From Patescibacteria group bacterium (lineage in GTDB: Bacteria; Patescibacteriota; Patescibacteriia; XYB2-FULL-38-15): a DNA stretch of 64,000 bases. How positions within the stretch are numbered: the first letter of the stretch is position 1; each line of letters opens with the position of its first letter. Positions 1-64,000 of this stretch are shown one piece after another. The stretch covers positions 191,061 through 255,060 of the forward strand of contig JBGSRW010000008.1 in the NCBI GenBank assembly GCA_041737355.1, read 5' to 3'. Below the pieces are notes generated by a model that saw nothing but the letters and a program-made list of their open reading frames with translations, ran no database searches and was not told where the DNA came from. Made by a program: the position numbers and the translations under genes.

Positions 1-67
1 TCCTTTTTTCTACTGTAATTTTTATTAATTTTTAACGTTATACGAACAAAGGCTAACAAATACCAAT

Positions 68-640
68 ATGGACCGCGAATTAGAAAGACAATTGATCAAA
101 AAGGCCCAGGAGAATATCGCCGCCTTCGAAGAGCTGTATAACCACTATCTACCGAGAATTTACGGATTTCTTCTGAACAGAACCGGCCAAAAAGAACTCG
201 CCGAGGACCTGACTTCGGAAGTTTTTGCCAAGGCCCTGGCCAATCTCCCCCGATACGACGACCGAGGTATAACTTTTGCCGCTTGGCTTTTCAAAATTGC
301 CCGAAACTCCTTGATTGACTTTTCAAGAAAGAAAAAGGAAATACTTGTTGACTCTACCGAAATTTACGAACCGGAAAACAGCCGCCACGAACAGAGCGCG
401 ATCGGCAGCCTCGAACAGGACGAAAAAAATGTTTTGATCAGAAAAACACTCGGCCATCTCCCGGAAAAATATCAGACCGTTCTGTCGCTCAAATTTTTTG
501 AAGAACTTTCCAACGATGAAATCGCCGAAATTGTCGGATGCGGCAAAAGCGCCGTAGCCGTCCGAGTCCATCGCGCCCTAAAAATGATGCAAAAATACCT
601 CCTCAACAATCCTGAATTCATGGAAATAAATCTCCAATAA
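68..640 (+). CDS. ECF-type RNA polymerase sigma-70 family factor
   Basis: 190 aa. Sigma-70 region 2 (ELYNHYLPRIYGFL, AAWLFKIARN) and region 4 HTH (LSNDEIAEIVGCGKSAVAVRVHRAL). ATG at 68 preceded by an A-rich leader. Confidence 0.8.
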   Translation: MDRELERQLIKKAQENIAAFEELYNHYLPRIYGFLLNRTGQKELAEDLTSEVFAKALANLPRYDDRGITFAAWLFKIARNSLIDFSRKKKEILVDSTEIYEPENSRHEQSAIGSLEQDEKNVLIRKTLGHLPEKYQTVLSLKFFEELSNDEIAEIVGCGKSAVAVRVHRALKMMQKYLLNNPEFMEINLQ

Positions 641-644
641 AAAT

Positions 645-2510
645 ATGTTTAATTTTTTTAGAAAAAAATCCGACGCCCTGGATAAAGCATGGGAAGACAA
701 AAAACCGGAAACTCTCGGCGCCCGGGAAAAATTGCTGTATTCCTTGGCGAACGGACTCCGAAAAACAAGAATTATGCCGCCGGAGAAAGCTACTATCCCT
801 TCCGACGCGCAAAACCGCATCAAGGAAAATTTTTATTTAAAATATTTTAATCTTATTGGCTCCCGCCAAACCGCCCAGAATCTTCTCGAAAAGGAAGACT
901 CAAGGCTGGCGGAACCAAAAGAAAAAGAAACTATGACCATTCAACCAAAAATGAAAATGGCCCTTCTTTACGCCGGAGTAGCTGTGATCGTCCTGGCTTT
1001 AGCTTTGGGTTACTATTTCACCCGCGGTCCGGCGGAGGATAACGGAAATTTGGCTTTAGCGGCGCACCTTTCAGTTGCCGACGGCTCCGTTGAAACGTGG
1101 GACGGCAGCGGATGGAAAGCTGTCGTCTCAGGGGAAACTTTGGGCAGCCAATCTCAACTTAGAACCGGCAAGGATGCCAAAGCGGTTTTGGAATTTGACG
1201 AAGGAAGCGCCCTGCGTCTCGACGAAAACACTCACGTTATTCTTGAAGAAATCAACAACCAAAAAATCACCGTTCTTCAGGTTGCCGGAGAAACTTATAG
1301 CCGAGTCAACAAAACATCAAACCTGACTTATAACGTAAAAACGGGAAATACCGAAACGGTCGCCGTGGGAACCGCCTTTGGAGTAGCCACCGAAGCTTCC
1401 AACTGGGTCAAAAAAGGCGAAAAAAAAGTAATAGTCAAGGTTGTTGAAAGTAAAGTTAAAGTAAAAATTATCAAAAACGAAGAAGCTCTTGAAAAAGAAG
1501 TCAGCGAAGGCGAGGAACTCATAGTCGATATGGCCAAACCAATCGAAGATTCCGCGAAAAAAATACCGCTTCCTAAAGAGGAAACGGTGCAAGACGGATT
1601 TTTCGCATGGAACCGCGACGAGGATAATAAGGAATCCTACCCCCTGGGAATTTTAAGTGACATGACTCCCCCGGAAATAAAAATCTCCGAGCCCCTCGAC
1701 GGAATCAAAACCGAACTCTACAAAGTCGCCGTTAAAGGTACAACTGAGTCCGACGCAAAAATATGGGTCGGCGGAATGGAAACAAAAAATGCCGAGGGAA
1801 ATTTTGAAAAAATTATAACTTTAAAAACCGGAGAAAATAAAATCACGGTTAAGACAAAAGACGACTCCGGCAATACCGCCGAGAAAACGATTACCGTAAT
1901 AAAAGAAGGACCGACGGTTCAGGTGTCGCCTCTCTATCTGAAGGGATGGACCGGAACGGACGGGATCCATTTATCTTGGACTCTCTCGGGAATAACGGCG
2001 CCAAAAGGATTCAAGCTTGTTAAGTCTCTGGACGCTTACCCGGCATACCCCGGCGATTCGGCGGTTTATCTCAATCCTGAAACTAGAAGTTATCTCTGGC
2101 AAATCAACGACGGCAAGACTTGGCATTTCAGGGTTTGCATTTACGAAGGCGGTTCTTGCGGTGCCTACAGCAACGACATTAGGGTAACATCAAAATCATC
2201 AAAAGAAACCGGTAACAGCGATGTTTATGGCACCCTTGCTCTTACCGGATGGGTTAAAACCGAAAGAATTATTTATCTTTCTTGGGCTCTCTCCGGCAAC
2301 GCCCCTTATGGGTACAAACTCGTAAAATCAACTATTGCCAATCCATCTTATCCCGGCAATGAAGCCATATATATTTCCTCAACCGACCTGAAAGGCGGCT
2401 ACGCTTGGGATGTCAAGAATCCCGGAACATACCATTTCCGCGTCTGCGCCTACAACGGCGGTGGCGGATGCGTCTTCTACAGCAACGACTACTCGATAAC
2501 AGTTCAATAA
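645..2510 (+). CDS. Putative membrane anti-sigma factor (FecR-like domain) with tandem duplicated extracytoplasmic Cys-containing domain
   Basis: 621 aa, starts 4 nt after the sigma gene. Single TM segment (LLYAGVAVIVLALALGYYF). FecR-like segment (GKDAKAVLEFDEGSALRLDENTHVIL). Two about 95-aa tandem repeats, each ending WHFRVC.Y.GG.CG.YSND. Confidence 0.55.
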   Translation: MFNFFRKKSDALDKAWEDKKPETLGAREKLLYSLANGLRKTRIMPPEKATIPSDAQNRIKENFYLKYFNLIGSRQTAQNLLEKEDSRLAEPKEKETMTIQPKMKMALLYAGVAVIVLALALGYYFTRGPAEDNGNLALAAHLSVADGSVETWDGSGWKAVVSGETLGSQSQLRTGKDAKAVLEFDEGSALRLDENTHVILEEINNQKITVLQVAGETYSRVNKTSNLTYNVKTGNTETVAVGTAFGVATEASNWVKKGEKKVIVKVVESKVKVKIIKNEEALEKEVSEGEELIVDMAKPIEDSAKKIPLPKEETVQDGFFAWNRDEDNKESYPLGILSDMTPPEIKISEPLDGIKTELYKVAVKGTTESDAKIWVGGMETKNAEGNFEKIITLKTGENKITVKTKDDSGNTAEKTITVIKEGPTVQVSPLYLKGWTGTDGIHLSWTLSGITAPKGFKLVKSLDAYPAYPGDSAVYLNPETRSYLWQINDGKTWHFRVCIYEGGSCGAYSNDIRVTSKSSKETGNSDVYGTLALTGWVKTERIIYLSWALSGNAPYGYKLVKSTIANPSYPGNEAIYISSTDLKGGYAWDVKNPGTYHFRVCAYNGGGGCVFYSNDYSITVQ

Positions 2511-2520
2511 GAGTATAAAA

Positions 2521-2552
2521 AACACGGCCCAGCCAAGGGCCGTGTTTTTTAT
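2521..2552. terminator. Bidirectional rho-independent terminator between convergent genes
   Basis: acacggccc-agccaa-gggccgtgt hairpin, flanked by an A-run upstream and a T-run downstream. Confidence 0.6.
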
Positions 2553-2563
2553 ACTTTCTATTT

Positions 2564-2830
2564 TTATTTTTTCCAAAACGCTTCAGCCTCTTTTTCCATT
2601 GCTTCAAGGCGGGTGTAATAATCGGAAAACTCCTTCAGATGTGCCAGAGCTATCTTCCCAGTTGTAAGAGGATCGTCGTTTGTCACGTTGGTATGCGGAT
2701 CGCGCGTGCCGTGCTCCAATTCCACGTCCATTCCCATTCTGAATTGTTCAACATCGAATTTGCTCCAATCGATTCCCAGCTCCTCGCCGATTTTTTTAGC
2801 TTCTTCAGCGGTAAAAGTTTCTTTTGGCAT
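2564..2830 (-). CDS. Small conserved hypothetical protein
   Basis: 88-aa ORF with RBS-like ttattaaatt upstream. Compact acidic protein (VELEHGTRDPHTNVTNDDP). No assignable function. Confidence 0.45.
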   Translation of the reverse strand: MPKETFTAEEAKKIGEELGIDWSKFDVEQFRMGMDVELEHGTRDPHTNVTNDDPLTTGKIALAHLKEFSDYYTRLEAMEKEAEAFWKK

Positions 2831-2846
2831 AAAATTTAATAAATTA

Positions 2847-4601
2847 TTATTTAACGCTTTTGATTGATATATCTTCAGCTATCACTTCTGGCTCTTTCGC
2901 GGCGGAAAAATCAAAAAGATCGGTTTGTTTTTTTTCGTAACCGTCCTTAGTCACGGTAAGATAAAATTTGCTCTTACCCACCATAAAATTATACCGTCCA
3001 CGGCCGTCGGCCACCTTTGAATCGAGAAGTTTATCATAGGGCATAGCGAAAATCCGGAGAACCGCTCCCGGGACCGGTTCGTTTTCTTTTTCCGCGCGGA
3101 CCAGCCCCCAATTTTTTGGAGCTTTTACCGTAGCGAAGCGGCGGAAAAAAAGATAGACGGCAATTCCTAAAAAAAGCAAAAGACCGACGAACCAAGACGG
3201 TTTTATTATATAAGAAATAAATCCGAGGGCAGGACCGGCTAAAGCTACATATCCTTGAATTCTATGCCAGCGGTCTTTTTTAACGATCGCGGAATTTTCC
3301 AAATCTTTCGCAGTCGGATCAAGCGGGATATTCGGAGTAATCACGGCTCCTTCGGCCCCGACTTCAATCGTTTCCCCATGATATAAATCTAAATATTGAC
3401 CTTCTTCTTTTTTGCCTTTCGTGAAAACGCTTGGAAAATTAAAATTATTCTTAGCAGCTTCCAGGCGGTATTTTCCGGCAGGAACCAAAAAGGAAAAACT
3501 CCCCGCCTTGTCGGTTACTTCGCTTGCTAAAATCCTTCCGCTTTCCGCTTCGCGCAATCTGACAATAGCCAAATCCTCGGGAAGGCGCGAGAGGGAATTG
3601 TAAACCGTTCCCCAGGCTTTCCTCTTCCGTCTCCTGAATAAAAGCAGCGGCTGGCTGATAAAAAACAAAAGGTACCGCAAAAAATCGACGGAAAGAGTGG
3701 CTTGGGCGGCGAACGCCGAATTGGCTACCGCAACGGCGGCGGCGGCCGGAGCGACGCCTTTTTCGGCTATAGCTTCAACAGTCGGATTATCCAAAAAAGA
3801 ATTTCCACCGGAAGCCGAGATTCTTATTGCTACCGTTTCCCATTTTCCGGAACCTCCGGCCGAGGCGACTTTGACAAGGCCGATTCCCCTGACCCACCAC
3901 TCGTCCATAACTACACTCGTCGATGAGGCGGGAAAATTTATTGAAGGGTCTGACGTGCCGGCAGACCCTCTCCCCGACGCCGTCGGGAATTTTATCCCCG
4001 GCATAGACATATCAATGGAACTTTCTACCCTTATCTTCAGGGCCACGTAAGTGCCGGCGGGAACAGTTATTTTTTCTTCCTTGACCACCTTGTTTGTGGA
4101 TTTAACGGTCATTTTAATTCCGCCGAAACCGCCGGGCATTTCCGCTCCTTCAAATTTAGATGACATGGTATATTTAGTGGTCCAGACCGAACCAACTTTG
4201 ACGTCTTTCGGCATTAAATCCCCTTCCACACCTTCCGTATCGCTTCTCATCTCCACTCCTCCCGTTCCCGAAGTCAAATTCATGTATGTATCGGTTGTTA
4301 TACGACCGTTCTCGCAAAATAGATTTTGCGTCATTGTCATGCCTTTTTTTGTGCCGAAAATATATTCTATTTTGGCCGAGCCGGTAGCCGTTTCAAGAAC
4401 TTTCATGGTGTATGAACTTTCCCCGCCGGCTCCGGAATTTCTATATTCAATTTCGTCCCCCGCCCGGAGCGGAAAATAAGGATTATCGCACATATCTCCA
4501 GCCGCCCTGATTTTTTGAAAGGGAAAAACGAAACCGCAACAGGTAATTAGAATCACCCCCGCCAGGAAATGAAGACTTGTCTTAAGGTTCTCTTTTTTCA
4601 T
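2847..4601 (-). CDS. Secreted/membrane-anchored protein with two carboxypeptidase-regulatory-like beta-sandwich segments
   Basis: 584 aa. N-terminal signal/TM (LHFLAGVILITCCGFVF), internal TM helices. Segments like LAIVRLREAESGRILASEVTDKAGSFSFLVPAGKYRLEA and AVLRIFAMPYDKLLDSKVADGRGRYNF resemble CarbopepD_reg folds. Confidence 0.45.
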   Translation of the reverse strand: MKKENLKTSLHFLAGVILITCCGFVFPFQKIRAAGDMCDNPYFPLRAGDEIEYRNSGAGGESSYTMKVLETATGSAKIEYIFGTKKGMTMTQNLFCENGRITTDTYMNLTSGTGGVEMRSDTEGVEGDLMPKDVKVGSVWTTKYTMSSKFEGAEMPGGFGGIKMTVKSTNKVVKEEKITVPAGTYVALKIRVESSIDMSMPGIKFPTASGRGSAGTSDPSINFPASSTSVVMDEWWVRGIGLVKVASAGGSGKWETVAIRISASGGNSFLDNPTVEAIAEKGVAPAAAAVAVANSAFAAQATLSVDFLRYLLFFISQPLLLFRRRKRKAWGTVYNSLSRLPEDLAIVRLREAESGRILASEVTDKAGSFSFLVPAGKYRLEAAKNNFNFPSVFTKGKKEEGQYLDLYHGETIEVGAEGAVITPNIPLDPTAKDLENSAIVKKDRWHRIQGYVALAGPALGFISYIIKPSWFVGLLLFLGIAVYLFFRRFATVKAPKNWGLVRAEKENEPVPGAVLRIFAMPYDKLLDSKVADGRGRYNFMVGKSKFYLTVTKDGYEKKQTDLFDFSAAKEPEVIAEDISIKSVK

Positions 4602-4605
4602 AAAA

Positions 4606-5256
4606 TTATTTTTTTTCTTTTTTAAAAACCAGGTAGCTGTAAATTACTGTAATGGCGGCAGCCGATAAAACGCTTGATATTAAAACGATGAAACTTGCCA
4701 CTCCGCCAAAAAATGCGGCTAAAAAACTGATAACCCCGGCAACAGTAAAAATCTTTCCGCCGAAATAGTGCGTCTTTTTCCAATTTTCGTCGGAGACAAG
4801 CGTCCATGGGGTTCGGATACCGATGAAAAAATTCCTTTTAAGTTGCGGCAAAATCCAGCCGATAAAGCAAAAGAGCAAGGAAAGCGGGATGGCGAATACC
4901 AAATTTATTCCGGGCGGTGCGGATCGCATCGAGGCGTAAACCAAAAAGGCGTGAATGTAAATAAAGAAAAAAATCAAAAAAATCTTGAAATATCCGTACG
5001 GTTTGGCAAATGATTCATAGTTTTTCCGGAGAGGATCAACCGCCGGCAAAAAAGACATCAGAAGATAGAAGAATAAAGCTATGCCGGGCGTCAGGAATAA
5101 ATTGATATATTTCGAACCCCACCCGTCAACTTCCCCTTTAATATTCCAATGAGTGGGAACCTTGTCCGGCAAAGACGGGATAAGGACAAAACTGGAAACA
5201 AGAACGAGAAGGAGGAGGGCCAGTATCAGCCAGTCAATTTTTTTCCAAAATTTCAT
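4606..5256 (-). CDS. SdpI/YhfL-like (DUF1648) integral membrane protein
   Basis: 216 aa, 5-6 TM helices. N-terminal motif PSLPDKVPTHWNIKGEVDGWGSK is typical of the SdpI immunity-protein family. Confidence 0.55.
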   Translation of the reverse strand: MKFWKKIDWLILALLLLVLVSSFVLIPSLPDKVPTHWNIKGEVDGWGSKYINLFLTPGIALFFYLLMSFLPAVDPLRKNYESFAKPYGYFKIFLIFFFIYIHAFLVYASMRSAPPGINLVFAIPLSLLFCFIGWILPQLKRNFFIGIRTPWTLVSDENWKKTHYFGGKIFTVAGVISFLAAFFGGVASFIVLISSVLSAAAITVIYSYLVFKKEKK

Positions 5257-5312
5257 AGTTTTATAACTTAAAATTGATTAAACTATTCAGCTATTATATC
5301 ACCAAATACGCC

Positions 5313-5341
5313 TTGACAAAAACGGCTCCGGGGAATAAGTT
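5313..5341 (+). promoter_or_regulatory. Candidate sigma-70-like promoter (TTGACA-N17-TAAGTT) at left edge of GC-rich cassette A
   Basis: TTGACA at 5313-5318, 17-nt spacer, TAAGTT at 5336-5341. GGAGGAGAGG RBS and ATG follow at 5370. Confidence 0.35.
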
Positions 5342-5369
5342 TAATCTTGGAAAGATAAGGAGGAGAGGC

Positions 5370-5795
5370 ATGGAAGAGAACGGACATGAAGGCGAAGGCC
5401 TTTTCAATTTTGCCTTCGAACAGTTTGAGTACCACCGGAAAAACAACCCGGAAATTACCAAGGCTATCGACGAATTTTGCTGCGGCGCCGGACGAAACGA
5501 ATCGGCGCGGGTGATGTTCCCGGTCTTCTACGCCTTGAGGAGTATCGGTGAGGACGGCGCGTCTGTTCCCCGCGTCTCGGCTGATTCGGCCCAAAAGGCC
5601 AAGGACGAACTTCGCGGAGCCGGAGAAGACGTTCTCGAGCTTCCGATATTCGATGAATTCCGCGGATCAGTCCGCCACTTCACCTTTTTCCTTGATGTTT
5701 CGGTAAGGGAAGAAGAACCGAACCGGAAGGCGAAGCTGCTCTTCGCCACCATCCTACGCATGATCCAAACCGAAAAAATGAGACGATCCGGCTAG
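5370..5795 (+). CDS. Hypothetical protein (GC-rich cassette A, gene 1)
   Basis: ATG at 5370 with strong RBS aaggaggagagg. The ORF-track start at 5274 lies in AT-rich sequence upstream of the promoter, so 5370 is preferred. About 141 aa, GC-rich codon usage unlike neighbours. Confidence 0.5.
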   Translation: MEENGHEGEGLFNFAFEQFEYHRKNNPEITKAIDEFCCGAGRNESARVMFPVFYALRSIGEDGASVPRVSADSAQKAKDELRGAGEDVLELPIFDEFRGSVRHFTFFLDVSVREEEPNRKAKLLFATILRMIQTEKMRRSG

Positions 5796-5817
5796 AAAAA
5801 CGGGAGGACCGCCGCTA

Positions 5818-5851
5818 CGAGAGGCGCCCTTTGGGGAAGGCCTCTTTTTTA
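5818..5851 (+). terminator. Rho-independent terminator
   Basis: gaggc-gccctttggggaag-gcctc followed by TTTTTT. Confidence 0.45.
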
Positions 5852-5859
5852 TTTGCCTA

Positions 5860-5888
5860 TTGACAAAACAAACAAAATGTCCTAAGGT
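5860..5888 (+). promoter_or_regulatory. Candidate promoter TTGACA-N17-TAAGGT
   Basis: TTGACA 5860-5865, 17-nt spacer, TAAGGT 5883-5888. RBS gaaaggaggg and ATG at 5917. Confidence 0.35.
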
Positions 5889-5916
5889 TTAGTGTCCATT
5901 CCGAAAGGAGGGCGAA

Positions 5917-6384
5917 ATGGCAAGTCCAAGCGCCGAAAGGCGCGAACACTGGCTCATGAACAGGTTCTACGAGAAGGTGACTGTCCTAAGGGACACGAAG
6001 TCTTGCGCAGCCAACTGGCTTGATGACTTCAGGGACAGTTTCGCGAAAATCTTCGGGGCCGACCCGACCAAGCTTTGGGATATCATGGCTTTCGACGCGG
6101 GTATTTACCTCATGCTTGAAACGGTCGGTAAGATGGAGGCCGAACGCCTCCTCCCGATGATCAGCAAATATGCCTATGAACAGGCCAAGCGTGAATGGGA
6201 CGGATCCGACGCGCGCGTCATGGTTCAGCGCGAAATGACCTTCGCTATGAACACTTCGCTGTGCGGAATCCTCGAATTCTTCAGCGCAACCCTGGATGGG
6301 CTGCCGCTCGAGAACGAAGGCGGCCGCGCCCACTGCTACAACGAGCTGGCGAAACTTTTCAGGATGATCCGGCTCTCGCGCTAG
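5917..6384 (+). CDS. Hypothetical protein (GC-rich cassette A, gene 2)
   Basis: 155-aa ORF with strong RBS. Followed by hairpin gcatcccctcgcgaggatgc plus a T-run at about 6413-6445. Confidence 0.5.
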   Translation: MASPSAERREHWLMNRFYEKVTVLRDTKSCAANWLDDFRDSFAKIFGADPTKLWDIMAFDAGIYLMLETVGKMEAERLLPMISKYAYEQAKREWDGSDARVMVQREMTFAMNTSLCGILEFFSATLDGLPLENEGGRAHCYNELAKLFRMIRLSR

Positions 6385-6456
6385 AGCCGCTACTAAAAGG
6401 AGGCAAAACAAAAAAAGCATCCCCTCGCGAGGATGCTTTCTTTTATTTTCTAAAAT

Positions 6457-6915
6457 TTACGCCGCTCTTTTGCCGGTTATCCTTTCCAGTGTCGCTTTGT
6501 GAGCCGCTTCCCTGGCTTTCTCTTTTTCTGTTAGGCCTTCCCTTTTCTTCAACATTTTCATCGCCGACTTATAAACCCCCTCGTTGAATTCTTCGGGCGA
6601 TACCCCTATTTTTGGACCAATTTTACCACTCTTTTCCCACTTAATATATTCCTCCAGTTCATTAACCCAAAACTTTCTTATGCTGTCCGCAGCCTGTTCG
6701 GCTCTTGCCGGATCCCCGCCTTCGCGGGCCAAAACCGATTTTACAAACTGCTCAGGAGTTATGGACCCCGTCTGCAGACCGCCAACATCCAAATTTTTTT
6801 CTTCCTCTTTTGAGCCGACGACTTCTAATTTTAGCTCATTATCCATATTTTTAGTTTTCTCCATTTTGTTATATTCCGCCATGACCTCTGACGGAACTTC
6901 GTCTTCGAAACCCAT
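6457..6915 (-). CDS. Hypothetical charged protein
   Basis: 152-aa ORF rich in E/K. No recognisable domain. Confidence 0.4.
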   Translation of the reverse strand: MGFEDEVPSEVMAEYNKMEKTKNMDNELKLEVVGSKEEEKNLDVGGLQTGSITPEQFVKSVLAREGGDPARAEQAADSIRKFWVNELEEYIKWEKSGKIGPKIGVSPEEFNEGVYKSAMKMLKKREGLTEKEKAREAAHKATLERITGKRAA

Positions 6916-6978
6916 ATTTTATAAGTTAATACTTAGAAACATTCTATAATAACACAAAATCAAGGTTTTGGCAAGACC

Positions 6979-8184
6979 CTAAGCAACTCTCCTTCCCGGC
7001 GCCTTCTTTTTAGCCGATTTTTTTAATTCTATAACTTTAGCCGGCTTCGCTTTTTCCGGCTCCGCGCTGATAATTTCGGTCGCCCCCTTTGTTTCGGCAA
7101 TCCATTTTTTCAACGCTTTTTCGTCTTGAGGAGAAATTTCTTTAGCCGCCGTTTGCGCCGCATAAGCCTCTCTCACTCTTTCCAATGATTTAGCCATACG
7201 GTTCAATTGCAATTTGCTCCCCTTCTCCCCCTTGGCGAAGAAAGCCTCTTCCATTATTCCCGCGAGTTCCGGCAAACGCGCCTTAAATCCGGAAGAAATT
7301 TTTGGTTCAAACTTTCCGGCTTTTACCGCTTTCTCTAATTCTTTTGATTTTATCGGTTCAATGTCGTCCCAGGAAGCCACAGCCCTAACCTCGCCCGTCT
7401 TTTTAATTTTTTTCAAAGACACCGGTTCAACTTTTGCTTTCTCCATTTCTTCTTCGCCCGGCTCAATTACTTCCTCGGAAATAACTTCAACCGGCTTGAC
7501 CTCACCAATCGACGGTGGGGCTTCCGCTTCTTCCACTTCCTCGTCCAAGACTTCAACCGCTTTAATTTTTTCAATTGAAGGCGGCTGTTTTGCTTCATGC
7601 TCTTTAGCTATAGCTTCAAATTCCTCAACCGGGGGAAGTTTTTCCCCTTTGCCCGATTCATGAGCGCGAATAATCTCTTCCGTGGATGGAAGATTCAAGC
7701 TTGCCGGTTCGGCAACAAAAACTTTTATCTCCTCGTCCAGGTCGGCTTTTGCCGCTTCCGCTTCCTGCTCAATTTTCGCCTCCTCCGCTTTTGCTTCGGC
7801 CACAACCGGGGCCGCCTCGGCGCTTCCCGCCCCGGCCCGCGTCGCGCTCTCTTCAATCTTGGCCGGAATTTCGGCGCCCTTGTTTTTGATATAAATTATT
7901 TCTTCCTTGGCAACGCTTTCCATCCCTTCCGCGGTTTCCTTGGCCGCTTCCTTTTCCGCCGCGGCCGCTTCCATTTTTTCTTCGTGTTCAAAATAATCGT
8001 TCAAGCGCTCCCAATATTTGCCTATCCCGAATTGGTTAAAAAATCTTGAAACGGCGCCCGGCTTCTTCGGCGGCTTTTCCAATTTCGCCGGTTTTTCCTC
8101 TTCGGCCCTAGTTTTTTCTTGCGGTTCGGCGGCCTCTCCAACCCCGATTTTTTTCTCGTCCATAGTATTAAAATTAATAAACAA
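6979..8184 (-). CDS. Ala/Glu/Lys-rich low-complexity protein
   Basis: 401 aa, extended AEK-rich coiled-coil-like composition (AAAEKEAAKETAEG, EEAKIEQEAEAAKADLDEE). The antisense ORFs at 7214-8049 are treated as shadows of it. Confidence 0.45.
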   Translation of the reverse strand: MFINFNTMDEKKIGVGEAAEPQEKTRAEEEKPAKLEKPPKKPGAVSRFFNQFGIGKYWERLNDYFEHEEKMEAAAAEKEAAKETAEGMESVAKEEIIYIKNKGAEIPAKIEESATRAGAGSAEAAPVVAEAKAEEAKIEQEAEAAKADLDEEIKVFVAEPASLNLPSTEEIIRAHESGKGEKLPPVEEFEAIAKEHEAKQPPSIEKIKAVEVLDEEVEEAEAPPSIGEVKPVEVISEEVIEPGEEEMEKAKVEPVSLKKIKKTGEVRAVASWDDIEPIKSKELEKAVKAGKFEPKISSGFKARLPELAGIMEEAFFAKGEKGSKLQLNRMAKSLERVREAYAAQTAAKEISPQDEKALKKWIAETKGATEIISAEPEKAKPAKVIELKKSAKKKAPGRRVA

Positions 8185-8195
8185 TTAAAAAAATA

Positions 8196-8378
8196 TTAAC
8201 TCAGATTGAGTTTTTTACGTATTTTTTCCATCTGCTGTTTTTCTATTTTCCTGATTGCCCCTTCAATAACCTCCTTTTGCCGCGCGGTAAGACCGGCCAT
8301 AATCTCGGAAAACTTTTTATATGCTTTTTCGGCCCGGATTAATTTTTCCTCCCGGGCGATACCTTCTTTTGAAACCAT
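8196..8378 (-). CDS. Small hypothetical protein
   Basis: 60-aa ORF. Weak evidence. Confidence 0.25.
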   Translation of the reverse strand: MVSKEGIAREEKLIRAEKAYKKFSEIMAGLTARQKEVIEGAIRKIEKQQMEKIRKKLNLS

Positions 8379-8464
8379 AAAGATGGCATTTATTTGCCTG
8401 TTTTTTAATTTTAACAGAAAAAAAACATGAAGTCAAAATAAAAACTCCTTACTCGCGTAAGGAG

Positions 8465-8824
8465 TCATTCTCTCGGCGGAAGACCGTTCTTAAGCATCTT
8501 CAATTTCATTCTGGCCCAACCGTGCCCTCCGCCCTGCTCGTCAATAAGCCAGAGATGGCAAAGTATCGGGACTCTTTCCCCTGAAGCCAAATCGCTTGCC
8601 AGCAAAAAAATAACAATTTTTCTCAAGAATTCCAGGTCTTGCTTGGCGGCAGCAAATTCAGCTACCGTTAACCTGACGCTCCTCTCGTGCCATTTCACAA
8701 TTTCGACATAGATGGATATGGCCGCGAGAAGAAGGTCGTCAGGAGCATCGTTGAACCTAGCCCGGATTTTTTGCCGAAGATCCGGGGTCTCTCCTTCTTT
8801 CATTTCCGTCCTCCTCTCGGTCAA
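8465..8824 (-). CDS. Hypothetical protein
   Basis: 119-aa ORF. Internal RBS gagaggagg before the second Met suggests the true start is at about 8803. Moderately GC-rich. Confidence 0.4.
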   Translation of the reverse strand: MTERRTEMKEGETPDLRQKIRARFNDAPDDLLLAAISIYVEIVKWHERSVRLTVAEFAAAKQDLEFLRKIVIFLLASDLASGERVPILCHLWLIDEQGGGHGWARMKLKMLKNGLPPRE

Positions 8825-8879
8825 ATTATTATAACAAAAAAGAGGTTGTCGTCAACCCCTTTTTCACTAAGTTAAAAAT

Positions 8880-9914
8880 TTATTGCAGGTATTTCACCTT
8901 ATTGGCCTTGTGTTCTTCAAAATTCCTGCTGTAAATTGTCTGGCCGTCCTTCGCATGCAAGAAATACCAATAATTATTTGCCTTGGGATAAATTGCCGCC
9001 TTAATCGCCAAAAGACCGGGATTACCAATCGGTCCCTCAGGCAAACCTCTGTATTTATAAGTATTGTATGGAGAATCTATTTTCAAATCGTCCAAACTGG
9101 GCTGAGTTTCGTATTTTCCCGTCGCATAATTTACCGTGGCATCAGATTGTAAGGCAATCCCCTCGTCTATTCTCCTCCAAAAAATATCCGAAACCATTGC
9201 CATGTCGTTACCTACGGCTTCTTTTTCCAAAATAGAAGCCATGGTAATTATTTCAAAAATTGTTTTTTTCTGTTTTATAATCTCTTCTTTCAATTCAGCC
9301 GATAATTTCTCACCAAAATTATTCAGCATTTTTTTTATTATGTGTTTAGCCAAATCATTTTCTTCACCAGCCTCGGACCGAAGCTCGGGCGGCAGTTTGG
9401 CATAAATTCTATAAGTATCCGGAAAAAGAAAACCTTCAAGCCCAGCCCCGCCCGGCCTATCTTTCAGAAAATCATAATCCGTCTCGCTCGCCTTAAAATT
9501 TTCTAATCCTTTAAGAAAAATTTCTTCACTTAAAATATTTTCCTTTTCCAGATATTTCCCTATCTCCCCGTTATTCCACCCTTCAAGTATTTTTATATCC
9601 CTCTCGTCGGGGCCGCTTGTTTTCGTCAAAACGTCCGCAATTTCCCAAAGGCGCATATTTTTGCGGAGATTATGCTCACCGGCCTGAAAATTGCTTTGAA
9701 TTTTTTTTAGCCAAACGTATGTTTCAAAAAATATTTTGTTCCTGACGAATCCTTCTTTTTCAAGATTTTGACTTATAGTATTAACTCCCTCGCCTTTTGC
9801 TATAACAAAAATTTTCTCGCCAGACTCCCCGCTCGGCGGAGTAAGTAAAAACCAAACGACGGCAGCGACGGCGACTATGATTGCTAAAGAAAAAATTTTT
9901 TTCATATTTATCAA
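8880..9914 (-). CDS. mltG: Endolytic murein transglycosylase MltG (YceG family)
   Basis: 344 aa. N-terminal TM, then the conserved block LQSDATVNYATGKYETQPSLDDLKIDSPYNTYKYRGLPEGPIGNPG. Hairpin terminator ggttgtcgtcaacc plus T-run downstream at about 8835-8865. Confidence 0.8.
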   Translation of the reverse strand: MINMKKIFSLAIIVAVAAVVWFLLTPPSGESGEKIFVIAKGEGVNTISQNLEKEGFVRNKIFFETYVWLKKIQSNFQAGEHNLRKNMRLWEIADVLTKTSGPDERDIKILEGWNNGEIGKYLEKENILSEEIFLKGLENFKASETDYDFLKDRPGGAGLEGFLFPDTYRIYAKLPPELRSEAGEENDLAKHIIKKMLNNFGEKLSAELKEEIIKQKKTIFEIITMASILEKEAVGNDMAMVSDIFWRRIDEGIALQSDATVNYATGKYETQPSLDDLKIDSPYNTYKYRGLPEGPIGNPGLLAIKAAIYPKANNYWYFLHAKDGQTIYSRNFEEHKANKVKYLQ

Positions 9915-10993
9915 ATAAATTTTTTTAATTTTCTTTTTTCCAATTCTTCAACTATGCTTTTTACGTCGGCCGATCTTTCTTTCGGGCAAACCAACAACGC
10001 ATCTTCGGTTAAAACTACGACCATGCCGTCCAGGCCGACTGTCGCGATTAATTTATCTTTCGGGCCGTAAATCAAAGAATTTTTCGTGTCCAACGCGACA
10101 GTTTGCCCCTCAACCACATTGCCGCGGCCGTCCTGCCCGATTATTCCGGCGAGAACGTGCCATTTTCCAAGATCGCTCCATCCAATCTTTTCCGGAACAA
10201 TAACGGCGATTTTAGGAGCTTTTTTTGTGATGGCAGTTTCAATAGTAATTTTCTCCAGATTAGAGTAATTTCTTACGTCTTGTCCAGCCACTATTCCTTC
10301 ACATATCGCATATGTTTTTGGCTGAAATTCTCTGAACAAATCAAGAATCGTCCCGAGTTTCCAGATATACATTCCCGTATGGCAAAAATATTTTTTTGAT
10401 TTAATTATTCTTTTACATCTGGAAACATCCGGCTTCTCAATCCATTCGGCAACCTGAAAAATTTTTCCTTCTCCGTTCCCGGCCATTTTTTTTCCTGCCC
10501 CTATGTAGCTGTACCCCATATCGGGGTAAACTGGTTTTACGGCTGGCGTAATAATATATCCAGAATTTTTTTTCAAAAATTTTTCAGCCGCACGGAGCAT
10601 GCCGTAGAAAGACTTTTTGTTTGAAATATAATCGTCTGACGGCAAACTGGCAACAATAATATCCTCACCGAATCTTTTTGCTAAAACGCAACTTTCCAAG
10701 CAAATTGCCGGACCAGTATTTTTGGCGGCCGGCTCGGAAATAATATTATTATTTTTTATTTCCTTAATTTCTTTTTTTAATTTTCCCGCCATACCACGGC
10801 TCACGGAAATAAAAAGATCGTCTTTCCCAGCCAAGAGCGGCTTTACGCGATCAACCGTATTACGAATTAAGGATTTTTCATTAGTGATCGCCTGAAATTG
10901 TTTTGGATTGTCCTTCCGGGAAATCGGCCAAAGTCTTGTTCCTGTCCCGCCGGCGCGAATAACGATTTTCATAATTAGAATATTTTTTTCCAA
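9911..10993 (-). CDS. Mannose-1-phosphate guanylyltransferase-like nucleotidyltransferase
   Basis: 360 aa. N-terminal IVIRAGGTGTRLWPISRKDNPKQF sugar-nucleotidyltransferase signature. Confidence 0.75.
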   Translation of the reverse strand: MEKNILIMKIVIRAGGTGTRLWPISRKDNPKQFQAITNEKSLIRNTVDRVKPLLAGKDDLFISVSRGMAGKLKKEIKEIKNNNIISEPAAKNTGPAICLESCVLAKRFGEDIIVASLPSDDYISNKKSFYGMLRAAEKFLKKNSGYIITPAVKPVYPDMGYSYIGAGKKMAGNGEGKIFQVAEWIEKPDVSRCKRIIKSKKYFCHTGMYIWKLGTILDLFREFQPKTYAICEGIVAGQDVRNYSNLEKITIETAITKKAPKIAVIVPEKIGWSDLGKWHVLAGIIGQDGRGNVVEGQTVALDTKNSLIYGPKDKLIATVGLDGMVVVLTEDALLVCPKERSADVKSIVEELEKRKLKKFI

Positions 10994-11487
10994 TTAATTT
11001 TTCCGACCGCGTAAACGGCAAGCCAAGCCAATAGCACTCCTCCGAAAATATCCAGGGGGTAATGAACGCCGACATAAATGCGGGAAAGACCGACCAAAGC
11101 CGCCGCCATAAAAAAATAGACGCCGGTTTTTTTATCGTACCCGTACATGGAAAAAGCAATTACAAAAGAAATAAGAGTGTGCATCGACGGGAAAGAGCCG
11201 TCGGTCAATTTACCGACGAGAAGATTTACATCGTGAGCCAGGAACGGCCGCGGCCTGGTTTCAAATAAATTTATAATAATTTTTATTAGATAACCGAGAA
11301 GAGCCGCCAACGCCATTTTAAAAACTGATAAAATATTTTTTATTCCCCTTCCCCGAAAAATCAATATGCCGACCGCCGCAAACCCTATGAAAAAAATCAG
11401 GTATTTTGCGCAAAAAATACCGAACAAATCTAAAATGCTTGACTTACCCGAAAAACCGTTGATGAGTCTAAAAAAATAAAAATCCAT
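10975..11487 (-). CDS. PAP2-family phosphatase (undecaprenyl-diphosphatase-like)
   Basis: 170 aa, membrane. PAP2 motifs PSMHT and GVHYPLDIFGG. Confidence 0.65.
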   Translation of the reverse strand: MDFYFFRLINGFSGKSSILDLFGIFCAKYLIFFIGFAAVGILIFRGRGIKNILSVFKMALAALLGYLIKIIINLFETRPRPFLAHDVNLLVGKLTDGSFPSMHTLISFVIAFSMYGYDKKTGVYFFMAAALVGLSRIYVGVHYPLDIFGGVLLAWLAVYAVGKINWKKIF

Positions 11488-11493
11488 AAAAAA

Positions 11494-12312
11494 TTATTTC
11501 TGGCAAACGGGGCAAAAACTTGTTCCCCGTCCGGCAAGTTTCTCTGTTTTTATTTTCCCCTTGCATGCCAAACAACTCTCCCCTTCCCGTCCGTAAACTT
11601 TAAGCAGGGGGACGTAACCGCCCTTTTCTCCGATTGCGTTGACGTAAGCATCAACCGAGGACCCGCCGCGCTCCAGGGCGGTTTCCAATATTTTTTTCAA
11701 ACAATGATAAATTTTTTCAATCTCTCCGCTTTTTAAGGTAGATACTTTTCTCGTCGGCAAAACCTTCGCGCAAAAACATGCTTCCTGGGCGTAAATATTT
11801 CCTACTCCAGCAACAAAAGTCTGATCCATGAGCAGAGGTTTTATTTTGGAATTCGGTTTTTGTTCTAACAAATCCTTAAAAACAGCTAGGGTAAATTTTT
11901 CGTCAAGGATCTCCGGCCCTAATTTTTCTTTAATAAATATTTTTTCAACCTCTTCGGTTTTTACAAGTTTCGCATAACCAAAAAGGCGGAAATCGTAGTG
12001 TTTTAGTTGATGACCGTCCGAAAAAGTATAAATAATGTGAGGCTTGCCGGTTCCTCCCTTGCCATTGTAAATCAACTGGCCGGACATCTTTAAGTGGACA
12101 ATAATACTCCAACCGTTTGAAAGATTGAAAATCAAAATTTTTGCCCGCCGGTCGATATCTTTTATTATGGCTCCGACTACCGTTTTTTCGAATTGAGCGA
12201 CTGGAACGTTAATCATCCTGGCCAACTTCACTTCGACCGATTCAATTTTTTTATTTTTTATCCTTGCGGCAAGCTGCCTCCTGATTGTCTCGACTTCCGG
12301 TAATTCCGGCAT
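11494..12312 (-). CDS. mutM: Formamidopyrimidine-DNA glycosylase
   Basis: Starts MPELPEVETIRRQL (catalytic Pro2/Glu3). C-terminal zinc finger CLACKGKI...CPVCQK. Confidence 0.85.
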   Translation of the reverse strand: MPELPEVETIRRQLAARIKNKKIESVEVKLARMINVPVAQFEKTVVGAIIKDIDRRAKILIFNLSNGWSIIVHLKMSGQLIYNGKGGTGKPHIIYTFSDGHQLKHYDFRLFGYAKLVKTEEVEKIFIKEKLGPEILDEKFTLAVFKDLLEQKPNSKIKPLLMDQTFVAGVGNIYAQEACFCAKVLPTRKVSTLKSGEIEKIYHCLKKILETALERGGSSVDAYVNAIGEKGGYVPLLKVYGREGESCLACKGKIKTEKLAGRGTSFCPVCQK

Positions 12313-12329
12313 AATTAAAAAATTTCCTT

Positions 12330-14972
12330 TTAAACCGCCTTCCGTTTTTCCCTCGAAAGGGAAAAATATTTAACAACCTCAATTAGCAGTATATTCAAAA
12401 TTCCAAAACAAATCAATATAAACCAGTCAACAAAGCGGAGGGGCGCTAATCTTAAAATATCGCGTAAAAATGGAATGTACAGCGCCGCCAATAAAACCGC
12501 GAAACTGAACACCATACTCATATTAAAAAACTTATTATTGAAAGGATTTTTTTCCCAAACCGCCGAGCGCAAACTCTTCAAACTCCATGCGGAAAAGAGC
12601 GGATATACGGCCAATCCGGCAAATGTCATGGTTCTGGCATAAACCAAATTTTCCGTTGAACTCCAAAAATAATAGAAGAGCGAGAAAAGAGCCAATACGG
12701 TAAAAACTCCTTTTGAAAAAATTATCGCCTTCATTTCCCGATCAAGAAGCGGGGCATTTCTTTTTACCGGTTTTTTTGACATCAATTCTTGTTCCTCCGG
12801 CTCGAGCGCCAGAGCCATTGCCGGAGTGCTGTGCTCTATAAAATTAATCCAAAGGATCTGGGCGGCTAAAACAGGCAAAGGCAACCCCGCCAAAAGACTT
12901 ATCCCAACCAAAACAACCTCGCAGAATCCATCGGAAAAAAAATAAACAAGAATTTTTCTTAAGTTTTCAAAAATCGTCCGTCCTTCCTTTACTGCCCGGA
13001 CGATACCGTTAAAATTATCGTCCAATAAAACAATATCGGCAACTTCCTTGGCAACATCCGTCCCCGTACCAAGCGCCACGCCGACATCAGCTTTCTTCAA
13101 AGCCGAGGCATCATTAACGCCGTCTCCCGTCATGGCTACAACCTCACCTCTTCTTTGCCAGGCGGTTATTATTCTTAGTTTATGTCTTGGTTCAACTCTG
13201 GCATAAATATCAATATTTTTTAAAATTTTATCCAGCTCGTTGTCGCTGATTTTATCGAGATCCTTGCCTTCCAAAATATTTTTTTCTTCGGCCGCCAGTC
13301 CTATTTCCCCGGCAACAGCCTGAGCCGTAAGCATATGGTCGCCCGTTACCAAAATTGGTCTTATCCCGGCGCCAAGGCAAATTTTTATTGCTTCTTTGGC
13401 TTCCGCCCTTACCGGATCCTTAAGGGCAACCAGCCCGACCAAAGTCATGCCATTTAGATTTTTCTCTCCGAATTCCTCGCTCGCACTGTTCAATTTATAA
13501 GCCGTTGCTAAAATTCTAAGCCCCCTTGATGCCAGTTCGTCTATTTTTTTCTTAAATTTTCTTATTCCTTCCGGAGTCAGTTTCTCGATATGGCCGTTGG
13601 CCTCAACTTCTTCGCACATTGAGATTATTTTCTCTGGAGCCCCTTTCAGATAAATAATTTTCTGCCCTGGCGAAAAATTTCTCCCCAAAATTTTTTTCTT
13701 AAATTCATGCAGGGTCGCCATGTATTTTTTTTCTTCGTCGAACGGAACCTCGTCTATTCGGAAAATACTCTTTTCCAGTTCGCTTTTATCCATGCCCGCC
13801 TGAACCGCCGCCAAAAATAAAGCCTGATCTATTGAATCCCCGGAAATAACCCAATCCTTCAGTTCGTTTTCCGGATTTTCTACGATGGCATTATTACAGA
13901 GAAGGCCTATTTCCAAAACTCTCATCCTGGCTTCCTCGCTTTGCGTTTCCGTAAAAATGTGATCTACGAGCATCTTGCCCAGAGTCAATGTCCCCGTTTT
14001 ATCCGAACAAATAACTGAAACGCTTCCCAGGGTTTCCGCGGCTACTAATTTTCTTACCAGCGCATTCGCTTTAAGAATTCTTTGCATCCCAACCGCCAGA
14101 ATCACTGTCATTACGATAGCCAAACCTTCGGGAACCGACGCTACGGCAACGGCCGCTACTATTAAAAACATGTCAACAGGCGATCTTCCCTGAGCCAATC
14201 CCACTAAAAATAAAAAAATCCCCGCTATAAAAAACCAAAAAGCAAGCCATTTGCTGAATTTAACCAATTTTTCCTGAAGCGGAGTTTTTTCCTCTTCTAT
14301 CTCCCTAAGCGTTAATGCTATTCTCCCGAGTTCGGTATCTTCCCCCGTGGAAACAACCATCCCTCTGCCGCGGCCGCGGATAATGCTTGTACCCATGTAA
14401 ACCATATTTTCCCGGTCAGCCAGCACTGTCCCTTTCCCCAAAATTTTTACCGATTTAGCGGAGGGCGAAGACTCTCCGGTTAATGCGGCTTCCTCGGCTT
14501 GCAGATTTTTTGCTTCAACAAGGCGGATATCGGCCGTTACCTTATCTCCGGCCTCAAGTAAAACGATATCTCCGGGAACCAAATCTTCGGAATTAACTTT
14601 GTGCTCTCGCCCGCCCCTTATAACAAGCGCCCTGTATTTCAATACCTTTTTCAAACGCTGGATTGCTTTCTCAGCTTTATTTTCTTCAAAAAAACCAACA
14701 ACGGTATTCAAAAAAACCGTCGCAGTAATCACTCCGGAATCGACAAACTCTTTAAGAAAAAAAGTGATCGCGGCGGCTATAAGCAAAATGTAAATCAGCG
14801 GACTCTTGAACTGGTTAAAAAAAATTTTAAATTTTGTCAGCCTTTTTTCTTCCGGTAATTCGTTCGGGCCGTATTTTGCCAACCTTTTTCCCGCTTCATC
14901 AAAACTCAAACCGCTTTCGGCGGTTTTAAGGCGGGCAAAAATTTCGCGGTTAGAAACGGCGTGCCAGTCCAT
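12330..14972 (-). CDS. P-type cation-transporting ATPase (type IIA, Ca2+/Mg2+-like)
   Basis: 880 aa. ICSDKTGTLT phosphorylation motif, TGDGVNDA hinge, 8-10 TM helices. Confidence 0.9.
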   Translation of the reverse strand: MDWHAVSNREIFARLKTAESGLSFDEAGKRLAKYGPNELPEEKRLTKFKIFFNQFKSPLIYILLIAAAITFFLKEFVDSGVITATVFLNTVVGFFEENKAEKAIQRLKKVLKYRALVIRGGREHKVNSEDLVPGDIVLLEAGDKVTADIRLVEAKNLQAEEAALTGESSPSAKSVKILGKGTVLADRENMVYMGTSIIRGRGRGMVVSTGEDTELGRIALTLREIEEEKTPLQEKLVKFSKWLAFWFFIAGIFLFLVGLAQGRSPVDMFLIVAAVAVASVPEGLAIVMTVILAVGMQRILKANALVRKLVAAETLGSVSVICSDKTGTLTLGKMLVDHIFTETQSEEARMRVLEIGLLCNNAIVENPENELKDWVISGDSIDQALFLAAVQAGMDKSELEKSIFRIDEVPFDEEKKYMATLHEFKKKILGRNFSPGQKIIYLKGAPEKIISMCEEVEANGHIEKLTPEGIRKFKKKIDELASRGLRILATAYKLNSASEEFGEKNLNGMTLVGLVALKDPVRAEAKEAIKICLGAGIRPILVTGDHMLTAQAVAGEIGLAAEEKNILEGKDLDKISDNELDKILKNIDIYARVEPRHKLRIITAWQRRGEVVAMTGDGVNDASALKKADVGVALGTGTDVAKEVADIVLLDDNFNGIVRAVKEGRTIFENLRKILVYFFSDGFCEVVLVGISLLAGLPLPVLAAQILWINFIEHSTPAMALALEPEEQELMSKKPVKRNAPLLDREMKAIIFSKGVFTVLALFSLFYYFWSSTENLVYARTMTFAGLAVYPLFSAWSLKSLRSAVWEKNPFNNKFFNMSMVFSFAVLLAALYIPFLRDILRLAPLRFVDWFILICFGILNILLIEVVKYFSLSREKRKAV

Positions 14973-14974
14973 AT

Positions 14975-16567
14975 TTAAATTAACTCCGTACCGGTCATCT
15001 CTCCCGGTTTCGGTACGCCTATAATTTTTAAAATCGTCGGAGCCACGTCGGCTAAAATTCCGACCGGGGAAACCAAACTCAAATCTCTCCCCGAGGTGCC
15101 TCCGGCCTGCCCTTCAAACCCCCGTCCGGCAATAACCAAAGGAACGGGATTTGTACTGTGCTCTTTGTCAATTTCACCCGTCTGCAAATTGGCTACTTCT
15201 TCGGCGTTACCATGATCGGCGGTCATCATAAGAACTCCCCCGAGAGGCAAAATTATATTTGCTATTTCTCCGACGCAAAAATCGACCGCTTCCGCCGCCT
15301 TGACCGTCGCTTCGATATTCCCGGTATGTCCGACCATATCCGCGTTGGCAAAATTAACGACAATAAAATCGTATTTTTGCGAGCTTATCGCTTTTACCAA
15401 TGAATTTTTGACTTCCGTCGCCGACATCTCGGGTTTCTGGTCGTAAGAAGCGACGCGCGGTGAGGGAATAATAATACGGTCTTCCCCGGGAAATTCCTCT
15501 TCCCTCATACCGTTGAAAAAGAATGTAACATGAGCATATTTTTCCGTTTCGGCGATATGCAGCTGTTTTAATCCCGCCTCGCTCAAAACTTTAGCCAAAC
15601 AAGTCCTGACTTCGTCCGGAGGAAAAACAACCTTGACCGGCAGGCCCTTTTCATATTCCGTCATTGTCGCAAAAAAAAGATTGTGGAATTTTTTTACTTC
15701 CGGAAATTTATCAAAATTATCGCTGACAAAAGCTTTTGTCATTTCCCTGGCGCGGTCGGCGCGATAGTTGAAAAAAACGACCGCATCGTTATCTTCTACG
15801 GTAGCGACCGGTTTTTTACGTTCAGAAATTACGACCGGAACAAATTCTTCGTCATAAACTTTTTTTTCGTAAGAATCCCTGACCGCTTTTTTAGGATCGG
15901 AAAAATAATTATCGCTTTTCCCCAAGACAATAGCCTGATATGCCTTTTCGACTCTGTCCCAACGGTTGTCCCTGTCCATGGCGTAAAAGCGTCCCGAAAG
16001 TGTCGCTATTTTTCCTACCCCGCATTCCTTTATTTTTTCCTCCAATTTTGAAATAAAATCTATGCCGCTGTTAAAAATCGTATCACGTCCGTCTAGAAAC
16101 GCATGGATAAAAACTTTTTTTATTTTTTGATCGGCGGCAAATTTTAAAAGCGCATAAAGATGTTCTATTGTTGTATGGACCTTTCCGCTGCTCACAAGCC
16201 CCATGAGATGCAAATTTGATTTGTTGTATTTCACATGTCTGGCCGCGTCAAGCAAAACCGGGTTATCAAAAAAAGAACCATCACCAATGGATTTGTTTAT
16301 TTTTGGAAGAGTTTGATAAAATATTCTGCCGGTCCCGAGATTAAGGTGGCCGACTTCCGAAGTTCCCATTTCTCCCCAGGAAAGACCTACTTCGCCGCCC
16401 GAAGCCCGGAGGGTCATTGTCGGATAATTGGCAAAAATTCTATCGATATTCGGCGTCTTGGCGAGCATGATGGCATTCCCCGGCCCCGGAGGGGCAACAC
16501 CCCATCCATCCAATATAGCCAACACCACTGGTTTCTGACTCATAGATAAATTTATATCAAAAATCAA
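14975..16567 (-). CDS. gpmI: 2,3-bisphosphoglycerate-independent phosphoglycerate mutase (copy 1)
   Basis: ILDGWGVAPPGPGNAI, TSEVGHLNLG (catalytic Ser), DGRDT. Likely true start at MSQKP (about 16540). Confidence 0.85.
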   Translation of the reverse strand: MIFDINLSMSQKPVVLAILDGWGVAPPGPGNAIMLAKTPNIDRIFANYPTMTLRASGGEVGLSWGEMGTSEVGHLNLGTGRIFYQTLPKINKSIGDGSFFDNPVLLDAARHVKYNKSNLHLMGLVSSGKVHTTIEHLYALLKFAADQKIKKVFIHAFLDGRDTIFNSGIDFISKLEEKIKECGVGKIATLSGRFYAMDRDNRWDRVEKAYQAIVLGKSDNYFSDPKKAVRDSYEKKVYDEEFVPVVISERKKPVATVEDNDAVVFFNYRADRAREMTKAFVSDNFDKFPEVKKFHNLFFATMTEYEKGLPVKVVFPPDEVRTCLAKVLSEAGLKQLHIAETEKYAHVTFFFNGMREEEFPGEDRIIIPSPRVASYDQKPEMSATEVKNSLVKAISSQKYDFIVVNFANADMVGHTGNIEATVKAAEAVDFCVGEIANIILPLGGVLMMTADHGNAEEVANLQTGEIDKEHSTNPVPLVIAGRGFEGQAGGTSGRDLSLVSPVGILADVAPTILKIIGVPKPGEMTGTELI

Positions 16568-16588
16568 AAAATTTTTTGATTTTTATTT

Positions 16589-18151
16589 TTATTCAAAAAG
16601 ACTTTTTCTCGTCATTTCTCTTGGCTGAACGATATCCATTATATCCAAAATAGTCGGGGCTACGTCGGCCAAAACTCCGTGGCGCAGCTTTCTTTTCTTT
16701 TTATTTTTAAAATTTGGCCCGGCTACAATAAGCGGCACGTGGTTAATTGAATGTTCAGTATTTATTTCTCCGGTCTTCGTATTGAGCATTTCTTCTACAT
16801 TGCCGTGGTCGGCCGTGATTATAGCCGTTCCATCCTTGCGAAAAACGCCCCTAATAATTTTCCCAACGCAAGCGTCAACCGCCCGAACCGCCTTGATGCC
16901 GGCGGCAAGGTTACCGGTATGCCCAATCATGTCCGGATTGCAAAAATTAACAGTGACAAAATCATAACGGCCGCTGTCAATACATCTTCTTACTTCGTAG
17001 GTAACGTTTTCCGCATTCATTTCCGGCTTTTCTTCGTAATGCGCCATGGGCGGAGACGGAACCCTTATTCTTTCTTCGCCATAGATAGGATCAGCGTTAC
17101 CTCCGTTAAAGAAATAAGTTATGTGGGCGTACTTTTCCGCTTCGGCAATATAAATTTGTCTCTTGTCGCGAAGCACCGCCGGCAGGGCGCTTAAAATATT
17201 GCGGGCTGGAAAAGCCGTCATAATGTGGGGCAAATCCGGACCAAAATCGGTCATGGCGGCAAAGACAATATTTTTGGCTATTTTTTTTCTTATGAACGAA
17301 CGGCTGTTTTTTTCCGTAAAATCTTTCTGGACAAAAGTTTTCGTAATTTCCCTGGCCCGGTCGGATCTCAAATTGAAAAAAATTATCACATCGTTATCCC
17401 CGATAGTCGCAATCGGCTTATGGTCGTTGGTGATAACTGTCGGAACAATAAATTCATCCGTTTCTCCGCGGTTATAGGCGGAGGCAATCGCGGCCTCGGC
17501 TGACTCGGCAATTACCCCCTGTCCCAAAACCATGGCATTGTATGCCGCCTCAATCCTTTCCCACTTCTTGATACGGTCCATGGCGTAAAAACGCCCCATT
17601 ATTGTCGCGATTTTTTCCGTACCGTGAAAATGGGCCTTTAGTTTCGGTAAAAGTTTGATAGCCGCGAATCTTGAAGAATCACGGCCGTCGGTGAAAAGAT
17701 GCAAAAATACCTTATCCGCCCCTTGCTGATTTATGAGATCGAGAACGGAATAAAGGTGGCTTGGAAAAGCGTGAGCCGACTCGCCGTTCGAAAGCAACCC
17801 CATAAGATGCACTTTTGATTTATTTTTTTGCGCGTGCTTAAGGGCTTCGATAAAAGCCGTATTTTTGAAAAAAGTACCATCTTTGATGCTTTCATTTATA
17901 TAAACCGAATCCTGCTTTACTATCCATCCGGCCGACAAATTCATATGCCCGGCTTCCGAGTTGCCTTCCTGATTCCCGGGCAAACCGGCCGCTCTCCCGT
18001 GAGCCGCGAGAAGCGCGCAGGGAAATTCATTCCAGAGTGCGGTCATCGTCGGAGTTTTCGCAAGAGTTACGGCGTTCCCCGGCCCGGGCGGCGCCACTCC
18101 CCAGCCGTCAAGTATTACAAGTACCGTAGGTTTTTTATGATTTTTGGGCAT
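16589..18151 (-). CDS. gpmI: 2,3-bisphosphoglycerate-independent phosphoglycerate mutase (copy 2, tandem paralog)
   Basis: ILDGWGVAPPGPGNAV, NSEAGHMNLS, DGRDS. About 40-50% identical to copy 1 by eye. Catalytic residues conserved. Confidence 0.85.
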   Translation of the reverse strand: MPKNHKKPTVLVILDGWGVAPPGPGNAVTLAKTPTMTALWNEFPCALLAAHGRAAGLPGNQEGNSEAGHMNLSAGWIVKQDSVYINESIKDGTFFKNTAFIEALKHAQKNKSKVHLMGLLSNGESAHAFPSHLYSVLDLINQQGADKVFLHLFTDGRDSSRFAAIKLLPKLKAHFHGTEKIATIMGRFYAMDRIKKWERIEAAYNAMVLGQGVIAESAEAAIASAYNRGETDEFIVPTVITNDHKPIATIGDNDVIIFFNLRSDRAREITKTFVQKDFTEKNSRSFIRKKIAKNIVFAAMTDFGPDLPHIMTAFPARNILSALPAVLRDKRQIYIAEAEKYAHITYFFNGGNADPIYGEERIRVPSPPMAHYEEKPEMNAENVTYEVRRCIDSGRYDFVTVNFCNPDMIGHTGNLAAGIKAVRAVDACVGKIIRGVFRKDGTAIITADHGNVEEMLNTKTGEINTEHSINHVPLIVAGPNFKNKKKRKLRHGVLADVAPTILDIMDIVQPREMTRKSLFE

Positions 18152-18221
18152 AAAAATTATTAAACTCGAAACTTGTAATCCGACCGAACGAATTACAAGG
18201 CGAGATTATCTTTTTTATTTT

Positions 18222-18995
18222 TTATTTAATCTCGTAACTCACCGTCACATTGACAATAACATCCATACTCCCTTGTTCAACCGATGGTGCCGGCATTTCT
18301 CCGCCTCCGCCCATACCGAGCCCGTCAACCGACTTATAGGCATAGCTTGGAGCTTCCGAATACTCGCTGAAAGAAACGATTTTCCCGAGCTTCACTCCGG
18401 CAACTTTTGCCAAAGCTTCCGCTTTTTCCTTGGCATTGTCAAGCGCCTTGATTCTCGCTTCCTGACGTAACGTCTCCGGATCATCAATGTTAAAGGAAAG
18501 GCCGCTTACCTGGTTTGCGCCATTCTCCCCGGCAGCCGCCAAAACATCGCCAATTTTCGCCAAATTTCTGATCTTTACGGAAACGCCCTGGCTAACCTGG
18601 TAACCGCGCAAAACCTGCTTGCCGTTCGGCCAATCGTACTGCGGATAAATATTGTAATAACTCGTCTGGATATCTTTTGATTCCACGCCTAGAGTTTTGA
18701 GATTCGCGATCAAGCGATTCATCTTATCCGTGTTCTCTTTCTGCGCGCTCTTCACGTCGGCTTTCTCGGTCAGGAGACCGACTTCGATTGAAGCAATGTC
18801 CGGAATACTAGTAATCTTCCCCTGCCCGGAAATCGCGATCGTGTCGCGCTCAGCCGTCGGTTTTCCGATGTACTGATAGCTTTTCATATTTTTTGCCACA
18901 ACTGTGCCGAGCACCGCCAAAATACCGAGCATCACAAAAACGATGACGACGGTAAAAAGTTTATTTGTTTTCCACGATGGCCAAAAATTGTCCAT
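18222..18995 (-). CDS. SIMPL-domain (DUF541) periplasmic protein
   Basis: 257 aa. N-terminal TM anchor. Pattern ISGQGKITSIPDIASIEVGL...ADVKSAQKEN typical of the SIMPL / 26-kDa periplasmic immunogenic protein family. Confidence 0.65.
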   Translation of the reverse strand: MDNFWPSWKTNKLFTVVIVFVMLGILAVLGTVVAKNMKSYQYIGKPTAERDTIAISGQGKITSIPDIASIEVGLLTEKADVKSAQKENTDKMNRLIANLKTLGVESKDIQTSYYNIYPQYDWPNGKQVLRGYQVSQGVSVKIRNLAKIGDVLAAAGENGANQVSGLSFNIDDPETLRQEARIKALDNAKEKAEALAKVAGVKLGKIVSFSEYSEAPSYAYKSVDGLGMGGGGEMPAPSVEQGSMDVIVNVTVSYEIK

Positions 18996-19080
18996 ACATT
19001 TTTGTTAACAGGCAACGGGCAACCTCTAACGCTTTACGTTACAGGCCGTAAGTTGCATGCCAAAAGTTATAAAAAATTAA

Positions 19081-20328
19081 TTATTTTATTAACGGTTTAA
19101 TTCCTGGTAATATTTTCCCTTCCAAAAATTCAAGCATGGCTCCCCCGCCCGTGGAAATATGATCGATATATCCGGCCATACCAGTTTTTTCTATCGCCTC
19201 TATTGTCTCTCCGCCGCCAACAACCCCGAAAACCTTGCCTTTTGACCGCGCCGCGACAAGTTGACCGAGGGCGATTGACCCATGGCTGTATTTAGGAATT
19301 TCAAAATATCCCATCGGACCGTTCCAGACGATGGTCTGGGCGCGTCTTATAATTTCCGCGTACTTCCTTACCGTTTCAGGGCCAACATCCAAAAGAGCGT
19401 AAGGTTTTTTGCAAAGCTCGGCCTTCTTGCCCGGGACTTTGACTACCCAGGCTTTTTTGCCTTTGAAATCTCCGGCGACAAAATCAACCGGCAAAATTAT
19501 TTTTTTGTTGGCCAGCAATTTTTTCGCAGTTTTAATTTCTTTCTCTTCAAAGACCGAACCGCCGATGCCGTATCCGGCCGCTTTGAAAAAATTATTAACC
19601 AGCGCGCCGCCAAGAAGGATATTGTTCACTTTTTTAAGAAGATTTTCTATGACTCCGATTTTTGTGGAAATTTTCGCTCCGCCGATCATCGCCATAAATG
19701 GCTTTTTTGGCTTAGTAAGCAGCCCGCTTAAAACATTGATTTCTTTTTCCATGAGAAATCCGGCGTAGCTCGGCAAGAATTTCGTCACACCGACGATTGA
19801 GGCGTGTGCCCGATGCGCCGCGGCGAAAGCGTCATTAACGTAAATATCGGCTAAGCCCGCAAGCCCCTTGGCGAATTTCAGATCGTTTTTTTCTTCACCC
19901 GGATCAAAACGTAAATTTTCAAGCAAGATCAATTCTCCATTTGCCATGGCGTCAATTTTTTCCAAAGCTTTTTTTCCTTCCCAGTTGGCCGGAGCAATCC
20001 CTTGCATTCTTAAAATCTTGGCAAGCGCCGCGCCGACCGGTCTCAAACTCAAATCCGCTTTTATTTTTCCGCCCGGGTCGCCCAAGTGGCTTATCAAAAT
20101 AATTTTTGCTCCTGCCGCGAGAAGATAGTTTATAGTCGGAACGGCCGCGACAATTCTCGTATCGTCTGCGACAGTAATTTTTCCGCCGGCTTTTCCAAGT
20201 GGCACATTAAAATCAACCCGGAGCAAAACCTTTTTGCCCTTCAGCTCCTTAATCTCCTTTATTGTTTTGAGTTTCATAAACTTAAAATTAATACGTATAA
20301 AAATATTTTTGGTAACATTATTTCTCAC
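19081..20328 (-). CDS. pgk: Phosphoglycerate kinase
   Basis: KKVLLRVDFNVPL N-terminal signature, GGGA hinge motifs. True start probably the internal MKLKTIKE at about 20277. Confidence 0.9.
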   Translation of the reverse strand: MRNNVTKNIFIRINFKFMKLKTIKEIKELKGKKVLLRVDFNVPLGKAGGKITVADDTRIVAAVPTINYLLAAGAKIILISHLGDPGGKIKADLSLRPVGAALAKILRMQGIAPANWEGKKALEKIDAMANGELILLENLRFDPGEEKNDLKFAKGLAGLADIYVNDAFAAAHRAHASIVGVTKFLPSYAGFLMEKEINVLSGLLTKPKKPFMAMIGGAKISTKIGVIENLLKKVNNILLGGALVNNFFKAAGYGIGGSVFEEKEIKTAKKLLANKKIILPVDFVAGDFKGKKAWVVKVPGKKAELCKKPYALLDVGPETVRKYAEIIRRAQTIVWNGPMGYFEIPKYSHGSIALGQLVAARSKGKVFGVVGGGETIEAIEKTGMAGYIDHISTGGGAMLEFLEGKILPGIKPLIK

Positions 20329-20575
20329 CTTCTATTTCTTCGAGTTCCCATGACGGCTTATCAATTTTTTCCACCATGATTTCGGCGTTTTTTGCCAAAC
20401 TATCTTTTGCCAAAAGATGGATGTTAAATTTTAAATTTTCCGGATCGATTTCCGAACCGTGTTCAATAACGCTTCCCAAACCGATTTTAATTTTTGTCAC
20501 TTCCTTGAGGCCGTTCTGCTTGGCATGCTCCAAAACCATTTTTAAAATTCTGTCGGCTTCGTGTAAATCGTGCAT
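20318..20575 (-). CDS. HypA-like hydrogenase maturation protein lacking the zinc-finger
   Basis: 85 aa. N-terminus MHDLHEADRILKMVLEHAK matches the HypA MHE..S nickel-binding N-terminus, but no CxxC...CxxC zinc site is present. Immediately downstream of hydA. Confidence 0.45.
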   Translation of the reverse strand: MHDLHEADRILKMVLEHAKQNGLKEVTKIKIGLGSVIEHGSEIDPENLKFNIHLLAKDSLAKNAEIMVEKIDKPSWELEEIEGEK

Positions 20576-20576
20576 A

Positions 20577-21860
20577 TTAATGTGTCGCGCAGGTCATGCA
20601 AGGATCGTAAGCGCGAACCATCATATTGATTTTCCACTTTCTGTCGCGCTCGTCTTTGACCCTCGCTTCGCTTAAATATTTTTTTAAATCGTTTTCCAAA
20701 TTGTCCAAAAATTGGGCGGTCGGCGTAATGATGTTGCAGGCGCGAATCACCCCGTATTTGTCGATTTTGTAATAATGATAAAGCGTTCCGCGCGGTGCCT
20801 CGGTGGCTGCCAGCCCTTCGCCATTTTTCATTGTATATTTCACGGATAAAATTCTTGATTTTTCCTTAAGATATTCTCCAAGCAGTTTTTTAACTTCCTC
20901 AACGCAGCTAACTAATTCCACCGCCTGGGCGTAAATATTGTGGAAAGTATTATAAGTCAAAACTTTTTCGCCCGCCGATTTTTCAAAAAACGGCAAAAAC
21001 TTTTTTGCTTCGCTGCCGAGATTTTTATGGCTCAAATTAAGCCGGGCAATCGCCCCGAGCATAAAACTTTTTCCCTCGTGGCTGGCGCGTTTTGTCGGGT
21101 CGTCTTCGGATTGTTTTTCTGAAAGTTCTTTATAAAATTCTTCCACTGAAGTTTTCGGCTGAACGCTTGAACCCATTTTCCCGTCGTAAAAAGCGTACTC
21201 GCGCGGCGAAACTAGTCCAGCAAATTCAACCTTGCGTTCGTATTTCGGATAATCAAGGGCGCGGAAAAATTTTGCCACGCTGATTGCCGCCGCCAAAACT
21301 TCATCCGCCTCGTCAATTAACTCCTGCAGCAATTTATCGTCGGGAATTTTCCGGAAACCGCCGATTTCCGTGGCTAGCAAATGCATATCGCGCCCGCCGA
21401 CCACGTCTTTTATTTTATTGCCAAAATCACGGATTAAAATAATCTGTTTGGCGAGATCTGGATATTTTTTAATCAAATCAATATCGCTCTCGTATTTAAA
21501 AAAGTCCGACAAGGACAAAAAGAAAAGATGGGCGGCGTGGCTCTGGATAGGCTCTGCTAAATCTAAAACTTTCCTTAGTCGCTCTGCCTGCGGTGTAATT
21601 TTCACGCCAAAGGCCTGCTCGATCGCCTTGATACTTGTAAGATTATGGGCGACTGAGCAGATTCCGCAGATGCGCGAAGTAACAATCGGCGCTTCGATAA
21701 AATGACGATCGAGAATTATTGACTCGATGAGCCGGGCTCCAATTTTTATTTTAATCTTGGCGCTTGTGATATCGCCCCGGAGCATATCGGCAAAAAAACT
21801 GGCGTGTCCCTCGATTTTCGCAAGATGTGAAATTTTTATTTTCATAATACTATTCCTCAA
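20577..21860 (-). CDS. hydA: [NiFe]-hydrogenase large (alpha) subunit, group 3-like
   Basis: N-terminal RICGICSVAH (RxCGxCxxxH) and C-terminal DPCMTCATH (DPCxxCxxH) Ni-Fe ligand motifs. 427 aa is typical of cytoplasmic group 3 enzymes. Confidence 0.9.
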   Translation of the reverse strand: MRNSIMKIKISHLAKIEGHASFFADMLRGDITSAKIKIKIGARLIESIILDRHFIEAPIVTSRICGICSVAHNLTSIKAIEQAFGVKITPQAERLRKVLDLAEPIQSHAAHLFFLSLSDFFKYESDIDLIKKYPDLAKQIILIRDFGNKIKDVVGGRDMHLLATEIGGFRKIPDDKLLQELIDEADEVLAAAISVAKFFRALDYPKYERKVEFAGLVSPREYAFYDGKMGSSVQPKTSVEEFYKELSEKQSEDDPTKRASHEGKSFMLGAIARLNLSHKNLGSEAKKFLPFFEKSAGEKVLTYNTFHNIYAQAVELVSCVEEVKKLLGEYLKEKSRILSVKYTMKNGEGLAATEAPRGTLYHYYKIDKYGVIRACNIITPTAQFLDNLENDLKKYLSEARVKDERDRKWKINMMVRAYDPCMTCATH

Positions 21861-22608
21861 GTTTCAAAAAATCGTCTTCTGCGCCGTATGTTTCCATCAC
21901 TTCGGCCAGATATTTTTTTCCGACTAATTTTTCCAAATTTTTTATATGCTTCTTAATCTGCGGTCCGGATCCAGGAAGCGGCCCGCGGCAGCCGTAGCAG
22001 AATCTTTTGCTCCTAAGACAAACCGCCTTACATCCGCCAAGCGTAATCGGCCCCAAACATGGTTCACCTTTTTGCAGGAGGCACTCATATCCTAGCGTCT
22101 GGCATTCAAAACAGATTGGGCGGACGGGAATTTTCGGTTTCCGGCCAAAAGCTAAATCAGAAACTATCCGGTAAAATTCGTCCTGGTCAATCGGGCAACC
22201 GGGAACGGCGTAATCAACTTCTACCACCTTCCAGAGCGGCACGACGGCCGGATTTTCAATCCGCTGGTATTTTGGGTAAACATATTTAACTTTTTCTTTT
22301 TTCCCATGTTCGGTATAATTTTTTATTTCCTGAACACCGCCCAAATGGGCACAGGAACCGATCGCTACTAAAATTTTCGATTTCTTCCGCAATTCTTTTA
22401 GATATTTAAAATCTTCATGGGTGAGCGGCGTGCCTTCAACCAACGCCACGTCGTATTTCGGTCTCTCCCGCTTTTCCTCGGCCCAGGCAAAATTTCCCAA
22501 ATCAAAAATCTGAAAAAGATCGAGCATTCTTTTCCCCAAATTCAGGATCTCAACCTGGCATCCCTCGCAGCAAGTCATGCTGGCAATCGCAAGCGTCGGT
22601 TTTTTCAT
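21850..22608 (-). CDS. hydD: [NiFe]-hydrogenase small (delta) subunit
   Basis: Starts MKKPTLAIASMTCCEGCQVE. Cys clusters for proximal/medial FeS clusters. Overlaps hydA by 11 nt. Confidence 0.85.
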   Translation of the reverse strand: MKKPTLAIASMTCCEGCQVEILNLGKRMLDLFQIFDLGNFAWAEEKRERPKYDVALVEGTPLTHEDFKYLKELRKKSKILVAIGSCAHLGGVQEIKNYTEHGKKEKVKYVYPKYQRIENPAVVPLWKVVEVDYAVPGCPIDQDEFYRIVSDLAFGRKPKIPVRPICFECQTLGYECLLQKGEPCLGPITLGGCKAVCLRSKRFCYGCRGPLPGSGPQIKKHIKNLEKLVGKKYLAEVMETYGAEDDFLKLEE

Positions 22609-22611
22609 AAA

Positions 22612-23115
22612 CTATTTTAATAATTCAACTATTTTTTCTCCAAAACTTCGCGCCGCGTCCGGTCCTGAAGCGGTAATAATTTTCCCGTCGGCCTCTACTG
22701 GCGCGCCGGTGTATTCCGCCCCGCCCGCCGCCAGAGTTTCTTCCTCGTCGGGCGTCGAAGTCGCTTTCACCCCCGAGAGAAGGCCGGCTTTGGCCAAAAT
22801 CGCCGGAGCAAGGCAAATTGCCGCGACAATTTTCCCGGCATCAAAAAACTCCCGCGCCAGATCATGAACCCTCTCGTCATCAAGATAAACTTCCGCGCCC
22901 CGTCCGCCAACCAAAACTATCGCCGAAAAATCATCAAGCTCCGCGTCGTCAACCGTCAGATCCGGCATTACTGTTCCGCCGAGCCGCCCTTTTGCCAAAG
23001 TCAATTCCTGGCTCGCGACCTCGACATCAATCCCTTTTTTTATAAAAACATCCCTCGGTTCAAAAAATTCCTCATCACGAAAATCTTTTTGCGCGACAAC
23101 CATTAAAATTTTCAT
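22612..23115 (-). CDS. DJ-1/PfpI family protein
   Basis: 167 aa. AICLAPAILAKAG nucleophile-elbow region typical of DJ-1/PfpI. Confidence 0.75.
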   Translation of the reverse strand: MKILMVVAQKDFRDEEFFEPRDVFIKKGIDVEVASQELTLAKGRLGGTVMPDLTVDDAELDDFSAIVLVGGRGAEVYLDDERVHDLAREFFDAGKIVAAICLAPAILAKAGLLSGVKATSTPDEEETLAAGGAEYTGAPVEADGKIITASGPDAARSFGEKIVELLK

Positions 23116-23121
23116 AAAAAT

Positions 23122-24006
23122 CTATTTTATAAAAATTGAAAACAAAAATCCCAGAACCGAGAAAAAAGCCAAGGGCGGCAGGGCCGGCATGGGCGTTTTT
23201 TGCGGCTGGGTCGTGAAAAGGACATGGAGCACCACCAAACCGACAAGCGATCCGGCAATCGTGAAAACCGCGCTCTCCAAACCGTAGGAAATCGCAGAAA
23301 CCGCCAAAATCAAGGGCAAAATCAAATCCCCTGTTCCCAAAAACATAAACTCGTTGCCCGGCGCGACCTTGGACAAATTAACCGCCCAGCCCCGCCACTT
23401 CATTGGAAAAATCAGAGCCATGATTACTCCCCTCACGACCAGCTCTTTGAACATCATGACCATTTGGGCCGTTTTATAAACCGCGATGTAATCGTAAATG
23501 GAAATCAAAAATAAAATAACAAGAATCGCCGAAATAGGCAGAGACAAGCCAAAGGCGGCCCCAATGCCGGCAACCCCTAAAATAACCGCCAGATTATGGA
23601 ACCAGACGCGAGGCAGGACAAACTGGAGAACGACAAAAATTATTGCCAAGCCAACCGAAAATATTGTCGGCAAAAAAATACTGAAAACCGTCTGGGATCC
23701 TAAAAAAATTATCAAAGCGAAAATTCCCCTGAAAAAAGAACCGCCTTTTATAAATCTCAGGGAAATGATCAGAAGAATCGTGGCAATAACAAAAGAAATC
23801 AAGAATTCCCAAAGAGAGGTGGCTATTTTTATTTCTGCGAATGCCTCATAGCTCATCAAGCGCATGGCGGCCCAAAGCCCGATGATCTGAACCAGGCCGA
23901 AAACAACCAATTCCTGAAATAAAAATTTGCCTTTGAAGACGGGCGAAACGGGCATGATTTTAATCTTAAATTCTGGTTGATTAAACTTAACTTTATTATA
24001 GCACAT
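23122..24006 (-). CDS. Presenilin / signal-peptide-peptidase-like GxGD intramembrane aspartyl protease
   Basis: 294 aa, about 8-9 TM helices. YD motif (ISIYDYIAV), GxGD motif (FLGTGDLILPL) and a C-terminal PAL motif (MPALPPLAFF), in the order characteristic of the A22 family. Confidence 0.55.
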   Translation of the reverse strand: MCYNKVKFNQPEFKIKIMPVSPVFKGKFLFQELVVFGLVQIIGLWAAMRLMSYEAFAEIKIATSLWEFLISFVIATILLIISLRFIKGGSFFRGIFALIIFLGSQTVFSIFLPTIFSVGLAIIFVVLQFVLPRVWFHNLAVILGVAGIGAAFGLSLPISAILVILFLISIYDYIAVYKTAQMVMMFKELVVRGVIMALIFPMKWRGWAVNLSKVAPGNEFMFLGTGDLILPLILAVSAISYGLESAVFTIAGSLVGLVVLHVLFTTQPQKTPMPALPPLAFFSVLGFLFSIFIK

Positions 24007-24042
24007 TTCGGGAACCTCTTAAAACTGGTATAATTTTATCGT

Positions 24043-24669
24043 ATGCTATTAGAAAACAGGGCTGAAGCAGGCCAAAAATTGGCTGAATTGCTGAAACAAT
24101 TCAAAGACGCCAAAGAAACAATAATCATCGCCTTGCCGCGCGGCGGGGTTGTAGTCGGCTTCGAAGTGGCAAAAGAACTAAATCTCCCGCTGGATATTGT
24201 CGTGCCGCGAAAAATCGGCGCGCCGGGCAATCCCGAATTTGCCATCGGCGCCATAACAGAGTCGGGCGAAATGATTTTGAATGAAGAAGTTTTTGGAATT
24301 TCGGAAAGTTATTTGAAAAGCGAGACGGAAAAGGAAAGGGCCGAGGCGGAACGGAGATTAAGACTCTACCGCGGCAGCCGTCTGCCGCTTGATTTAGAAA
24401 ACAAAACCGTTATCCTGATTGACGACGGCCTGGCCACCGGGCTTACCATGCGGGCGGCTATTTCGAGCGTCAAAAAAATGAAGGCGAAAAAAATTATTGT
24501 CGCCGTGCCAATTGCTCCGCCCGAGACAGTGGAATTGATAAAAAAAGAAACTGATGAAATATTTTATCTTGAGGCTCCCCTGCTCTTCGGCGCCGTCGGG
24601 GCGTTTTACAAAGAATTCGGCCAGACGACTGATGAAGAAGTGATTGATTTGTTGAAAAAATCTGAATAG
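24043..24669 (+). CDS. Type I phosphoribosyltransferase-domain protein
   Basis: 208 aa. PRPP-binding loop VILIDDGLATGLTM. Two PRTase-fold halves. Confidence 0.7.
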   Translation: MLLENRAEAGQKLAELLKQFKDAKETIIIALPRGGVVVGFEVAKELNLPLDIVVPRKIGAPGNPEFAIGAITESGEMILNEEVFGISESYLKSETEKERAEAERRLRLYRGSRLPLDLENKTVILIDDGLATGLTMRAAISSVKKMKAKKIIVAVPIAPPETVELIKKETDEIFYLEAPLLFGAVGAFYKEFGQTTDEEVIDLLKKSE

Positions 24670-24721
24670 TTTGGAAAGTAAAAACTCTCTGTCATCCTTC
24701 GCTTCGCTCCTCCAGAATGAC

Positions 24722-24752
24722 AAAAAAACTCCGCCGCTCCGCGGAGTTTTAA
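24722..24752. terminator. Bidirectional terminator hairpin
   Basis: aaaaaaactccgc-cgc-tccgcggagtttt. A-run on one side and T-run on the other, so it can serve both the + strand PRTase gene and the - strand paralog gene. Confidence 0.5.
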
Positions 24753-24878
24753 AGTTTATCCCCCAGACTTGTCCTTGCAGGTGTGGAGGTAAAAAAATCC
24801 CGCATGAAACTTGCGTAACACGCGGGAAAGCAGCAGTTTTGTCCAAGAGACCTAGAAGGGCCTAGGTTTCAAGAACCA

Positions 24879-25487
24879 CTACTTGTGGACGGCCAAGAAC
24901 CGGTAATGATCGCTCCATTCGATGCCGACCCAGAGTACGAAAAGGTGCCGCTCGTTGAGGCGCCAGTCGAGACAGGCGAAGAAGCGGCCGCCGTGCCGAT
25001 CCATGAAGTGCGAGCCGAGAGCCACGATCCCGAACTCCTTCTGGAGCTCGGGACGAGCGGCGCCGAGGGCCAAGAGCTCTTCGATCTTGGCCGGACGGAG
25101 GCCGCGACGGGCGAGTTCCGCGAGAATTTCGTCGGTCGAGGCCATCTTGTTCATGTGAACGAGGACGAGCTCGCGGAGGACCTTGCCCTCGCCCGAGATC
25201 GGGAAGAACCCGGGGGTGATGTCATCGTTCACGAAGTCGTAGCGGCCGGAGGCGATCATTGCCTCGAGGCTCTGACCATAGTCGACCTCGACCTTGAAGG
25301 TCGCGTCGGAAGGGAGGGCCGCCTTCACCATGGCGATTTCCGCCTGGCCCTTGACGAGAGGCAGCAACCGCGCGAGCAGGTCTCCTTCGGAGAGCCGCTT
25401 CACGTCGGCGTTGGTCCAGCCGTTCCGGCCGAAAGCCATTGCCAGCTCATGGGCCTGGCCAGTTGTCATCTTGAACTCGTCACTCAT
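24879..25487 (-). CDS. Hypothetical protein, paralog family member 1 (GC-rich cassette B)
   Basis: 202 aa. Shares the block GRYDFVNDDIT ... RGLRPAKIEELLALGA.RPE.QKEFGIVALGS ... RFLAV with the protein at 42762-43395. Confidence 0.5.
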   Translation of the reverse strand: MSDEFKMTTGQAHELAMAFGRNGWTNADVKRLSEGDLLARLLPLVKGQAEIAMVKAALPSDATFKVEVDYGQSLEAMIASGRYDFVNDDITPGFFPISGEGKVLRELVLVHMNKMASTDEILAELARRGLRPAKIEELLALGAARPELQKEFGIVALGSHFMDRHGGRFFACLDWRLNERHLFVLWVGIEWSDHYRFLAVHK

Positions 25488-25547
25488 GACTTGTTCTCTT
25501 TCTTTCTCGCAACCGATTCAATCCGAACCCCGTTGCTGTCTTTGGCC

Positions 25548-25564
25548 GAGAGAAATTCCCAGCC
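25548..25564 (-). promoter_or_regulatory. Conserved 17-nt leader motif (minus-strand GGCTGGGAATTTCTCTC), copy 1
   Basis: Identical 17-mer also present at 43522-43538, upstream of the paralogous gene. Lies in the 5' leader of 24879-25487. A candidate minus-strand TTGACA sits at 25597-25602. Confidence 0.4.
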
Positions 25565-25659
25565 AACGAATTATTAAATCATTCTTTGGATATTTTGTCA
25601 ACACCTTTTTAAATAAAAAAGAGCTAGCTTCAAAAGCCAGCTCAAGGAAAAGAAAAGAA

Positions 25660-26418
25660 TCAGTTGCGCTTGCCGTTCTCGGCTATCTTCCGGCAGGCGG
25701 TGAGAGTCGCTTCGGTCCAGTGTTCAAGCCGGCGCGCTTCATTGAGCGTGATGACTTCGACTACCCTGCCCCAGTGAAAAGCAACCAAGTCGCCAGCTCT
25801 GATACGCGGAATAATCTGCGGATCGCGCCGGACAAGACGCTTTTTTTCTTTTTCTTCCAGCTCTGCCAGGAATCTGTTACCCTCGTGCTTCAGAGATCTT
25901 GCCGAAACGGTAAGCTCCGGCCCCTTGCCAACCGAGACGACTTTTCCCCAGCCGATGCGACAAAGCTCCCAGCCGACCGATTCGCGATCCACCTGACCAG
26001 AAATTCCGCCGATTGCGAGAACATGAAAACTGTGGTGCGGCCGGTGCTGATAGTGGACGTGGTCCGTGGTTTCTTTCGCTGCCGCCTCGGTCATCCGGCC
26101 CTCGCCGACAAAACCGAATATCAGCTCCCTCAGATCTTCCGGCCGGACACGGCCGAGGAGTTCGTTGCCAATCCAGTAGGCGTCAACCACGCGGTCGTCA
26201 AGCCAGTCTTCGATTCCGTTTGCCGCGGCAATGAGCTTCAGGTAGGCCGTGGCCGCGGTAAACTGCCCCAAGAGCCGCCTTGCATGATTGTCGTCGACCT
26301 TGCTCTTGGTCGTGAGATACTGGTATAGCTTGCCCTTCTCACTGCCCCGCGGCCCGCAAAGGCCGAGTTCGTTCGGGTAAAGCGCGTAACGCGCCGCCCG
26401 CTCGTATTTCTTTCCCAT
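25660..26418 (-). CDS. Hypothetical His-rich protein translationally coupled to hypC (GC-rich)
   Basis: 252 aa. ATG is 1 nt after the hypC stop, and the hypC 3' end (gggggagaggaggaaaaaa) provides its RBS. Contains a His cluster HVHYQHRPHHSFH. GC-rich, unlike hypC. Confidence 0.5.
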   Translation of the reverse strand: MGKKYERAARYALYPNELGLCGPRGSEKGKLYQYLTTKSKVDDNHARRLLGQFTAATAYLKLIAAANGIEDWLDDRVVDAYWIGNELLGRVRPEDLRELIFGFVGEGRMTEAAAKETTDHVHYQHRPHHSFHVLAIGGISGQVDRESVGWELCRIGWGKVVSVGKGPELTVSARSLKHEGNRFLAELEEKEKKRLVRRDPQIIPRIRAGDLVAFHWGRVVEVITLNEARRLEHWTEATLTACRKIAENGKRN

Positions 26419-26652
26419 CTATTTTTTCCTCCTCTCCCCCTGATTTTGGAATTCGTCCAGGACGGCAAGGCAATTTTTCGCCTCCTCTTCGGAAATTTTT
26501 TTCATTCCAATGCTGCCTTGCACCAATATCCAATCACCTTTTGCCGCTTCCGGCAAGAGTGAAGTGTCAATATCAAAAACTTTGCCGCCATTTTTAACGG
26601 CGGCTTTATTTTTCTTGATTTTTTCAATTTTACAAGGAATACCGAAGCACAT
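26419..26652 (-). CDS. hypC: Hydrogenase maturation chaperone HypC/HupF
   Basis: 77 aa starting MCFGIPCKIEKI (the essential N-terminal Cys2 motif MC[LF][GA]IP). Confidence 0.8.
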   Translation of the reverse strand: MCFGIPCKIEKIKKNKAAVKNGGKVFDIDTSLLPEAAKGDWILVQGSIGMKKISEEEAKNCLAVLDEFQNQGERRKK

Positions 26653-26678
26653 GATGTAAAATTTCTAATTCCTGATAT

Positions 26679-27593
26679 CTAATGGCTTGTTGTTATATCT
26701 ATTTCCATCTTTTTAAATTTTGAAAATAAACCCAGAACCGCGGCTACTCCCAAAAACATCAGCAAGCTTCCGCTAAAAATCTGCCAGTCGAAAATTCCTT
26801 TTTGCGCCATTTCTAATAAACTTGTAATCGGCGCGCCGAGCGACAAGATGCAGACAGCCGACGAAACCGGAATATATTTCAGGCCTGCATACCAGGTCAA
26901 AACATAACCTAAAAGAAAAATTGCCGTTATCCAAATCCAGCTTAATTCCGCTGCACCCATGCTTCCGAGCAGCTTCATCTGCCCGGTCGCCGCCCAAAAA
27001 ATCAAAATAAATAAAAATCCGAAAAACATTCTCCCCCAGGCAACAATTTTCGGTGAAATATTTTCCAGGGCTTTTTTTGAAATGATTTGTTCGGCGGACC
27101 AAAATAGTGTGGCAGCCAAGACCAGTAATTCACCGTAGCCGAATTGAAATCCATCAAAAATTTTTAAAAGCAGGGCGCTGCCGATCAAAATAAAAAACGC
27201 CCCGGTCATCAGCTTTTTGCTTACTTTCTCCTTCAAAAATATCGCCTCCAAAACTATCACGTAAATAAAAAGTGTTTTGTGGATAAAAGATGTACTCGCC
27301 CCGCTTGTTAGGGATAAACCTTTGAAAAAAAACAGAAAAGGAATGCTTCCGCCGAACAGACCAATCAAGATTAAAGTCAACCATTCTTTAACCTTAAATT
27401 TCGCCAACAATTTCCACTCCCTGAATAAAAAAATCAAGCAAAGCAAAACAACTGCCACGAGCAAATTTTTCAAACCGGCAAAAATATACGGACTAATAAC
27501 CTTAACCCCGAATTGATTAATAAAAATAGAAACACCGGAAATAACTGCTGTTCCCAGAACCAATAAATATCCTTTTTTGGTATTCATAATCAC
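26679..27593 (-). CDS. EamA/DMT-family transporter
   Basis: 304 aa, 10 TM helices in two 5-TM halves. Confidence 0.7.
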   Translation of the reverse strand: MIMNTKKGYLLVLGTAVISGVSIFINQFGVKVISPYIFAGLKNLLVAVVLLCLIFLFREWKLLAKFKVKEWLTLILIGLFGGSIPFLFFFKGLSLTSGASTSFIHKTLFIYVIVLEAIFLKEKVSKKLMTGAFFILIGSALLLKIFDGFQFGYGELLVLAATLFWSAEQIISKKALENISPKIVAWGRMFFGFLFILIFWAATGQMKLLGSMGAAELSWIWITAIFLLGYVLTWYAGLKYIPVSSAVCILSLGAPITSLLEMAQKGIFDWQIFSGSLLMFLGVAAVLGLFSKFKKMEIDITTSH

Positions 27594-27606
27594 TTGTTAT
27601 TTTTTT

Positions 27607-28425
27607 TTAAATCGCTCCGCGGATATCTTTTATTTGGTCCCAGGAAAAAACCGGACCGTCCTGGCAGACAAAGAAACTTCCGACCGCGCAATGGTTGCAA
27701 ACCCCGACCCCGCAGTGCATCCGCCGTTCGAGTGACATAAAAATATCTTCGTCTTTGAACCCTGCTTTATTTAATTTTTCCAGAACAAATTTATACATAA
27801 CCGGCGGGCCGCAGAGAAACGCGACTGGGTTTTCGGCAAGCGGCGCCTTGTCAAATAAAACCGTAACCAAACCCTGAATTATTGGACAAGATAATTTAAA
27901 TTTATCCGTCGGCTTATCAAGACACAAATGAAAATCAACATCATTTTTCATCCATGAATCGTATTCTTTCCGGAAAAGCAGGTCGTCTTCGGTTTTTGCC
28001 CCGTAAAAAATCTGGACTTTTTTATATTGTTTCCTGTTTTTTACGATTTCAAAAATCGCCGTCCGGACCGTTTCAAGGCCAAGTCCGCCAACAACGATTA
28101 AGAGATTCCTCTTCTTCGCCAGTTCCGCGGGAAACGGCCGGCCGTACGGCCCGCGGACGCCGACTCTGTCCCCCGCCTTGAGGGAATGCATTGCCGCGGT
28201 TACCGTTCCGACATTTCTCGCGCAAACCTGAAATTTATTTTTTTCTGACGCGTCGGAGCAAAGGCAAAAGGGCGCCTCGCCAAATCCCGGCAAAGATATT
28301 TCCACGAACTGACCCGACTGGTATTTGAAATTTTTTGGCGCTTCAAGGGTAAACAATTTTGAATTTGAACCCTCGTCCTCGATTTTCAAAATCCTTACCG
28401 TTTGCGGCGCGTATTGATTTTTCAT
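27607..28425 (-). CDS. hydG: Hydrogenase gamma subunit (FAD/NAD(P)H-binding, [2Fe-2S]; PyrK-like)
   Basis: 272 aa. Ferredoxin-reductase-like FAD/NAD domains. C-terminal CGVGVCNHCAVG [2Fe-2S] motif. Confidence 0.8.
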   Translation of the reverse strand: MKNQYAPQTVRILKIEDEGSNSKLFTLEAPKNFKYQSGQFVEISLPGFGEAPFCLCSDASEKNKFQVCARNVGTVTAAMHSLKAGDRVGVRGPYGRPFPAELAKKRNLLIVVGGLGLETVRTAIFEIVKNRKQYKKVQIFYGAKTEDDLLFRKEYDSWMKNDVDFHLCLDKPTDKFKLSCPIIQGLVTVLFDKAPLAENPVAFLCGPPVMYKFVLEKLNKAGFKDEDIFMSLERRMHCGVGVCNHCAVGSFFVCQDGPVFSWDQIKDIRGAI

Positions 28426-29387
28426 AATTTTGCCAGAACTTTAAAAATATTTATTCCCACCGGACAAACCTTGGCGCAGCGGCCGCAGCCGACGCAGCCC
28501 ATAATTTGCAATTGGTCGGGAATTCGGACGAATTTATGGTAATACCAGAAATGGATCCGGTCGGCGGTAGTTTTTAAAAACTTTTGCCCGCCCCCCACTT
28601 CGGAAAAATCATTGTAAAAACAGGCTCCCCAGCTCCGCTTTCTGACTCCGCCATCGTCTGTCAGATTTGGCTGATCTTTAACATCAAAACAAAAACAGGT
28701 CGGACAAACCATGGTACATTTTCCGCACTCAATACAACGCGCCCCGAGATCGTCTTCCCAAATTTCTTTTTTATAAATCTTTTTCAGGGCGTCGCGGTAT
28801 TTTATCATTTGCGGATCCTTTCCTTCTTCTCTTATCGGCCCGGAAAATTGGATATGCTCGTAATCCTTGTAACCGAATTCATCAAGAATCTTTTGCCCAT
28901 CCTCCGAACCGGTATAAACAAAATAATTTTTCCCTTGGACTTCAAGGAAAATATCAAACTGCAGATGTTCTAAAATATCTTCCTCGTATTTAATATGAAA
29001 AAGATTATGCTCGGCCTCGGCAGGAATCAAACTCTGCCCGACAATCAAAGTATTTTTCATCCGCTCCTGATACCAGAGATCTTTTTCGAAAATATGGTTG
29101 AACAAAACTATTGCTTTGAGATCAATCGGATTTATCCCAAAAATTACCTGCTTCCTCGCTTTCTTCACTTCGATCATCCTGTCTTTTTTGTATTCAAAAA
29201 TAACTTCTTCCGGCGGCAGCAAAAACCGTTTGAAAGAATGAAGCGGCGGTTCTTTAACGAGCTTCACTTTTGAGGCGTCTTCAACTTTGGCGTAAGCCAC
29301 TTCGTCTTTTTGTTTTTCCGGTGCGAAAACATCATATCTCCGCTTCATCAAAAAACTAATAAATTTTTGCAGTTGTCCGTGGGTCAT
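28422..29387 (-). CDS. hydB: Hydrogenase beta subunit (4Fe-4S ferredoxin-type)
   Basis: 321 aa. CIECGKCTMVCPTCFCFD and CVGCGRCAKVCPVG iron-sulfur motifs. Overlaps hydG by 4 nt. Confidence 0.8.
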   Translation of the reverse strand: MTHGQLQKFISFLMKRRYDVFAPEKQKDEVAYAKVEDASKVKLVKEPPLHSFKRFLLPPEEVIFEYKKDRMIEVKKARKQVIFGINPIDLKAIVLFNHIFEKDLWYQERMKNTLIVGQSLIPAEAEHNLFHIKYEEDILEHLQFDIFLEVQGKNYFVYTGSEDGQKILDEFGYKDYEHIQFSGPIREEGKDPQMIKYRDALKKIYKKEIWEDDLGARCIECGKCTMVCPTCFCFDVKDQPNLTDDGGVRKRSWGACFYNDFSEVGGGQKFLKTTADRIHFWYYHKFVRIPDQLQIMGCVGCGRCAKVCPVGINIFKVLAKL

Positions 29388-29459
29388 ATTAAGAGATTAT
29401 AACATAAAAAATAAAACAAAAACAGGCAGCCTTCCGCCGTCTGTTTTTATAGTTTATTC

Positions 29460-30473
29460 TTATTTTATTTTTTTGCCGACCATCTCCGTGAACTCAACCA
29501 GTCTCGTACTGTATCCCCACTCGTTATCGTACCAGGCGATTACTTTTATCAAATTTCCCCCGACTGCCATGGTGAGCTCTGCGTCAACTACCGAGGAGAG
29601 AGGCGATTTTCTGTAATCGACCGAAACGAGCGGTTCGTCGCTTACGCCCAAAATACCTTTCAATTCTTTTCCCGCCGCGGCGCGCAAAGTATTGTTAACC
29701 TGGTCAACCGTCGCGTCTTTTCCGATAACCAAAGAAAAATCTAGAAGTGAAACTGCCGGTGTCGGAACGCGGATTGATAAACCGTTCAATTTTCCCTTCA
29801 GGTCGGGAATAACTTTTTCCACGGCTTTGGTCGCCCCGGTTGTCGTCGGAATCATGGAGAGCGCGGCGGCGCGGGCCCGGCGCAAATCCTTATGCGGAAG
29901 ATCGAGTAGGCGCTGGTCGTTCGTATAGCTATGGCAGGTTGTCATCGTACCTTTCAGTATTTTAAATTTATCGTTCAGGACTTTGGCGATCGGGGCCATG
30001 GCGTTTGTCGTGCAGGAAGCCATGGAAATAACGAAATCCTTTCTCGGATCGTATTTTTCTTCGTTGCAGCCAATAACATAAGTCGGGATGTCTTCGCCCT
30101 TGCACGGCGCGGAAATAATAACTTTTTTGGCGCCGGCTTTGATGTGGGCCGAAGCGCCCTCAAAATCCGTGAAAACGCCGGTTGATTCTACTACTATATC
30201 AACTCCCAGTTTTTTCCAGGGAAGAACCGACGGATCTTTTTCCGCGAAAATTTTTATTTTTTTACCGTCAACTTCTATAAAATCCTTGCCGGCGGAAACT
30301 TTTCCCGAGTGAACCCCGTAAACCGAATCGTATTTGTACAAATGAGCCAGAGTCGCCGGATCGGTCAGATCGTTTACCGCTACGATTTCCAGCGCCGGAT
30401 AATCTTTGGCGATGGCAAAAAATTGGCGGCCGATCCGCCCGAAACCGTTAACCGCGACCTTGATTTTTGGCAT
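29460..30473 (-). CDS. gap: Glyceraldehyde-3-phosphate dehydrogenase, type I
   Basis: KVAVNGFGRIGRQF NAD-binding motif, SCTTNA catalytic Cys region. Start taken as MPKIKVAV (30473) with ggggaggaaat RBS. The track ORF extends to 30545. Confidence 0.9.
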   Translation of the reverse strand: MPKIKVAVNGFGRIGRQFFAIAKDYPALEIVAVNDLTDPATLAHLYKYDSVYGVHSGKVSAGKDFIEVDGKKIKIFAEKDPSVLPWKKLGVDIVVESTGVFTDFEGASAHIKAGAKKVIISAPCKGEDIPTYVIGCNEEKYDPRKDFVISMASCTTNAMAPIAKVLNDKFKILKGTMTTCHSYTNDQRLLDLPHKDLRRARAAALSMIPTTTGATKAVEKVIPDLKGKLNGLSIRVPTPAVSLLDFSLVIGKDATVDQVNNTLRAAAGKELKGILGVSDEPLVSVDYRKSPLSSVVDAELTMAVGGNLIKVIAWYDNEWGYSTRLVEFTEMVGKKIK

Positions 30474-30507
30474 ATTTCCTCCCCTTAAGTTAAATTTTAA
30501 AAAAAAA

Positions 30508-31299
30508 TTATTTTTTAATAGGGACCTCAATAACTGTCCCTTCATCTAATTTTACAACAACCGACTGTTTTAGGGTATGCCAGCCTATAACTTTTCCCCG
30601 GCCATGCTCGGTCCGGACAACCGTTCCGATGGGGGGTAATTTTTTTACCGCCTCCTCGTAATTTTTCTGTTCATAAGCCAGGCAGCACATCAGCCGGCCG
30701 CAAGCGCCGGTCAGCCGGTCGCTCCCGCGATGGGCAATCTGCTGAAGGTCGGCGAGATCGGAAGTAATGCTCCCCAAATCTTTTTTAAATTTCTGACAGC
30801 AAAGATTTCTTCCGCAAGACCCGATGTCTCCGGAAATTTTCGCCTCGTCGCGTATCCCGAGCTGCTGAAGGCGGATTGATTTTTGAAAAGTTTTGGTTAA
30901 ATCCTTAACCAGTTCCCTGAAATCAACCCGGCCGTCGGCGACAAAAGCGAAAGTAACACGTCCTCCGTCAAAAGAAAAATGGGCGTCGATCAGTTTGATC
31001 GGAAGATTATATTTTTTTATAATTTTTTTGCAAACCGAAATCGCTTCCTTTTTTTGGCTGTCCTTTTCCTTCAGTTTTACCAAGTCGGCGGTGTTCGCCT
31101 TTCTGAAGATCGGCTTTATCTCCAATTTGGCCTCGGCGAGTTCTTTCTCGTTCATTTCTTTCATTCCGACAACCCTTCCCATTTCTACCCCGAGATCGGT
31201 TTTAACGATAACAAAATCATCAACACCGACGACCGACTCCCCGGAATTAAAATCATAGATTCTCCCCCATGGCGTAAATTGGATTTCCGCGATCTTCAT
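30508..31299 (-). CDS. PSP1 C-terminal domain protein (RicT/YaaT-like)
   Basis: 263 aa. Cys-rich segment CGRNLCCQKF ... CGRLMCCLAYE typical of the PSP1 domain. Confidence 0.7.
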   Translation of the reverse strand: MKIAEIQFTPWGRIYDFNSGESVVGVDDFVIVKTDLGVEMGRVVGMKEMNEKELAEAKLEIKPIFRKANTADLVKLKEKDSQKKEAISVCKKIIKKYNLPIKLIDAHFSFDGGRVTFAFVADGRVDFRELVKDLTKTFQKSIRLQQLGIRDEAKISGDIGSCGRNLCCQKFKKDLGSITSDLADLQQIAHRGSDRLTGACGRLMCCLAYEQKNYEEAVKKLPPIGTVVRTEHGRGKVIGWHTLKQSVVVKLDEGTVIEVPIKK

Positions 31300-31306
31300 A
31301 ATGAAA

Positions 31307-31909
31307 TTAGCAAACCGCCGGGCTTTCTATCTGAAACCTGACCATTTTTTTTATTTCTATTTTCTCTCCGATCTTGGCAATTTTTTGGTTGATCATTTCT
31401 TCGATCGTAACATCCTCGTCCTTGACAAACGGCTGTTTCAGGAGACAAACCTCGGAATAATATTTGTCGAGTTTTCCGCTCAATATTTTTTCCAAAACGG
31501 CCGGCGGTTTGTCTTTGACCTCTTCCAGATACATCTCCTTTTCTTTCGCGACGATATCGGCGGGAATGTCTTCCGGTCTAATATAGAGCGGGCTTGTCGC
31601 CGCTACCTGCATGGCCAAGTCGTGTGCCAAACCTTGGAATTCCTCGTTCCGCGCAACAAAATCCGTCTCACAGCTTAATTCTATCATTGCTCCGACCTTC
31701 CCATTGGCGTGGATATAGGCATGGATCAATCCTTCCTTCGTTGTTCTCTCGGCCGACTTTTTAGCCGCTTTTATTTCACCTTTTTTTCTTAAAACTTCGA
31801 TTGCTTTTTCGAGATCTCCCCCTGCTTCATCCAGGGCATTTTTGCATTCAACGATGCCCGCGCCGGTTCGTTCACGCAATTGTGAAACGAGTTTTGGATC
31901 AGCGATCAT
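31307..31909 (-). CDS. tsf: Elongation factor Ts
   Basis: LRERTGAGIVECKNAL UBA-like N-terminus, IELSCETDFVARNEEF core. Short (200 aa) form. Confidence 0.85.
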   Translation of the reverse strand: MIADPKLVSQLRERTGAGIVECKNALDEAGGDLEKAIEVLRKKGEIKAAKKSAERTTKEGLIHAYIHANGKVGAMIELSCETDFVARNEEFQGLAHDLAMQVAATSPLYIRPEDIPADIVAKEKEMYLEEVKDKPPAVLEKILSGKLDKYYSEVCLLKQPFVKDEDVTIEEMINQKIAKIGEKIEIKKMVRFQIESPAVC

Positions 31910-31936
31910 AGTATTTTATTTTAGATAATTATTTAA

Positions 31937-32707
31937 TTACTTTCCCGCTTCTTTCTTTTCTTCCGGTTTCACGGCCGGCGCCGGATTTTGGGCGACGGGA
32001 GCCGCGTTTCTTTTTGTATCAAACTCGGCTTTTCCTTCTTTTACCGCGCCTGCCGCCAGACCGACCATCATTTCAATCGCTTTCACCGCGTCATCGTTAG
32101 AAGGAACGGGATAATCAACCTCTTCGGGATTGATATTCGTATCGCAAAGCGCGACGACCGGAATTTTTTTCTTCTTGGCTTCGGCTACGGCGGTTTTTTC
32201 CGCTTTCACGTCAATCACGAAAATCGCTTCCGGAAGTTTTTTTAATGTTTCCACGCCGCCGACCAACTCTTCCAGCTTGATGATTTCTTTTTGGAAACTT
32301 AACTGCTCTTTTTTGGTATACTTTCCAAGAGCGCCGGAGGCCTGTTTGGTTTTGAGATCGATCAGCCTGTCGATCACGCTTTTAATTGTTTTGAAGTTTG
32401 TAAAAGTTCCGCCGAGCCAGCGGGTTGTAACGTACGGCACGCCGGCGTCTTTGGCGTGACGCTTTACAATTTCCTTGGCCTGGTCTTTTGAACCGACAAA
32501 AAGAACAACTCCGCCCGAGGCTGTTGTCTTTTTAATAAACTCCAAGGCTTCTATAAGTTTTTTCGCCGTTTCCTCCAAATTGATGATGTGGATGTCGCTC
32601 CGCTCTCCGAAAATGAATGGCTTCATCTTCGGATGCCACTTCGAGGCCTTGTGCCCAAAATGAACACCGGCCTGGAGCATTTCCAGCATTGACGGAATTT
32701 CTTGCAT
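31937..32707 (-). CDS. rpsB: 30S ribosomal protein S2
   Basis: GVHFGHKASKWHPKMKPFIFGERSDIHIINL signature. Confidence 0.9.
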   Translation of the reverse strand: MQEIPSMLEMLQAGVHFGHKASKWHPKMKPFIFGERSDIHIINLEETAKKLIEALEFIKKTTASGGVVLFVGSKDQAKEIVKRHAKDAGVPYVTTRWLGGTFTNFKTIKSVIDRLIDLKTKQASGALGKYTKKEQLSFQKEIIKLEELVGGVETLKKLPEAIFVIDVKAEKTAVAEAKKKKIPVVALCDTNINPEEVDYPVPSNDDAVKAIEMMVGLAAGAVKEGKAEFDTKRNAAPVAQNPAPAVKPEEKKEAGK

Positions 32708-32937
32708 AATAGTTCCTTTTTTACCTCTGTTTCGCCAAAACTTGCGGGTCCGGCGAGCGCCGGATCAGGAGCAAGTTTTAAAGGCAAAACATGTGGGATA
32801 ACTAATTAATTAACGACTTTAAGCTATTTTTACACAAAACCGAAAAACGCGCAAGCTCACGCCTCCTCCTTGCCAAAGTTATACCCTTATGTTAAATTAA
32901 GACTAACATAAATAAACTGTCTATTAATTATCATTTT

Positions 32938-33195
32938 ATGAAAAAAGAAATCCATCCGGAATACCACCCCAAGGCGAAGGTAACCTGCGCCTGCGGAAAC
33001 TCTTTTGCCGTAGGCTCAACCATGAAAGAAATAAAGGTTGAGTTGTGCTCTGCCTGCCATCCTTTTTATACCGGCAAACAGAAGCTGGTTGATACCGCCC
33101 GCCGCGTTGAAAAGTTCAAAGAAAAAATGGACAAAAAGGCTGCTATTTCCGCGACAAAAAAAGTAAAGAAGCCGAGAGCAAAAAAAACCAAGTAA
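32938..33195 (+). CDS. rpmE: 50S ribosomal protein L31
   Basis: [23 protein letters not shown]...[12 protein letters not shown] zinc-ribbon L31 signature. Confidence 0.85.
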
Positions 33196-33261
33196 CTATT
33201 CAAAATTTCATAAAACATGGTAACGTTTATTGTTATCATGTTTTTATGTTAAAATATTGAT

Positions 33262-34302
33262 ATGATCCCCGAAATTGAAAAAACCGAAAAAAGATTTGCC
33301 GAACTCGAAACGGAACTTGCCCGCCCCGAGGTTGTTTCTAATCCGGAAAAATTAAAAATCGTTTCCCGGGAATACAGCGATTTAAAAGACATTATCTCAA
33401 AAATCAATAAATTACACTGTCTGGAAAAAGCCGAATCAGAAACGGAAATCATGGCCAAACAGGAATCGGATGAAATGGTTGCCATTGCCAGGGAAGAATT
33501 GGAAAAAATAAGAAAAGAAAAGTCGGCACTCGAAGCAAAAATAAAAGAAGAACTCACGCCGAAAGATCCTTTGGACAAAAGAAATATTATCGTGGAAATC
33601 CGGGCCGGGGCCGGCGGAGACGAAGCGGCTCTTTTTGCCGCCCAGCTTTTCCGAATGTATTCGCGTTTTGCCGAACGCCACGGATGGCAGACAAGATTGA
33701 TTTCTTCAAACCGCACCGACTTGGGAGGCTTTAAAGAAATCATTTTTTCCGTTATCGGAAAAAATGCCTGGGGAAATTTAAAATTTGAAAGCGGCGTGCA
33801 CCGCGTCCAACGCGTACCGGACACGGAAAAAAGCGGCCGGGTCCATACTTCAACCGCCTCCGTCGCCGTCTTGCCTGAAGCCGAAGAAATTGACATTAAA
33901 ATTGAACCGAAAGATTTGAGAATCGATACTTTTCTTTCCGGTGGCCACGGCGGGCAAAGCGTCCAGACAACCTATTCGGCCGTCAGAATTACCCATCTTC
34001 CCTCCGGTCTTGTTGTCGCCTGCCAGGACGAACGCTCGCAGCAGCAAAACCGGGAAAAAGCCATGCAGGTTTTGCGCTCACGTCTTTTTGTGATGGAACA
34101 GGAAAAACGCCAAGCAGCTGAAGTCGCCGCCCGTCGTTCTCAAATTGGTTCGGCAATGCGAGCGGAAAAAATCAGAACTTACAATTTTCCCCAGGACCGC
34201 GTCTCCGACCACCGCGTTAAGGAAAGCTGGCATAATATAAATAATGTTATGGACGGCGAACTGGACGGGATTATCGAAACGCTGAAAAAAGAATTGCAAT
34301 AA
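33262..34302 (+). CDS. prfA: Peptide chain release factor 1
   Basis: GGQ motif ([12 protein letters not shown]), RF1-type tripeptide region [25 protein letters not shown]. Confidence 0.85.
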
Positions 34303-34395
34303 CAAATAAAATTAAAAAAGATTCTGTTTGACAGGGTCTTTTTTATTTTATACCCTAATGTGATGCCCAAAAGGGAGGAAAAAGGAGGAGGGTGA

Positions 34396-35364
34396 ATGGA
34401 ACAGGTTATCATATCGGGAAACGCCAACCGGCTACTGGCCGAAAAAGTGTGCGGAATTCTACACGCCAAGCTCGGCGAAGCCTGGGCAGGACGCTTTGCC
34501 GACGGAGAAGTTGATGTCGGCGTGCCCAACGTCCGCGGCAAGCATGTGGTCATCCTACAGCCGACTCCCCCGCCGGCGGAAAACTGGTTCGAAATATTCT
34601 TTATGGCCGACGCGGCCATCAGCGGTTCGGCTGAAGAAGTCACGGTCTTCATGCCCTATATGGGCTACGCCCGGCAGGATCGCAAGGACAAGCCGCACCG
34701 CCCGATTTCCGCCAGAGCCATGATTAGAATGCTTGCGGCAATGGGAGTCGACAGATTGATGACCATGGATCTCCACGCCGCCCAGATCCAGGGCTTCACT
34801 CTGCTTCCCTTTGATAATCTCTATCTCTCCTCCACTCTGCTCGAATTCCATCGGGATCTCCCCTGGAAAACCGGCGCGGTGATTGTCTCGCCCGATGCCG
34901 GCGGCGTCGGGCGGGTTAGGGCAATTGCCAAGATTCTTGGCTGCGAGATTGCCTTCATCGACAAACGCCGCGACGGACCGAACCAGTCCGAAGTGATGCA
35001 TGTCGTCGGCGAAGTCAAAGGCAAGATCGCCGTGATGTTGGACGACATGATCGACACAGCCGGCTCTCTCGTCAAGGGCGCCGAAGCGGTCATGGCCGAA
35101 GGCGCGACCGAGGTCCATGCCGTCGGTTCGCACGGCGTCCTCTCCCGGAACCAGAACCCCGAGAAGGATTCGATTGAACGGCTGAAGAAGTCGCCGCTCA
35201 AAACCCTCGTCATTTCCGATTCGCTTCTGATCCCGGAGGAAAAGCGATTCGACCGCATGCACATCGTTTCTTGCGCACCGCTCGCCGCCGAAATGATCCG
35301 GCGCGTTCACAACCGAGAACCGGTTAGCCCGCTCTTTGAGGAGGCCTTTCGCTGGGTAAAATAA
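34396..35364 (+). CDS. prs: Ribose-phosphate pyrophosphokinase (PRPP synthetase), GC-rich
   Basis: YARQDRK, DLHAAQIQGF, VSPDAGGVGRVRA, DDMIDTAGS motifs. Strong RBS aaaggaggagggtga. About 60% GC versus about 42% in adjacent prfA. Confidence 0.85.
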   Translation: MEQVIISGNANRLLAEKVCGILHAKLGEAWAGRFADGEVDVGVPNVRGKHVVILQPTPPPAENWFEIFFMADAAISGSAEEVTVFMPYMGYARQDRKDKPHRPISARAMIRMLAAMGVDRLMTMDLHAAQIQGFTLLPFDNLYLSSTLLEFHRDLPWKTGAVIVSPDAGGVGRVRAIAKILGCEIAFIDKRRDGPNQSEVMHVVGEVKGKIAVMLDDMIDTAGSLVKGAEAVMAEGATEVHAVGSHGVLSRNQNPEKDSIERLKKSPLKTLVISDSLLIPEEKRFDRMHIVSCAPLAAEMIRRVHNREPVSPLFEEAFRWVK

Positions 35365-35570
35365 CCCGGCAAAAATCAAATAGTCCGCCCGAATTTCCCC
35401 TAAAATTCGGGCTTTATTTATTATTAAGACTTGACAAACCCGCTTTTCTGTAATACCCTGAAAATATCATAAATGGTGGCCATCCCGCCAAAGAGGCGGG
35501 AAGGAAGGTGGCCCTAGACATCTGCCGATAGACGGCGGATTAAAAATAGGGAAGGTTGGAGGAGAGAGAA

Positions 35571-35831
35571 ATGTTTTTGGAGAGCCTCGGCATGGATCCG
35601 GAAACCGGTACGATCGGCGCTTCTTCGCTCGGTGCGATCCACGTCAAGAACCGGATTGACCCGGAAAAACCGCTCCGTCGCTGCCAGGAACCCGGTTGCG
35701 GTACGATTCTCCGCAGCGGCAACCCGGACAACTACTGCTCGCTGCACACCTGCTCCGAAAGGCGCGGCAAGAAGTACACCGACTCCGTCGCCCTCCGGCG
35801 CCGGAAGCGGATGCATCTCGTCCGCGTCTGA
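35571..35831 (+). CDS. Small Cys-containing (zinc-ribbon-like) hypothetical protein
   Basis: ATG at 35571 with RBS ggaggagagagaa. CQEPGCGTILRSGNPDNYCSLHTC Cys pattern. Basic C-terminus. Confidence 0.4.
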   Translation: MFLESLGMDPETGTIGASSLGAIHVKNRIDPEKPLRRCQEPGCGTILRSGNPDNYCSLHTCSERRGKKYTDSVALRRRKRMHLVRV

Positions 35832-35926
35832 CCCGCCAAAAACGTGAGAGCCGCGAGTTCGCTCGCCGGCCCTCCGTTCCCAATTCGCGACCAAGGGCTC
35901 CGTCTCCCCCCGGCCCGGCCGCGAAA

Positions 35927-35985
35927 CCCGCACAGTGTCTTGGACAAGAGTCCCACTCCTTCCAGACACTGTGCGGGTATTTTTT
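35927..35985 (+). terminator. Rho-independent terminator
   Basis: cccgcacagtgtct ... agacactgtgcggg long stem followed by TATTTTTT. Confidence 0.5.
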
Positions 35986-35988
35986 ATC

Positions 35989-36017
35989 TTGACAAATTAA
36001 ATTTTTTAAATTAAGGT
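35989..36017 (+). promoter_or_regulatory. Candidate promoter TTGACA-N17-TAAGGT
   Basis: TTGACA 35989-35994, 17-nt spacer, TAAGGT 36012-36017. Same architecture as 5860-5888. Confidence 0.35.
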
Positions 36018-36083
36018 GCGGATAGAAAGGACTTGCCAAAACAACCCCGCGAATCGCGGGCAAAAGGCAAGCGGGAGGAAGAC

Positions 36084-36584
36084 ATGGCAGACGACAAGAG
36101 GGAGAAGGCAAAGGTACTTCTGGCGGACCGCCTGCGAACCCTGCAGGCCGCCGAATTTCTGGACTTCGAGGACATCGTGCGCCACCTGCAAGGTGGCGAC
36201 AGCCTCGCCCGCACCATCGTGAATCTCGCCAAGGTTGTCGGCTTCGACAGCGTCTACGGCGATCTCTACGCCAGGGCGGTCTTCAAGGACAACGGGAAAG
36301 GAATCGTCCAGACCTGGAAGAAGGCTCTCCTGAACGAGGTCTCTCTGGTCGAGGAGCTGCTTCGCAACATCCCCAACGACGAAATCCCCCTCCTCTTCAA
36401 GTTCTGGCTCACGGAGACGCGTGAACGCGCCACCTGGGAACAGCTCGTCAACGCCACCCCTTACGCCATCCTCCGGGCCTGCGCCTCCGAGGGCGACAAG
36501 CGTGCCGACGAAGCTGCCGCTGATGCGGAAGTCGTCGACGAGGAGGTCATGGAGATCGGAGAACCCTCCGACGACGGGAAGTGA
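36084..36584 (+). CDS. Hypothetical acidic protein (GC-rich cassette C)
   Basis: ATG at 36084 with RBS gcgggaggaag. The track ORF begins at a TTG at 36033. About 166 aa, acidic C-terminal tail. Hairpin plus T-run follows at about 36606-36650. Confidence 0.45.
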   Translation: MADDKREKAKVLLADRLRTLQAAEFLDFEDIVRHLQGGDSLARTIVNLAKVVGFDSVYGDLYARAVFKDNGKGIVQTWKKALLNEVSLVEELLRNIPNDEIPLLFKFWLTETRERATWEQLVNATPYAILRACASEGDKRADEAAADAEVVDEEVMEIGEPSDDGK

Positions 36585-36671
36585 TCCGTCACGGCTATAC
36601 GAGCCGCCTCCGCCATCCGCGCAATGAGCCATTGCTCAAAGTGCGGATTTTTTTATGTTATAATTCCATTG

Positions 36672-37523
36672 ATGACCAACCTCGAAGCCATTAATTGGGC
36701 AACTGGAAAATTAAAGAAAAATAAAATTACCTCTCCAGCTCTCGACGCCGAGATTCTTTTAGCTTTGGCTATAAAGAAACCAAAAGAATTTTTCTTTTCC
36801 CATCCGGAAAGAAAATTAACCGCTAGCCAGTTGGCTAAATTTAAAAAAATAATCGCGCGCCGCGCCAAACATGAACCGACCGCCTATATTATCGGCCAAA
36901 AATGTTTCTACGGCTTAGATTTTTTTGTCGATAAAAATGTCTTAATCCCCCGCCCGGAAACCGAAATGCTGGTTGAAAACATAATAAATCAAAAACTATC
37001 CGCCATTATTGACGTCGGCACGGGCAGCGGCGCCATTGCTATTTCACTCGCCAAAAATATTCCCGGCGCCAAAGTTTTTGCCACGGAAATTTCTCCGAGC
37101 GCGATAAAATTGGCCAAAAAAAATATTAAACACCACAAAGTGGCCGTCGAACTTTTGCGTGGTAATCTACTCGCGCCAATTTTTAAAAAAATCATTAATT
37201 TAAAATCTTTAGTCGTTGCCGCTAACCTCCCCTATTTAACTACCATTCAATGGCGCCGCACCCCGCCGGAAATAAAAAAATACGAGCCGCGGACGGCGCT
37301 TGACGGCGGCAAAGATGGACTTAAATATTATCGCAAACTTTTAGAACAAATCAAAAATTTAAAAAACGAGAATCACGAACTGCAAATCACAATCCTCTTT
37401 GAAATTGATCCCTCGCAAACCAAATCAATTGCTAAATTAATCCGCGCCATCTTTCTGGCGGCAAAAATTGAAATAAAAAAAGACCTCGCCGGACGAGATC
37501 GCTTGGTTATTTTTAAAATATAG
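36672..37523 (+). CDS. prmC: Release-factor glutamine N5-methyltransferase PrmC (HemK)
   Basis: IIDVGTGSGAIAISLA SAM-binding motif and NPPY-type motif (ANLPYL). Start taken at MTNLEAINWA, downstream of a TATAAT at about 36655. The track ORF start at 36624 spans the terminator. Confidence 0.8.
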   Translation: MTNLEAINWATGKLKKNKITSPALDAEILLALAIKKPKEFFFSHPERKLTASQLAKFKKIIARRAKHEPTAYIIGQKCFYGLDFFVDKNVLIPRPETEMLVENIINQKLSAIIDVGTGSGAIAISLAKNIPGAKVFATEISPSAIKLAKKNIKHHKVAVELLRGNLLAPIFKKIINLKSLVVAANLPYLTTIQWRRTPPEIKKYEPRTALDGGKDGLKYYRKLLEQIKNLKNENHELQITILFEIDPSQTKSIAKLIRAIFLAAKIEIKKDLAGRDRLVIFKI

Positions 37524-37527
37524 AAAA

Positions 37528-38628
37528 CTAAAATTCTATTTCCGCAACGACCGGTACAACTTCAACCCAGCTTACTCCCGGGTTGAATTTTATTTCTACC
37601 CCGGCTGAATCGTAAAATTTTGTCCGGCCGCCTTTTTCTTCCTTGCGCCATGTTCCGTCAACCCTGATTCCGTCCTGAAAAACAATTGCCTCGCCGTCTC
37701 CGACCGTATCAATTCTTTCCCGCCCGATCGCGTCTATAACCGTCATTTTGGCGAACTGGACGGCAATGTTTTTCGCCTTTACTTCCTGGCCGTCCCTGTC
37801 CTGCTGGATAACGCCGGCCTGGTATCTCAAATAGTCGTTGGCTTCGCGGTCGTATTGCCAGCCAACCTCGTACGTCTTTGTTGAAAAATAAATTTTTACA
37901 CGCCGCATATCGCTCGGCCGACCGTCAAGTTCGGTTTCAGCCTTAAATTGCCAGGCATCAAAATCTTTTTTAATCTCCCCGCTCTTATCGCCAAAAGCTT
38001 TGGCGAGCCGGTCAACCGAAGTATAAAGATTATGCGGAGCATATCTTGTTTTTGATCTCCAAAAATAGCCGCCGTTCGAAAATTCGTTTAAATCCAAAAT
38101 GTCATACTTTGAAATAGACGCAAGGGCTTCCGGACTCCCGCCCGAGTGAGCGTAGACCGCGCCGTATTCTCCAGCCCAGTCCAAAAAATATGGCCTGGCG
38201 CTGCGGACCGGACCGATTTCTGAGGCCTCGGCAGCCGCCGAATACAGGGCGAGAATTCTCGTTATGCCGCCTTCGGCCAAAGTTTCATAAACAATATTCG
38301 CCCGGGAAATTCCGGAAAGAGGCCTCGCGTCAACCATGTTTTCAATCTGAACTGCAAAAATCGGAGGATTGACTTCTTCTTCCGTATCGACTCCGACTCC
38401 GTCCAAAAGACGGTAAAAATTGAAAATCGGTTCTTGTTCCCGAATCTCGGCTTGTTTTTCATTTTCCGCCGGCTCGCGGGAAAACAAATCGAGAAACGAA
38501 GTTTTGGTCAGAAGAAAATATCCGCCGACCATGACTACGCAAATCAAAATCAAAAACAAAGAAACAACCAGCCAAACCCGGGGTTGTTTCTTAATAAAAT
38601 CAACAATTTTCTGTATTGGTGCGTACAT
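37528..38628 (-). CDS. DUF3048-domain protein (YerB-like) with N-terminal TM
   Basis: IFAVQIENMVDARPLSGISRANIVYETLAEGGITRILALY block. Start taken at MYAPIQKIV. The track ORF extends to 38760 through a K/R-rich stretch overlapping the L25 3' end. Confidence 0.55.
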   Translation of the reverse strand: MYAPIQKIVDFIKKQPRVWLVVSLFLILICVVMVGGYFLLTKTSFLDLFSREPAENEKQAEIREQEPIFNFYRLLDGVGVDTEEEVNPPIFAVQIENMVDARPLSGISRANIVYETLAEGGITRILALYSAAAEASEIGPVRSARPYFLDWAGEYGAVYAHSGGSPEALASISKYDILDLNEFSNGGYFWRSKTRYAPHNLYTSVDRLAKAFGDKSGEIKKDFDAWQFKAETELDGRPSDMRRVKIYFSTKTYEVGWQYDREANDYLRYQAGVIQQDRDGQEVKAKNIAVQFAKMTVIDAIGRERIDTVGDGEAIVFQDGIRVDGTWRKEEKGGRTKFYDSAGVEIKFNPGVSWVEVVPVVAEIEF

Positions 38629-38647
38629 TCTATTATCAATTTTCCGA

Positions 38648-39349
38648 CTATTTTTTCTCTTCTTTTTTCTCTTCTTTCTTTTCTCCCGGGGCCGCGGCTT
38701 CTTCCTCCCCTTCTTTCTTTTCTTTTTCAACAACACCGACCGCATCAACCTTCTCTTCAATCGGGGTCTCGAGTTCCGCTTTCAATTGTTCCTCGGTGAG
38801 CGGAGCTTCCGCGCTTGCTACCGTCGCGTTCATATCGGAAAGAACCTTAATACCGGCGGGAATTTTCAAATCTTTAAGATGAATTCTATTTTCAAAAGTC
38901 TTGAGAACTGAAAGATCAACTTCAATCTCGTGAACCAAATCGCCCGGCAAACATTCAATTTCTATTTTGTCGACGCCTTTAATCAAAGTACCGCCAAGCT
39001 CCTTAATGGCCGGCGCCTCACCGATAAATTTGAGCAAAACTTCGGCCTTAATTTTTTCGGTCATCTTAATCTGGCGGAAATCTACATGCGACAAGTTGCC
39101 GGTCAAGGGATCGGCCTGGACCTCCTGAATCAAAACCTTTACCGGAGCGGCGCTGTCAACTTTCAAATCGATCAAAGTGCTTTCGCCGGCCTCCTTGTAA
39201 AGCTTGACAAAAGGCATGGCCTGCACGCTTAAATTCTGCGGTTTGACGTCTTTTCCGTAAACCACGGCGGGAATAAGGCCGCCCTTGCGGAGATCCTTCA
39301 CCTTTTTACCGATAATTTTTCTTGTTTGAGCTTCCAGATTTAAGGTCAT
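38648..39349 (-). CDS. rplY: 50S ribosomal protein L25 / general stress protein Ctc
   Basis: LRKGGLIPAVVYGK N-terminus, two-domain Ctc form with a K/E-rich C-terminal tail. Confidence 0.8.
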   Translation of the reverse strand: MTLNLEAQTRKIIGKKVKDLRKGGLIPAVVYGKDVKPQNLSVQAMPFVKLYKEAGESTLIDLKVDSAAPVKVLIQEVQADPLTGNLSHVDFRQIKMTEKIKAEVLLKFIGEAPAIKELGGTLIKGVDKIEIECLPGDLVHEIEVDLSVLKTFENRIHLKDLKIPAGIKVLSDMNATVASAEAPLTEEQLKAELETPIEEKVDAVGVVEKEKKEGEEEAAAPGEKKEEKKEEKK

Positions 39350-39435
39350 AAAAAATAAAAAAAATAAAGCTTAAAAACTTATGTGATTAGATTTTACCAA
39401 TAAACCGCCCCGGAAGTCAAGGCGCCGCCCCGATT

Positions 39436-40530
39436 TCAGGATCTTATGGCCACGCTTTCAAGAATACCTATCATCGCGAGATTAATAACCAGAGCGCTGC
39501 CGCCGTAGCTTAAAAAGGGCAAAGAAATCCCCGTGACCGGCGCGACTCCCACGGTCATTCCGATATTCACAAAAATTTGGATTAGAAAAACAATCGCCGT
39601 CCCGACCACGAGAAAAAGAGCGAAATTATCGCGGGTTTTTTTCGCCAGATGGACTATCCGCCAGAAAATAACGCCCCATAAACCCAATATCAGGCATGAC
39701 CCCAAAAACCCGAGCTCTTCGGCCAAAACGGCGAAAATAAAATCCGTCTGGCTTTCCGGGATAAACCTCAACTGGCTTTGCGGGCCAAAACCGATTCCTC
39801 TGCCGAAAAATTCTCCGGACCCGACGGCAATCTGTGCCTGGCTGATATTATATCCCCGGCCGAGCGGATCCCGCGACGGATCGAAAAAACTCAAAATTCT
39901 GTCCTTCTGGTAATCCTGAAAAACAAAAAACCATGACCCGGCAAGAAGCACCGCGATAACAAGAACTATAAGCGCGACATGGGACCGTTTCATTCCTATC
40001 AAAAAAAGCATGGCAAGCCAAAGGGCAAAAAGGACGAGCGCCGACCCGAAATCCGGCTGCAACAGAACCAGGACAACCAACACCGCGGAAAAAAATCCGC
40101 TGATGACAATGTGCCTGAAACGAAAAATTTCGTAAGCCCCGCGGACAAAATATCTGCTCAAAAATACTATCAGGGCGATTTTGGCGAATTCGACCGGCTG
40201 GAAATTAAACCATGAAAAACCGAACCATCCCTTGGTCCCGCGGATTACGTTTCCAAAAATCAAAACGCCAACCAAAAGCAAGGCGGCCAGACCGTAAATA
40301 AACCAGCTGTAAAACCGGAGCCATTTGTAATCCAAAACGCTCGAAGCAAAAAAAGCGATAAGGCCTATCCCGATAAAAATAAGCTGTTTTTTAAAATTCA
40401 AAAAATCCGGCACGCTCTTGTTCAGCGAGATGCTGTAAAGAGCGACCGAACTCAAAACCAAAAGAAGGAAAACGGCCCCGGCCATTACCCAGTCAAAGCG
40501 TTTTAAAAAATAAAAATATCTTGAAAACAT
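39436..40530 (-). CDS. FtsW/RodA/SpoVE-family peptidoglycan glycosyltransferase
   Basis: 364 aa, about 10 TM helices. GSGEFFGRGIGFGPQSQLRFIPESQTDFIFAVLAEELGFLG signature. Confidence 0.8.
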   Translation of the reverse strand: MFSRYFYFLKRFDWVMAGAVFLLLVLSSVALYSISLNKSVPDFLNFKKQLIFIGIGLIAFFASSVLDYKWLRFYSWFIYGLAALLLVGVLIFGNVIRGTKGWFGFSWFNFQPVEFAKIALIVFLSRYFVRGAYEIFRFRHIVISGFFSAVLVVLVLLQPDFGSALVLFALWLAMLFLIGMKRSHVALIVLVIAVLLAGSWFFVFQDYQKDRILSFFDPSRDPLGRGYNISQAQIAVGSGEFFGRGIGFGPQSQLRFIPESQTDFIFAVLAEELGFLGSCLILGLWGVIFWRIVHLAKKTRDNFALFLVVGTAIVFLIQIFVNIGMTVGVAPVTGISLPFLSYGGSALVINLAMIGILESVAIRS

Positions 40531-40602
40531 TGGATTTAAAAGCGAATTAGGAACCGAGCGGCCCGCTAATTCGCAAAATTTAATTACCCGACAATGGCCG
40601 GA

Positions 40603-41472
40603 TTAATTGACCGGCATATAAACTTTTTCGTCAAAAATATTGACTTCGGGAGTAATTTTTACGCTTGTTACGGACGGCAACGGCTCAAACCAGCTTACTT
40701 CAACCGGACGGGTTTGTCCAGAAGAAAATTCCTCAAGCGTTACATAGGTTACGCCCGCGAGCGAACTCCCCCGGTAAAGCAAAATATAGAACCCCACATC
40801 CCAAAAACCGAAGGCCGTGGCGTTCTTGGCGTTGAAAGAGGCCCGGCTTACGGTAATCGAATCGCGGACAACAGCCGGAGAAAATTTTACGTCTTCAAAA
40901 ACAAAATTAAGCCGTTCACTCTGCCAAGCGGCATAATCGGGAATTTTATGAGCGTCCACTCTTTGCCAGCGCAAATTATTTATTTCAATTTCGGCCCGGC
41001 GCGGCTTGGCCTTTGAATCGACCGCCAAATTCAGCAAAAACTTCTCTTCGTTCGGCAAAAGAAATCCGCTCTTCGTATCGAGCGCCTGGCCGTCAAGCAC
41101 GAAATTATAATCAAATTCAACGCGCCAGTTCAGATTGGTATTGGAAATTTTCGCGACCAAATCGTACTTTTCTTTTCCGCCGGAAATTATCGAGGTCTGG
41201 CCAAGACTCAAACTTGCCGGCTGGAGCTTATTTATTGCCGAGCCTCCCGATTGGGTAAGCGCCCGGAGCTCCGCTTCGAATTTCGGACCTTCTATGAAAT
41301 AATAATTTACCAGACCGTAAAGCCCATACCCTAAAAGGCCGGCGCTGATCGCGATCAAAAATCCTATTAGAATTTTCTTAAGTAATACCTTATGGGAGAC
41401 GTACCAGCTGGCGGCCTTAAGCTGCTCGTCGGAAAGATTACTAAAATTTGAGGAAGAATCCTGTGGAGCCAT
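40603..41472 (-). CDS. Hypothetical membrane-anchored protein
   Basis: 289 aa. Single N-terminal TM (LLKKILIGFLIAISAGLLGYGLYGL). Extracytoplasmic body. Confidence 0.4.
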   Translation of the reverse strand: MAPQDSSSNFSNLSDEQLKAASWYVSHKVLLKKILIGFLIAISAGLLGYGLYGLVNYYFIEGPKFEAELRALTQSGGSAINKLQPASLSLGQTSIISGGKEKYDLVAKISNTNLNWRVEFDYNFVLDGQALDTKSGFLLPNEEKFLLNLAVDSKAKPRRAEIEINNLRWQRVDAHKIPDYAAWQSERLNFVFEDVKFSPAVVRDSITVSRASFNAKNATAFGFWDVGFYILLYRGSSLAGVTYVTLEEFSSGQTRPVEVSWFEPLPSVTSVKITPEVNIFDEKVYMPVN

Positions 41473-41540
41473 AAAATTTTATAAAATTATTTTTAAACCG
41501 ACGTCTTGACAAAAAAGTTTATTTGTATTAACTTAGCCTG

Positions 41541-41738
41541 TTGGAGGTGAAAATCATGGCGCATGAAGAAAAGCCCGAGACGGGCAAAGTAGTCGTAATT
41601 CCGACGATTCCCCTGCTGCCTTCCGGCGTCTACGATATGGGAACAATCACCCGCCTTATTTCCGAAGCCGAACTCGCCAACAATCCGCCCGCGTCCGAGG
41701 AATCCAGCTCCGCCGTGCCGAAGCCAGAGGAGGACTAA
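41541..41738 (+). CDS. Small hypothetical protein
   Basis: 65-aa ORF with ggaggtgaaaatc RBS. Followed by hairpin acccgc...gcgggt plus T-run. Confidence 0.3.
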   Translation: MEVKIMAHEEKPETGKVVVIPTIPLLPSGVYDMGTITRLISEAELANNPPASEESSSAVPKPEED

Positions 41739-42625
41739 TTCGAACCCGCCTGAAAATCTCGAGCGGGTTTTTTTCTTTTTCCGGCCTGAGAAATAAAATT
41801 TAAAACTTCCATATGTTTTCTGACAATTTCTCCAATTCTCCCGCCCATCTCGTCTTCATGGTCTCCCAAAAATCTTGAAACATCGTCAAAATTCTTCAGC
41901 TTTCTGCCCTCCCCTAATAATCTGGCGCGGACTAAAACATAATTAATAAATTCCAGCAACTGTTCTTCCGCCGAGGCGAGAAAATCATATTTTTCGCCTG
42001 CGTCGCGCGCCCAATCGGATTTTTCCGCCATCAGTTTTTGCAAAGCAACCGTTTTTTCCGGCCCCAAGGCCAAAACTACGCGCGGCATCTCCGCCTTTCC
42101 CGCCTTGCCGTCCGGATCCTCAAGGTATTTTATTTCAACCATTTTCGCCTGGCTCAATTTTTCAAAAACTTTTCCGGCTTTTCTGTGTAAAACCGAAGGG
42201 TCCGCCGAAGTTGTCGCGTCAACTGCCAAATAAACGAACTTGTCAGTATCTTCGTCCAAGAAAGCCACCACGAAATCGGTGCCATTCGTAATATCGTCGT
42301 ACTCCGCGGTTTTTCGCACCGATTCAACGTTTTCGCCAAACCAGCCGCTAACTTTTATTCCTTCCATCAAAACATACTCCAAATCAACCGCCTCGCTGCT
42401 TTTTTCATGGATATAATCCGGTGATTTTTTTATCCGCCTGATTTTCTCCTCATCCTCACGAACTTCCTCGCGCGGATAAACTTTTCCGATGAAATCTTCC
42501 GGGCGAAAAGCCGAATCTCTATGGGGCCTCGCGATTTTACGGTTAAACTCTTCGTTGTTTCCAAGACCAAAAATCTTTCGCGCCTCGAGTCCGGCGAGCA
42601 TATTTCTCTCCACACTCATAATCAA
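41735..42625 (-). CDS. Hypothetical protein
   Basis: 296-aa ORF. No recognisable motifs. Confidence 0.4.
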   Translation of the reverse strand: MIMSVERNMLAGLEARKIFGLGNNEEFNRKIARPHRDSAFRPEDFIGKVYPREEVREDEEKIRRIKKSPDYIHEKSSEAVDLEYVLMEGIKVSGWFGENVESVRKTAEYDDITNGTDFVVAFLDEDTDKFVYLAVDATTSADPSVLHRKAGKVFEKLSQAKMVEIKYLEDPDGKAGKAEMPRVVLALGPEKTVALQKLMAEKSDWARDAGEKYDFLASAEEQLLEFINYVLVRARLLGEGRKLKNFDDVSRFLGDHEDEMGGRIGEIVRKHMEVLNFISQAGKRKKPARDFQAGSN

Positions 42626-42761
42626 ATATCCTTAATAATTTACGCTTTTATTATAGCAAAAAATTGAAAATAAAAAAACGGCCCCGCTTCATTTCCTTTG
42701 CCTTTTGAGCATTAGATTTGAAACGGGGCCAAGAGACCGAAAGACCAAGAGGCCGCGGAGT

Positions 42762-43395
42762 TTAGTCAGAGGGCCAAACTTCGCAGAGCCTAAGGGTCTT
42801 TTTGGGAACAGCCAGAAATCGCTCTTCCTGATCCCATCCCCCGAAGCCCGAGTGCAGGACCAAAAACCGCTTTCCCTCACCGTTCCCGCAGAGGCCCGCG
42901 AATTTGCTGCTAATGTCCGGTTTTCCTCGGCACGAACCGAGGGCCACGATCGGAAACTTCTTCTGCTCCTCCGGGAACCTCGCCCCGAGAGCAAGAAGCT
43001 CCTCAATCCTGGCGGGCCGAAGACCGCGATGCTCCATCTCCGCGAGAACCTCGTCGGTTCTCACCATCTTATCCGGCCCCGGGTAGACAAGGATGAGCTT
43101 GCGCTCGGCCTTGCCCTCGCCTGTGATGTCAAATTGGGAGAAGAGGTCTTCGCACGTGGGCTTCTCCTCGTTACAAACTGGACAGATTTCGTCGGTGATC
43201 TCCTTGTCCACCAAGTCGTAGTGGCCAGCGGCGATCATCTCAGGAAGATCGATGAAGTAATTCACTACCACCTTGAAGCTCCGGTCGGCGAACTGACCCG
43301 GATTCCGCAAGAAGACCTGAAAGGCCTCACGCGTCACCCGGCCGGACTCGATCTGGTGGTGGAGTTCGGAAATCTGCTCGATCGTCGGCTTTGCC
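42762..43395 (-). CDS. Hypothetical protein, paralog family member 2 (GC-rich cassette D)
   Basis: Start taken at MAKPTIEQ with RBS gcaaggagaaaagaaa. GHYDLVDKEIT ... RGLRPARIEELLALGARFPEEQKKFPIVALGS ... RFLAV, paralogous to 24879-25487. Confidence 0.5.
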
Positions 43396-43521
43396 ATTTT
43401 CTTTTCTCCTTGCATCTTTCGGTATTCGCCAGGGCATCCCCACATTATTGTTGGGACAGCCTTTTGATAAACCGACGAGACGCTTGCTCCGCACTCCTGG
43501 CAAAGAGTGAAGAACCTAGCT

Positions 43522-43538
43522 GAGAGAAATTCCCAGCC
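43522..43538 (-). promoter_or_regulatory. Conserved 17-nt leader motif (minus-strand GGCTGGGAATTTCTCTC), copy 2
   Basis: Identical to 25548-25564. A candidate minus-strand promoter TTGACA (43637-43642) -N17- TATTAT (43614-43619) lies upstream. Confidence 0.4.
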
Positions 43539-43658
43539 TTGTTTTGAAGGTCATAAAACCGTCAAAATAAGGCTAGAAATTCAACTTTAAAAGAACCATT
43601 TTACTAACGTTTTATAATAACAAATTTTCAATGTTTTGTCAATAGTAATTCTCGATAA

Positions 43659-45794
<2,136 letters not shown>

Positions 45795-45801
45795 AAAAAC
45801 A

Positions 45802-45853
45802 CCCCTCGCCGTATTTACCGGACGAGGGGGTTGCGCTATTTTTGCCCTATGCT
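45802..45853 (+). terminator. Candidate terminator after gyrB
   Basis: cccctcgccgtatttaccggacgagggg hairpin, T-run a few nt downstream. A tatact -10-like element follows. Confidence 0.35.
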
Positions 45854-45929
45854 ATACTATCTGTAAATAGCCCCAAGGGCTGTTTTAAAAACTCAAAAAA
45901 ACCTTTAATTACCTTTAAATACAGCTAAA

Positions 45930-46130
45930 ATGACTGTTTCCCTTACCAACAACAAACTGACAAATTATCTGCGTGAATCCTACCAGGAATTAAAAAAAGT
46001 CGTCTGGCCGACAAAGCAGGAAACCACTAACCATACTCTTCTTGTTATCGGCATCAGCCTTGGCGTCGCCGCATTTTTGGGCGCGCTCGATTTTCTCTTT
46101 ACTTGGCTTTTCACAAGCTTTGTGAAATAA
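45930..46130 (+). CDS. secE: Preprotein translocase subunit SecE
   Basis: 66 aa. LKKVVWPTKQETTNHTLLVIGISLGVAAFLGALD single-TM SecE pattern. Sits upstream of nusG, the canonical order. Confidence 0.75.
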   Translation: MTVSLTNNKLTNYLRESYQELKKVVWPTKQETTNHTLLVIGISLGVAAFLGALDFLFTWLFTSFVK

Positions 46131-46176
46131 ATCCGAAACCTTTCCGCCAAAGGCGGAAATTATATATTTTTAAACT

Positions 46177-46722
46177 ATGCCTAAACAAATAGCCCAAAGA
46201 GGAAGACTCTGGTACGCGATCCATACCTATTCCGGCTACGAGGAAAACGTCGCCCACAATTTGAAACAGAGAATCGAATCAATGGGCATGCAGGACAAAA
46301 TTTTCAGCGTCTTAATCCCGACTGAAAAGAAAATAAAAATTAAAAACGGAAAACGCCGGACGGTAATCGAGAAAATCTTCCCCGGCTATGTTCTCGTGGA
46401 AATGTTTGTCACCGACGATTCATGGTATGTCGTGCGGAACACTCCGAACGTTACCGGCTTCATCGGCACGGGAACGATTCCCACTCCCCTTTCCGAGGGA
46501 GAAATAAAACAGCTCCAGAAAAGAATGGGAGAAGAAGAACCCCAATATAAAATTGACGTCACGGTCGGCGCGCCGGTCAAAATCAACGACGGACCGTTCA
46601 AGGGTTTCGAAGGAAAAATTTCGGCTATTGATGAGGCCCGCGGCAAGGTTAAAGTACTGGTAAGCATGTTCGGCCGGGAAACCCCGGTAGAATTGGACTT
46701 TTTGCAAGTTAAAAAAATATAA
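46177..46722 (+). CDS. nusG: Transcription termination/antitermination factor NusG
   Basis: WYAIHTYSGYEENV NGN domain, C-terminal KOW (GAPVKINDGPFKGFEGKI). Confidence 0.85.
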   Translation: MPKQIAQRGRLWYAIHTYSGYEENVAHNLKQRIESMGMQDKIFSVLIPTEKKIKIKNGKRRTVIEKIFPGYVLVEMFVTDDSWYVVRNTPNVTGFIGTGTIPTPLSEGEIKQLQKRMGEEEPQYKIDVTVGAPVKINDGPFKGFEGKISAIDEARGKVKVLVSMFGRETPVELDFLQVKKI

Positions 46723-46788
46723 AATAAAATTACATTGTTATATTGCTAAATGCTTCTAGTTTAGCTCTTAACCATGTAGCGTAAAAGT

Positions 46789-47217
46789 ATGGCAAAAAAA
46801 ATTAAGACAGTAATAAAATTACAAATTCCGGCCGGTAAGGCCAACCCGGCGCCGCCGATCGGTCCGGCGCTCGGCCAGCACGGTTTGAATATCGCCGAAT
46901 TCTGTTCCAAGTTCAACGCGGCCACTTCGAAAATGGCCGGCGACATTATCCCGGCGGAAATCACCGTTTACGAAGACCGCACCTACACCTTTGTTTTAAA
47001 AACCCCTCCGGCGGCCGAACTTTTAAAAAAAGCCGCGGGGATTGAAAAAGGTTCAGGAAAACCCTTGCAGGAAAAAGTTGGCAAAGTCACCCGGGCGCAA
47101 ATCCGGGAAATTGCCGAGAAAAAAATGCCGGACCTGAACGCGAACGATATTGAAGCGGCTATGAGGATTATCGAAGGCACAGCGCGGCAAATGGGTGTGG
47201 AGGTAGTTGAAAAATAA
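46789..47217 (+). CDS. rplK: 50S ribosomal protein L11
   Basis: [26 protein letters not shown] signature. Confidence 0.9.
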
Positions 47218-47229
47218 TTTTATATTCAC

Positions 47230-47670
47230 ATGGCATTCAAACTAAATTCGGTCCGGACAGTTTATTTCTACCTGATCGCCCTGATTGCCCTTATGATGAT
47301 TGTCTGGGGAACCGTTGATCTTGCGAACCTCGGCCTTACAACCTGGGTTTTTAAAAAAGCCGATAAAGCCGACGATTGGGCTCCGCCGGTTCCTTACATG
47401 GTAACCGAAGTAAAGCTTGGGGAAACTGCCGCCCGCTGCGCGGAAAAGTGCGATTTAACTGCCGACGAAAAGCTGCAGATTCAAAATTGGCTAGTTGACT
47501 ACAAAAACTGGCAGGATCAGCAAGGAGTTTTGAAGGTCGCGAGAAAACAAAAAAACGCCGTCCGGGATATTTCCATGCTCGTTGTCGCCATTCCCCTGTT
47601 CTTGTGGCATTGGAAAATGATCAGCAAGGAAATAAAAGAAGCGAAGGAAAATACTAATAAAGAAGTTTAA
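47230..47670 (+). CDS. Hypothetical small membrane protein inserted between rplK and rplA
   Basis: 146 aa. N-terminal TM (VYFYLIALIALMMIVWG) and C-terminal TM (MLVVAIPLFLW). Starts 13 nt after rplK. Confidence 0.45.
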   Translation: MAFKLNSVRTVYFYLIALIALMMIVWGTVDLANLGLTTWVFKKADKADDWAPPVPYMVTEVKLGETAARCAEKCDLTADEKLQIQNWLVDYKNWQDQQGVLKVARKQKNAVRDISMLVVAIPLFLWHWKMISKEIKEAKENTNKEV

Positions 47671-47725
47671 ATTTTAATTTCGTGGGAGACCAAATTAAAT
47701 AAGGTCGTCATTACCACAAAAACTT

Positions 47726-48403
47726 ATGCGCGGAAAACGCTATCAGGAGGCGAAAAAATCCATCGACCCTAAAAAGAGTTACTCTCTCGACGAGGCTTTG
47801 GACATGATTAAAAACGGACCTAAAGAAAAATTCGATGCCGGAGTTGAAATCCATATCAAGCTCGGCATTGATCCTAAAAAGGGCGATCAATTGGTGCGCG
47901 GCATGCTCGTTTTGCCCCATGGCATCGGCAAGACGAAAAAAATTGCCGCTTTTGTCGAACCGGCTCTGGAAAAAGAGGCAAAAGAGGCCGGCGCGGAAAT
48001 CGTCGGCGGAGAAGAATTGATTAAGGAAATCAAATCCTCGGAAAAGGCCAATTTTGAAATTGCAGTGGCAACTCCGACCATGATGCCTAAACTCGCCCAG
48101 ATCGCGAAAATCCTAGGTCCCAAAGGCTTGATGCCGAACCCGAAAACCGAAACGGTCAACCCGAATATCAAAAAAATTATCGGGGAATTAAAGAAAGGAA
48201 AAATCAACTTCAAAAACGACGACGGCGGAAACATCCATCAATTGCTTGGAAAAGTTTCCTACGATAAGGAAAAACTTCTGGCGAACCTGACCGCTTTCAT
48301 CGAAGCCGTCCGCAAGGCCAAACCGGCCGCGGCCAAGGGCGTTTACATCCAAACCGCCGTTATCTGCTCGACCATGGGTCCGGCGATTAAAATAAACTTC
48401 TAA
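47726..48403 (+). CDS. rplA: 50S ribosomal protein L1
   Basis: KRYQEAKKSIDPKKSYSLDEAL ... GPKGLMPNPKTETV signature. Confidence 0.85.
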   Translation: MRGKRYQEAKKSIDPKKSYSLDEALDMIKNGPKEKFDAGVEIHIKLGIDPKKGDQLVRGMLVLPHGIGKTKKIAAFVEPALEKEAKEAGAEIVGGEELIKEIKSSEKANFEIAVATPTMMPKLAQIAKILGPKGLMPNPKTETVNPNIKKIIGELKKGKINFKNDDGGNIHQLLGKVSYDKEKLLANLTAFIEAVRKAKPAAAKGVYIQTAVICSTMGPAIKINF

Positions 48404-48416
48404 TCTCAAAATAAAT

Positions 48417-48950
48417 ATGGAAGAAAAATGTTATCGTCCGAATTGGGACGATTACTTTATGGCGATTACCAGAATTGTCGCTACCCGCGGCACTTGCGAC
48501 AGATTGCGGGCCGGCGCGGTTCTTGTAAAGAAGAATCGGATAATCTCCACGGGCTACAACGGTTCGCCTCCGGGGCTTCCTCACTGCGATGACGTTGGTC
48601 ATTTGATGGAAGAAGGGCATTGCATCAGAACAATCCACGCGGAACATAATGTTATTTTGCAGGCGGCTGTTATCAGCGGAGCAAACACAGAAGGCTCAAC
48701 CATGTATACGAAATTCAACCCCTGTATGCATTGCGCGAAATATGTCGTGGCTGCCGGAATAAAAAGAGTTGTTATCGGCAAACTATATCGTGGAGAAAAA
48801 GCCGTGGAATATTTGAAAGAGGCCGGAGTGCAAGTTGACATTTACCAGGAAAATCCCGAGTGGAATAAATCCGTCCGGGAACTTTTTAACCAGGAAATTG
48901 AACAAACATTAGCTAAAGAAGGCGATGTTCAATTGCAGGTCGCAAAATAA
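48417..48950 (+). CDS. dCMP deaminase (ComEB/cytidine-deoxycytidylate deaminase family)
   Basis: HAEHNVI zinc-binding motif and PCMHCAKYVVAAG (PCxxC). Confidence 0.8.
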   Translation: MEEKCYRPNWDDYFMAITRIVATRGTCDRLRAGAVLVKKNRIISTGYNGSPPGLPHCDDVGHLMEEGHCIRTIHAEHNVILQAAVISGANTEGSTMYTKFNPCMHCAKYVVAAGIKRVVIGKLYRGEKAVEYLKEAGVQVDIYQENPEWNKSVRELFNQEIEQTLAKEGDVQLQVAK

Positions 48951-48955
48951 ATACT

Positions 48956-49531
48956 ATGGCCGATCCGCAAAATAAAATAATCGTCGGTCTTGCCGGGAAA
49001 ATTGCCTCTGGGAAAGAAACTGTCGGAAAATATTTGGTGGAGAAAATGGACGGAAAAAAAATAAAATTTTCCGATCCCCTGCGCCAGATCCTTGATATCC
49101 TCGACCTTCCCGACAGCCGACAAAACATGCAGACGCTTTCCACCGTTGTCAGACAAAATTTCGGGGGAAACGTTCTGGCTCAGGCGATGATGAAATTGGT
49201 TGCACGCTTGGAAAATAAACTTGTAGTAATCGACGGCGTCCGGCGCGTAACCGACATTGAAAACTTCCGGCAATTAAAAAACTTTTTTCTTGTCTATATT
49301 GACGCCTCCTCAAAAAAAAGATTTGAAAGGTGCGTGCAGAGAAAGGAAAACCCCGGAGACGGCGAGATGACCCGCGGAGAATTCGACCGGAAAGACAATG
49401 CCGAAGCCGAAGAGCAGATTGAATCGTTAAAAAAAGAAGCGGATTTTGTGGTGAAAAACGACGGGACCATGGAAGAGCTATACCTGGAGATAGAAAATCT
49501 TTTGGAAAAAATCCATGCAACTCAAAATTAA
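48956..49531 (+). CDS. P-loop nucleotide/nucleoside kinase-like protein
   Basis: 191 aa. Walker A GLAGKIASGKET near the N-terminus. Embedded in the thymidylate gene cluster. Confidence 0.5.
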   Translation: MADPQNKIIVGLAGKIASGKETVGKYLVEKMDGKKIKFSDPLRQILDILDLPDSRQNMQTLSTVVRQNFGGNVLAQAMMKLVARLENKLVVIDGVRRVTDIENFRQLKNFFLVYIDASSKKRFERCVQRKENPGDGEMTRGEFDRKDNAEAEEQIESLKKEADFVVKNDGTMEELYLEIENLLEKIHATQN

Positions 49532-49949
49532 ACGCATTGATAAATCATTGCCACTGCCCGAATACAAAACCAACGGGGCGGTGGCTTTTGATTTAACGGC
49601 GAGAATCGATATTGAAATAGAACCGCACGCCATTGCCCTTATTCCATTGAACGTCATTATTGAAATTCCAAAAGGCTATACAATAATTCTGGCGCCGCGG
49701 AGCAGCTTGCCTATTAAAAAGGGCCTGCTTATTCCGAACGGCCTGGGAATTTTTGACCAGGATTATTGCGGACCGGAAGACGAATGGCGCCTCGAAGTTT
49801 TGAACTTTACCGATAAAAAAGTTAAAATTGAAAAAGGAGAAAGGATCGGTCAGGGTTTGATTTTACCGATAGAAAAAGCCGAATGGCTTGAAGTGGAAAA
49901 AATTGATAAGCCGAACCGCGGCGGCTTTGGCAGCACGGGTCAGAAATAA
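49515..49949 (+). CDS. dut: dUTP diphosphatase (dCTP deaminase/dUTPase superfamily)
   Basis: 144 aa. Jelly-roll dUTPase motifs (GAVAFDL, RSSL, GLGIFDQDY, GERIGQG). Confidence 0.8.
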   Translation: MQLKIKRIDKSLPLPEYKTNGAVAFDLTARIDIEIEPHAIALIPLNVIIEIPKGYTIILAPRSSLPIKKGLLIPNGLGIFDQDYCGPEDEWRLEVLNFTDKKVKIEKGERIGQGLILPIEKAEWLEVEKIDKPNRGGFGSTGQK

Positions 49950-49982
49950 ATTTATAATTTTCAATTTCTAATTCCAAAAAAT

Positions 49983-51371
49983 ATGGAAGAAAAATACAAA
50001 CGAAAGATTTATACCCTGGAAGGATTGTCCCCGGAAGTCCGGGCCGTTACTTTTGCCAAATGCAGCCGCTCGCCGGAATCATTCGCCGACATCGCCAAGG
50101 AACTGACCGAACAAAAATCCAGCGAGTTTCACGAGAAATGGGTTGTCGGCTACGGCCATTCTTCGGTCGCCGAGCACGCCATTTTATCATTGGCACTGGA
50201 AAACGTTTCGATTCTGGCCACCAAAGTAATCGAAGACAACCGTCTGGCCTCCTACACGGAAAAATCGACACGCTACCAGGTTTTTGATCGCGAAAAGTAT
50301 TACAAACCGAAAAAAATAATGGATTCTTCGTTCGGCAAACTCTACGAAGAAACGGCGAATTTTCTTTTTGATACCTACACCGATCTTACCGCCAAGGTAA
50401 TGAATTACGTAAAAAACAAAATTCCAAAAACCGAAGAGATGACGGATAAAATGTATGAAACTGTCTGCAAGGCAAAGGCCTGCGATATTGTCCGCTATAT
50501 TTTACCGACCGCCACTCTTACCAATCTCGGTATGACAATAAACGCCCGGAACCTCGAACACGCTATCGCGAAATTGCTGTCGCATCCGCTCGAAGAAATG
50601 CAGGATATCGGGCGGGAACTGAAAGAAGCGGCGGAAAAAGCGACCCCGACCCTTATCAAATACGCCAACGCGAATAATTATCTTCGCGAAACAAATCTTT
50701 CTCTCGAAAAAACGACCAAGAAAATTTTGGGCGGAGAAAATGTCGCCCCCGAAGAAAACCAAGCCAAACTTGTCGCCTACGACGAAGACGCACTTGACCG
50801 CGTCGTCGCTCCCCTGCTCTACAAATATTCAAACTCTTCATACGGGGATATCAAGGAAAAAGTTAAAAATTTGCCGCGAGAAGAAAAAGAAAAAATCCTT
50901 GAGGAATCACTGGAAGGAATGAGCCAATTCGACCGGCCGCTCCGCGAACTTGAACACACCTATTACACTTTCGATATTTTGATCGACTACGGCGCCTTCC
51001 GCGACGTCCAGCGGCATAGAATCTGCACCCAAACCAACCAGGAAATCACCCCGGCTTACGGTTACTCGACCCACGAAGACATTGTCGCCGCCGGATTTCA
51101 AAAAGAATACGAAGAGTGTATGAAGCGGGCTGCCGAAATTTACCAAAAAATTGCCGCGGAATTTCCCAAGGAAGCCCAATATATCCTGCCGCTCGCCTTC
51201 CGTAAACGGGTCCTTATCACCTGGAACCTCCGCGAACTTTTCCATTTTATTCCGCTCCGGAGCAGCAAGAAAGGCCATATTTCCTACCGCCGGATCGCCG
51301 GACAAATCTGGGACGAAATAAATCGCGTCCATCCGTATTTTGCTAAATATATTAAAGTCGATAAATCTTAA
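49983..51371 (+). CDS. thyX: Flavin-dependent thymidylate synthase ThyX, tandem-duplicated (pseudo-dimeric) form
   Basis: 462 aa. C-terminal half carries the RHRxxxxxxxS ThyX motif (RHRICTQTNQ...S). N-terminal half is ThyX-like (HSSVAEHAILSLALENVS...STRYQ) but lacks RHR. Confidence 0.7.
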   Translation: MEEKYKRKIYTLEGLSPEVRAVTFAKCSRSPESFADIAKELTEQKSSEFHEKWVVGYGHSSVAEHAILSLALENVSILATKVIEDNRLASYTEKSTRYQVFDREKYYKPKKIMDSSFGKLYEETANFLFDTYTDLTAKVMNYVKNKIPKTEEMTDKMYETVCKAKACDIVRYILPTATLTNLGMTINARNLEHAIAKLLSHPLEEMQDIGRELKEAAEKATPTLIKYANANNYLRETNLSLEKTTKKILGGENVAPEENQAKLVAYDEDALDRVVAPLLYKYSNSSYGDIKEKVKNLPREEKEKILEESLEGMSQFDRPLRELEHTYYTFDILIDYGAFRDVQRHRICTQTNQEITPAYGYSTHEDIVAAGFQKEYEECMKRAAEIYQKIAAEFPKEAQYILPLAFRKRVLITWNLRELFHFIPLRSSKKGHISYRRIAGQIWDEINRVHPYFAKYIKVDKS

Positions 51372-51375
51372 GAAT

Positions 51376-52113
51376 ATGGAAGAAAAAAATAAAAAAGGAA
51401 TTTTGGTCATGGCCGACGGAATCGACGGATCCGGCAAGGGCACAATCGTAAAAGCTCTGGCCGATTGGGCGGCAACGAAACAAATGAAAGTTCTGGACTT
51501 GAAAGATTACTGGAAAACGAAACACAATTTTCCCGAACCCGAGGAAATCAAGGAATACGACGTAATCATCTCCGCCGAACCGACTTTTTCCATGGTCGGC
51601 CAGGCAATCCGGGAAGAAATTGTCCGCGACAACAACCGCCATTATTCCGCCTGGACAACGGCCGAAGCGTTTTCTCTGGACCGGGAAATTCTTTACCGCC
51701 GGGTAATTATCCCCGCCTTGGAGCAGGGAAAAATTATTTTTCAGGAAAGGGGCGTTACGACTTCGATGATTTACCAGCCCGTGCAAAAAGAGCCCCTGGA
51801 ACTCGAAAAAATACTTGAACTTTCCGGAAACCGGCTGGCCCTGGAATACCGCCCGGATCTTTTGATCATCACTTTGGTCGATCCGAAAGAAGCCGTCCGG
51901 CGCCTTGCCGAACGCGACAAAAAAGACAACGTTATTTTTGAAAAACTTCCATTTTTGGAAAAAATTGCCGAAAGGTTTGCCGCGCCATGGTTCCGGGAGG
52001 TTATGGAAAAACAAGGCAGCAAATTCTTTTATTTAAAGACAAATAAGACCGTTTGTGATACAATAGAGGAGTCAGTAAAACTTTGGGAAGATTTTATAAA
52101 AGAAGTTAAATAA
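51376..52113 (+). CDS. Thymidylate kinase-like (dNMP kinase) protein
   Basis: Start at MEEKNKK (51376; the track ORF from 51340 overlaps thyX). P-loop GIDGSGKGT resembles the dTMP kinase GxDGxGK[ST]T. Confidence 0.55.
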   Translation: MEEKNKKGILVMADGIDGSGKGTIVKALADWAATKQMKVLDLKDYWKTKHNFPEPEEIKEYDVIISAEPTFSMVGQAIREEIVRDNNRHYSAWTTAEAFSLDREILYRRVIIPALEQGKIIFQERGVTTSMIYQPVQKEPLELEKILELSGNRLALEYRPDLLIITLVDPKEAVRRLAERDKKDNVIFEKLPFLEKIAERFAAPWFREVMEKQGSKFFYLKTNKTVCDTIEESVKLWEDFIKEVK

Positions 52114-52147
52114 TAAAAAAATTGCGGTAAAATGGATATTCCAAAAT

Positions 52148-52972
52148 TTGTCCGTTTTCCGTAAATCAAAAAATATGCTTATAGGAATCAAGTCCATCGC
52201 CCGGGAAAGCTGGAATCTTTACCGCAATAATTTCAAGCTTTTTGCCAAAATCGTTCTCTGGCTTCTTATCCCGGCGACTATTTATTCCCTGATTCCCTAT
52301 CTCGGCCTTACTCCTTTCATCCTAACCCCGATTAATTCCCTGCTCTATTTCGCATCGGCCCTTCTTGGGCTTTTCATTTCGATAGCCCTGACTCTCGTTG
52401 CCCTCGGCTTATTCAAAAAAGAAGAAATCAACTTAAAAAATATTTACAGCCTGAGCTACTCAAAAATTATCTCCTGTCTCTGGGTTTCCGTGCTTTCTTT
52501 TCTCGTTGCCGTTGCCGCCATGTTCGTAAGCGCCCTGCCCGCCCTTATCGCTTTTTTCGCCAGGTCTTGGCTGCCGGCGCAAAACATCGTCTTGGCAATT
52601 TTTTTCGTAATTTCCGGAATTCTCCTTGTTGTTTCAAGCGTTATTCTGGCCGTGTGGCTTTCCTTCAGTTTTTATGTCGTTGTTTTCGACAATATAAAAG
52701 GAAGAGCCGCCCTTTGGTACAGCAAGGCAATCGTAACCGGATACTTTTGGCCGGTTCTCTGGAGACTTTTCGTTGTCATGGTTCTCCCGGTTAATTTAAT
52801 GGGATGGCTTCTAGGAAAATTGCCGCCGAATTTCGAATCCCTGTCCCCTCTCTGGCTCATTTCGGTTCTGGCCTCAAACGCAATTTACGCTTTTACCGTT
52901 CCCCTTTTCTCCATCGCCGGAGTGCTTCTCTACAACAGTTTGCGAAAAGAAAAATCAACAGCCAAAAAATAA
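52148..52972 (+). CDS. Hypothetical polytopic membrane protein
   Basis: 274 aa, about 6 TM helices. No catalytic motifs seen. Confidence 0.4.
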   Translation: MSVFRKSKNMLIGIKSIARESWNLYRNNFKLFAKIVLWLLIPATIYSLIPYLGLTPFILTPINSLLYFASALLGLFISIALTLVALGLFKKEEINLKNIYSLSYSKIISCLWVSVLSFLVAVAAMFVSALPALIAFFARSWLPAQNIVLAIFFVISGILLVVSSVILAVWLSFSFYVVVFDNIKGRAALWYSKAIVTGYFWPVLWRLFVVMVLPVNLMGWLLGKLPPNFESLSPLWLISVLASNAIYAFTVPLFSIAGVLLYNSLRKEKSTAKK

Positions 52973-53006
52973 ACGGACAACCAATTTAGTTTTTTAGACT
53001 AATCTT

Positions 53007-54551
53007 ATGCATCTTGTTCCGGTCATCGGCCTGGAAATCCATATCCAGCTCAAAACAAAATCAAAAATGTTCTGCGGCTGCGACAATACCGGGGAAAACC
53101 AGCCGCCGAATACGACTGTCTGCCCGGTATGCATGGGCCATCCCGGTACTTTGCCGGTTATAAACGGGCAGGCGGTGGAATGGGCGGGCCTCGCGGCTCT
53201 GGCTTTAAATTGCAAAATCCAGGATTACTCAAAATTCGACCGGAAACAATATTTTTATCCCGATCTCCCGAAAGGATATCAAATTTCCCAATACGACAAG
53301 CCTGTCTGTCAGGACGGCCATCTTGAAATAGATATCCCAACGAAAGACGAAACGAAACAACCGGCTTCCGCGAAAATAAGGATAAAAAGAATTCATCTCG
53401 AAGAAGACGCGGCAAAATTAACCCATTCTGATGACGGAAAAAACAGCCTCGTCGATTACAACCGTTCCGGAACACCCCTTTTGGAAATTGTTACCGAGCC
53501 TGATTTGCATTCGCCGCTTGAAGCAAAAATTTTCGTCCAGGAAATACAACAAATCGCCCGCTATCTCGGGATATCCGAAGCGGATATGGAAAAAGGGCAT
53601 TTGCGCTGCGACGCCAACATTTCTCTGAAAGAAGTCTTGGATAATCCGGCTAAAGAAAAGGGGTTCCCTAAACTTAATCCCAAAACTGAAATAAAAAATT
53701 TGAACTCTTTCCGCGCCGTTGAGAGGGCTCTTGAATACGAAATAAAAAGACAAATCGAACTTTGGGGAAAGGGAAAACCGCCGGAAATAGAAACAACCCG
53801 CGGCTGGAACGACGTAAAACAAATTACCGAGGAGCAACGGACAAAAGAAGCGGAAAACGATTACCGTTATTTCCCGGAACCGGATCTTCCGCCGCTTGAT
53901 CTCTCCAGACTGCGCGATAAAGTTATTCCGTCCCTTCCCGAACTTCCCCGCGCCAAAAGAATAAGATTTATAACCCAATACGAGTTTACTCCGGAAGAAG
54001 CGAAAATTTTAACCGAAGACAAAAAATGGGCCAATTATACTGAAAATGTTATTTCCGAATTACAATCATGGCTTATTTCGCTTCAAGAGGTGGAGGGCAC
54101 GGAAAAAGAAATATGGGAAAAACACAAACATAAAATAACCCGCCTCCTTGCCGGATGGCTTGTAACTAAACTCGGTGGCCTGATGGCCGATAATAAAATA
54201 GATATCCGCCGCCTGAAAATAACTCCGGAAAATTTCGCGGAATTTATTACCCTGATTTACCAGAACAAAATTTCCGGGCCAACAGCAATGAAAATTTTGG
54301 AAGAGATGCTTCTTACCGGCGGTGACCCGTCCCAGATCATGGAAAGTAAAAACCTCGGCCAGATCAGCGATACTGACGAAATGGAAAAAATAATAGACGG
54401 AATTATCGCGGAAAATCCAGACGAAGTAAAAAGTTACAAAGCTGGCAAAACCAACCTGATACAATTCTTCATAGGCCAAACCATGAAAAAAACCCAGGGA
54501 AAGGCCAACCCAAAAATTGCTGAAGAAATCATTAAAAAGAAACTCGGATAA
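53007..54551 (+). CDS. gatB: Asp/Glu-tRNA(Asn/Gln) amidotransferase subunit B
   Basis: VIGLEIHIQL, CGCDN...CPVCMGHPGTLPV, C-terminal YqeY-like domain. Confidence 0.9.
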   Translation: MHLVPVIGLEIHIQLKTKSKMFCGCDNTGENQPPNTTVCPVCMGHPGTLPVINGQAVEWAGLAALALNCKIQDYSKFDRKQYFYPDLPKGYQISQYDKPVCQDGHLEIDIPTKDETKQPASAKIRIKRIHLEEDAAKLTHSDDGKNSLVDYNRSGTPLLEIVTEPDLHSPLEAKIFVQEIQQIARYLGISEADMEKGHLRCDANISLKEVLDNPAKEKGFPKLNPKTEIKNLNSFRAVERALEYEIKRQIELWGKGKPPEIETTRGWNDVKQITEEQRTKEAENDYRYFPEPDLPPLDLSRLRDKVIPSLPELPRAKRIRFITQYEFTPEEAKILTEDKKWANYTENVISELQSWLISLQEVEGTEKEIWEKHKHKITRLLAGWLVTKLGGLMADNKIDIRRLKITPENFAEFITLIYQNKISGPTAMKILEEMLLTGGDPSQIMESKNLGQISDTDEMEKIIDGIIAENPDEVKSYKAGKTNLIQFFIGQTMKKTQGKANPKIAEEIIKKKLG

Positions 54552-54656
54552 AAAAATCAAAAACTGCTCTTTTCGGGGGCAGTTTTTGGTCTTGCTATCC
54601 CCTTCCGTGATTTCCACGGAGGGTCCGAGCCCATGGCAAAAGAAAGGAGGAACGCC

Positions 54657-54887
54657 ATGACTCGACATACTGAAACACAGGAAGAGAGCGGTCTGAGGTG
54701 CATTCACAAGAAGATCTGGGGCCAATGTGCCTGCTGCCGGGGAAAATTCGGTATGCTGGCGATCGAGTTTGACATCATACTCGGTCGGAACCAGCCGCCG
54801 GAAGTCGTCGGCAACTTGGTGGCAGAGGCCATCCGAAAGATGCGCCGAGGAAAGGAGGAAATGGAAAGACGTGGGTTCAGTCCCTAG
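54657..54887 (+). CDS. Small Cys-rich hypothetical protein (GC-rich cassette E)
   Basis: ATG at 54657 with RBS aaaggaggaacgcc. About 76 aa with a WGQCACCRGKFG Cys cluster. GC-rich. Confidence 0.35.
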   Translation: MTRHTETQEESGLRCIHKKIWGQCACCRGKFGMLAIEFDIILGRNQPPEVVGNLVAEAIRKMRRGKEEMERRGFSP

Positions 54888-54913
54888 TGACGTAGAACGC
54901 GCAAGATCGAAAA

Positions 54914-54954
54914 GGGCGTGAATGCTAACTGCATCACGCCCACTTTTTTATTTT
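54914..54954. terminator. Hairpin terminator (overlaps miaA 3' end; possibly bidirectional)
   Basis: gggcgtga-atgctaactgca-tcacgccc followed by ACTTTTTTATTTT. Confidence 0.45.
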
Positions 54955-55872
54955 ACCTTCCGCTTCCTTATAATTTCTTATCCATTTTATTCTTTTATCA
55001 CGTCTGAACCAAGTCATTTGCCGCCGGGCGTAAGCGTGTGTTCTAAACTTTATCCTCTGTGCCGCCTCACTTATGCCGTACACCCCATTCAAATAATCCT
55101 CCGCCTCCTTATAGCCAATTCCACTCATTGATGGAAGGTCTGGTTTGTATTTTTTTAATAATTTTTTAGTTTCTCCGACTAAATCATCTTTTATCATTTG
55201 CTCCACGCGCTGATCGATATTTTCATAAAGTTTTTCCCGTGGTAAAGTTATTCCGATTTGTAAAACATTGAACAGCGGCTCGCCCTTTTCCCGCAACTTT
55301 GAAAACGGCCGGCCGGTGGCAAGGCATACTTCAAGCGCCCGGATAATCCGCCGAGGATTATTTTTATCAACTACATCAACCGCGCCCGGATCAAGTTTCA
55401 ACAATTTTTTATACCATTTTGCGAGCGCTCCCGGCTTTTTAATTTCTTTTTCAAATTGCACCCTTAGTTTTTTATTCGGCGGCACAGCCGGAATTTCCAA
55501 ATTGTCCACCACGGATTGAATATATAAACCTGTTCCCCCAACTAAAAACGGCACCTTGCCGCGCTTTAAAATATTCTTAATCGCCGCTACGGCTTTCTTT
55601 TTATAATAAGCCAAAGTGAATTCTTTATCTGGGCTAACGATGTCCAATAAATGGTGCACTACACCGCCGGCTGTTATCTGCGTTAATCCGCGTTTATATC
55701 TGCGTTTATCTGCTTCTATTTTTCCGGTGCCAATATCCATTCCCTTGTAGATCTGCCTGCTGTCCGCGTTAACCACCTCACCGCTAAATTTTTTTGCTAA
55801 TTTCAAAGACAGACCCGTCTTTCCCGACGCCGTCGGACCTAAAATTATAATCAGTTTTGGCAGCGTTGACAT
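54934..55872 (-). CDS. miaA: tRNA dimethylallyltransferase
   Basis: IILGPTASGKTGLSLKLAKKF P-loop, DSRQIYKGMDIGTGK. Confidence 0.85.
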   Translation of the reverse strand: MSTLPKLIIILGPTASGKTGLSLKLAKKFSGEVVNADSRQIYKGMDIGTGKIEADKRRYKRGLTQITAGGVVHHLLDIVSPDKEFTLAYYKKKAVAAIKNILKRGKVPFLVGGTGLYIQSVVDNLEIPAVPPNKKLRVQFEKEIKKPGALAKWYKKLLKLDPGAVDVVDKNNPRRIIRALEVCLATGRPFSKLREKGEPLFNVLQIGITLPREKLYENIDQRVEQMIKDDLVGETKKLLKKYKPDLPSMSGIGYKEAEDYLNGVYGISEAAQRIKFRTHAYARRQMTWFRRDKRIKWIRNYKEAEGKIKKWA

Positions 55873-55876
55873 TTTT

Positions 55877-57154
55877 TTATCCTTCTAGAATCCACTCAAA
55901 GGATTTTTTTATTTTGACATTAAAAATCTTGCCGACCATATTTTTCTTGCCAGGGAACCGAGCCATTTTCATTTCCCGGGAATTGCCAATGCATTTTCCG
56001 TCTTTATACTTATCCACGAGCACCGACACGGTTTTTCCGACATATTGCTGATTTTTCTCTAAAACAATTTTTTCCATTAAATCCTGAAGCACCCGCCAGC
56101 GCCGCTTTTTTTCAATTCGCGGAACATCGTCTTTCATTTTCGCCGCCGCTGTCCCCTGCCGCGGCGAATATACTGCGAGATATGCAATATCAAAATTGGC
56201 TTTTTTATAAAGTTCCACCGTGTTTTGAAAAGCTTTTTTTGTCTCGCCGGGAAACCCGACAATAATATCCGTGCCGAGCGCCATCCCCGGCTTTTTTTTA
56301 TTTATTTTGGCGACAAGCTTTAGGTAATCGGCAGCGGTATAACTGCGATTCATCCGTTTTAAAACTTTGTCATCCCCTGCCTGAAGCGGCAGATGGAGAT
56401 AATTCACCATCTTTGGCAAAGTCAGAGCGTCAATTACCTCATCTTTCATGTCGCGCGGATGAGGCGCGGTAAAATGAATCCGCTTGATTCCCGTAATCCG
56501 GTTTGCTTCCCAAAGCAAGGCGGCAAAAGGATGTTTATATGGATTTTTTTTGGAAAAATTTTTTATATCGGCCGGCCGGTAGGCATTAACATTCTGCCCC
56601 AAAAAAGTTATTTCCAAACAGCCGTTTTTTGCTAAATTTTTCACTTCGGCGAGGATCTCGGAAACGTCGCGGCTCGTTTCCCTTCCCCGGACATAAGGCA
56701 CGGCGCAGTACGAACAAAAATTATTGCAGCCGGTCATAATCGGAATAAAAGCGGAATACTGCGTTGAATATCTCGGCTCGATTTTAAAATAATGAGTATT
56801 CCAATCGCGGCATTCGGCCTGAAAGGCTTTGATATTGGTAATCTGTTTGATATCCAAAACCGCGTCAAATTTTCCCAAAAACTTTTTCTTGTCCGCAGGC
56901 AAAAGGCAGCCGGTCAGAATCGTGAAAAGCCCGGGCTTTGTCCGTTTCATTTTGGCAAAAATCCGGGCCTGGCCGTAGATCCTGTCAACCGCCGCCTGGC
57001 GCACGGAACAGGCCACCACAACGATTAAATCGGCCTCAGAGGCCTCACTGACCGACCCATAGCCCATTTTCTCCAAAACCGTCGCCACCCGCTCAGAGTC
57101 GCTTTTATTCATTTGGCAGCCGTAGGTGATAATGTGGTATTTTTTCTTAGCCAT
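55877..57154 (-). CDS. miaB: tRNA-i6A37 methylthiotransferase (radical SAM)
   Basis: YHIITYGCQMNKSDSE UPF0004 N-terminal domain, CNNFCSYCAVPYVRG radical-SAM CxxxCxxC, C-terminal TRAM. Confidence 0.85.
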   Translation of the reverse strand: MAKKKYHIITYGCQMNKSDSERVATVLEKMGYGSVSEASEADLIVVVACSVRQAAVDRIYGQARIFAKMKRTKPGLFTILTGCLLPADKKKFLGKFDAVLDIKQITNIKAFQAECRDWNTHYFKIEPRYSTQYSAFIPIMTGCNNFCSYCAVPYVRGRETSRDVSEILAEVKNLAKNGCLEITFLGQNVNAYRPADIKNFSKKNPYKHPFAALLWEANRITGIKRIHFTAPHPRDMKDEVIDALTLPKMVNYLHLPLQAGDDKVLKRMNRSYTAADYLKLVAKINKKKPGMALGTDIIVGFPGETKKAFQNTVELYKKANFDIAYLAVYSPRQGTAAAKMKDDVPRIEKKRRWRVLQDLMEKIVLEKNQQYVGKTVSVLVDKYKDGKCIGNSREMKMARFPGKKNMVGKIFNVKIKKSFEWILEG

Positions 57155-57192
57155 GAAAATATTTTAACAAAAAAATGTTTTTTCTTCAACCC

Positions 57193-57220
57193 TTGACAAA
57201 TTAGCATTATCATGTAAAAT
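57193..57220 (+). promoter_or_regulatory. Candidate promoter TTGACA-N16-TAAAAT
   Basis: TTGACA 57193-57198, TAAAAT 57215-57220. RBS gaaaggagtg and ATG at 57247. Confidence 0.4.
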
Positions 57221-57246
57221 AGAGAGTTCCCGAAAGGAGTGTTCCG

Positions 57247-57627
57247 ATGGGCGAAGTTCACGGGCTCTTCCAGGACGCCCGTTACAACCGGGCGATGTTC
57301 GAGAGAATCGCTGCCGTGAGCCTTACCGAAATCAACGGCAGAATGGCTCTGCGGCTCGACCTTTCAACTGGCGATCTGCATCTTGACTGGCTGAACAGCG
57401 TACCAACTTACCGCTTCGTCATTGACAATGGCGCGCGGATTCTCGAAGGAAAGCACTGGCATATCTTCCGGCACGAACCGGAACCGCCTTACTTCGTTGA
57501 AGTTAGACTGCAAAATCTCTCTACGAGGGCCAAGGAGGAAACCCTCGGAGACTGGACCACGCTGCAAGTCGTGATCCAAGCTGATGGAAACGTCGAAAAG
57601 CATTTCGAGGTCAAGAAGGCCTCGTAG
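57247..57627 (+). CDS. Hypothetical protein (GC-rich cassette F)
   Basis: 126-aa ORF. GC-rich. No recognisable motif. Confidence 0.45.
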   Translation: MGEVHGLFQDARYNRAMFERIAAVSLTEINGRMALRLDLSTGDLHLDWLNSVPTYRFVIDNGARILEGKHWHIFRHEPEPPYFVEVRLQNLSTRAKEETLGDWTTLQVVIQADGNVEKHFEVKKAS

Positions 57628-57632
57628 ACTCC

Positions 57633-57674
57633 GGGACCAACTGCGCAAGACCGCTTTTGGTCCCGTTTTATTTT
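57633..57674 (+). terminator. Rho-independent terminator
   Basis: gggaccaa-ctgcgcaagaccgct-ttggtccc followed by GTTTTATTTT. Confidence 0.55.
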
Positions 57675-57751
57675 ATCCTTGACTTTTCGGCTTAAATATG
57701 GTATATTTATATGTTATAATTTAATAAACTTTATTATAAAAAATAATTATT

Positions 57752-58996
57752 ATGCGCGCTGAAATGAGTCCAGATTTACAAAAACAAATTACGCCCGAAG
57801 CCAAAGAAGCCGTTGCGCAAATCGACGGAGCAACCGAATCTTCGGAAAGCCATCCCGACCATAATGAAGATCGGGCCTTTTTCAATCAAGAAAAAAAGAC
57901 GATTGGCGTTCTGGACGGCGCCGGCGGCGGCATGGCCGGTGAAAAAGCCAGCGATTTAGCCGCTAAAATTGTTTCGCGGGAATTAAAAAAAATACCCGAT
58001 GGCGCCAGCGCAATCGATTGCCGTAAGGCCATCTCCTCGATTCTTGAGAGCGCCCACCAGTCCGTACTGAATCTTGGTAATAATGAGTTTTTCCAATATT
58101 TGGACCGCGATGCCTGGAAGCAGGACACCGGCAACCTCTTGTGGGATGACCCCGCTCAAATAGACGCGGAAATAGCAAAAACCGGATGGAAACCAAAAAT
58201 TTCAGCAGCCGATAAATTCAAGGGGAAACCGCAGGATGAAATTTTTAAAGCGCAAGAAGCGGCGGGATTTACTACGCCCACTGCAACAACTGCTTCAATA
58301 GCAAAATTATTTGAACGTCCCGGCGGCAAAACCGAGATGGTTTACGGGCATATCGGCGACAGCCGTATTTACGTCCTAAAAAAAGACGGGAAAATAAAAC
58401 AAATTACCCAGGATCAGGGCGGATTCGAGGAGGCCATAAAACATAAAATTATAACAAAAGACGAGGCTGAAGTTCTCGATCAATCTTCCGACCAAAAAAT
58501 TCTGGAAAAAAAATTCGGCAAAGACAGGGCCGAAGTTTTGCAGGCCTATTTTCCGCAACTCAGACGGTCGGTTACTCAAGAACTTGGCTTAACAAAGGAA
58601 ATCACCCCCCAAATCGGTACGGTTGATCTGGAGCCGGGCGACCGGGTTCTTTTCACTTCCGACGGAATCCACGACAACCTGACCAACCAGGAAATAGAAC
58701 AACTCCTGAAAAGCGGCAGCTCGACCGAAGCGGCGCAAAAAATTGTCGATTCGGCAAAAAAACGGGTAGCGGAAGGGACGATGCGATCGAAAAGAGACGA
58801 CAAAACGGCTATTGTCATGGATGTTCCTGAGGCAATAGAGGAAATTTCTGCCGAGGATATAACCGAAGAACCGGAAGAGATTGTTGAATTAGGAGAGGAA
58901 GACGTTGAGGCCGTCCCGATTGAAGTTATGGAAGCCGAGGACAAAAGAAAAAGCGAGAAAAAAATAAAAGAAATAAGAAAAGCAATTGGACTATAA
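57752..58996 (+). CDS. PP2C-family Ser/Thr protein phosphatase with large insertion and acidic C-terminal tail
   Basis: GVLDGAGGGMAGEKAS (PP2C motif 2-like), GHIGDSRIYVL, FTSDGIHDNL. About 120-aa insertion between motifs. E-rich tail. Confidence 0.65.
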   Translation: MRAEMSPDLQKQITPEAKEAVAQIDGATESSESHPDHNEDRAFFNQEKKTIGVLDGAGGGMAGEKASDLAAKIVSRELKKIPDGASAIDCRKAISSILESAHQSVLNLGNNEFFQYLDRDAWKQDTGNLLWDDPAQIDAEIAKTGWKPKISAADKFKGKPQDEIFKAQEAAGFTTPTATTASIAKLFERPGGKTEMVYGHIGDSRIYVLKKDGKIKQITQDQGGFEEAIKHKIITKDEAEVLDQSSDQKILEKKFGKDRAEVLQAYFPQLRRSVTQELGLTKEITPQIGTVDLEPGDRVLFTSDGIHDNLTNQEIEQLLKSGSSTEAAQKIVDSAKKRVAEGTMRSKRDDKTAIVMDVPEAIEEISAEDITEEPEEIVELGEEDVEAVPIEVMEAEDKRKSEKKIKEIRKAIGL

Positions 58997-59041
58997 AGAT
59001 AACTAAAAATCCCGCCTTCTGGCGGGATTTTTTTATTTTAC

Positions 59042-60835
59042 CTATTTTCTTTTTTCAATTTCCTTTTTTAATTTTTCAATAAATTTCTTCAAGGTCATGG
59101 ACACCGTTTTCTGTTTACCGCGGATTCTGACGTTCAAGTTTTTCCCGCCCATTTCCTTGTCCCCTATTACAAGTATGTAAGGAGTTTTGTTCTTCTCCGC
59201 TTTTCTTATTTTATATCCGACGGTTTCGTTGAAATCGTCGACATGAACCCGCAAGCCTTCTTCCTTTAAAATTTTAGCCAGCTTGAAGGACGGCTTAACG
59301 TGCCGCTTACCGACGGGTATAACATCGACCTGGACCGGGGCGAGCCAAGCTGGAAACGCTCCGGCGTAATGTTCAATCAAAAATCCGATTAATCTTTCGT
59401 GGGTTGAAAGAGGCGCCCGGTGAATGCAAATCGGGGTTTTATCTTTATTGTCAGCATCTTTGTATTTTAGTCCGAATCTTTCCGGCACAGCGAAGTCGAC
59501 CTGGTTAGTTGCCAAGGTAAATTCCCGGCCGATGGCACTCCAGATTTGCACATCAATTTTAGGGCCATAAAAAGCGGCTTCGTCGGCAACTTCTACAAAT
59601 GGAATTTTTCCCTTTTTCATCGCCCCGCGGACCATATTTTCCGTCTTTTCCCACAACTCGGGATTGTTAATATATTTCTTTCCCAATCCTTCTTTGCTAT
59701 GGAGAGAAAGACGCATGACATATTTCTTGATGCCAAAAATCTTAAAATACTTTACGTATAATTTTATAACTCCCATAAACTCATCTGCAAACTGCTCTTC
59801 GGTGCAATAAATATGGGCGTCGTTCATTGAAAGCATCCTGACGCGCATCAAGCCAAAAAGTTCTCCGCTCTTCTCGTATCGGTAGCAGGTTCCATATTCC
59901 GCGAGGCGTAAGGGGAGATCGCGGTAGCTCTTCGGATCGGCCGCATAAATCTGATGATGATGCGGGCAATTCATTGCTTTAAGGTAATAAGTTGATTTTT
60001 GTCCACCCTCTTCGGTCATCACCATCGGGGGAAACATGCTTTCTTTATAATAAGGAAGGTGCCCAGAAGTAAGATACATCTCTTCTTTCGCCAAGTGTGG
60101 CGTCCGGACTTGCACATAGCCGGCCTCGGTCTCAGCTTCATGGGCCAATTTTTCAAGCTGCTCAATGATTACCGCGCCATTCGGCAACCAAAGCGGCAAT
60201 CCAGGACCGACCAGATCGCTAAAAGCAAAAATTTTCAGATCCTTTCCGATTTTCCGATGGTCTCTTTTTTCCGCTTCCTCGCGCATTTTTAAATATTCAT
60301 CCAGCTCTGATTGCTTCAGGAAAGCTACACCATAAACGCGCTGAAGCATCGGGCGTTTCTCGTCGCCGCGCCAATAGGCTCCCGCAACGGAAGTCAATTT
60401 AAAAATACCCAGTTCCTTCGTCGAGGAAACGTGAGGCCCCCGACAAAGATCTGTAAATTTTCCCGTTTTATAAATCGTGACAACCTCTCCCATTTTTTCC
60501 ATATCCCCGCCCTCTCCTTTTGTCCCCTCTCTCAATAATTCAAGTTTATAATCCTGCTTGTATTGCTCAAACATTTTTATTGCTTCGTCCTTCGAAATTT
60601 CCATTTTTTCAAATGGCAGATTCTTTTCCGCGATCGCCTTCATCTTGGCCTCAATTTTTGGCAAATCGGTTGCGATTAACGGTTTATCAAGTTCAAAATC
60701 GTAATAAAAACCGTTTTCAACGGCCGGCCCCACTCCGAATTTAGCCCGGGGAAACATTTCCAAAATAGCCGCCGCTAAAAGATGCGCCGTTCCGTGCCTA
60801 ATAATTTCTAATTTTTCTTTATCCATATAAAACAA
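59042..60835 (-). CDS. thrS: Threonyl-tRNA synthetase
   Basis: HRDLPLRLAEYGTCYRYEKSGELFGLMRVR class II motif 2 region, C-terminal anticodon-binding domain. Lacks the long N-terminal TGS/editing extension (597 aa). Confidence 0.9.
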   Translation of the reverse strand: MFYMDKEKLEIIRHGTAHLLAAAILEMFPRAKFGVGPAVENGFYYDFELDKPLIATDLPKIEAKMKAIAEKNLPFEKMEISKDEAIKMFEQYKQDYKLELLREGTKGEGGDMEKMGEVVTIYKTGKFTDLCRGPHVSSTKELGIFKLTSVAGAYWRGDEKRPMLQRVYGVAFLKQSELDEYLKMREEAEKRDHRKIGKDLKIFAFSDLVGPGLPLWLPNGAVIIEQLEKLAHEAETEAGYVQVRTPHLAKEEMYLTSGHLPYYKESMFPPMVMTEEGGQKSTYYLKAMNCPHHHQIYAADPKSYRDLPLRLAEYGTCYRYEKSGELFGLMRVRMLSMNDAHIYCTEEQFADEFMGVIKLYVKYFKIFGIKKYVMRLSLHSKEGLGKKYINNPELWEKTENMVRGAMKKGKIPFVEVADEAAFYGPKIDVQIWSAIGREFTLATNQVDFAVPERFGLKYKDADNKDKTPICIHRAPLSTHERLIGFLIEHYAGAFPAWLAPVQVDVIPVGKRHVKPSFKLAKILKEEGLRVHVDDFNETVGYKIRKAEKNKTPYILVIGDKEMGGKNLNVRIRGKQKTVSMTLKKFIEKLKKEIEKRK

Positions 60836-60919
60836 ATCGCGGGCGGAGGGAATAAAATTTTCAAAATCATTTTTTCAATAAGAAAATTTTATATCCTCCG
60901 CCCCCTTAAAATTTACTAT

Positions 60920-62101
60920 TTATTTTTTAATTATTACCGTAACGTTATTTTTCAGTTGCGGAACTTTTTTAACCCAGAACGGAGAAAATTTTATAGTTAT
61001 TCTTTCTATTTCCGGATAAGTGGAAAGGTACTGGATAATCTGTTCCCTGTCGAGGCCAATAAATTTTTCCGTATCGAAAATCGAATTATTGGTTTTGAGG
61101 GACATCTCTCCTTCGAGGTGAACCATAATATTCGCTTCATTGGTAGCCAGATCGTATTTTTCAACTACGAAAGTAAGGGCGTTGTAATCGACATCCGCCA
61201 ATTCCTTACCGGTCGGAACTTTCGCCTGTATTTGACTCGCGGCCAGACCTTCCAGATCCCGCCTGTAAAAAGCTATTCCTACCACTTTTAATTTCATGAT
61301 GACGGTAAAAGTATCCCCTTCCTCCCCCGCTCCGAGACTGCTGCGCTTTTCATTTATCTCCTTAATCATAACTTTGCCAAAAACTTCGCCTGCAGCTTTC
61401 ATTTCTTTTTTCAGACCGTCTATAACTTGGGCTGAAAGAGCTTGAGTCAAATCGTTATACGCGTTATCCAGATCGGCTTCGGTAACAAACTTAACTTCCT
61501 TGCTCCCTCCGCTCATCGAAACCGAACTTTGGGCATAAATTTTATCCTGGAGACCGGACCATAGGCCGGGGATTGTGAAACTTGTCGGCCCGAGTTTCAT
61601 TGCTTCCTCGCTGGGTTGGTCGGCATAGACCTCTCCTTCAACCCTTCCTCCTGCCGGCACGGTAACCGATTTTTTCAAACGGTAAAGAATCCCTTCTTTG
61701 GAAAGAAAACGGGTTGTGGCAACCAACGGCTGATCCTTGCTGTAATTATTTATGATTGTAATTTTTCCCCCAACCTGGCTCTCAATCGTCTTTTTCCCGC
61801 TCGCCGGATATTCCTTGCTCCCGGAAACGGTTGTCTCGACTAACTGGCCGTCGATTGAAACAGAGCCGGGGGTTCTTACCGCCGGGATGCCGGCCTCGCC
61901 CCCCGTCTTTTTGAGATCAGCAATAAAATCGACGCTAACCGGTTCTTTCGCCAGGGAAATTGTTATTTCCGCCTTGCTTAAAACAAAATAAACCGCCAGT
62001 ACGACCAAAACTCCCGTCAGGGCTATAAATCCAAAAGCTATTTTTCTGTAAAATTTCACCGGCGCCTCCGATTTTGGCGGAGTCTTCGTTTTAGTTACCA
62101 T
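60920..62101 (-). CDS. Hypothetical membrane-anchored extracytoplasmic protein
   Basis: 393 aa. N-terminal TM (IAFGFIALTGVLVVLAVYFVL). No recognisable domain. Confidence 0.4.
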   Translation of the reverse strand: MVTKTKTPPKSEAPVKFYRKIAFGFIALTGVLVVLAVYFVLSKAEITISLAKEPVSVDFIADLKKTGGEAGIPAVRTPGSVSIDGQLVETTVSGSKEYPASGKKTIESQVGGKITIINNYSKDQPLVATTRFLSKEGILYRLKKSVTVPAGGRVEGEVYADQPSEEAMKLGPTSFTIPGLWSGLQDKIYAQSSVSMSGGSKEVKFVTEADLDNAYNDLTQALSAQVIDGLKKEMKAAGEVFGKVMIKEINEKRSSLGAGEEGDTFTVIMKLKVVGIAFYRRDLEGLAASQIQAKVPTGKELADVDYNALTFVVEKYDLATNEANIMVHLEGEMSLKTNNSIFDTEKFIGLDREQIIQYLSTYPEIERITIKFSPFWVKKVPQLKNNVTVIIKK

Positions 62102-62133
62102 ACTTCCTCCTTAAAATTATTATCTTATGATGA

Positions 62134-63615
62134 TTAAATGTCGTTGATATTCTCGTCCCTTTTCTTAAGCCATTTCCTCGTTCCCCAAATAATAGTCAAA
62201 CCGACCAACGCGCCGATAGGAAAAGAGAAAAACGGATTTTGCGCGCTTAAAAAACTGACGCGGACGGTCGTTGCGTATTTTTTAGTATAGCCATTTTCGT
62301 TTTTCGCCTCCATGGTTACGATGTAGCTGCCCGATCTGCCGTAAGAATGCTTTACCTGGTTGCCGCTGACTTTCGTACCGTCACCCAAAGTCCACGTATA
62401 GTTCAATTGGCTGACCGCCGAACCGCCGTTAACTTTAAAAATAAAAGTATTCCAGCTTATCTTGGCCGACTCAACAAAAATATTTTTAAAAGCATCATCC
62501 CCCGACAGATCTCCGTTTCCGGGTTCCTCTTCAAAAATTCCTTCGCTCCCCCCGGATGTCCCGGTGTCAGCCCCGTCTGATGCAACAACATCTTGGCCGT
62601 TTACCGCATCGCAAACATCGCCCTTCCCGTTTTTATCATTATCGGCCTGGTCTGAATTGGCTACCAGGGGGCAATTATCCTTTCCGTCAAGAACGCCATC
62701 GTTATCGGTATCCGCGTCGAGAGGATCAGTACCGATATCGCCCTCGTTGGTATCCGAAGAAGAATCATTGTCGTCATCCGTATCGCAGGCGTCGCCCTTG
62801 CCGTCCCGGTCGGTATCGGTCTGGGAAGCGTTCGCTATTGAACGACAATTGTCACGGCTGTCGGGAACTCCGTCTCCGTCGCTGTCAGATGAAGGAGGCG
62901 GGCTGCTGTTGTCAACCGTATCGCAGGCGTCGCCCTTGCCGTCCCGGTCGGTATCGGTCTGGCTTGGATTAGAAATTAGAGGACAGTTATCCTGACCATC
63001 CTTTATGCCATCATCATCGGTATCGGGATCAACCGGATTGGTTCCTATTGTGCCTTCATCGGTATCCGGCAACCCGTCGTTATCATCGTCGGAATCGCAG
63101 ACATTACCGACACCGTCGCCATCCGTGTCGGCCTGATCCGGGTTGGACGCGTTGGGACAATTATCATTTTTATCGATTATCCCGTCACCGTCACCGTCTT
63201 TTTCCGGATAAAAAAACCCTGTCAGCGCCGAATCATTTGCCGAATTATCGTCCCTCGGCTGCTGACCGAGAATATCAACTCTAATATTGAAACTCCCCTC
63301 GGGGACAACCCAGTCAACAAAAACTTCGTCGCTCAAACCGCCCGCCCTGACAGAAATAATCTGAGATGTTCCGATCAAAGTCGGACCGGCAAAAAATTGC
63401 GCTGAGCCAAGAACGTCTTTTGTTCCATAGTTTCTGATGGCCGCGTAAAGTCTTACAGGCTGACCGACGATCAGGGGTGATCCGGCGAAAAAAATATCAC
63501 CGGAACTTATTCCCAAATCATAAGTCAGCGTTTGGGCGCCGGCAGCTTGTCCACAAACCGCCAAAACTAAAATCAAGGTACCGGAAAAAATGACTTTTGT
63601 TGAGAATTTTCCCAT
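62134..63615 (-). CDS. Cell-surface protein with thrombospondin type-3 (Ca-binding) repeats and a PKD-like domain, C-terminal TM anchor
   Basis: Signal peptide, six or more DxDxDGxxDxxDNCPxxxNxxQxDxD repeats, PKD-like segment (WTLGDGTKVSGNQVKHSYGRSGSYIVT), C-terminal TM. Confidence 0.6.
   Translation of the reverse strand: MGKFSTKVIFSGTLILVLAVCGQAAGAQTLTYDLGISSGDIFFAGSPLIVGQPVRLYAAIRNYGTKDVLGSAQFFAGPTLIGTSQIISVRAGGLSDEVFVDWVVPEGSFNIRVDILGQQPRDDNSANDSALTGFFYPEKDGDGDGIIDKNDNCPNASNPDQADTDGDGVGNVCDSDDDNDGLPDTDEGTIGTNPVDPDTDDDGIKDGQDNCPLISNPSQTDTDRDGKGDACDTVDNSSPPPSSDSDGDGVPDSRDNCRSIANASQTDTDRDGKGDACDTDDDNDSSSDTNEGDIGTDPLDADTDNDGVLDGKDNCPLVANSDQADNDKNGKGDVCDAVNGQDVVASDGADTGTSGGSEGIFEEEPGNGDLSGDDAFKNIFVESAKISWNTFIFKVNGGSAVSQLNYTWTLGDGTKVSGNQVKHSYGRSGSYIVTMEAKNENGYTKKYATTVRVSFLSAQNPFFSFPIGALVGLTIIWGTRKWLKKRDENINDI
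62779..62963. repeat. Exact about 47-bp direct repeat (two copies) within TSP3-repeat gene
   Basis: ccgtatcgcaggcgtcgcccttgccgtcccggtcggtatcggtctgg occurs at about 62779-62825 and about 62917-62963. Confidence 0.6.
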
Positions 63616-63735
63616 ATTTTTGAGGAATTTTAATAAATTCCTCTCTTATTTTATTAAAACATTACACTTAAATTATAAAAGAAAACGGATTTTTTAGCAA
63701 ATCCGCTTTGTCCACAAAAATTATTTATATACAAA

Positions 63736-64000
63736 TTATTGCATTTCAACATTTCCTTCGCCGACAATCTGCTCGAGATCCTTTTTGCAGCTTTCATCGG
63801 CAACGACCGAGTAATTGGTTTCTATCTTTTTACGGCCGTTGACGCTCAAAACCGAAAGCAGAACCCTCCTGTCCCCCTTATGCTGAAAAAAAATTTCCTT
63901 TAAGCGCTGGACCTTGTCCGGGGCCAAAGAATTAAGGCGTACGCATACTGCGTTGCAGACTGGAACCCCCGCTCCGCCTGCTACATCCCCCGTTCTTCCC
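63736..64000 (-). CDS. Partial ORF (3' end; continues beyond window), function unclear
   Basis: ORF open to the window edge. Faint resemblance of ...HKGDRRVLLSVLSVNGRKK... to the IF-3 C-terminal domain. Not reliable. Confidence 0.25.
   Translation of the reverse strand, partial: GRTGDVAGGAGVPVCNAVCVRLNSLAPDKVQRLKEIFFQHKGDRRVLLSVLSVNGRKKIETNYSVVADESCKKDLEQIVGEGNVEMQ

What the first reader, a model, noticed from the sequence alone, without database searches (positions are those of the whole stretch)
34303..36671. GC-rich cassette C interrupts the conserved prfA-prmC pair and carries prs
prfA (33262-34302) and prmC/hemK (36672-37523) are adjacent and co-transcribed in most bacteria. Here they are separated by a 2.3-kb GC-rich block. 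The block encodes a complete PRPP synthetase (strong motifs, about 60% GC), a small zinc-ribbon-like protein and an acidic 166-aa protein, each with its own promoter/RBS and terminator (35927-35985, and a hairpin at about 36606-36650 followed by a TATAAT for prmC). A housekeeping gene (prs) sitting in foreign-looking sequence between two functionally coupled genes argues for insertion or xenologous replacement.
Basis: partly seen in the sequence, partly recalled or inferred. Interest (0 to 1): 0.7.

Follow-up and report, generated by a model that had tools for sequence, protein, structure and literature searches.

The report
Old, shuffled GC-rich islet between prfA and prmC
The GC-rich block that splits prfA from prmC is real, but it is an old, clade-wide, recombination-shuffled accessory locus of a Patescibacteria lineage that carries a native-type PRPP synthetase and two orphan genes, not a recent foreign insertion.

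Summary
Window 34303-36671 is a sharply bounded block of 58-62% GC in a 46% GC genome. It holds three plus-strand genes, each with its own TTGACA promoter, ribosome-binding site and hairpin terminator:
- a canonical class I PRPP synthetase (prs);
- an 86-aa CCCH zinc-ribbon protein;
- a 166-aa acidic all-helical protein.

The interpretation (foreign insertion or xenologous replacement) is mostly not supported.
- prfA-prs adjacency already exists in low-GC relatives, where prs has native composition.
- The full prfA-prs-small-acidic-prmC arrangement, with the same GC contrast, recurs in eight or more related lineages whose synonymous sites are near or past saturation.
- Prs clusters with the Prs of other Patescibacteria.

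What is unusual is the locus itself.
- Four modules come and go independently among close relatives. The fourth is a roughly 340-nt candidate ncRNA that this window lacks.
- Unrelated small ORFs occupy the same slot between conserved non-coding linkers.
- Allele types do not follow the phylogeny of the flanking genes.
- Both small proteins are clade-restricted orphans with no fold relatives.

The GC-richness is therefore a maintained property. Its codon dialect is shared with other orphan genes in the window. Its cause is unresolved; recombination-linked GC bias or a GC-rich flexible gene pool are the leading candidates. Interest is moderate.

The parts
33262..34302 (+). prfA (RF1), the conserved left flank. 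GC 46.9%, GC3 0.48.
34309..34395 (+). AT-rich hairpin (34309-34349) overlapping the prs promoter (TTGACA 34328-33, 17-nt spacer, TACCCT 34351-56), then the ribosome-binding site AGGAGGAGGG. In relatives the roughly 340-nt M0 ncRNA unit sits here; it is absent from this window.
   Evidence: Sequence (I4).
34396..35364 (+). prs, a class I ribose-phosphate diphosphokinase (322 aa). GC 58.5%, GC3 0.71.
35387..35422 (+). Intrinsic terminator of prs: a 10-bp stem followed by TTTATTTATT.
35431..35570 (+). Promoter (TTGACA 35431-36, 17-nt spacer, TACCCT 35454-59) plus a roughly 105-nt structured leader. The leader has invariant GGTGGC, GAAGGTGGCCCTA and TAGGGAAGG boxes and two hairpins with compensatory changes. 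It ends in the ribosome-binding site GGAGGAG. It is conserved upstream of unrelated small ORFs in relatives and is found only at this locus.
35571..35831 (+). Orphan 86-aa basic zinc-ribbon protein. C38, C43, C56 and H59 are invariant, and the C-terminal helix is Arg-rich. GC3 0.78.
35832..35985 (+). Conserved GC-rich 3' untranslated segment ending in an intrinsic terminator (arms 35926-40 and 35964-78, then a T-run). The terminator stem covaries across relatives. The segment is present even where the upstream ORF is of a different type.
   Evidence: (I5).
35989..36083 (+). Promoter (TTGACA 35989-94, 17-nt spacer, TAAGGT 36012-17) and conserved leader of the acidic-protein gene. The leader holds hairpin 36046-36060 and the ribosome-binding site GGGAGGAAG. 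A stretch at 35980-36033 is 94% identical over 54 nt to L006.
36084..36584 (+). Orphan 166-aa acidic protein: nine helices plus a disordered acidic tail. GC 61%, GC3 0.79.
36615..36664 (+). Terminator hairpin (36615-36648) and T-run, then TATAAT at 36659-36664, 7 nt before the prmC ATG.
   Evidence: Sequence (D1).
36672..37523 (+). prmC (RF N5-glutamine methyltransferase), the conserved right flank. GC about 40%, GC3 0.42.

Best explanation
The block is a long-lived, clade-specific hypervariable accessory locus lodged in the ancestrally tight prfA-prmC junction of a Falkowbacteria-like Patescibacteria lineage. Steps are marked shown or inferred.

- **History (shown).** prs has sat directly downstream of prfA since before this family radiated.
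- **Prs function (inferred from family membership).** It is a normal class I PRPP synthetase of Patescibacteria ancestry. It probably supplies PRPP to salvage phosphoribosyltransferases such as the one at 24043-24669.
- **Added units (shown).** In a mid-GC subclade the site also holds further self-contained transcription units:
  - a roughly 340-nt structured ncRNA candidate on the opposite strand (M0), lost in this window;
  - a small-protein slot;
  - an acidic-protein gene.
- **Module turnover (shown).** Each module is present or absent independently among close relatives. The small-protein slot holds unrelated alternatives: a short zinc ribbon, a long zinc ribbon, a Cys-free 'D-type' protein, and others. 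These sit between conserved non-coding linkers, namely a promoter plus structured leader on the 5' side and a 3' UTR, terminator, next promoter and leader on the 3' side.
- **Shuffling mechanism (inferred).** Homologous recombination in these linkers and in the flanking genes shuffles modules between lineages.
- **GC-richness (maintained state shown, cause inferred).** It is a maintained state, not a leftover of recent import. Its cause is most likely GC-biased fixation linked to frequent recombination, circulation of these genes in a GC-rich flexible gene pool, or both.
- **The two orphans (inferred, weakly).** They are fast-evolving. My best guess is a nucleic-acid-binding zinc-ribbon regulator and an acidic partner or decoy, acting in an interaction that is under diversifying pressure from a host or a phage.
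For: **Ancestral adjacency and repeated invasion of the junction**
- Distant Patescibacteria and other phyla have prfA-prmC gaps of 24-160 bp.
- Family-level relatives carry different inserts at the junction: a TlyA-like methyltransferase, an NTP-transferase, and hom plus asd.

**Age of the arrangement**
- L107 (prfA 76% identical) has L31-prfA-prs, with prs GC3 0.29.
- L008 has prfA-prs-prmC.
- The full arrangement occurs in L005, L083, L084/85, L086-88, L089 and L103/104.
- prfA dS against the window is 0.55-1.3 for the closer lineages and 2.3-3.4 for L084 and L008. Even so, Prs GC3 stays at 0.65-0.72, against 0.46-0.52 for prfA and 0.36-0.45 for prmC.

**Prs is native-type**
- NJ tree; Uhrbacteria and Patescibacteria names on sister-clade proteins; canonical class I enzyme.

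**Independent module turnover**

| Locus | Modules present |
|---|---|
| L104 | M0 + prs + Znr + acidic |
| Window | prs + Znr + acidic |
| L006 | M0 + Znr + acidic |
| L004, L094 | M0 + D-type + acidic |
| L007, L099 | M0 + D-type |
| L083 | prs + D-type + acidic |
| L084 | prs + two Znr |
| L008 | prs only |
| L095 | D-type only |

**Mosaicism**
- The flanks group WIN with L104, L005 and L089, and group L004, L006, L007 and L083 together (78-80% identity).
- Acidic protein: WIN-L086 is 63% identical and WIN-L005 only 41%. L004-L006 is only 33%. L083 pairs with L005 and L089.
- Zinc ribbon: WIN-L006 65% against WIN-L005 48%.
- Acidic-gene dS for WIN-L086 is 0.53, while the flanking genes give 1.0 to saturated.

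**Conserved linkers with covarying stems**
- Alignments A6 and A8.
- All 13 metagenome hits to the leader pattern lie in this same junction.

**Orphan status**
- 16 and 20 clusters among 5.8 billion proteins.
- 13 representatives at E < 1e-10 among 1.84 billion.
- No Pfam, NCBIfam or PADLOC match.
- dN/dS is 0.22-0.47 for Znr and 0.45-0.81 for the acidic protein, against 0.05-0.15 for the flanks.

**Shared codon dialect**
- RSCU correlation of the island with other GC-rich orphans in the window is r = 0.89; with ordinary genes it is 0.39.

**Subclade-wide GC3 rise**
- prfA GC3 goes from 0.34-0.35 in L008 and L107 to 0.46-0.52 in the subclade. This fits a recombination-linked GC bias (Lassalle et al. 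2015, PMC4450053).

**Literature context**
- HGT in Patescibacteria is reported to occur mostly between Patescibacteria (PMC12455944).
Against: - No recombination breakpoints were mapped, and there are no population data.
- At these divergences (dS about 1) the aa-identity incongruence could partly reflect ancient allelic lineages sorted differently, rather than transfer.
- The Prs incongruence is ambiguous. WIN-L083 is closest by dN (0.089), while WIN-L104 is closest by dS (0.73).
- Reported gBGC effects in bacteria are usually a few GC3 points, not 25.
- The GC boundaries coincide with gene ends, and the promoter spacers inside the block stay AT-rich. That looks more like a property of the transcribed units than of a chromosomal region.
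- No GC-rich donor replicon was found (viral scans negative).
- The function of the two orphans is a guess. Nothing tested points to a partner or a target.
Confidence: 0.55

Rival explanations
1. The block is recently acquired foreign DNA inserted between prfA and prmC. Its prs is a xenolog that replaced or duplicates the native gene.
For: - There is a sharp GC step of about 12-16 points at the gene boundaries.
- The codon dialect is distinct from ordinary genes.
- The junction is ancestrally uninterrupted.
- The closest outgroup Prs sequences come from GC-rich contigs (L091 57.5% GC, L092 55.5% GC).
Against: - The same arrangement and the same GC contrast occur in eight or more lineages separated by dS of about 0.5 to more than 2.
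- prfA-prs adjacency occurs in low-GC relatives where prs has native composition.
- Prs nests with Patescibacteria Prs.
- There is no integrase, transposase, tRNA or flanking direct repeat.
- There are no viral relatives.
Confidence: 0.05
2. The locus is old, but its GC-richness comes from repeated re-import. The modules belong to a GC-rich flexible gene pool, for example GC-rich sister Patescibacteria or an unsampled mobile element. Fresh alleles from that pool keep overwriting the local copies, so amelioration never completes.
For: - Allele types are distributed against the flank phylogeny.
- The codon dialect is shared with other orphan islets scattered through the window (r = 0.89).
- Patescibacteria genomes of 56-60% GC with the same flanking gene order (L31, prfA, prmC, DUF3048, L25) exist: L013, L014, L018, L019.
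- The nearest outgroup Prs sequences sit in GC-rich contexts.
- HGT in Patescibacteria is reported to be mostly within the phylum (PMC12455944).
Against: - Every sampled carrier of the orphan families has a mid-GC flank.
- No GC-rich genome or virus with these orphans was found.
- Import endpoints would be expected to leave GC-rich patches inside prfA and prmC, and none is seen.
Confidence: 0.2
3. The GC-richness is selected at the level of mRNA or codons. On this view these strongly promoted genes are very highly expressed, or need stable structured transcripts. C-ending and GC-rich codons would then be an exaggerated form of the genome's own translational bias. The locus variation would be ordinary gene gain and loss.
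For: - Translation genes in the window also lean towards GC3 (0.50-0.575 against 0.39-0.49).
- The island's RSCU shift relative to ordinary genes correlates with the shift seen in translation genes (r = 0.56).
- All three promoters have a perfect TTGACA -35 box and a 17-nt spacer.
- Island dS is lower than flank dS for the closest pair (0.49-0.73 against about 0.9).
- GC-richness tracks the transcribed units, not the spacers.
Against: - Several preferences run opposite to those of the translation genes. AAG is preferred over AAA, CTC over TTG, and GTC over GTT.
- The fast-evolving orphans (dN/dS 0.45-0.8) are unlikely targets of the strongest codon selection in the genome.
- There are no expression data.
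Confidence: 0.12

Closest known systems
Core-gene-flanked hypervariable loci and genomic islets, such as integration hotspots, defence-island hotspots and O-antigen or capsule loci (named from general knowledge)
   Same: A fixed chromosomal address between conserved housekeeping genes. Gene content differs among close relatives. Composition deviates from the genome. Allele types spread by homologous recombination in the conserved flanks.
   Different: The locus is tiny (0.7-3 kb). It has no integrase, tRNA or repeats. It carries a housekeeping enzyme. It has no recognised defence or surface-polysaccharide genes (PADLOC negative). It is GC-richer, not AT-richer, than the core.
Phage morons (named from general knowledge)
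   Same: Single genes bracketed by their own promoter and intrinsic terminator, with composition unlike that of their neighbours.
   Different: There is no prophage context. No viral homologues were found. The units are conserved across a clade at one chromosomal site.
Integron gene cassettes
   Same: A linear array of exchangeable single-gene units at one site.
   Different: There is no integrase and no attC- or attI-like repeats. Each unit has its own promoter, whereas integron cassettes are promoterless. Exchange appears to rely on ordinary homology in the conserved linkers.
Idiomorphs, that is, dissimilar sequences at one locus as in fungal mating-type loci (named from general knowledge)
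   Same: Unrelated ORFs (zinc ribbon versus D-type) occupy the same slot between conserved flanking sequence.
   Different: There is no evidence of any mating or compatibility function. This is a bacterial setting with more than two alternatives.
hemA-prfA-prmC operon of E. coli, with prs nearby
   Same: prfA and prmC are functionally coupled and abut in E. coli K-12. prs lies 3.1 kb away on the other strand. Proximity of prs to prfA is therefore not unprecedented.
   Different: Here prs sits between the two genes on the same strand, with its own promoter and terminator.
Recombination-associated GC enrichment (gBGC) in bacteria (Lassalle et al. 2015, PMC4450053)
   Same: The higher GC3 coincides with the part of the region that shows signs of recombination.
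   Different: The size of the effect (+0.2 to +0.3 in GC3) and the gene-sharp boundaries exceed what that work describes. This was not tested directly here.

Membership tests
Class I ribose-phosphate diphosphokinase (Prs) | Full-length match above the curated cut-off to a Prs family model, with an N-terminal Prs domain and a PRTase domain | tested here: met
   NF002320 scores 330.6 bits against a cut-off of 297. TIGR01251 scores 288 against 113. PF13793, PF00156 and PF14572 all match.
Class I ribose-phosphate diphosphokinase (Prs) | Conserved catalytic and regulatory motifs: the RQDRK loop, the HxxQxxGF motif, the KRR flexible loop and the DDxxDT(G/A)G PRPP loop | tested here: met
   YARQDRKDK, DLHAAQIQGF, DKRRDGPNQSE and LDDMIDTAGS are all visible in the end-to-end alignment to 3dah, 1dkr and 7xmu. 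Which motifs define the class comes from general knowledge.
Xenolog (prs acquired from outside the host lineage) | The gene tree places it inside a foreign clade, away from the host phylum | tested here: not met
   In the NJ tree the window's clade is sister to the Uhrbacteria and Patescibacteria Prs clade. Only two sister-clade proteins carry organism names.
Recently integrated genomic island or mobile element | An integrase, recombinase or transposase gene, or flanking att or direct repeats, or a tRNA target | tested here: not met
   No such ORF is present. There is no tRNA in the 64 kb. Only short chance-level repeats occur at the borders.
Recently integrated genomic island or mobile element | Absent from the same site in close relatives, and composition not yet ameliorated | tested here: not met
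   The block is present, with the same GC contrast, in lineages separated by dS of 0.5 to more than 2.
Hypervariable, recombining core-flanked locus | Different gene content at the same address in close relatives | tested here: met
   At least nine module combinations were found.
Hypervariable, recombining core-flanked locus | Allele genealogy incongruent with the flanking genes | tested here: met
   Met for the acidic and zinc-ribbon modules. Inconclusive for prs. The test rests on identity matrices and NG86 distances, not on ML reconciliation.
Integron cassette array | An IntI integrase and attC recombination sites | tested here: not met
Anti-phage defence system | A match to a known defence protein model | tested here: not met
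   PADLOC gave no hits for any island protein.
Type II toxin-antitoxin pair (Znr plus acidic protein) | A co-transcribed two-gene operon with a known toxin or antitoxin family | tested here: not met
   The two genes have separate promoters and a terminator lies between them. No family matched. Each gene also occurs without the other.
HNH endonuclease (Znr) | A beta-beta-alpha-Me catalytic His-Asn-His core between the zinc-binding pairs | tested here: not met
   There is only a weak hit to the N-terminal part of phrog_144 (E = 3.5e-5). Only 7 residues separate C43 from N51, and no catalytic His is present.
Known RNA family (structured leader; M0 in relatives) | An Rfam covariance-model match | tested here: not met
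   Nothing reached gathering score in the window or in L004-L007. Only chance-level hits appeared at E up to 5.
gBGC-driven GC enrichment | An excess of AT-to-GC fixations over polymorphisms in recombining tracts | not testable with these tools
   This needs strain-level polymorphism data. Only the correlational hints are available.

The most novel reading that the evidence does not exclude
The prfA-prmC junction of this Patescibacteria clade may be an integrase-free cassette-exchange locus. Conserved structured RNA linkers (promoter and leader, 3' UTR and terminator) would serve both as expression signals and as the homology arms that let unrelated orphan ORFs, a 340-nt ncRNA and even the housekeeping prs be swapped between lineages. 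The GC-rich codon dialect would mark a distinct flexible gene pool of these episymbionts. The fast-evolving zinc-ribbon and acidic proteins would mediate a host or phage interaction under diversifying selection.
Probability: 0.15. Interest if true: 0.7.

Novelty: new variant of a known kind. Interest (0 to 1): 0.4.

Why it matters
- **GC deviation is not proof of recent import here.** The deviation has outlived synonymous saturation in many lineages. GC-based island and HGT callers would mislabel this locus, and probably the other GC-rich orphan islets of the genome.
- **prs behaves as a come-and-go module.** It is absent from this site in some close relatives, including one closed 886-kb chromosome. 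That bears on how reduced episymbionts obtain PRPP.
- **A compact natural test case.** The locus could be used to ask whether recombination-linked GC bias, a separate gene pool or codon selection maintains compositional heterogeneity in bacteria.
- **New elements.** The work surfaces two orphan protein families, one with a confident novel-looking all-helical model. It also surfaces two unannotated structured RNA elements.

Tried and rejected
- **Minus-strand ORFs.** The 151-aa and 208-aa ORFs called on the Logan contig were rejected as shadow ORFs of GC-rich sequence, on codon-position GC and on conservation.
- **Known RNAs.** GC-rich islands in a lower-GC genome are often RNA genes. There were no Rfam gathering hits in the window or in L004-L007, only chance-level hits at E up to 5, and no tRNA or tmRNA.
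- **M0 as a decayed prs.** Rejected, because M0 and prs coexist in L104.
- **M0 elsewhere in the window.** blastn and nhmmer were both negative.
- **Repeats or shared promoter modules linking this islet to other islets in the window.** None found.
- **Phage origin.** There were no IMG/VR relatives of the acidic family and none of the leader pattern. The BFVD fold search was negative. The only PHROG matches were the expected Prs family matches (phrog_619, and a weak phrog_12872) and one weak HNH-like match for the zinc ribbon. The viral scan with the zinc-ribbon alignment could not run because the alignment is too variable.
- **Defence system.** PADLOC was negative.
- **Organism names for the sister-clade Prs.** The cluster look-up added nothing beyond two names.
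- **Leader as a general riboswitch.** Rejected, because all 13 metagenome matches lie at this one locus.


Full report
**1. What is in the sequence**

The window has 45.8% GC (sd 5.6 points in 300-bp windows). By its closest relatives it belongs to a Falkowbacteria-like member of the Patescibacteria.

Gene calls across the region:
- prfA, 33262-34302, is RF1.
- prmC is 36672-37523.
- Between them GC rises from about 0.40-0.45 to 0.56-0.655 and falls back to 0.40 within about 100 bp of the prmC start.
- 34396-35364 encodes a complete class I ribose-phosphate diphosphokinase. It scores 330.6 bits on NF002320 against a cut-off of 297 and aligns end to end with solved Prs structures with the catalytic loops intact.

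Two further plus-strand ORFs follow:
- an 86-aa Cys/His protein at 35571-35831;
- a 166-aa acidic protein at 36084-36584.

A gene caller on an independent Logan assembly chose long minus-strand ORFs here instead. Those are shadows of GC-rich sequence. The plus-strand frames show the coding GC3 > GC1 > GC2 signature, are conserved in relatives, and match NCBI protein records.

Each of the three genes has a perfect TTGACA, a 17-nt spacer, a TAnnnT -10 box, a GGAGG-type ribosome-binding site and a hairpin-plus-T-run terminator (sequence).

**2. Synteny**

A scan of one genome per species with RF1 returned 80 loci, which I compared by tblastn.
- In more distant Patescibacteria and in other phyla, prfA and prmC are 24-160 bp apart. 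In E. coli K-12 they abut. Adjacency is therefore the ancestral state.
- In family-level relatives the junction has been invaded several times by different genes: a TlyA-like methyltransferase, an NTP-transferase, and hom plus asd.
- In the window's own clade the same prfA-prs-small ORF-acidic ORF-prmC arrangement recurs, with the same GC contrast. Prs is 57-61% GC, the orphans 60-65% and prmC 37-47%. The loci are L005, L083, L084/85, L086-88, L089 and L103/104.
- prfA-prs adjacency reaches further back. L008 (38% GC) has prfA-prs-prmC with prs GC3 0.40. L107 (37% GC, prfA 76% identical) has L31-prfA-prs with prs GC3 0.29, which is fully native composition.

**3. Is prs foreign?**

- The 14 closest Prs homologues (66-100% identical) all belong to this clade.
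- Next come proteins at 49-55% identity that include Prs annotated as Uhrbacteria and 'Patescibacteria group'.
- After that there is a flat 44-50% plateau of diverse bacteria.
- In an NJ tree the window's clade and the Uhrbacteria/Patescibacteria clade are sisters, apart from everything else.
- RF1 shows the same gradient.

So prs is of Patescibacteria type, and the deep branching order (L107, then L008, then the rest) parallels the decline in prfA identity to the window across those lineages (76%, 78%, then 79-95%). A xenologous origin from outside the lineage is not supported. One caveat: only two sister-clade proteins carry organism names.

**4. Age against composition**

Synonymous divergence in the flanks is already about 0.9 to the closest relative found (L104). 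It is 1 to more than 2 to the others. Across all these lineages GC3 stays at these levels:

| Gene | GC3 |
|---|---|
| Prs | 0.65-0.72 |
| Orphans | 0.72-0.83 |
| prfA | 0.46-0.52 |
| prmC | 0.36-0.45 |

A recently imported block would not show this. The GC-richness is a maintained state.

It is also not private to this locus. The other GC-rich islets of the window encode Pfam-less orphans, plus one DUF6390 protein, that use the same codon dialect. RSCU correlation is r = 0.89 with the island, 0.39 with ordinary genes and 0.60 with translation genes. CTC, GTC, AAG and C-ending codons are favoured.

**5. The locus is hypervariable and modular**

Relatives reveal a fourth module, M0. It is about 340 nt, GC-rich, and lies on the strand opposite prfA. 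It has its own TTGACA/TGnTAGAGT promoter and terminator, no conserved ORF, and a consensus fold of 111 pairs of which 19 show compensatory changes. It has no Rfam match. The window lacks it.

Module combinations found:

| Locus | Modules present |
|---|---|
| L104 | M0 + prs + Znr + acidic |
| Window, L086 | prs + Znr + acidic |
| L005 | prs + Znr + acidic, with only a ~50-nt M0 remnant |
| L089 | prs + Znr + acidic (contig starts at prs; M0 not assessable) |
| L083 | prs + D-type + acidic |
| L084 | prs + two Znr |
| L008 | prs only |
| L006 | M0 + Znr + acidic |
| L004, L094 | M0 + D-type + acidic |
| L007, L099 | M0 + D-type |
| L095 | D-type only |
| L100, L102 | leader plus another small ORF |

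The small-ORF slot holds unrelated alternatives: a short zinc ribbon, a long zinc ribbon with an insertion, and a Cys-free 'D-type' protein. All sit behind the same promoter and roughly 105-nt structured leader. All are followed by the same GC-rich 3' UTR, terminator, next promoter and leader, whose stems covary. A pattern built from the leader's invariant boxes found 13 metagenome contigs, every one at this junction. The leader is therefore a locus-specific element, not a general riboswitch.

**6. Mosaicism**

The flanking proteins group the window with L104, L005 and L089. They group L004, L006, L007 and L083 together at 78-80% identity. The modules disagree with this:
- The acidic proteins of L004 and L006 are 33% identical.
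- The window's acidic protein is closest to those of L086 and L104 (63-64%), not to L005 (41%).
- L083's acidic protein pairs with those of L005 and L089.
- The window's zinc ribbon is closer to L006's (65%) than to L005's (48%).
- dS of the acidic gene between the window and L086 is 0.53, while the flanking genes between the same genomes give 1.0 to saturated.

This is best explained by exchange of modules between lineages through the conserved linkers. Differential sorting of old alleles cannot be excluded.

For prs the signal is ambiguous. dN/dS is 0.08-0.19 for prs, 0.22-0.47 for the zinc ribbon, 0.45-0.81 for the acidic protein and 0.05-0.15 for the flanks.

**7. The orphan proteins**

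- Profile searches of 5.8 billion and 1.84 billion proteins found only this clade: 20 and 16 clusters, and 13 representatives at E < 1e-10.
- The zinc ribbon has invariant C38, C43, C56 and H59 and a basic C-terminal helix. Its only outside signal is a weak match to the N-terminal zinc-finger part of a phage HNH family, and it lacks the catalytic core.
- The acidic protein folds confidently (pLDDT 88) into nine helices with a disordered acidic tail. It has no fold relative in the PDB or BFVD.
- PADLOC, Pfam and NCBIfam are silent.
- There are no viral relatives.

Function is therefore an inference. My best guess is a small nucleic-acid-binding regulator and an acidic partner or decoy under diversifying or relaxed selection.

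**8. Why GC-rich?**

Three explanations remain.

(a) *Recombination-linked GC bias.* The whole subclade shifted upward in GC3 (prfA from 0.34 to about 0.48), and the part of the region that recombines shifted furthest (PMC4450053). Against this, the effect is very large, the boundaries are gene-sharp, and the internal promoter spacers remain AT-rich.

(b) *Circulation in a GC-rich flexible gene pool.* This fits the shared dialect with other orphans and the reported within-phylum HGT (PMC12455944). Against this, no GC-rich carrier has been sampled.

(c) *Selection on codons or mRNA of strongly promoted genes.* The shift is partly concordant with that of translation genes (r = 0.56). Against this, several preferences are opposite, and the fastest-evolving genes show the strongest bias.

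I cannot separate these three with the tools at hand.

**9. Verdict**

This is a new variant of a known kind, the core-flanked hypervariable islet. It has four unusual features: persistent GC enrichment, a housekeeping gene behaving as a module, idiomorph-like ORF replacement between conserved RNA linkers, and orphan components.

Noticed in passing
L006:9100-9500 (minus strand); also L004:9220-9630, L007:9045-9450, L094:1960-2370, L099:9780-10190, L104:5410-5815, L106:560-995: M0 is a roughly 340-nt GC-rich conserved unit between prfA and the next module, on the strand opposite prfA. It has its own promoter (TTGACA, then TGnTAGAGT) and terminator and no conserved ORF. Its consensus fold has 111 pairs, 19 of them with compensatory changes. 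It has no Rfam match. It is a candidate new structured ncRNA of this clade and is absent from the window.
   Followed up: partly
window 35466-35570: A roughly 105-nt structured 5' leader with invariant GGTGGC, GAAGGTGGCCCTA and TAGGGAAGG boxes. It is conserved upstream of unrelated small ORFs in relatives. All 13 exact pattern matches in the metagenome collection lie at this same prfA-prmC junction. It is not in Rfam.
   Followed up: partly
They encode orphans with no Pfam match, apart from one DUF6390 protein. They share the codon dialect of the prfA-prmC islet (RSCU r = 0.89). The ORFs at 24879-25487 and 42762-43445 are 45% identical paralogues.
   Followed up: partly
L005:6999-8021 (CAYZNO010000013.1): The prs of this relative has an in-frame stop at the Trp of the DLPWK motif, which splits it into 172-aa and 164-aa ORFs. 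This is either a pseudogene in the making or a sequencing error.
   Followed up: no
window 36659-36674: The only good -10 box for prmC (TATAAT, 36659-36664) ends 7 nt before its ATG (36672), and no Shine-Dalgarno sequence lies between them. prmC may be translated from a leaderless or near-leaderless mRNA, or from read-through.
   Followed up: no
L009:1079-2047, L011:8096-9631, L013:8958-9794, L012:8068-11300: Other family-level lineages carry quite different genes in the same prfA-prmC junction: a TlyA-like methyltransferase plus a 60-aa zinc ribbon, an NTP-transferase (twice), and homoserine dehydrogenase plus aspartate-semialdehyde dehydrogenase. The junction is a recurrent insertion site.
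   Followed up: partly
L107:3010-6590: This is a low-GC relative with prfA 76% identical. Its gene order is L31-prfA-prs followed directly by S2-Ts-PSP1-GAPDH in the opposite orientation to the window. An inversion breakpoint therefore lies right after prs, and prmC is not downstream.
   Followed up: no
L005, L006, L009, L011, L012, L014, L019 (record titles): Several MAGs of this clade are titled 'uncultured Gammaproteobacteria bacterium' in their records. Their gene order and protein similarity place them with Patescibacteria, so the taxonomy labels are probably wrong.
   Followed up: no
L091:1-10972 (Uhrbacteria JACPJN010000009.1): In the nearest named outgroup, prs sits in a run of small genes that have no Pfam match. 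The genome is GC-rich (57.5%).
   Followed up: no

Follow-up and report, generated by a model that had tools for sequence, protein, structure and literature searches.

A DUF5671 membrane-protein gene between rplK and rplA in Patescibacteria, with a putative L1 operator next to rplA

In the window analysed here, the whole 64,000-nucleotide (64-kb) stretch of Patescibacteria DNA, the genes for ribosomal proteins L11 (rplK) and L1 (rplA) are separated by ORF146, a gene for a small membrane protein; the locus is best described as a ribosomal-protein cluster with an embedded membrane-protein gene and a putative L1 operator close to rplA. The explanation that, taken as a whole, best accounts for the data, and to which we would assign a probability of roughly 0.7, is that ORF146 is an old gene of the DUF5671 family, likely co-transcribed with its ribosomal-protein neighbours, that L1 control would be local to rplA and that the product, spanning the membrane twice, would operate as a dimer. 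The arrangement represents a solid, clade-wide synteny signal, attached to an uncharacterised protein.

The secE-nusG-rplK-rplA region is among the most conserved gene neighbourhoods in bacteria, and the CPR/Patescibacteria have reduced genomes and unusual ribosomes; to our knowledge, almost none of their lineage-specific genes have been characterised experimentally. A gene kept under strong purifying selection at such a site in Falkowbacteria-, Uhrbacteria- and related lineages makes a good candidate housekeeping membrane factor, one that would define the lineage, and DUF5671 thereby gains a first contextual handle, rplK-DUF5671-rplA being at the same time a simple synteny marker for the clade. 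Furthermore, the putative operator would extend the class of L1 autoregulatory RNAs to the Patescibacteria, and the locus would illustrate how an operon can accept a foreign gene and yet keep its feedback control, which would survive the insertion because the operator adjoins the gene that it regulates.

Gene order and coding status of ORF146

Between 43.7 and 51.4 kb of the window, the ORF list and the Pfam scan give, on the + strand, the order gyrB, secE, nusG, rplK, ORF146, rplA, followed by genes of dNTP metabolism. The features to which reference is made below are these:

43764-45794, + strand, gyrB (ORF list and Pfam scan)
45930-46130, + strand, secE, 66 aa (Pfam SecE, 69.7 bits)
46141-46159, + strand, terminator-like hairpin after secE, UUUCCGCC-AAA-GGCGGAAA and then a U-rich tail (consensus match only)
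46177-46722, + strand, nusG, 181 aa (Pfam NusG, 103 bits, plus KOW)
46702-46730, + strand, sigma-70-like sequence TTGCAA-17-TAAAAT (9 of 12 consensus positions; weak)
46789-47217, + strand, rplK, L11, 142 aa (Pfam Ribosomal_L11_N, 99 bits, and Ribosomal_L11, 110 bits)
47230-47670, + strand, ORF146, small membrane protein of the DUF5671 family, 146 aa (Pfam PF18920, 43.8 bits)
47260-47316, + strand, TM1 of ORF146, residues 11-29 (hydropathy)
47437-47451, + strand, CxxxC of ORF146, C70 and C74 in CAEKC (codons 47437-47439 and 47449-47451)
47569-47625, + strand, TM2 of ORF146, residues 114-132 (hydropathy)
47682-47717, + strand, putative leader hairpin of rplA, of the L1-binding type (motif, conservation and covariation)
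47726-48403, + strand, rplA, L1, 225 aa (Pfam Ribosomal_L1, 187.7 bits)
48417-48950, + strand, dCMP deaminase (Pfam dCMP_cyt_deam_1, 85 bits)

The preliminary description had placed a membrane-protein gene between rplK and rplA, 13 nt after the former; both the ORF list and Pfam bear out this placement in the order rplK-ORF146-rplA on the + strand, and the distance is right within the counting convention, there being 12 intervening bases between the stop of rplK (47217) and the ATG of ORF146 (47230). A further spacer of 55 nt separates ORF146 from the start of rplA. The reading frame that rplK and ORF146 share across the 12-nt spacer was considered as a possibly meaningful feature and rejected, the corresponding spacers of relatives not being multiples of three. 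ORF146 has no paralogue in the 64-kb window. Downstream of rplA, the place of rplJ-rplL, which do not succeed it, is taken by the dNTP-metabolism cluster, in which Pfam identifies a dCMP deaminase, an AAA/dNMP-kinase-like P-loop protein, a dUTPase and ThyX, in this order.

The ORF146 protein matches Pfam DUF5671 (PF18920) with 43.8 bits against a gathering score of 28.4 (E = 2.8e-11) and thus qualifies as a member of the family; the match spans the conserved first and last helices, and the domain both opens and closes with a hydrophobic helix in ORF146, as is characteristic of DUF5671, although the likeness does not extend to a function, of which the Pfam entry gives none. No family matching ORF146 was found in NCBIfam or PHROGs. 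A word-indexed protein search returned 41 homologues, all of them already annotated as PF18920 and, where the source organism is named, all from Patescibacteria or Parcubacteria, and an exhaustive profile search with the ORF146 family gave 1026 cluster representatives at E ≤ 1e-3, 404 of which lie at E ≤ 1e-10.

The possibility that ORF146 is a fortuitous ORF, or else a remnant in decay, and has no product, the rplK-rplA spacer being merely long in this genome, would be in keeping with the finding that the 12-nt spacer in front of it contains no Shine-Dalgarno-like sequence. Against it stand not only the above-threshold match to DUF5671 but also the homologues that remain full-length down to ~30% identity and the pattern of substitutions: in comparisons with seven relatives having 78-88% protein identity, dN/dS is 0.04-0.11, with dN between 0.06 and 0.14 and dS, at 1.2-3.1, nearly saturated. 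In addition, when codon usage was scored by log-odds, with confident genes from the window as the training set, the annotated frame reached +61.9 and none of the five others exceeded -9.5, and neither frameshifts nor premature stops were seen in nine relatives. In view of this conservation and selection, the possibility is refuted and deserves virtually no weight; the comparisons mark ORF146 as a bona fide gene under purifying selection and a member of a catalogued but uncharacterised family. Lack of conservation and lack of coding signal had been named beforehand as the observations that would speak against the gene, and the opposite was found for both.

Conservation of the rplK-rplA position

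In what follows the homologue of ORF146 at the locus of a relative is called X, and individual loci are labelled L followed by a number. A survey of one genome per GTDB species yielded 80 loci with homologues of ORF146. When 87 loci were searched by tblastn with the L11, L1, NusG and SecE of the window as queries, X was found downstream of L11 in 29 distinct loci, in 26 of which L1 also lies downstream; rplA follows X wherever the contig extends far enough. The complete order secE-nusG-rplK-X-rplA is present in L001, L003, L005 and L006/7, with X displaying 80%, 58%, 43% and 42% identity, respectively. In the syntenic loci the identity to the proteins of the window is 65-98% for L11 and 50-96% for L1, and the order rplK-X holds down to ~38% identity of X, tandem-duplicated versions included. 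Indeed, of the six tandem-duplicated genes with examined surroundings, four (L026, L089, L093 and L094) occupy the slot between rplK and rplA.

Because the position is kept in 29 distinct relatives and down to ~38% identity, the insertion must be regarded as old and not as an accident of this genome, and the comparison places its origin before the split of the Falkowbacteria-like, Uhrbacteria-like and tandem-duplicated "Parcubacteria 1" lineages. The gene had been presented at the outset as a local oddity, a view that does not hold in the light of an arrangement common to at least three divergent subfamilies of this group. In a neighbour-joining tree, which is built on ~130 residues and is therefore indicative only, the syntenic X genes form separate deep clades, one Falkowbacteria-like with CxxxC and one Uhrbacteria-like, and the Magasanikbacteria-like copies, which have other locations or precede rplA only, are placed between these clades. 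The rplK-rplA junction holds other genes as well, namely DUF218 together with peptide deformylase in L038 and L079 and assorted hypothetical ORFs in some relatives, X nevertheless staying adjacent to the rplA leader.

The closest named records are from Candidatus Falkowbacteria (88%), followed by Uhrbacteria, Magasanikbacteria and Parcubacteria; lineages of the Falkowbacteria, Uhrbacteria and Magasanikbacteria type correspond to the "Parcubacteria 1" group of Tsurumaki et al. 2022 (PMC9297842), a paper in which the rplK-DUF5671-rplA locus is not discussed. The literature searched contains neither a mention of DUF5671 nor the combination of Patescibacteria, rplK and rplA, and the rplK-DUF5671-rplA arrangement across several candidate phyla, tandem forms included, was not found there. 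The fixed position of DUF5671 between rplK and rplA, its CxxxC/two-Cys loop and its tandem forms are newly described here.

Transcription and control of rplA

Consensus scanning of the + strand revealed no promoter- or terminator-like site between 46730 and 48403, and, the spacers being only 12 and 55 nt long, a single rplK-ORF146-rplA transcript is the most economical assumption, so that ORF146 is probably co-transcribed with rplK and rplA in the window. The scans for promoters and terminators rely on consensus matches, which are no more numerous than shuffling would predict, and they may miss CPR promoters; the failure to find a promoter for this reason lends weak support to co-transcription. 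Upstream of rplK a single sigma-70-like site was detected, TTGCAA-17-TAAAAT, and it may tentatively be taken as the promoter of this transcript, which would probably extend into the downstream dNTP genes. ORF146 would then be a constitutive, growth-coupled membrane protein, comparable to secE upstream or to secY in the spc operon, where a membrane protein is likewise encoded inside a ribosomal-protein transcription unit and is presumably growth-coupled.

It is unlikely, but by no means negligible as an alternative, that the operon is split in the window too, ORF146 and/or rplA being transcribed from unrecognised AT-rich promoters of their own, in which case ORF146 would not reach the expression level of a ribosomal protein. 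Precedents exist among the relatives: in the Uhrbacteria-like loci L005 and L006, rplK and X are each followed by a terminator and a TTGAC-17-TAxxxT promoter directly precedes the rplA leader, and in the Falkowbacteria-like L008, L010 and L013 the spacers between X and rplA, 90-190 nt long, leave room for promoters. In the window, on the other hand, the two spacers are short and contain neither a hairpin with U-tract nor a -35/-10 match, the same compact layout is found in L001, and in the tandem-form loci L026, L089 and L094 the stop of X abuts or overlaps the ATG of rplA. Co-transcription therefore remains the preferred reading for the window; yet, since the gene order is kept while the transcriptional wiring varies, co-transcription does not appear to be what holds the gene in place.

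As to the control of L1 synthesis, in the E. coli L11 operon the L1 operator lies upstream of rplK and rplA is translationally coupled to rplK. The window shares with this operon the neighbours secE-nusG-rplK…rplA on one strand, but differs from it in having a 441-bp membrane-protein gene between rplK and rplA, in lacking rplJ-rplL after rplA and in the location of its putative operator, which precedes rplA instead of rplK; translational coupling from rplK to rplA is impossible in the window because ORF146 separates the two genes. The premise of the preliminary description, that L1 would act before rplK as in E. coli, had to be abandoned, neither the leader motif nor a covariance-model match being present before rplK in the window and the motif being absent from the nusG-rplK spacers of all 27 relatives. 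A candidate for the leader structure whose presence it had proposed to check does exist, as a hairpin mimicking rRNA, but at 47682-47717, before rplA.

This hairpin, 36 nt long and ending 8 nt 5' of the rplA ATG, lies on the + strand within the 55-nt spacer and has the sequence GUGGGAGACC-AAAUUAAAUAA-GGUCGUCAUUACCAC. Its layout, GUGG-GA-[GACC…GGUC]-GUCAUUA-CCAC, resembles H76/H77 of the L1 stalk of 23S rRNA; in E. coli the stalk reads GGUGGGAGGC…GCCGACC…AUACCACC (also written GGUGGGAG…CGAC…ACCACC) and displays, in GGUGGGAGGC…GCCGACCUUGAAAUACCACC, the same GUGGGAG / CGAC / ACCAC frame as the leader. The motif GTGGGAG-N10-40-ACCAC has a single occurrence in the 64-kb window, where 0.02 would be expected; 25 of 26 distinct relatives have it upstream of rplA, at a distance of no more than 260 nt. 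In Uhrbacteria-like leaders a third hairpin is added, giving a three-way junction similar to H76/H77/H78, whereas the tandem-form loci L026, L089 and L094 have no leader.

The P2 helix was delimited by constant distances from either invariant end, not by folding, and its pairing was evaluated in 16 distinct simple leaders: 97.7% of the cells are paired compared with 84.2% after shuffling, none of 500 shuffles being as good, and pairing falls to 35-66% when, as a control, the 3' partner is displaced by 1-3 columns. Each of the four P2 pairs varies on both sides (G-C/C-G; U-A/C-G/A-U; C-G/U-A/U-G; and so on). A covariance model (R1) built from 14 simple leaders has a single match in the 64-kb window, the rplA leader, and no false positives in 314 kb; it recovers only two held-out leaders, an insensitivity due to the large insertions (inserted hairpins) that most held-out leaders carry. 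The free energy of the leader is unexceptional on its own (z = -0.98), so that the case rests on conservation and covariation. The leader had no match even at E ≤ 10 in Rfam 15, which may contain no model for this RNA, and Rfam searches of the region (E ≤ 10) and of the whole window (gathering thresholds) gave two chance-level matches only, RsaJ and sR14, and no tRNAs.

According to Fu et al. 2013 (PMC3616713), the mRNA elements that interact with L1 consist of a stem of 6-12 bp whose bulge has a G-A pair and one A left unpaired. In Proteobacteria they stand upstream of rplK; in Cyanobacteria, Actinobacteria, Chloroflexi and archaea they immediately precede rplA, and Firmicutes have them at both positions. 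The class is further characterised by nanomolar affinity for L1, which a G-to-A mutation abolishes, and by translational repression. The leader of the window agrees with the structural description in its position 5' of rplA, in its bulged stem with G-A and an unpaired A, and in its covariation, and what it shares with the known elements before rplA, including that of the Methanococcus vannielii L1 operon, is a short GA-bulged stem bearing the GGGAG…GAC signature of the 23S L1 stalk and placed immediately 5' of rplA. It differs from them in following a non-ribosomal gene instead of rplK; furthermore, no CPR/Patescibacteria are among the phyla named in that study. The RNA at 47682-47717 thus fits a Patescibacteria member of the known L1-operator class, of the type found before rplA.

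L1 autoregulation most likely acts on rplA alone: by analogy with known L1 operators, excess free L1 would bind the leader hairpin and block initiation on rplA only, leaving rplK and ORF146 outside L1 control. The preliminary description had envisaged that the inserted gene would either be co-expressed at ribosomal-protein levels or disrupt the operon. Co-expression is the likelier of these outcomes in view of the short spacers and of the lack of recognisable sites within them, whereas disruption would not extend to L1 autoregulation because the putative operator lies downstream of ORF146, beside rplA.

Properties of the protein and its possible function

The sequence of ORF146 agrees with the two TM segments and the Cys pair originally attributed to this 146-aa protein. 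Residues 11-29 form an unambiguous TM segment (Kyte-Doolittle mean of 2.27 over 19 residues); residues 114-132 are weaker and borderline by this measure (1.56, or 1.94 with a 15-residue window at residues 111-125), but in the alignment no part of the family is more strongly conserved than this second hydrophobic segment. The family consensus is YFYLxSLIALMM…D…LGLxTWVF..AD (also given as YFYLxxLxxLMM) for helix 1 and IPLFLxHW for helix 2, the entry segment of the latter being Q..AVRDIS. The AF2 model of the single unit has helices at residues 5-40 and 78-145, with a pLDDT of 67.9 that denotes low confidence.

The sequence C70-A-E-K-C74 is situated in the ~80-residue loop between the two TM helices. 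The count of positive charges leaves the orientation of the two-TM form, taken by itself, ambiguous; the three-TM and the tandem forms, however, possess an extra N-terminal TM, which begins without charges and is joined to helix 1 by a linker rich in R/K. By the positive-inside rule this linker puts the long loop on the outer side of the membrane and the N- and C-termini of the two-TM form on the inner side. The protein would accordingly consist of two TM helices with cytoplasmic N- and C-termini and of a helical loop of ~80 aa outside the membrane.

Approximately one fifth of the members collected (34 of 190) are head-to-tail tandems of two units, 270-330 aa long, and AF2 models a tandem with confidence (pLDDT 85.6, pTM 0.80). 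The frequency of such fusions, together with this model, argues that ORF146 probably works as a dimer. A search of PDB sequences with the family profile gave nothing at E ≤ 1, and the best Foldseek hit in the PDB of the single-unit model (pLDDT 67.9) had E = 1.9; the fold searches returned generic helical-hairpin matches only, and no solved structure or annotated family resembles ORF146. An identity with SecG was considered and rejected, hhalign giving a probability of 0.2% against B. subtilis SecG and Pfam no SecG match.

The behaviour of the cysteines bears on the function of the loop. Exactly two are present in 108 of the 152 single-unit members, one in 11 and none in 26; among the 108, 37 have the CxxxC spacing and in the others the two residues are 13-46 positions apart. 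Since the cysteines often number exactly two, at variable spacing, and some members have none, the pair probably serves as a structural disulfide within a helical cap outside the cytoplasm, and not as a catalytic or metal-binding site. If they were instead functional, as a redox-active or a metal/Fe-S site with 2+2 Cys brought together across the dimer and with the loop in the cytoplasm, ORF146 would be a membrane redox or metal-handling factor. For such a role one may cite the conservation of CxxxC in both halves of all 34 aligned tandem forms, i.e., four invariant Cys, the invariance of C74 in family alignment A1 and two divergent tandems (L091 and L092) encoded directly upstream of ferredoxin and NifU, one of them also beside a NifS-type cysteine desulfurase. 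It is nonetheless improbable, given the members with one or no Cys, a spacing that ranges from 4 to 46, an R/K-rich linker that puts the loop outside and the absence of ferredoxin and NifU beside the gene of the window.

The most likely class for ORF146, named with low confidence, is that of a housekeeping envelope or membrane factor and not of a ribosome component. A link with the machinery encoded around it, for instance as an accessory of Sec/YidC or as a factor docking ribosomes at the membrane, would account for its retention within secE-nusG-rplK-rplA by a need for stoichiometric co-expression, and the presence of secE and secY in operons of ribosomal proteins offers a precedent. The preservation of the position across three divergent subfamilies, the translational-coupling geometry of L026, L089 and L094, the peptide deformylase encoded at the same junction in L038 and L079 and the K/E-rich cytoplasmic tail all lend themselves to this reading. 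The protein, however, has no relation in sequence or fold to SecE, SecY or SecG and is unlike any solved structure, some relatives have promoters and terminators of their own at this locus, and the family has homologues in unrelated contexts as well as a second recurrent one, beside ferredoxin and NifU. Such a link is rather doubtful, and we regard with equal reserve the proposal that DUF5671 is an as yet unrecognised core component, specific to the cells of Parcubacteria 1, which cooperates with the machinery of translation and membrane insertion and has a functional CxxxC outer loop.

The unrelated contexts just mentioned concern Magasanikbacteria-like genomes and Bacillota. Small ORFs upstream of two non-syntenic homologues (L053 and L075) are not conserved, and the homologue of the cultured Bacillota Ruminiclostridium sufflavum (L084) has an ArsR-type regulator and a response regulator nearby, a neighbourhood that is uninformative.

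Junctions of the DUF5671 gene with rplK and rplA

rplK and ORF146, the gene of the 146-aa DUF5671-family membrane protein, share a common reading frame and lie 12 nt apart in the window (47215–47232: TAA TTT TAT ATT CAC ATG); read-through of the rplK stop codon, if it occurred, would generate a fusion between L11 and the membrane protein. The common frame is probably a coincidence, since the corresponding spacers in relatives (loci designated L001 etc., each with its own coordinates) are not multiples of three. In these relatives the rplK–DUF5671 junction accommodates assorted insertions, namely a DUF218 protein together with a peptide deformylase in L038 and L079 and other hypothetical ORFs in L021, L023, L025, L029 and L032, and thus represents a recurrent insertion point.

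On the rplA side, no spacer separates the two genes in tandem-form loci L026, L089 and L094, whose DUF5671 gene consists of two head-to-tail units: its stop codon adjoins the start of rplA or overlaps with it. The L1 leader motif is not present in these three loci, and their layout suggests that translational coupling replaces the L1 operator.

Features at the two junctions
L038 and L079, 1215–2427: inserted DUF218 protein and peptide deformylase
L026, 1412–2386/2383: DUF5671 gene/rplA junction
L089, 1330–2316/2317: DUF5671 gene/rplA junction
L094, 504–1472/1469: DUF5671 gene/rplA junction

Variants of the rplA leader

In the Uhrbacteria-like rplA leaders of L005, L006, L016, L023, L025, L032 and L038, the GAC and CCAC elements are separated by an additional hairpin, which creates a three-way junction closer to the full 23S H76/H77/H78 than are the published two-helix L1 sites; L034, a close relative of L032, is without this hairpin. 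Palindromic insertions of about 114–130 nt, reminiscent of MITEs or other small mobile elements, occupy the apical loop of the leader hairpin in two loci, the putative L1-binding core remaining unbroken despite their presence.

Palindromic insertions in the leader
L015, about 2920–3115: compared with L003
L010, about 2945–3110: compared with L011

Neighboring genes

rplJ-rplL is absent directly 3′ of rplA in the window as well as in L001, L005, L006 and L093, and no L7/L12-like sequence occurs in the whole 64-kb window. The place where rplJ-rplL would stand is taken by a dNTP-metabolism cluster, variants of which also follow rplA in distant relatives.

Window, 48404–51371: dCMP deaminase, dNMP-kinase-like AAA protein, dUTPase and ThyX

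A second recurrent DUF5671 context is the ferredoxin/NifU neighborhood: a small ferredoxin (Fer4_13/15/19) and NifU are encoded immediately downstream of two divergent DUF5671 genes, both of which are tandem-duplicated and have four invariant Cys apiece. This arrangement is a hint of a redox or Fe-S connection.

L091, 2501–5263: tandem DUF5671 gene with ferredoxin and NifU, and additionally a NifS-type cysteine desulfurase
L092, 208–1828: tandem DUF5671 gene with ferredoxin and NifU

The secE-nusG region and record titles

secE and nusG are usually co-transcribed; a good hairpin followed by a U-tract lies between them in the window (46141–46159). SecE of L005 and L006 (113–135 aa) is about twice as long as that of the window (66 aa).

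Among the loci from the one-genome-per-GTDB-species scan (L010, L011, L014, L016, L018 and others), many that are clearly of Patescibacteria type come from “binchicken” MAGs whose record title is “uncultured Gammaproteobacteria bacterium”, and such loci also occur in one record titled “Woesearchaeota” and one “Methanosarcinales”; the titles of these MAG records are an unreliable guide to taxonomy.

Follow-up and report, generated by a model that had tools for sequence, protein, structure and literature searches.

The gene orf126, which encodes 126 amino acids in a 64-kb stretch of DNA from a Patescibacteria group bacterium (the whole 64,000 nt are called the window below), is a resident orphan inherited by vertical transmission rather than a cassette that was inserted. 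With a probability of roughly 55%, it is an ordinary, uncharacterised stand-alone gene that has long been fixed in a Falkowbacteria-like lineage, and for which we infer strong expression and a partnership with the PP2C phosphatase encoded downstream. Its mildly unusual trait is a conserved “expression” signature, i.e. a high GC3 combined with a Shine-Dalgarno (SD) motif, in an SD-poor, AT-leaning genome.

The original prediction had described a unit of promoter, ribosome-binding site, GC-rich open reading frame, and terminator, and all four elements were confirmed at the positions claimed, on the forward strand. The putative sigma-70-type promoter (57193–57220) consists of the −35 box TTGACA (57193–57198), a spacer of 16 nt, and the −10 box TAAAAT (57215–57220). 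It matches the consensus at 11 of 12 positions, which makes it the top-scoring site between 54 and 60 kb; on both strands of the 64-kb window, only four sites reach at least 11/12, whereas a first-order Markov simulation predicts 0.47 on average. The orthologous position is conserved across ten aligned loci, and the −35 sequence TTGACAA is identical in 10/10 of them. The leader of about 20 nt, which on its own forms only weak hairpins (−2 to −3 kcal/mol), carries the strong SD sequence CCGAAAGGAG (57230–57239), with the ribosome-binding site AAAGGAG (57233–57239) located 7 nt upstream of the ATG at 57247. The ORF (57247–57627) has a GC content of 0.546 and a GC3 of 0.661, and it encodes a soluble protein ending in EVKKAS. 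It is followed by a predicted Rho-independent (intrinsic) terminator (57632–57676) with a G+C-rich stem of 9 bp, an inner stem of 3 bp, and a U-run. The hairpin (57632–57665) has a folding energy of −21 kcal/mol (z = −4.55; 0/200 shuffled sequences fold as well) and precedes UUUUAUUUUA. Across the ten loci, 89.5% of the cells in the terminator helix are paired, compared with 28–59% in slid controls, and three pairs have changed on both sides, i.e. in a compensatory manner. The −10 box, the SD core GAAAGGAG, and the terminator are conserved among the related loci just as the −35 box is, and the view that orf126 is a complete, self-contained transcription unit is thus supported.

The neighbourhood of this unit is constant. 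Upstream and divergently oriented lies miaB, encoding a radical-SAM methylthiotransferase (55877–57154, reverse strand), and downstream lies a gene (57752–58996, forward strand) for a PP2C Ser/Thr phosphatase that resembles Stp1/IreP and has an acidic tail at its C-terminus. The order miaB(−)/orf(+) > PP2C(+)/thrS(−) was found in every locus with a sufficiently long contig, and the longer contigs additionally share gatB and miaA upstream as well as genes for a 393-aa and a TSP3/PKD protein downstream. The comparison comprises ten independent loci with readable context (L001/L002/L003, L005, L006, L011, L014, L015, L016, L017/L018, and L019). DNA scans of genomes and metagenomes added no new loci, as L009 is the L006 contig and L010, which contains a 92%-identical copy, is evidently the P0001 contig. 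The orthologues in the slot between miaB and the PP2C gene have protein identities between about 27% and 92%, and hhalign places the 124-aa ORF of L019 in the family (probability 100%, E = 9e-41). orf126 and the genes that flank it have diverged to a comparable degree: between the window and L005, the identities are 58% for the orf, 55% for PP2C, and 57% for thrS, and between L005 and L006 they are 73% for the orf and 74% for PP2C.

Protein identities across the region also form a mosaic. Compared with L001, the window shows 92% for the orf, 90% for miaB, 73% for PP2C, and 70% for thrS, and compared with L006 it shows 91% for miaB, 63% for the orf, and 55% for PP2C. This mosaic divergence from miaA to thrS indicates homologous-recombination breakpoints on either side of orf126 within the population. 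L006 contains extra sequence between miaB and the orf promoter (about 4460–4840; columns 21–290 of alignment A2), which includes a duplicated miaB 5′ end (GGCAGCCGTAAGT..ATGTG.TATTT) and resembles the product of either a local rearrangement or a small insertion that duplicated its target.

The GC content of the window is 0.458, and the GC3 values of miaA, miaB, PP2C, thrS, and gatB lie between 0.43 and 0.52. The high GC3 of orf126 is shared by its relatives: in nine loci, the family has values of 0.50–0.70, compared with 0.26–0.52 for the neighbouring genes. The excess is present even at L005, where the GC content of the locus is 38%, and the offset persists in all genomes, which span 38 to 46% GC. 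Pooled over nine members, the third position is C with a frequency of 0.387 vs. 0.186 and G with a frequency of 0.246 vs. 0.218, so that C accounts for most of the excess. Accordingly, in the pooled codons the family uses TTC (83% vs. 20% in the comparison genes), TAC (89% vs. 25%), AAC (67% vs. 25%), and ATC (63% vs. 18%), and never TTA (0% vs. 26%). Because the forward strand is C-rich here, a further control used PP2C alone, which is encoded on that strand too. The C/(C+T) ratio at two-fold pyrimidine codons is 0.57–0.82 for the orf and 0.27–0.47 for PP2C, with Fisher p values from 8e-3 to 1e-5 in 8/9 loci.

In bacteria, highly expressed genes under translational selection favour NNC over NNU at two-fold pyrimidine codons and show reduced synonymous divergence. 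In the window, the C/(C+T) values of the genes for L11, L1, and NusG are 0.62–0.65, those of ordinary forward-strand genes are about 0.45–0.55, and that of orf126 is 0.74. The preference of orf126 for C-ending codons points in the direction of L11/L1/NusG, and its dS below that of its neighbours is a second likeness to highly expressed genes. In contrast, AAG represents 51% of the Lys codons in the family (5/5 in orf126 of the window) and 22% in L11/L1/NusG, the family also prefers GAG and CTN, which the latter do not, and it avoids TTG, which they use. The pattern is therefore not merely an exaggerated ribosomal-protein pattern, and a general pressure towards GC is also at work. A tRNA scan of the window found no tRNA gene.

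In the flanking genes, synonymous substitutions have reached saturation for most of the genome pairs compared (dS from >1 to unmeasurable). At such distances a passively carried foreign composition should have decayed, and the GC bias of orf126 has therefore been maintained. Between the window and L001, dS is 0.195 for orf126, in contrast to 0.74–2.1 in the flanks; this low value is close to how far the neighbouring spacer has diverged and may stem from a recent recombination tract instead of selection on codons. Judged from the sequences compared, the GC-richness of orf126 is an inherited and maintained property of its synonymous sites (C-ending codons together with AAG, GAG, and CTN), and not a mark of recent import.

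Two explanations invoke a foreign origin, and they differ in the age of the event. That horizontal transfer recently placed a foreign mini-cassette in the interval from miaB to the PP2C gene, as an extension of the insertion proposed at the outset, is now hardly credible. The composition is indeed atypical (GC 0.546 vs. 0.458; GC3 0.66 vs. about 0.47), the unit is self-contained, further GC-rich small ORFs lie between the housekeeping genes, and the content of the miaA/miaB gap varies between strains. However, the GC3 excess follows each genome at a constant offset, and, as all relatives share it, it cannot serve as a marker of recent transfer. The synteny check speaks against an insertion as well: orf126 occupies the same slot in all ten loci, down to about 27% identity, an empty site was seen in none of the loci read, and its divergence is similar in order to that of its neighbours. 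The genes next to it are miaB and PP2C, not an integrase or a transposase gene, direct repeats flanking the unit were not found, and the sole notable inverted repeat is the terminator. Homologues were detected neither in phage records nor outside the lineage among 1.84 billion representatives. The original prediction had named conservation beside the PP2C gene at GC parity in related genomes as evidence against itself; the conserved adjacency is there, the GC parity is not. An acquisition that was ancient, into the ancestor of the lineage and from a GC-richer, SD-using donor (a host or a mobile element), with a composition that is not fully ameliorated, is unlikely, although several observations would fit it, and it might extend to the whole GC-rich, SD-bearing class of genes. 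Strong SDs are rare in the genome and enriched among GC-rich ORFs (4/10 vs. 7/62), the enrichment of AAG, GAG, and CTN is unlike that of the native ribosomal-protein genes, and exact copies of the 10-mer CCGAAAGGAG exist at just two places in the window, 16–17 nt upstream of the ATG of the GC-rich orphans orf155 and orf126. The lineage also contains more GC-rich small ORFs, some of them variably present membrane proteins, for which a shared foreign ancestry is possible. Against it stand the decay expected of an unselected composition under saturated flank dS, the offset that every genome keeps over the range of 38 to 46% GC, and the lack of a donor homologue in any database searched.

The resident gene orf126 is not the only GC-rich ORF of the region. 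Small ORFs (65–91 aa) between gatB, miaA, and miaB have GC contents of 0.50–0.61 and GC3 values of 0.59–0.72; such small GC-rich ORFs are found at 54633–54887 of the window and at L017 2592–2837, L019 2472–2711, L001 3502–4295, L002 971–2054, L003 450–1533, and L006 2063–2477. The position between gatB and miaA is constantly occupied by a gene for a CxxC...CxxC protein, and the gap between miaA and miaB is strain-variable, with no (window), two (L001), or four (L002/L003) small genes, mostly for membrane proteins. A second unit of similar build lies at 5890–6450, comprising the promoter TTGACAAAA, the sequence CCGAAAGGAGG, an ORF of 155 aa (orf155, 5917–6384; GC3 0.74), and a terminator. As a candidate relative of orf126, orf155 was rejected (hhalign probability 0.1%). 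Strong SDs are carried by few genes, i.e. orf126, orf155, prs (34396–35364; GC3 0.71), the 393-aa gene (60920–62101), and orf84. Larger GC-rich stretches extend over 24922–26328, with ORFs at 24922–25158 (GC3 0.82) and 25294–26328 (0.63), and over 34396–36632, with prs (0.71) and ORFs at 35514–35969 and 36006–36632 (0.59–0.66); a Pfam search with the ORFs of these two stretches yielded no match except prs. Elsewhere in the window, pgk has as neighbours two tandemly arranged paralogous genes for cofactor-independent phosphoglycerate mutase (14975–18151), and a gene resembling those for the large subunit of NiFe-hydrogenases is present (20577–21860).

The protein had been said to have no recognisable motif, and this was borne out by the absence of matches above threshold in Pfam, PHROGs, PADLOC, and NCBIfam. 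Fifteen family members yielded nothing above threshold in Pfam, sequence and profile searches of the PDB with orf126 returned no match, tblastn against phage records found no homologue, and a full-text literature search retrieved nothing relevant. When 5.8 billion proteins were searched with a word index, seven clusters with 92–58% identity were detected, all of 124–127 aa, and a HMMER profile scan that covered all 1.84 billion representatives contributed only seven further full-length ones (127–139 aa), with no homologue outside this lineage. After a final profile search of the 5.8 billion proteins, the family comprises about 28 clusters, with proteins of 124–164 aa; the named members stem from MAGs designated “Patescibacteria group bacterium” and “Candidatus Falkowbacteria bacterium”. 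As far as these databases reach, the family is confined to Falkowbacteria-like Patescibacteria. The dN/dS ratio is 0.18–0.22 in four pairwise comparisons, and with a value of about 0.2 orf126 is a real protein gene under purifying selection. The members have neither signal peptides nor transmembrane segments and are soluble, with GRAVY values of −0.2 to −0.6 and a pI mostly between 5 and 7.

An AlphaFold2 model based on an alignment of 28 sequences (pLDDT 87.6, pTM 0.82) contains helices at residues 2–8 and 11–19, followed by eight strands and a short helix at 46–51. The predicted fold is thus an N-terminal helical hairpin joined to an Ig-like β-sandwich of eight strands. In the model, the two-sheet Greek-key sandwich can be superposed on known Ig/FnIII domains, and the closest folds are generic Ig-like/FnIII-like sandwiches, i.e. 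domains of the S-layer protein SbsC (4uj6/2ra1) and accessory domains of pullulanases. The helical hairpin carries the motif F-x-D-G-R-L/F-x-R-x-x-L-x-R-I, and the residues F8, R15, L18, R20, I21, L35, W48, G62, W103, T105, L106, A112, G114, K118, and F120 are invariant or nearly so. A C-terminal Ser is present in 25 of the 28 members, nearly all of which end in E-[VI]-K-x-[TAI]-S. In most members, a linker of 10–15 aa precedes a conserved EVKETS tail; this linker is absent from the subgroup of the window. Two proteins of 164 aa (P0109 and P0112) contain the helix motif, in the form V-x-I-F-A-D-G-Q-L-H-R-x-x-L-D-R-I, as a tandem duplicate, which suggests that it may be an independent functional module. 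Taken together, orf126 defines a small, previously unnamed protein family of generic fold.

With respect to expression, the SD motif is absent from 52 of 62 ordinary ORFs in the window, including the genes for L11, L1, and NusG, whereas orf126 has AAGGAG. The mRNA is predicted to fold better than synonymous-codon shuffles, with a mean z of −1.80 and negative values in 10/10 homologues, compared with a mean of −0.52 for PP2C control segments (n = 24); the signal is moderate, and the z-scores ignore the phylogeny of the ten homologues. The promoter, the rare SD, the strong terminator, the preference for NNC codons as in L11/L1/NusG, and the mRNA folding suggest strong expression and a stable message, and orf126 probably encodes an autonomous, strongly expressed, lineage-specific small cytoplasmic protein. 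It is very improbable that the GC-rich stretch has instead been shaped by a function at the RNA level, i.e. by an antisense product or by a transcript that is structured or has two functions. The better folding in all homologues and the reduced synonymous divergence would agree with such a function; however, the protein signal is clear (the low dN/dS, a confident AlphaFold2 fold, and conserved residues), an Rfam scan in and near the ORF was empty, the z-score against dinucleotide shuffles is just −1.9 with the terminator included, no alternative frame is consistently open, and the hairpins of the 5′ leader are weak.

The PP2C gene has a separate predicted promoter (57679–57707, forward strand; TTGACT-17-TATATT, TG-extended), which is conserved in all loci. 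The region 57679–57751 also contains another TGTTATAAT box and a long leader that is A/T-rich and lacks an SD, both conserved across loci. In view of this promoter and of the terminator of orf126, the two genes form separate transcription units. The closest known systems are partners encoded next to PP2C phosphatases, i.e. STAS anti-anti-sigma factors with RsbU/SpoIIE and FHA proteins with phosphatases of the Stp1/PstP type. The likeness consists in the size of about 120 aa, the location directly upstream of PP2C on the same strand, and the conserved tail containing Ser/Thr. For STAS, no match was found for 15 family members at E ≤ 1, and the α/β fold with alternating strands and four helices is not present in orf126; for FHA, neither the sequence profile nor the 11-strand sandwich was found. 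No kinase gene was detected among the neighbours scanned, and the nearest non-orthologous PP2C gene (L021) has a different context without a comparable ORF upstream.

Our best guess is that orf126 may be a protein-binding module that docks on PP2C, or is dephosphorylated by it, via its Thr/Ser tail. The evidence for this link is adjacency and motif conservation, in a clade in which the whole 12-kb region is syntenic and recombination breakpoints lie between the ORF and PP2C. It is unlikely that orf126 is an abundant lineage-specific protein that has nothing to do with the phosphatase, e.g. a ribosome- or translation-associated factor or a structural one, and that the adjacency is merely inherited gene order. 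This would be in accord with the collinearity from gatB to the TSP3/PKD gene, which gives adjacency little weight, with the separate promoters and the strong terminator between the two genes, and with the translation-related neighbours miaA, miaB, gatB, and thrS. On the other hand, no RNA-binding or ribosomal fold was matched, and the family has a pI of about 5–7. A more elaborate scenario, which we consider doubtful, would assign orf126 to a class of expression-optimised small genes that are GC3-rich, have their own promoter and terminator, and bear an SD (orf126, orf155, and the CxxC protein between gatB and miaA), and would make its product an abundant Ig-like adaptor whose K-x-T/A-S tail is phosphorylated and reset by PP2C.

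In the reading that we favour, i.e. an ordinary stand-alone gene, orf126 would have been fixed long ago in one Falkowbacteria-like lineage of Patescibacteria. The near-consensus promoter of its own, the short leader with the strong SD, and the efficient terminator would drive its constitutive, strong expression, and together with a stable message this would yield an abundant small protein. According to the structural model, the protein is a single Ig-like domain to which a helical handle and a conserved tail are attached, and it would most likely bind another protein. The best candidate partner would be the Stp1-like PP2C always encoded downstream, and the tail might be a docking or phospho-acceptor site.

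These results show that, in such reduced genomes, GC-richness combined with a separate promoter and terminator is not sufficient reason to regard a gene as inserted; in the case of orf126, the atypical composition is inherited and has been maintained across saturated divergence. Most lineage-specific proteins of Patescibacteria are unexplained, and the orf126 family of about 28 clusters, with its predicted fold, its conserved motifs, and its fixed address beside PP2C, offers a concrete target. The co-occurrence of strong SDs and GC3-rich codons on a few small orphans in a largely SD-less genome may aid gene calling and the prediction of expression in the CPR.
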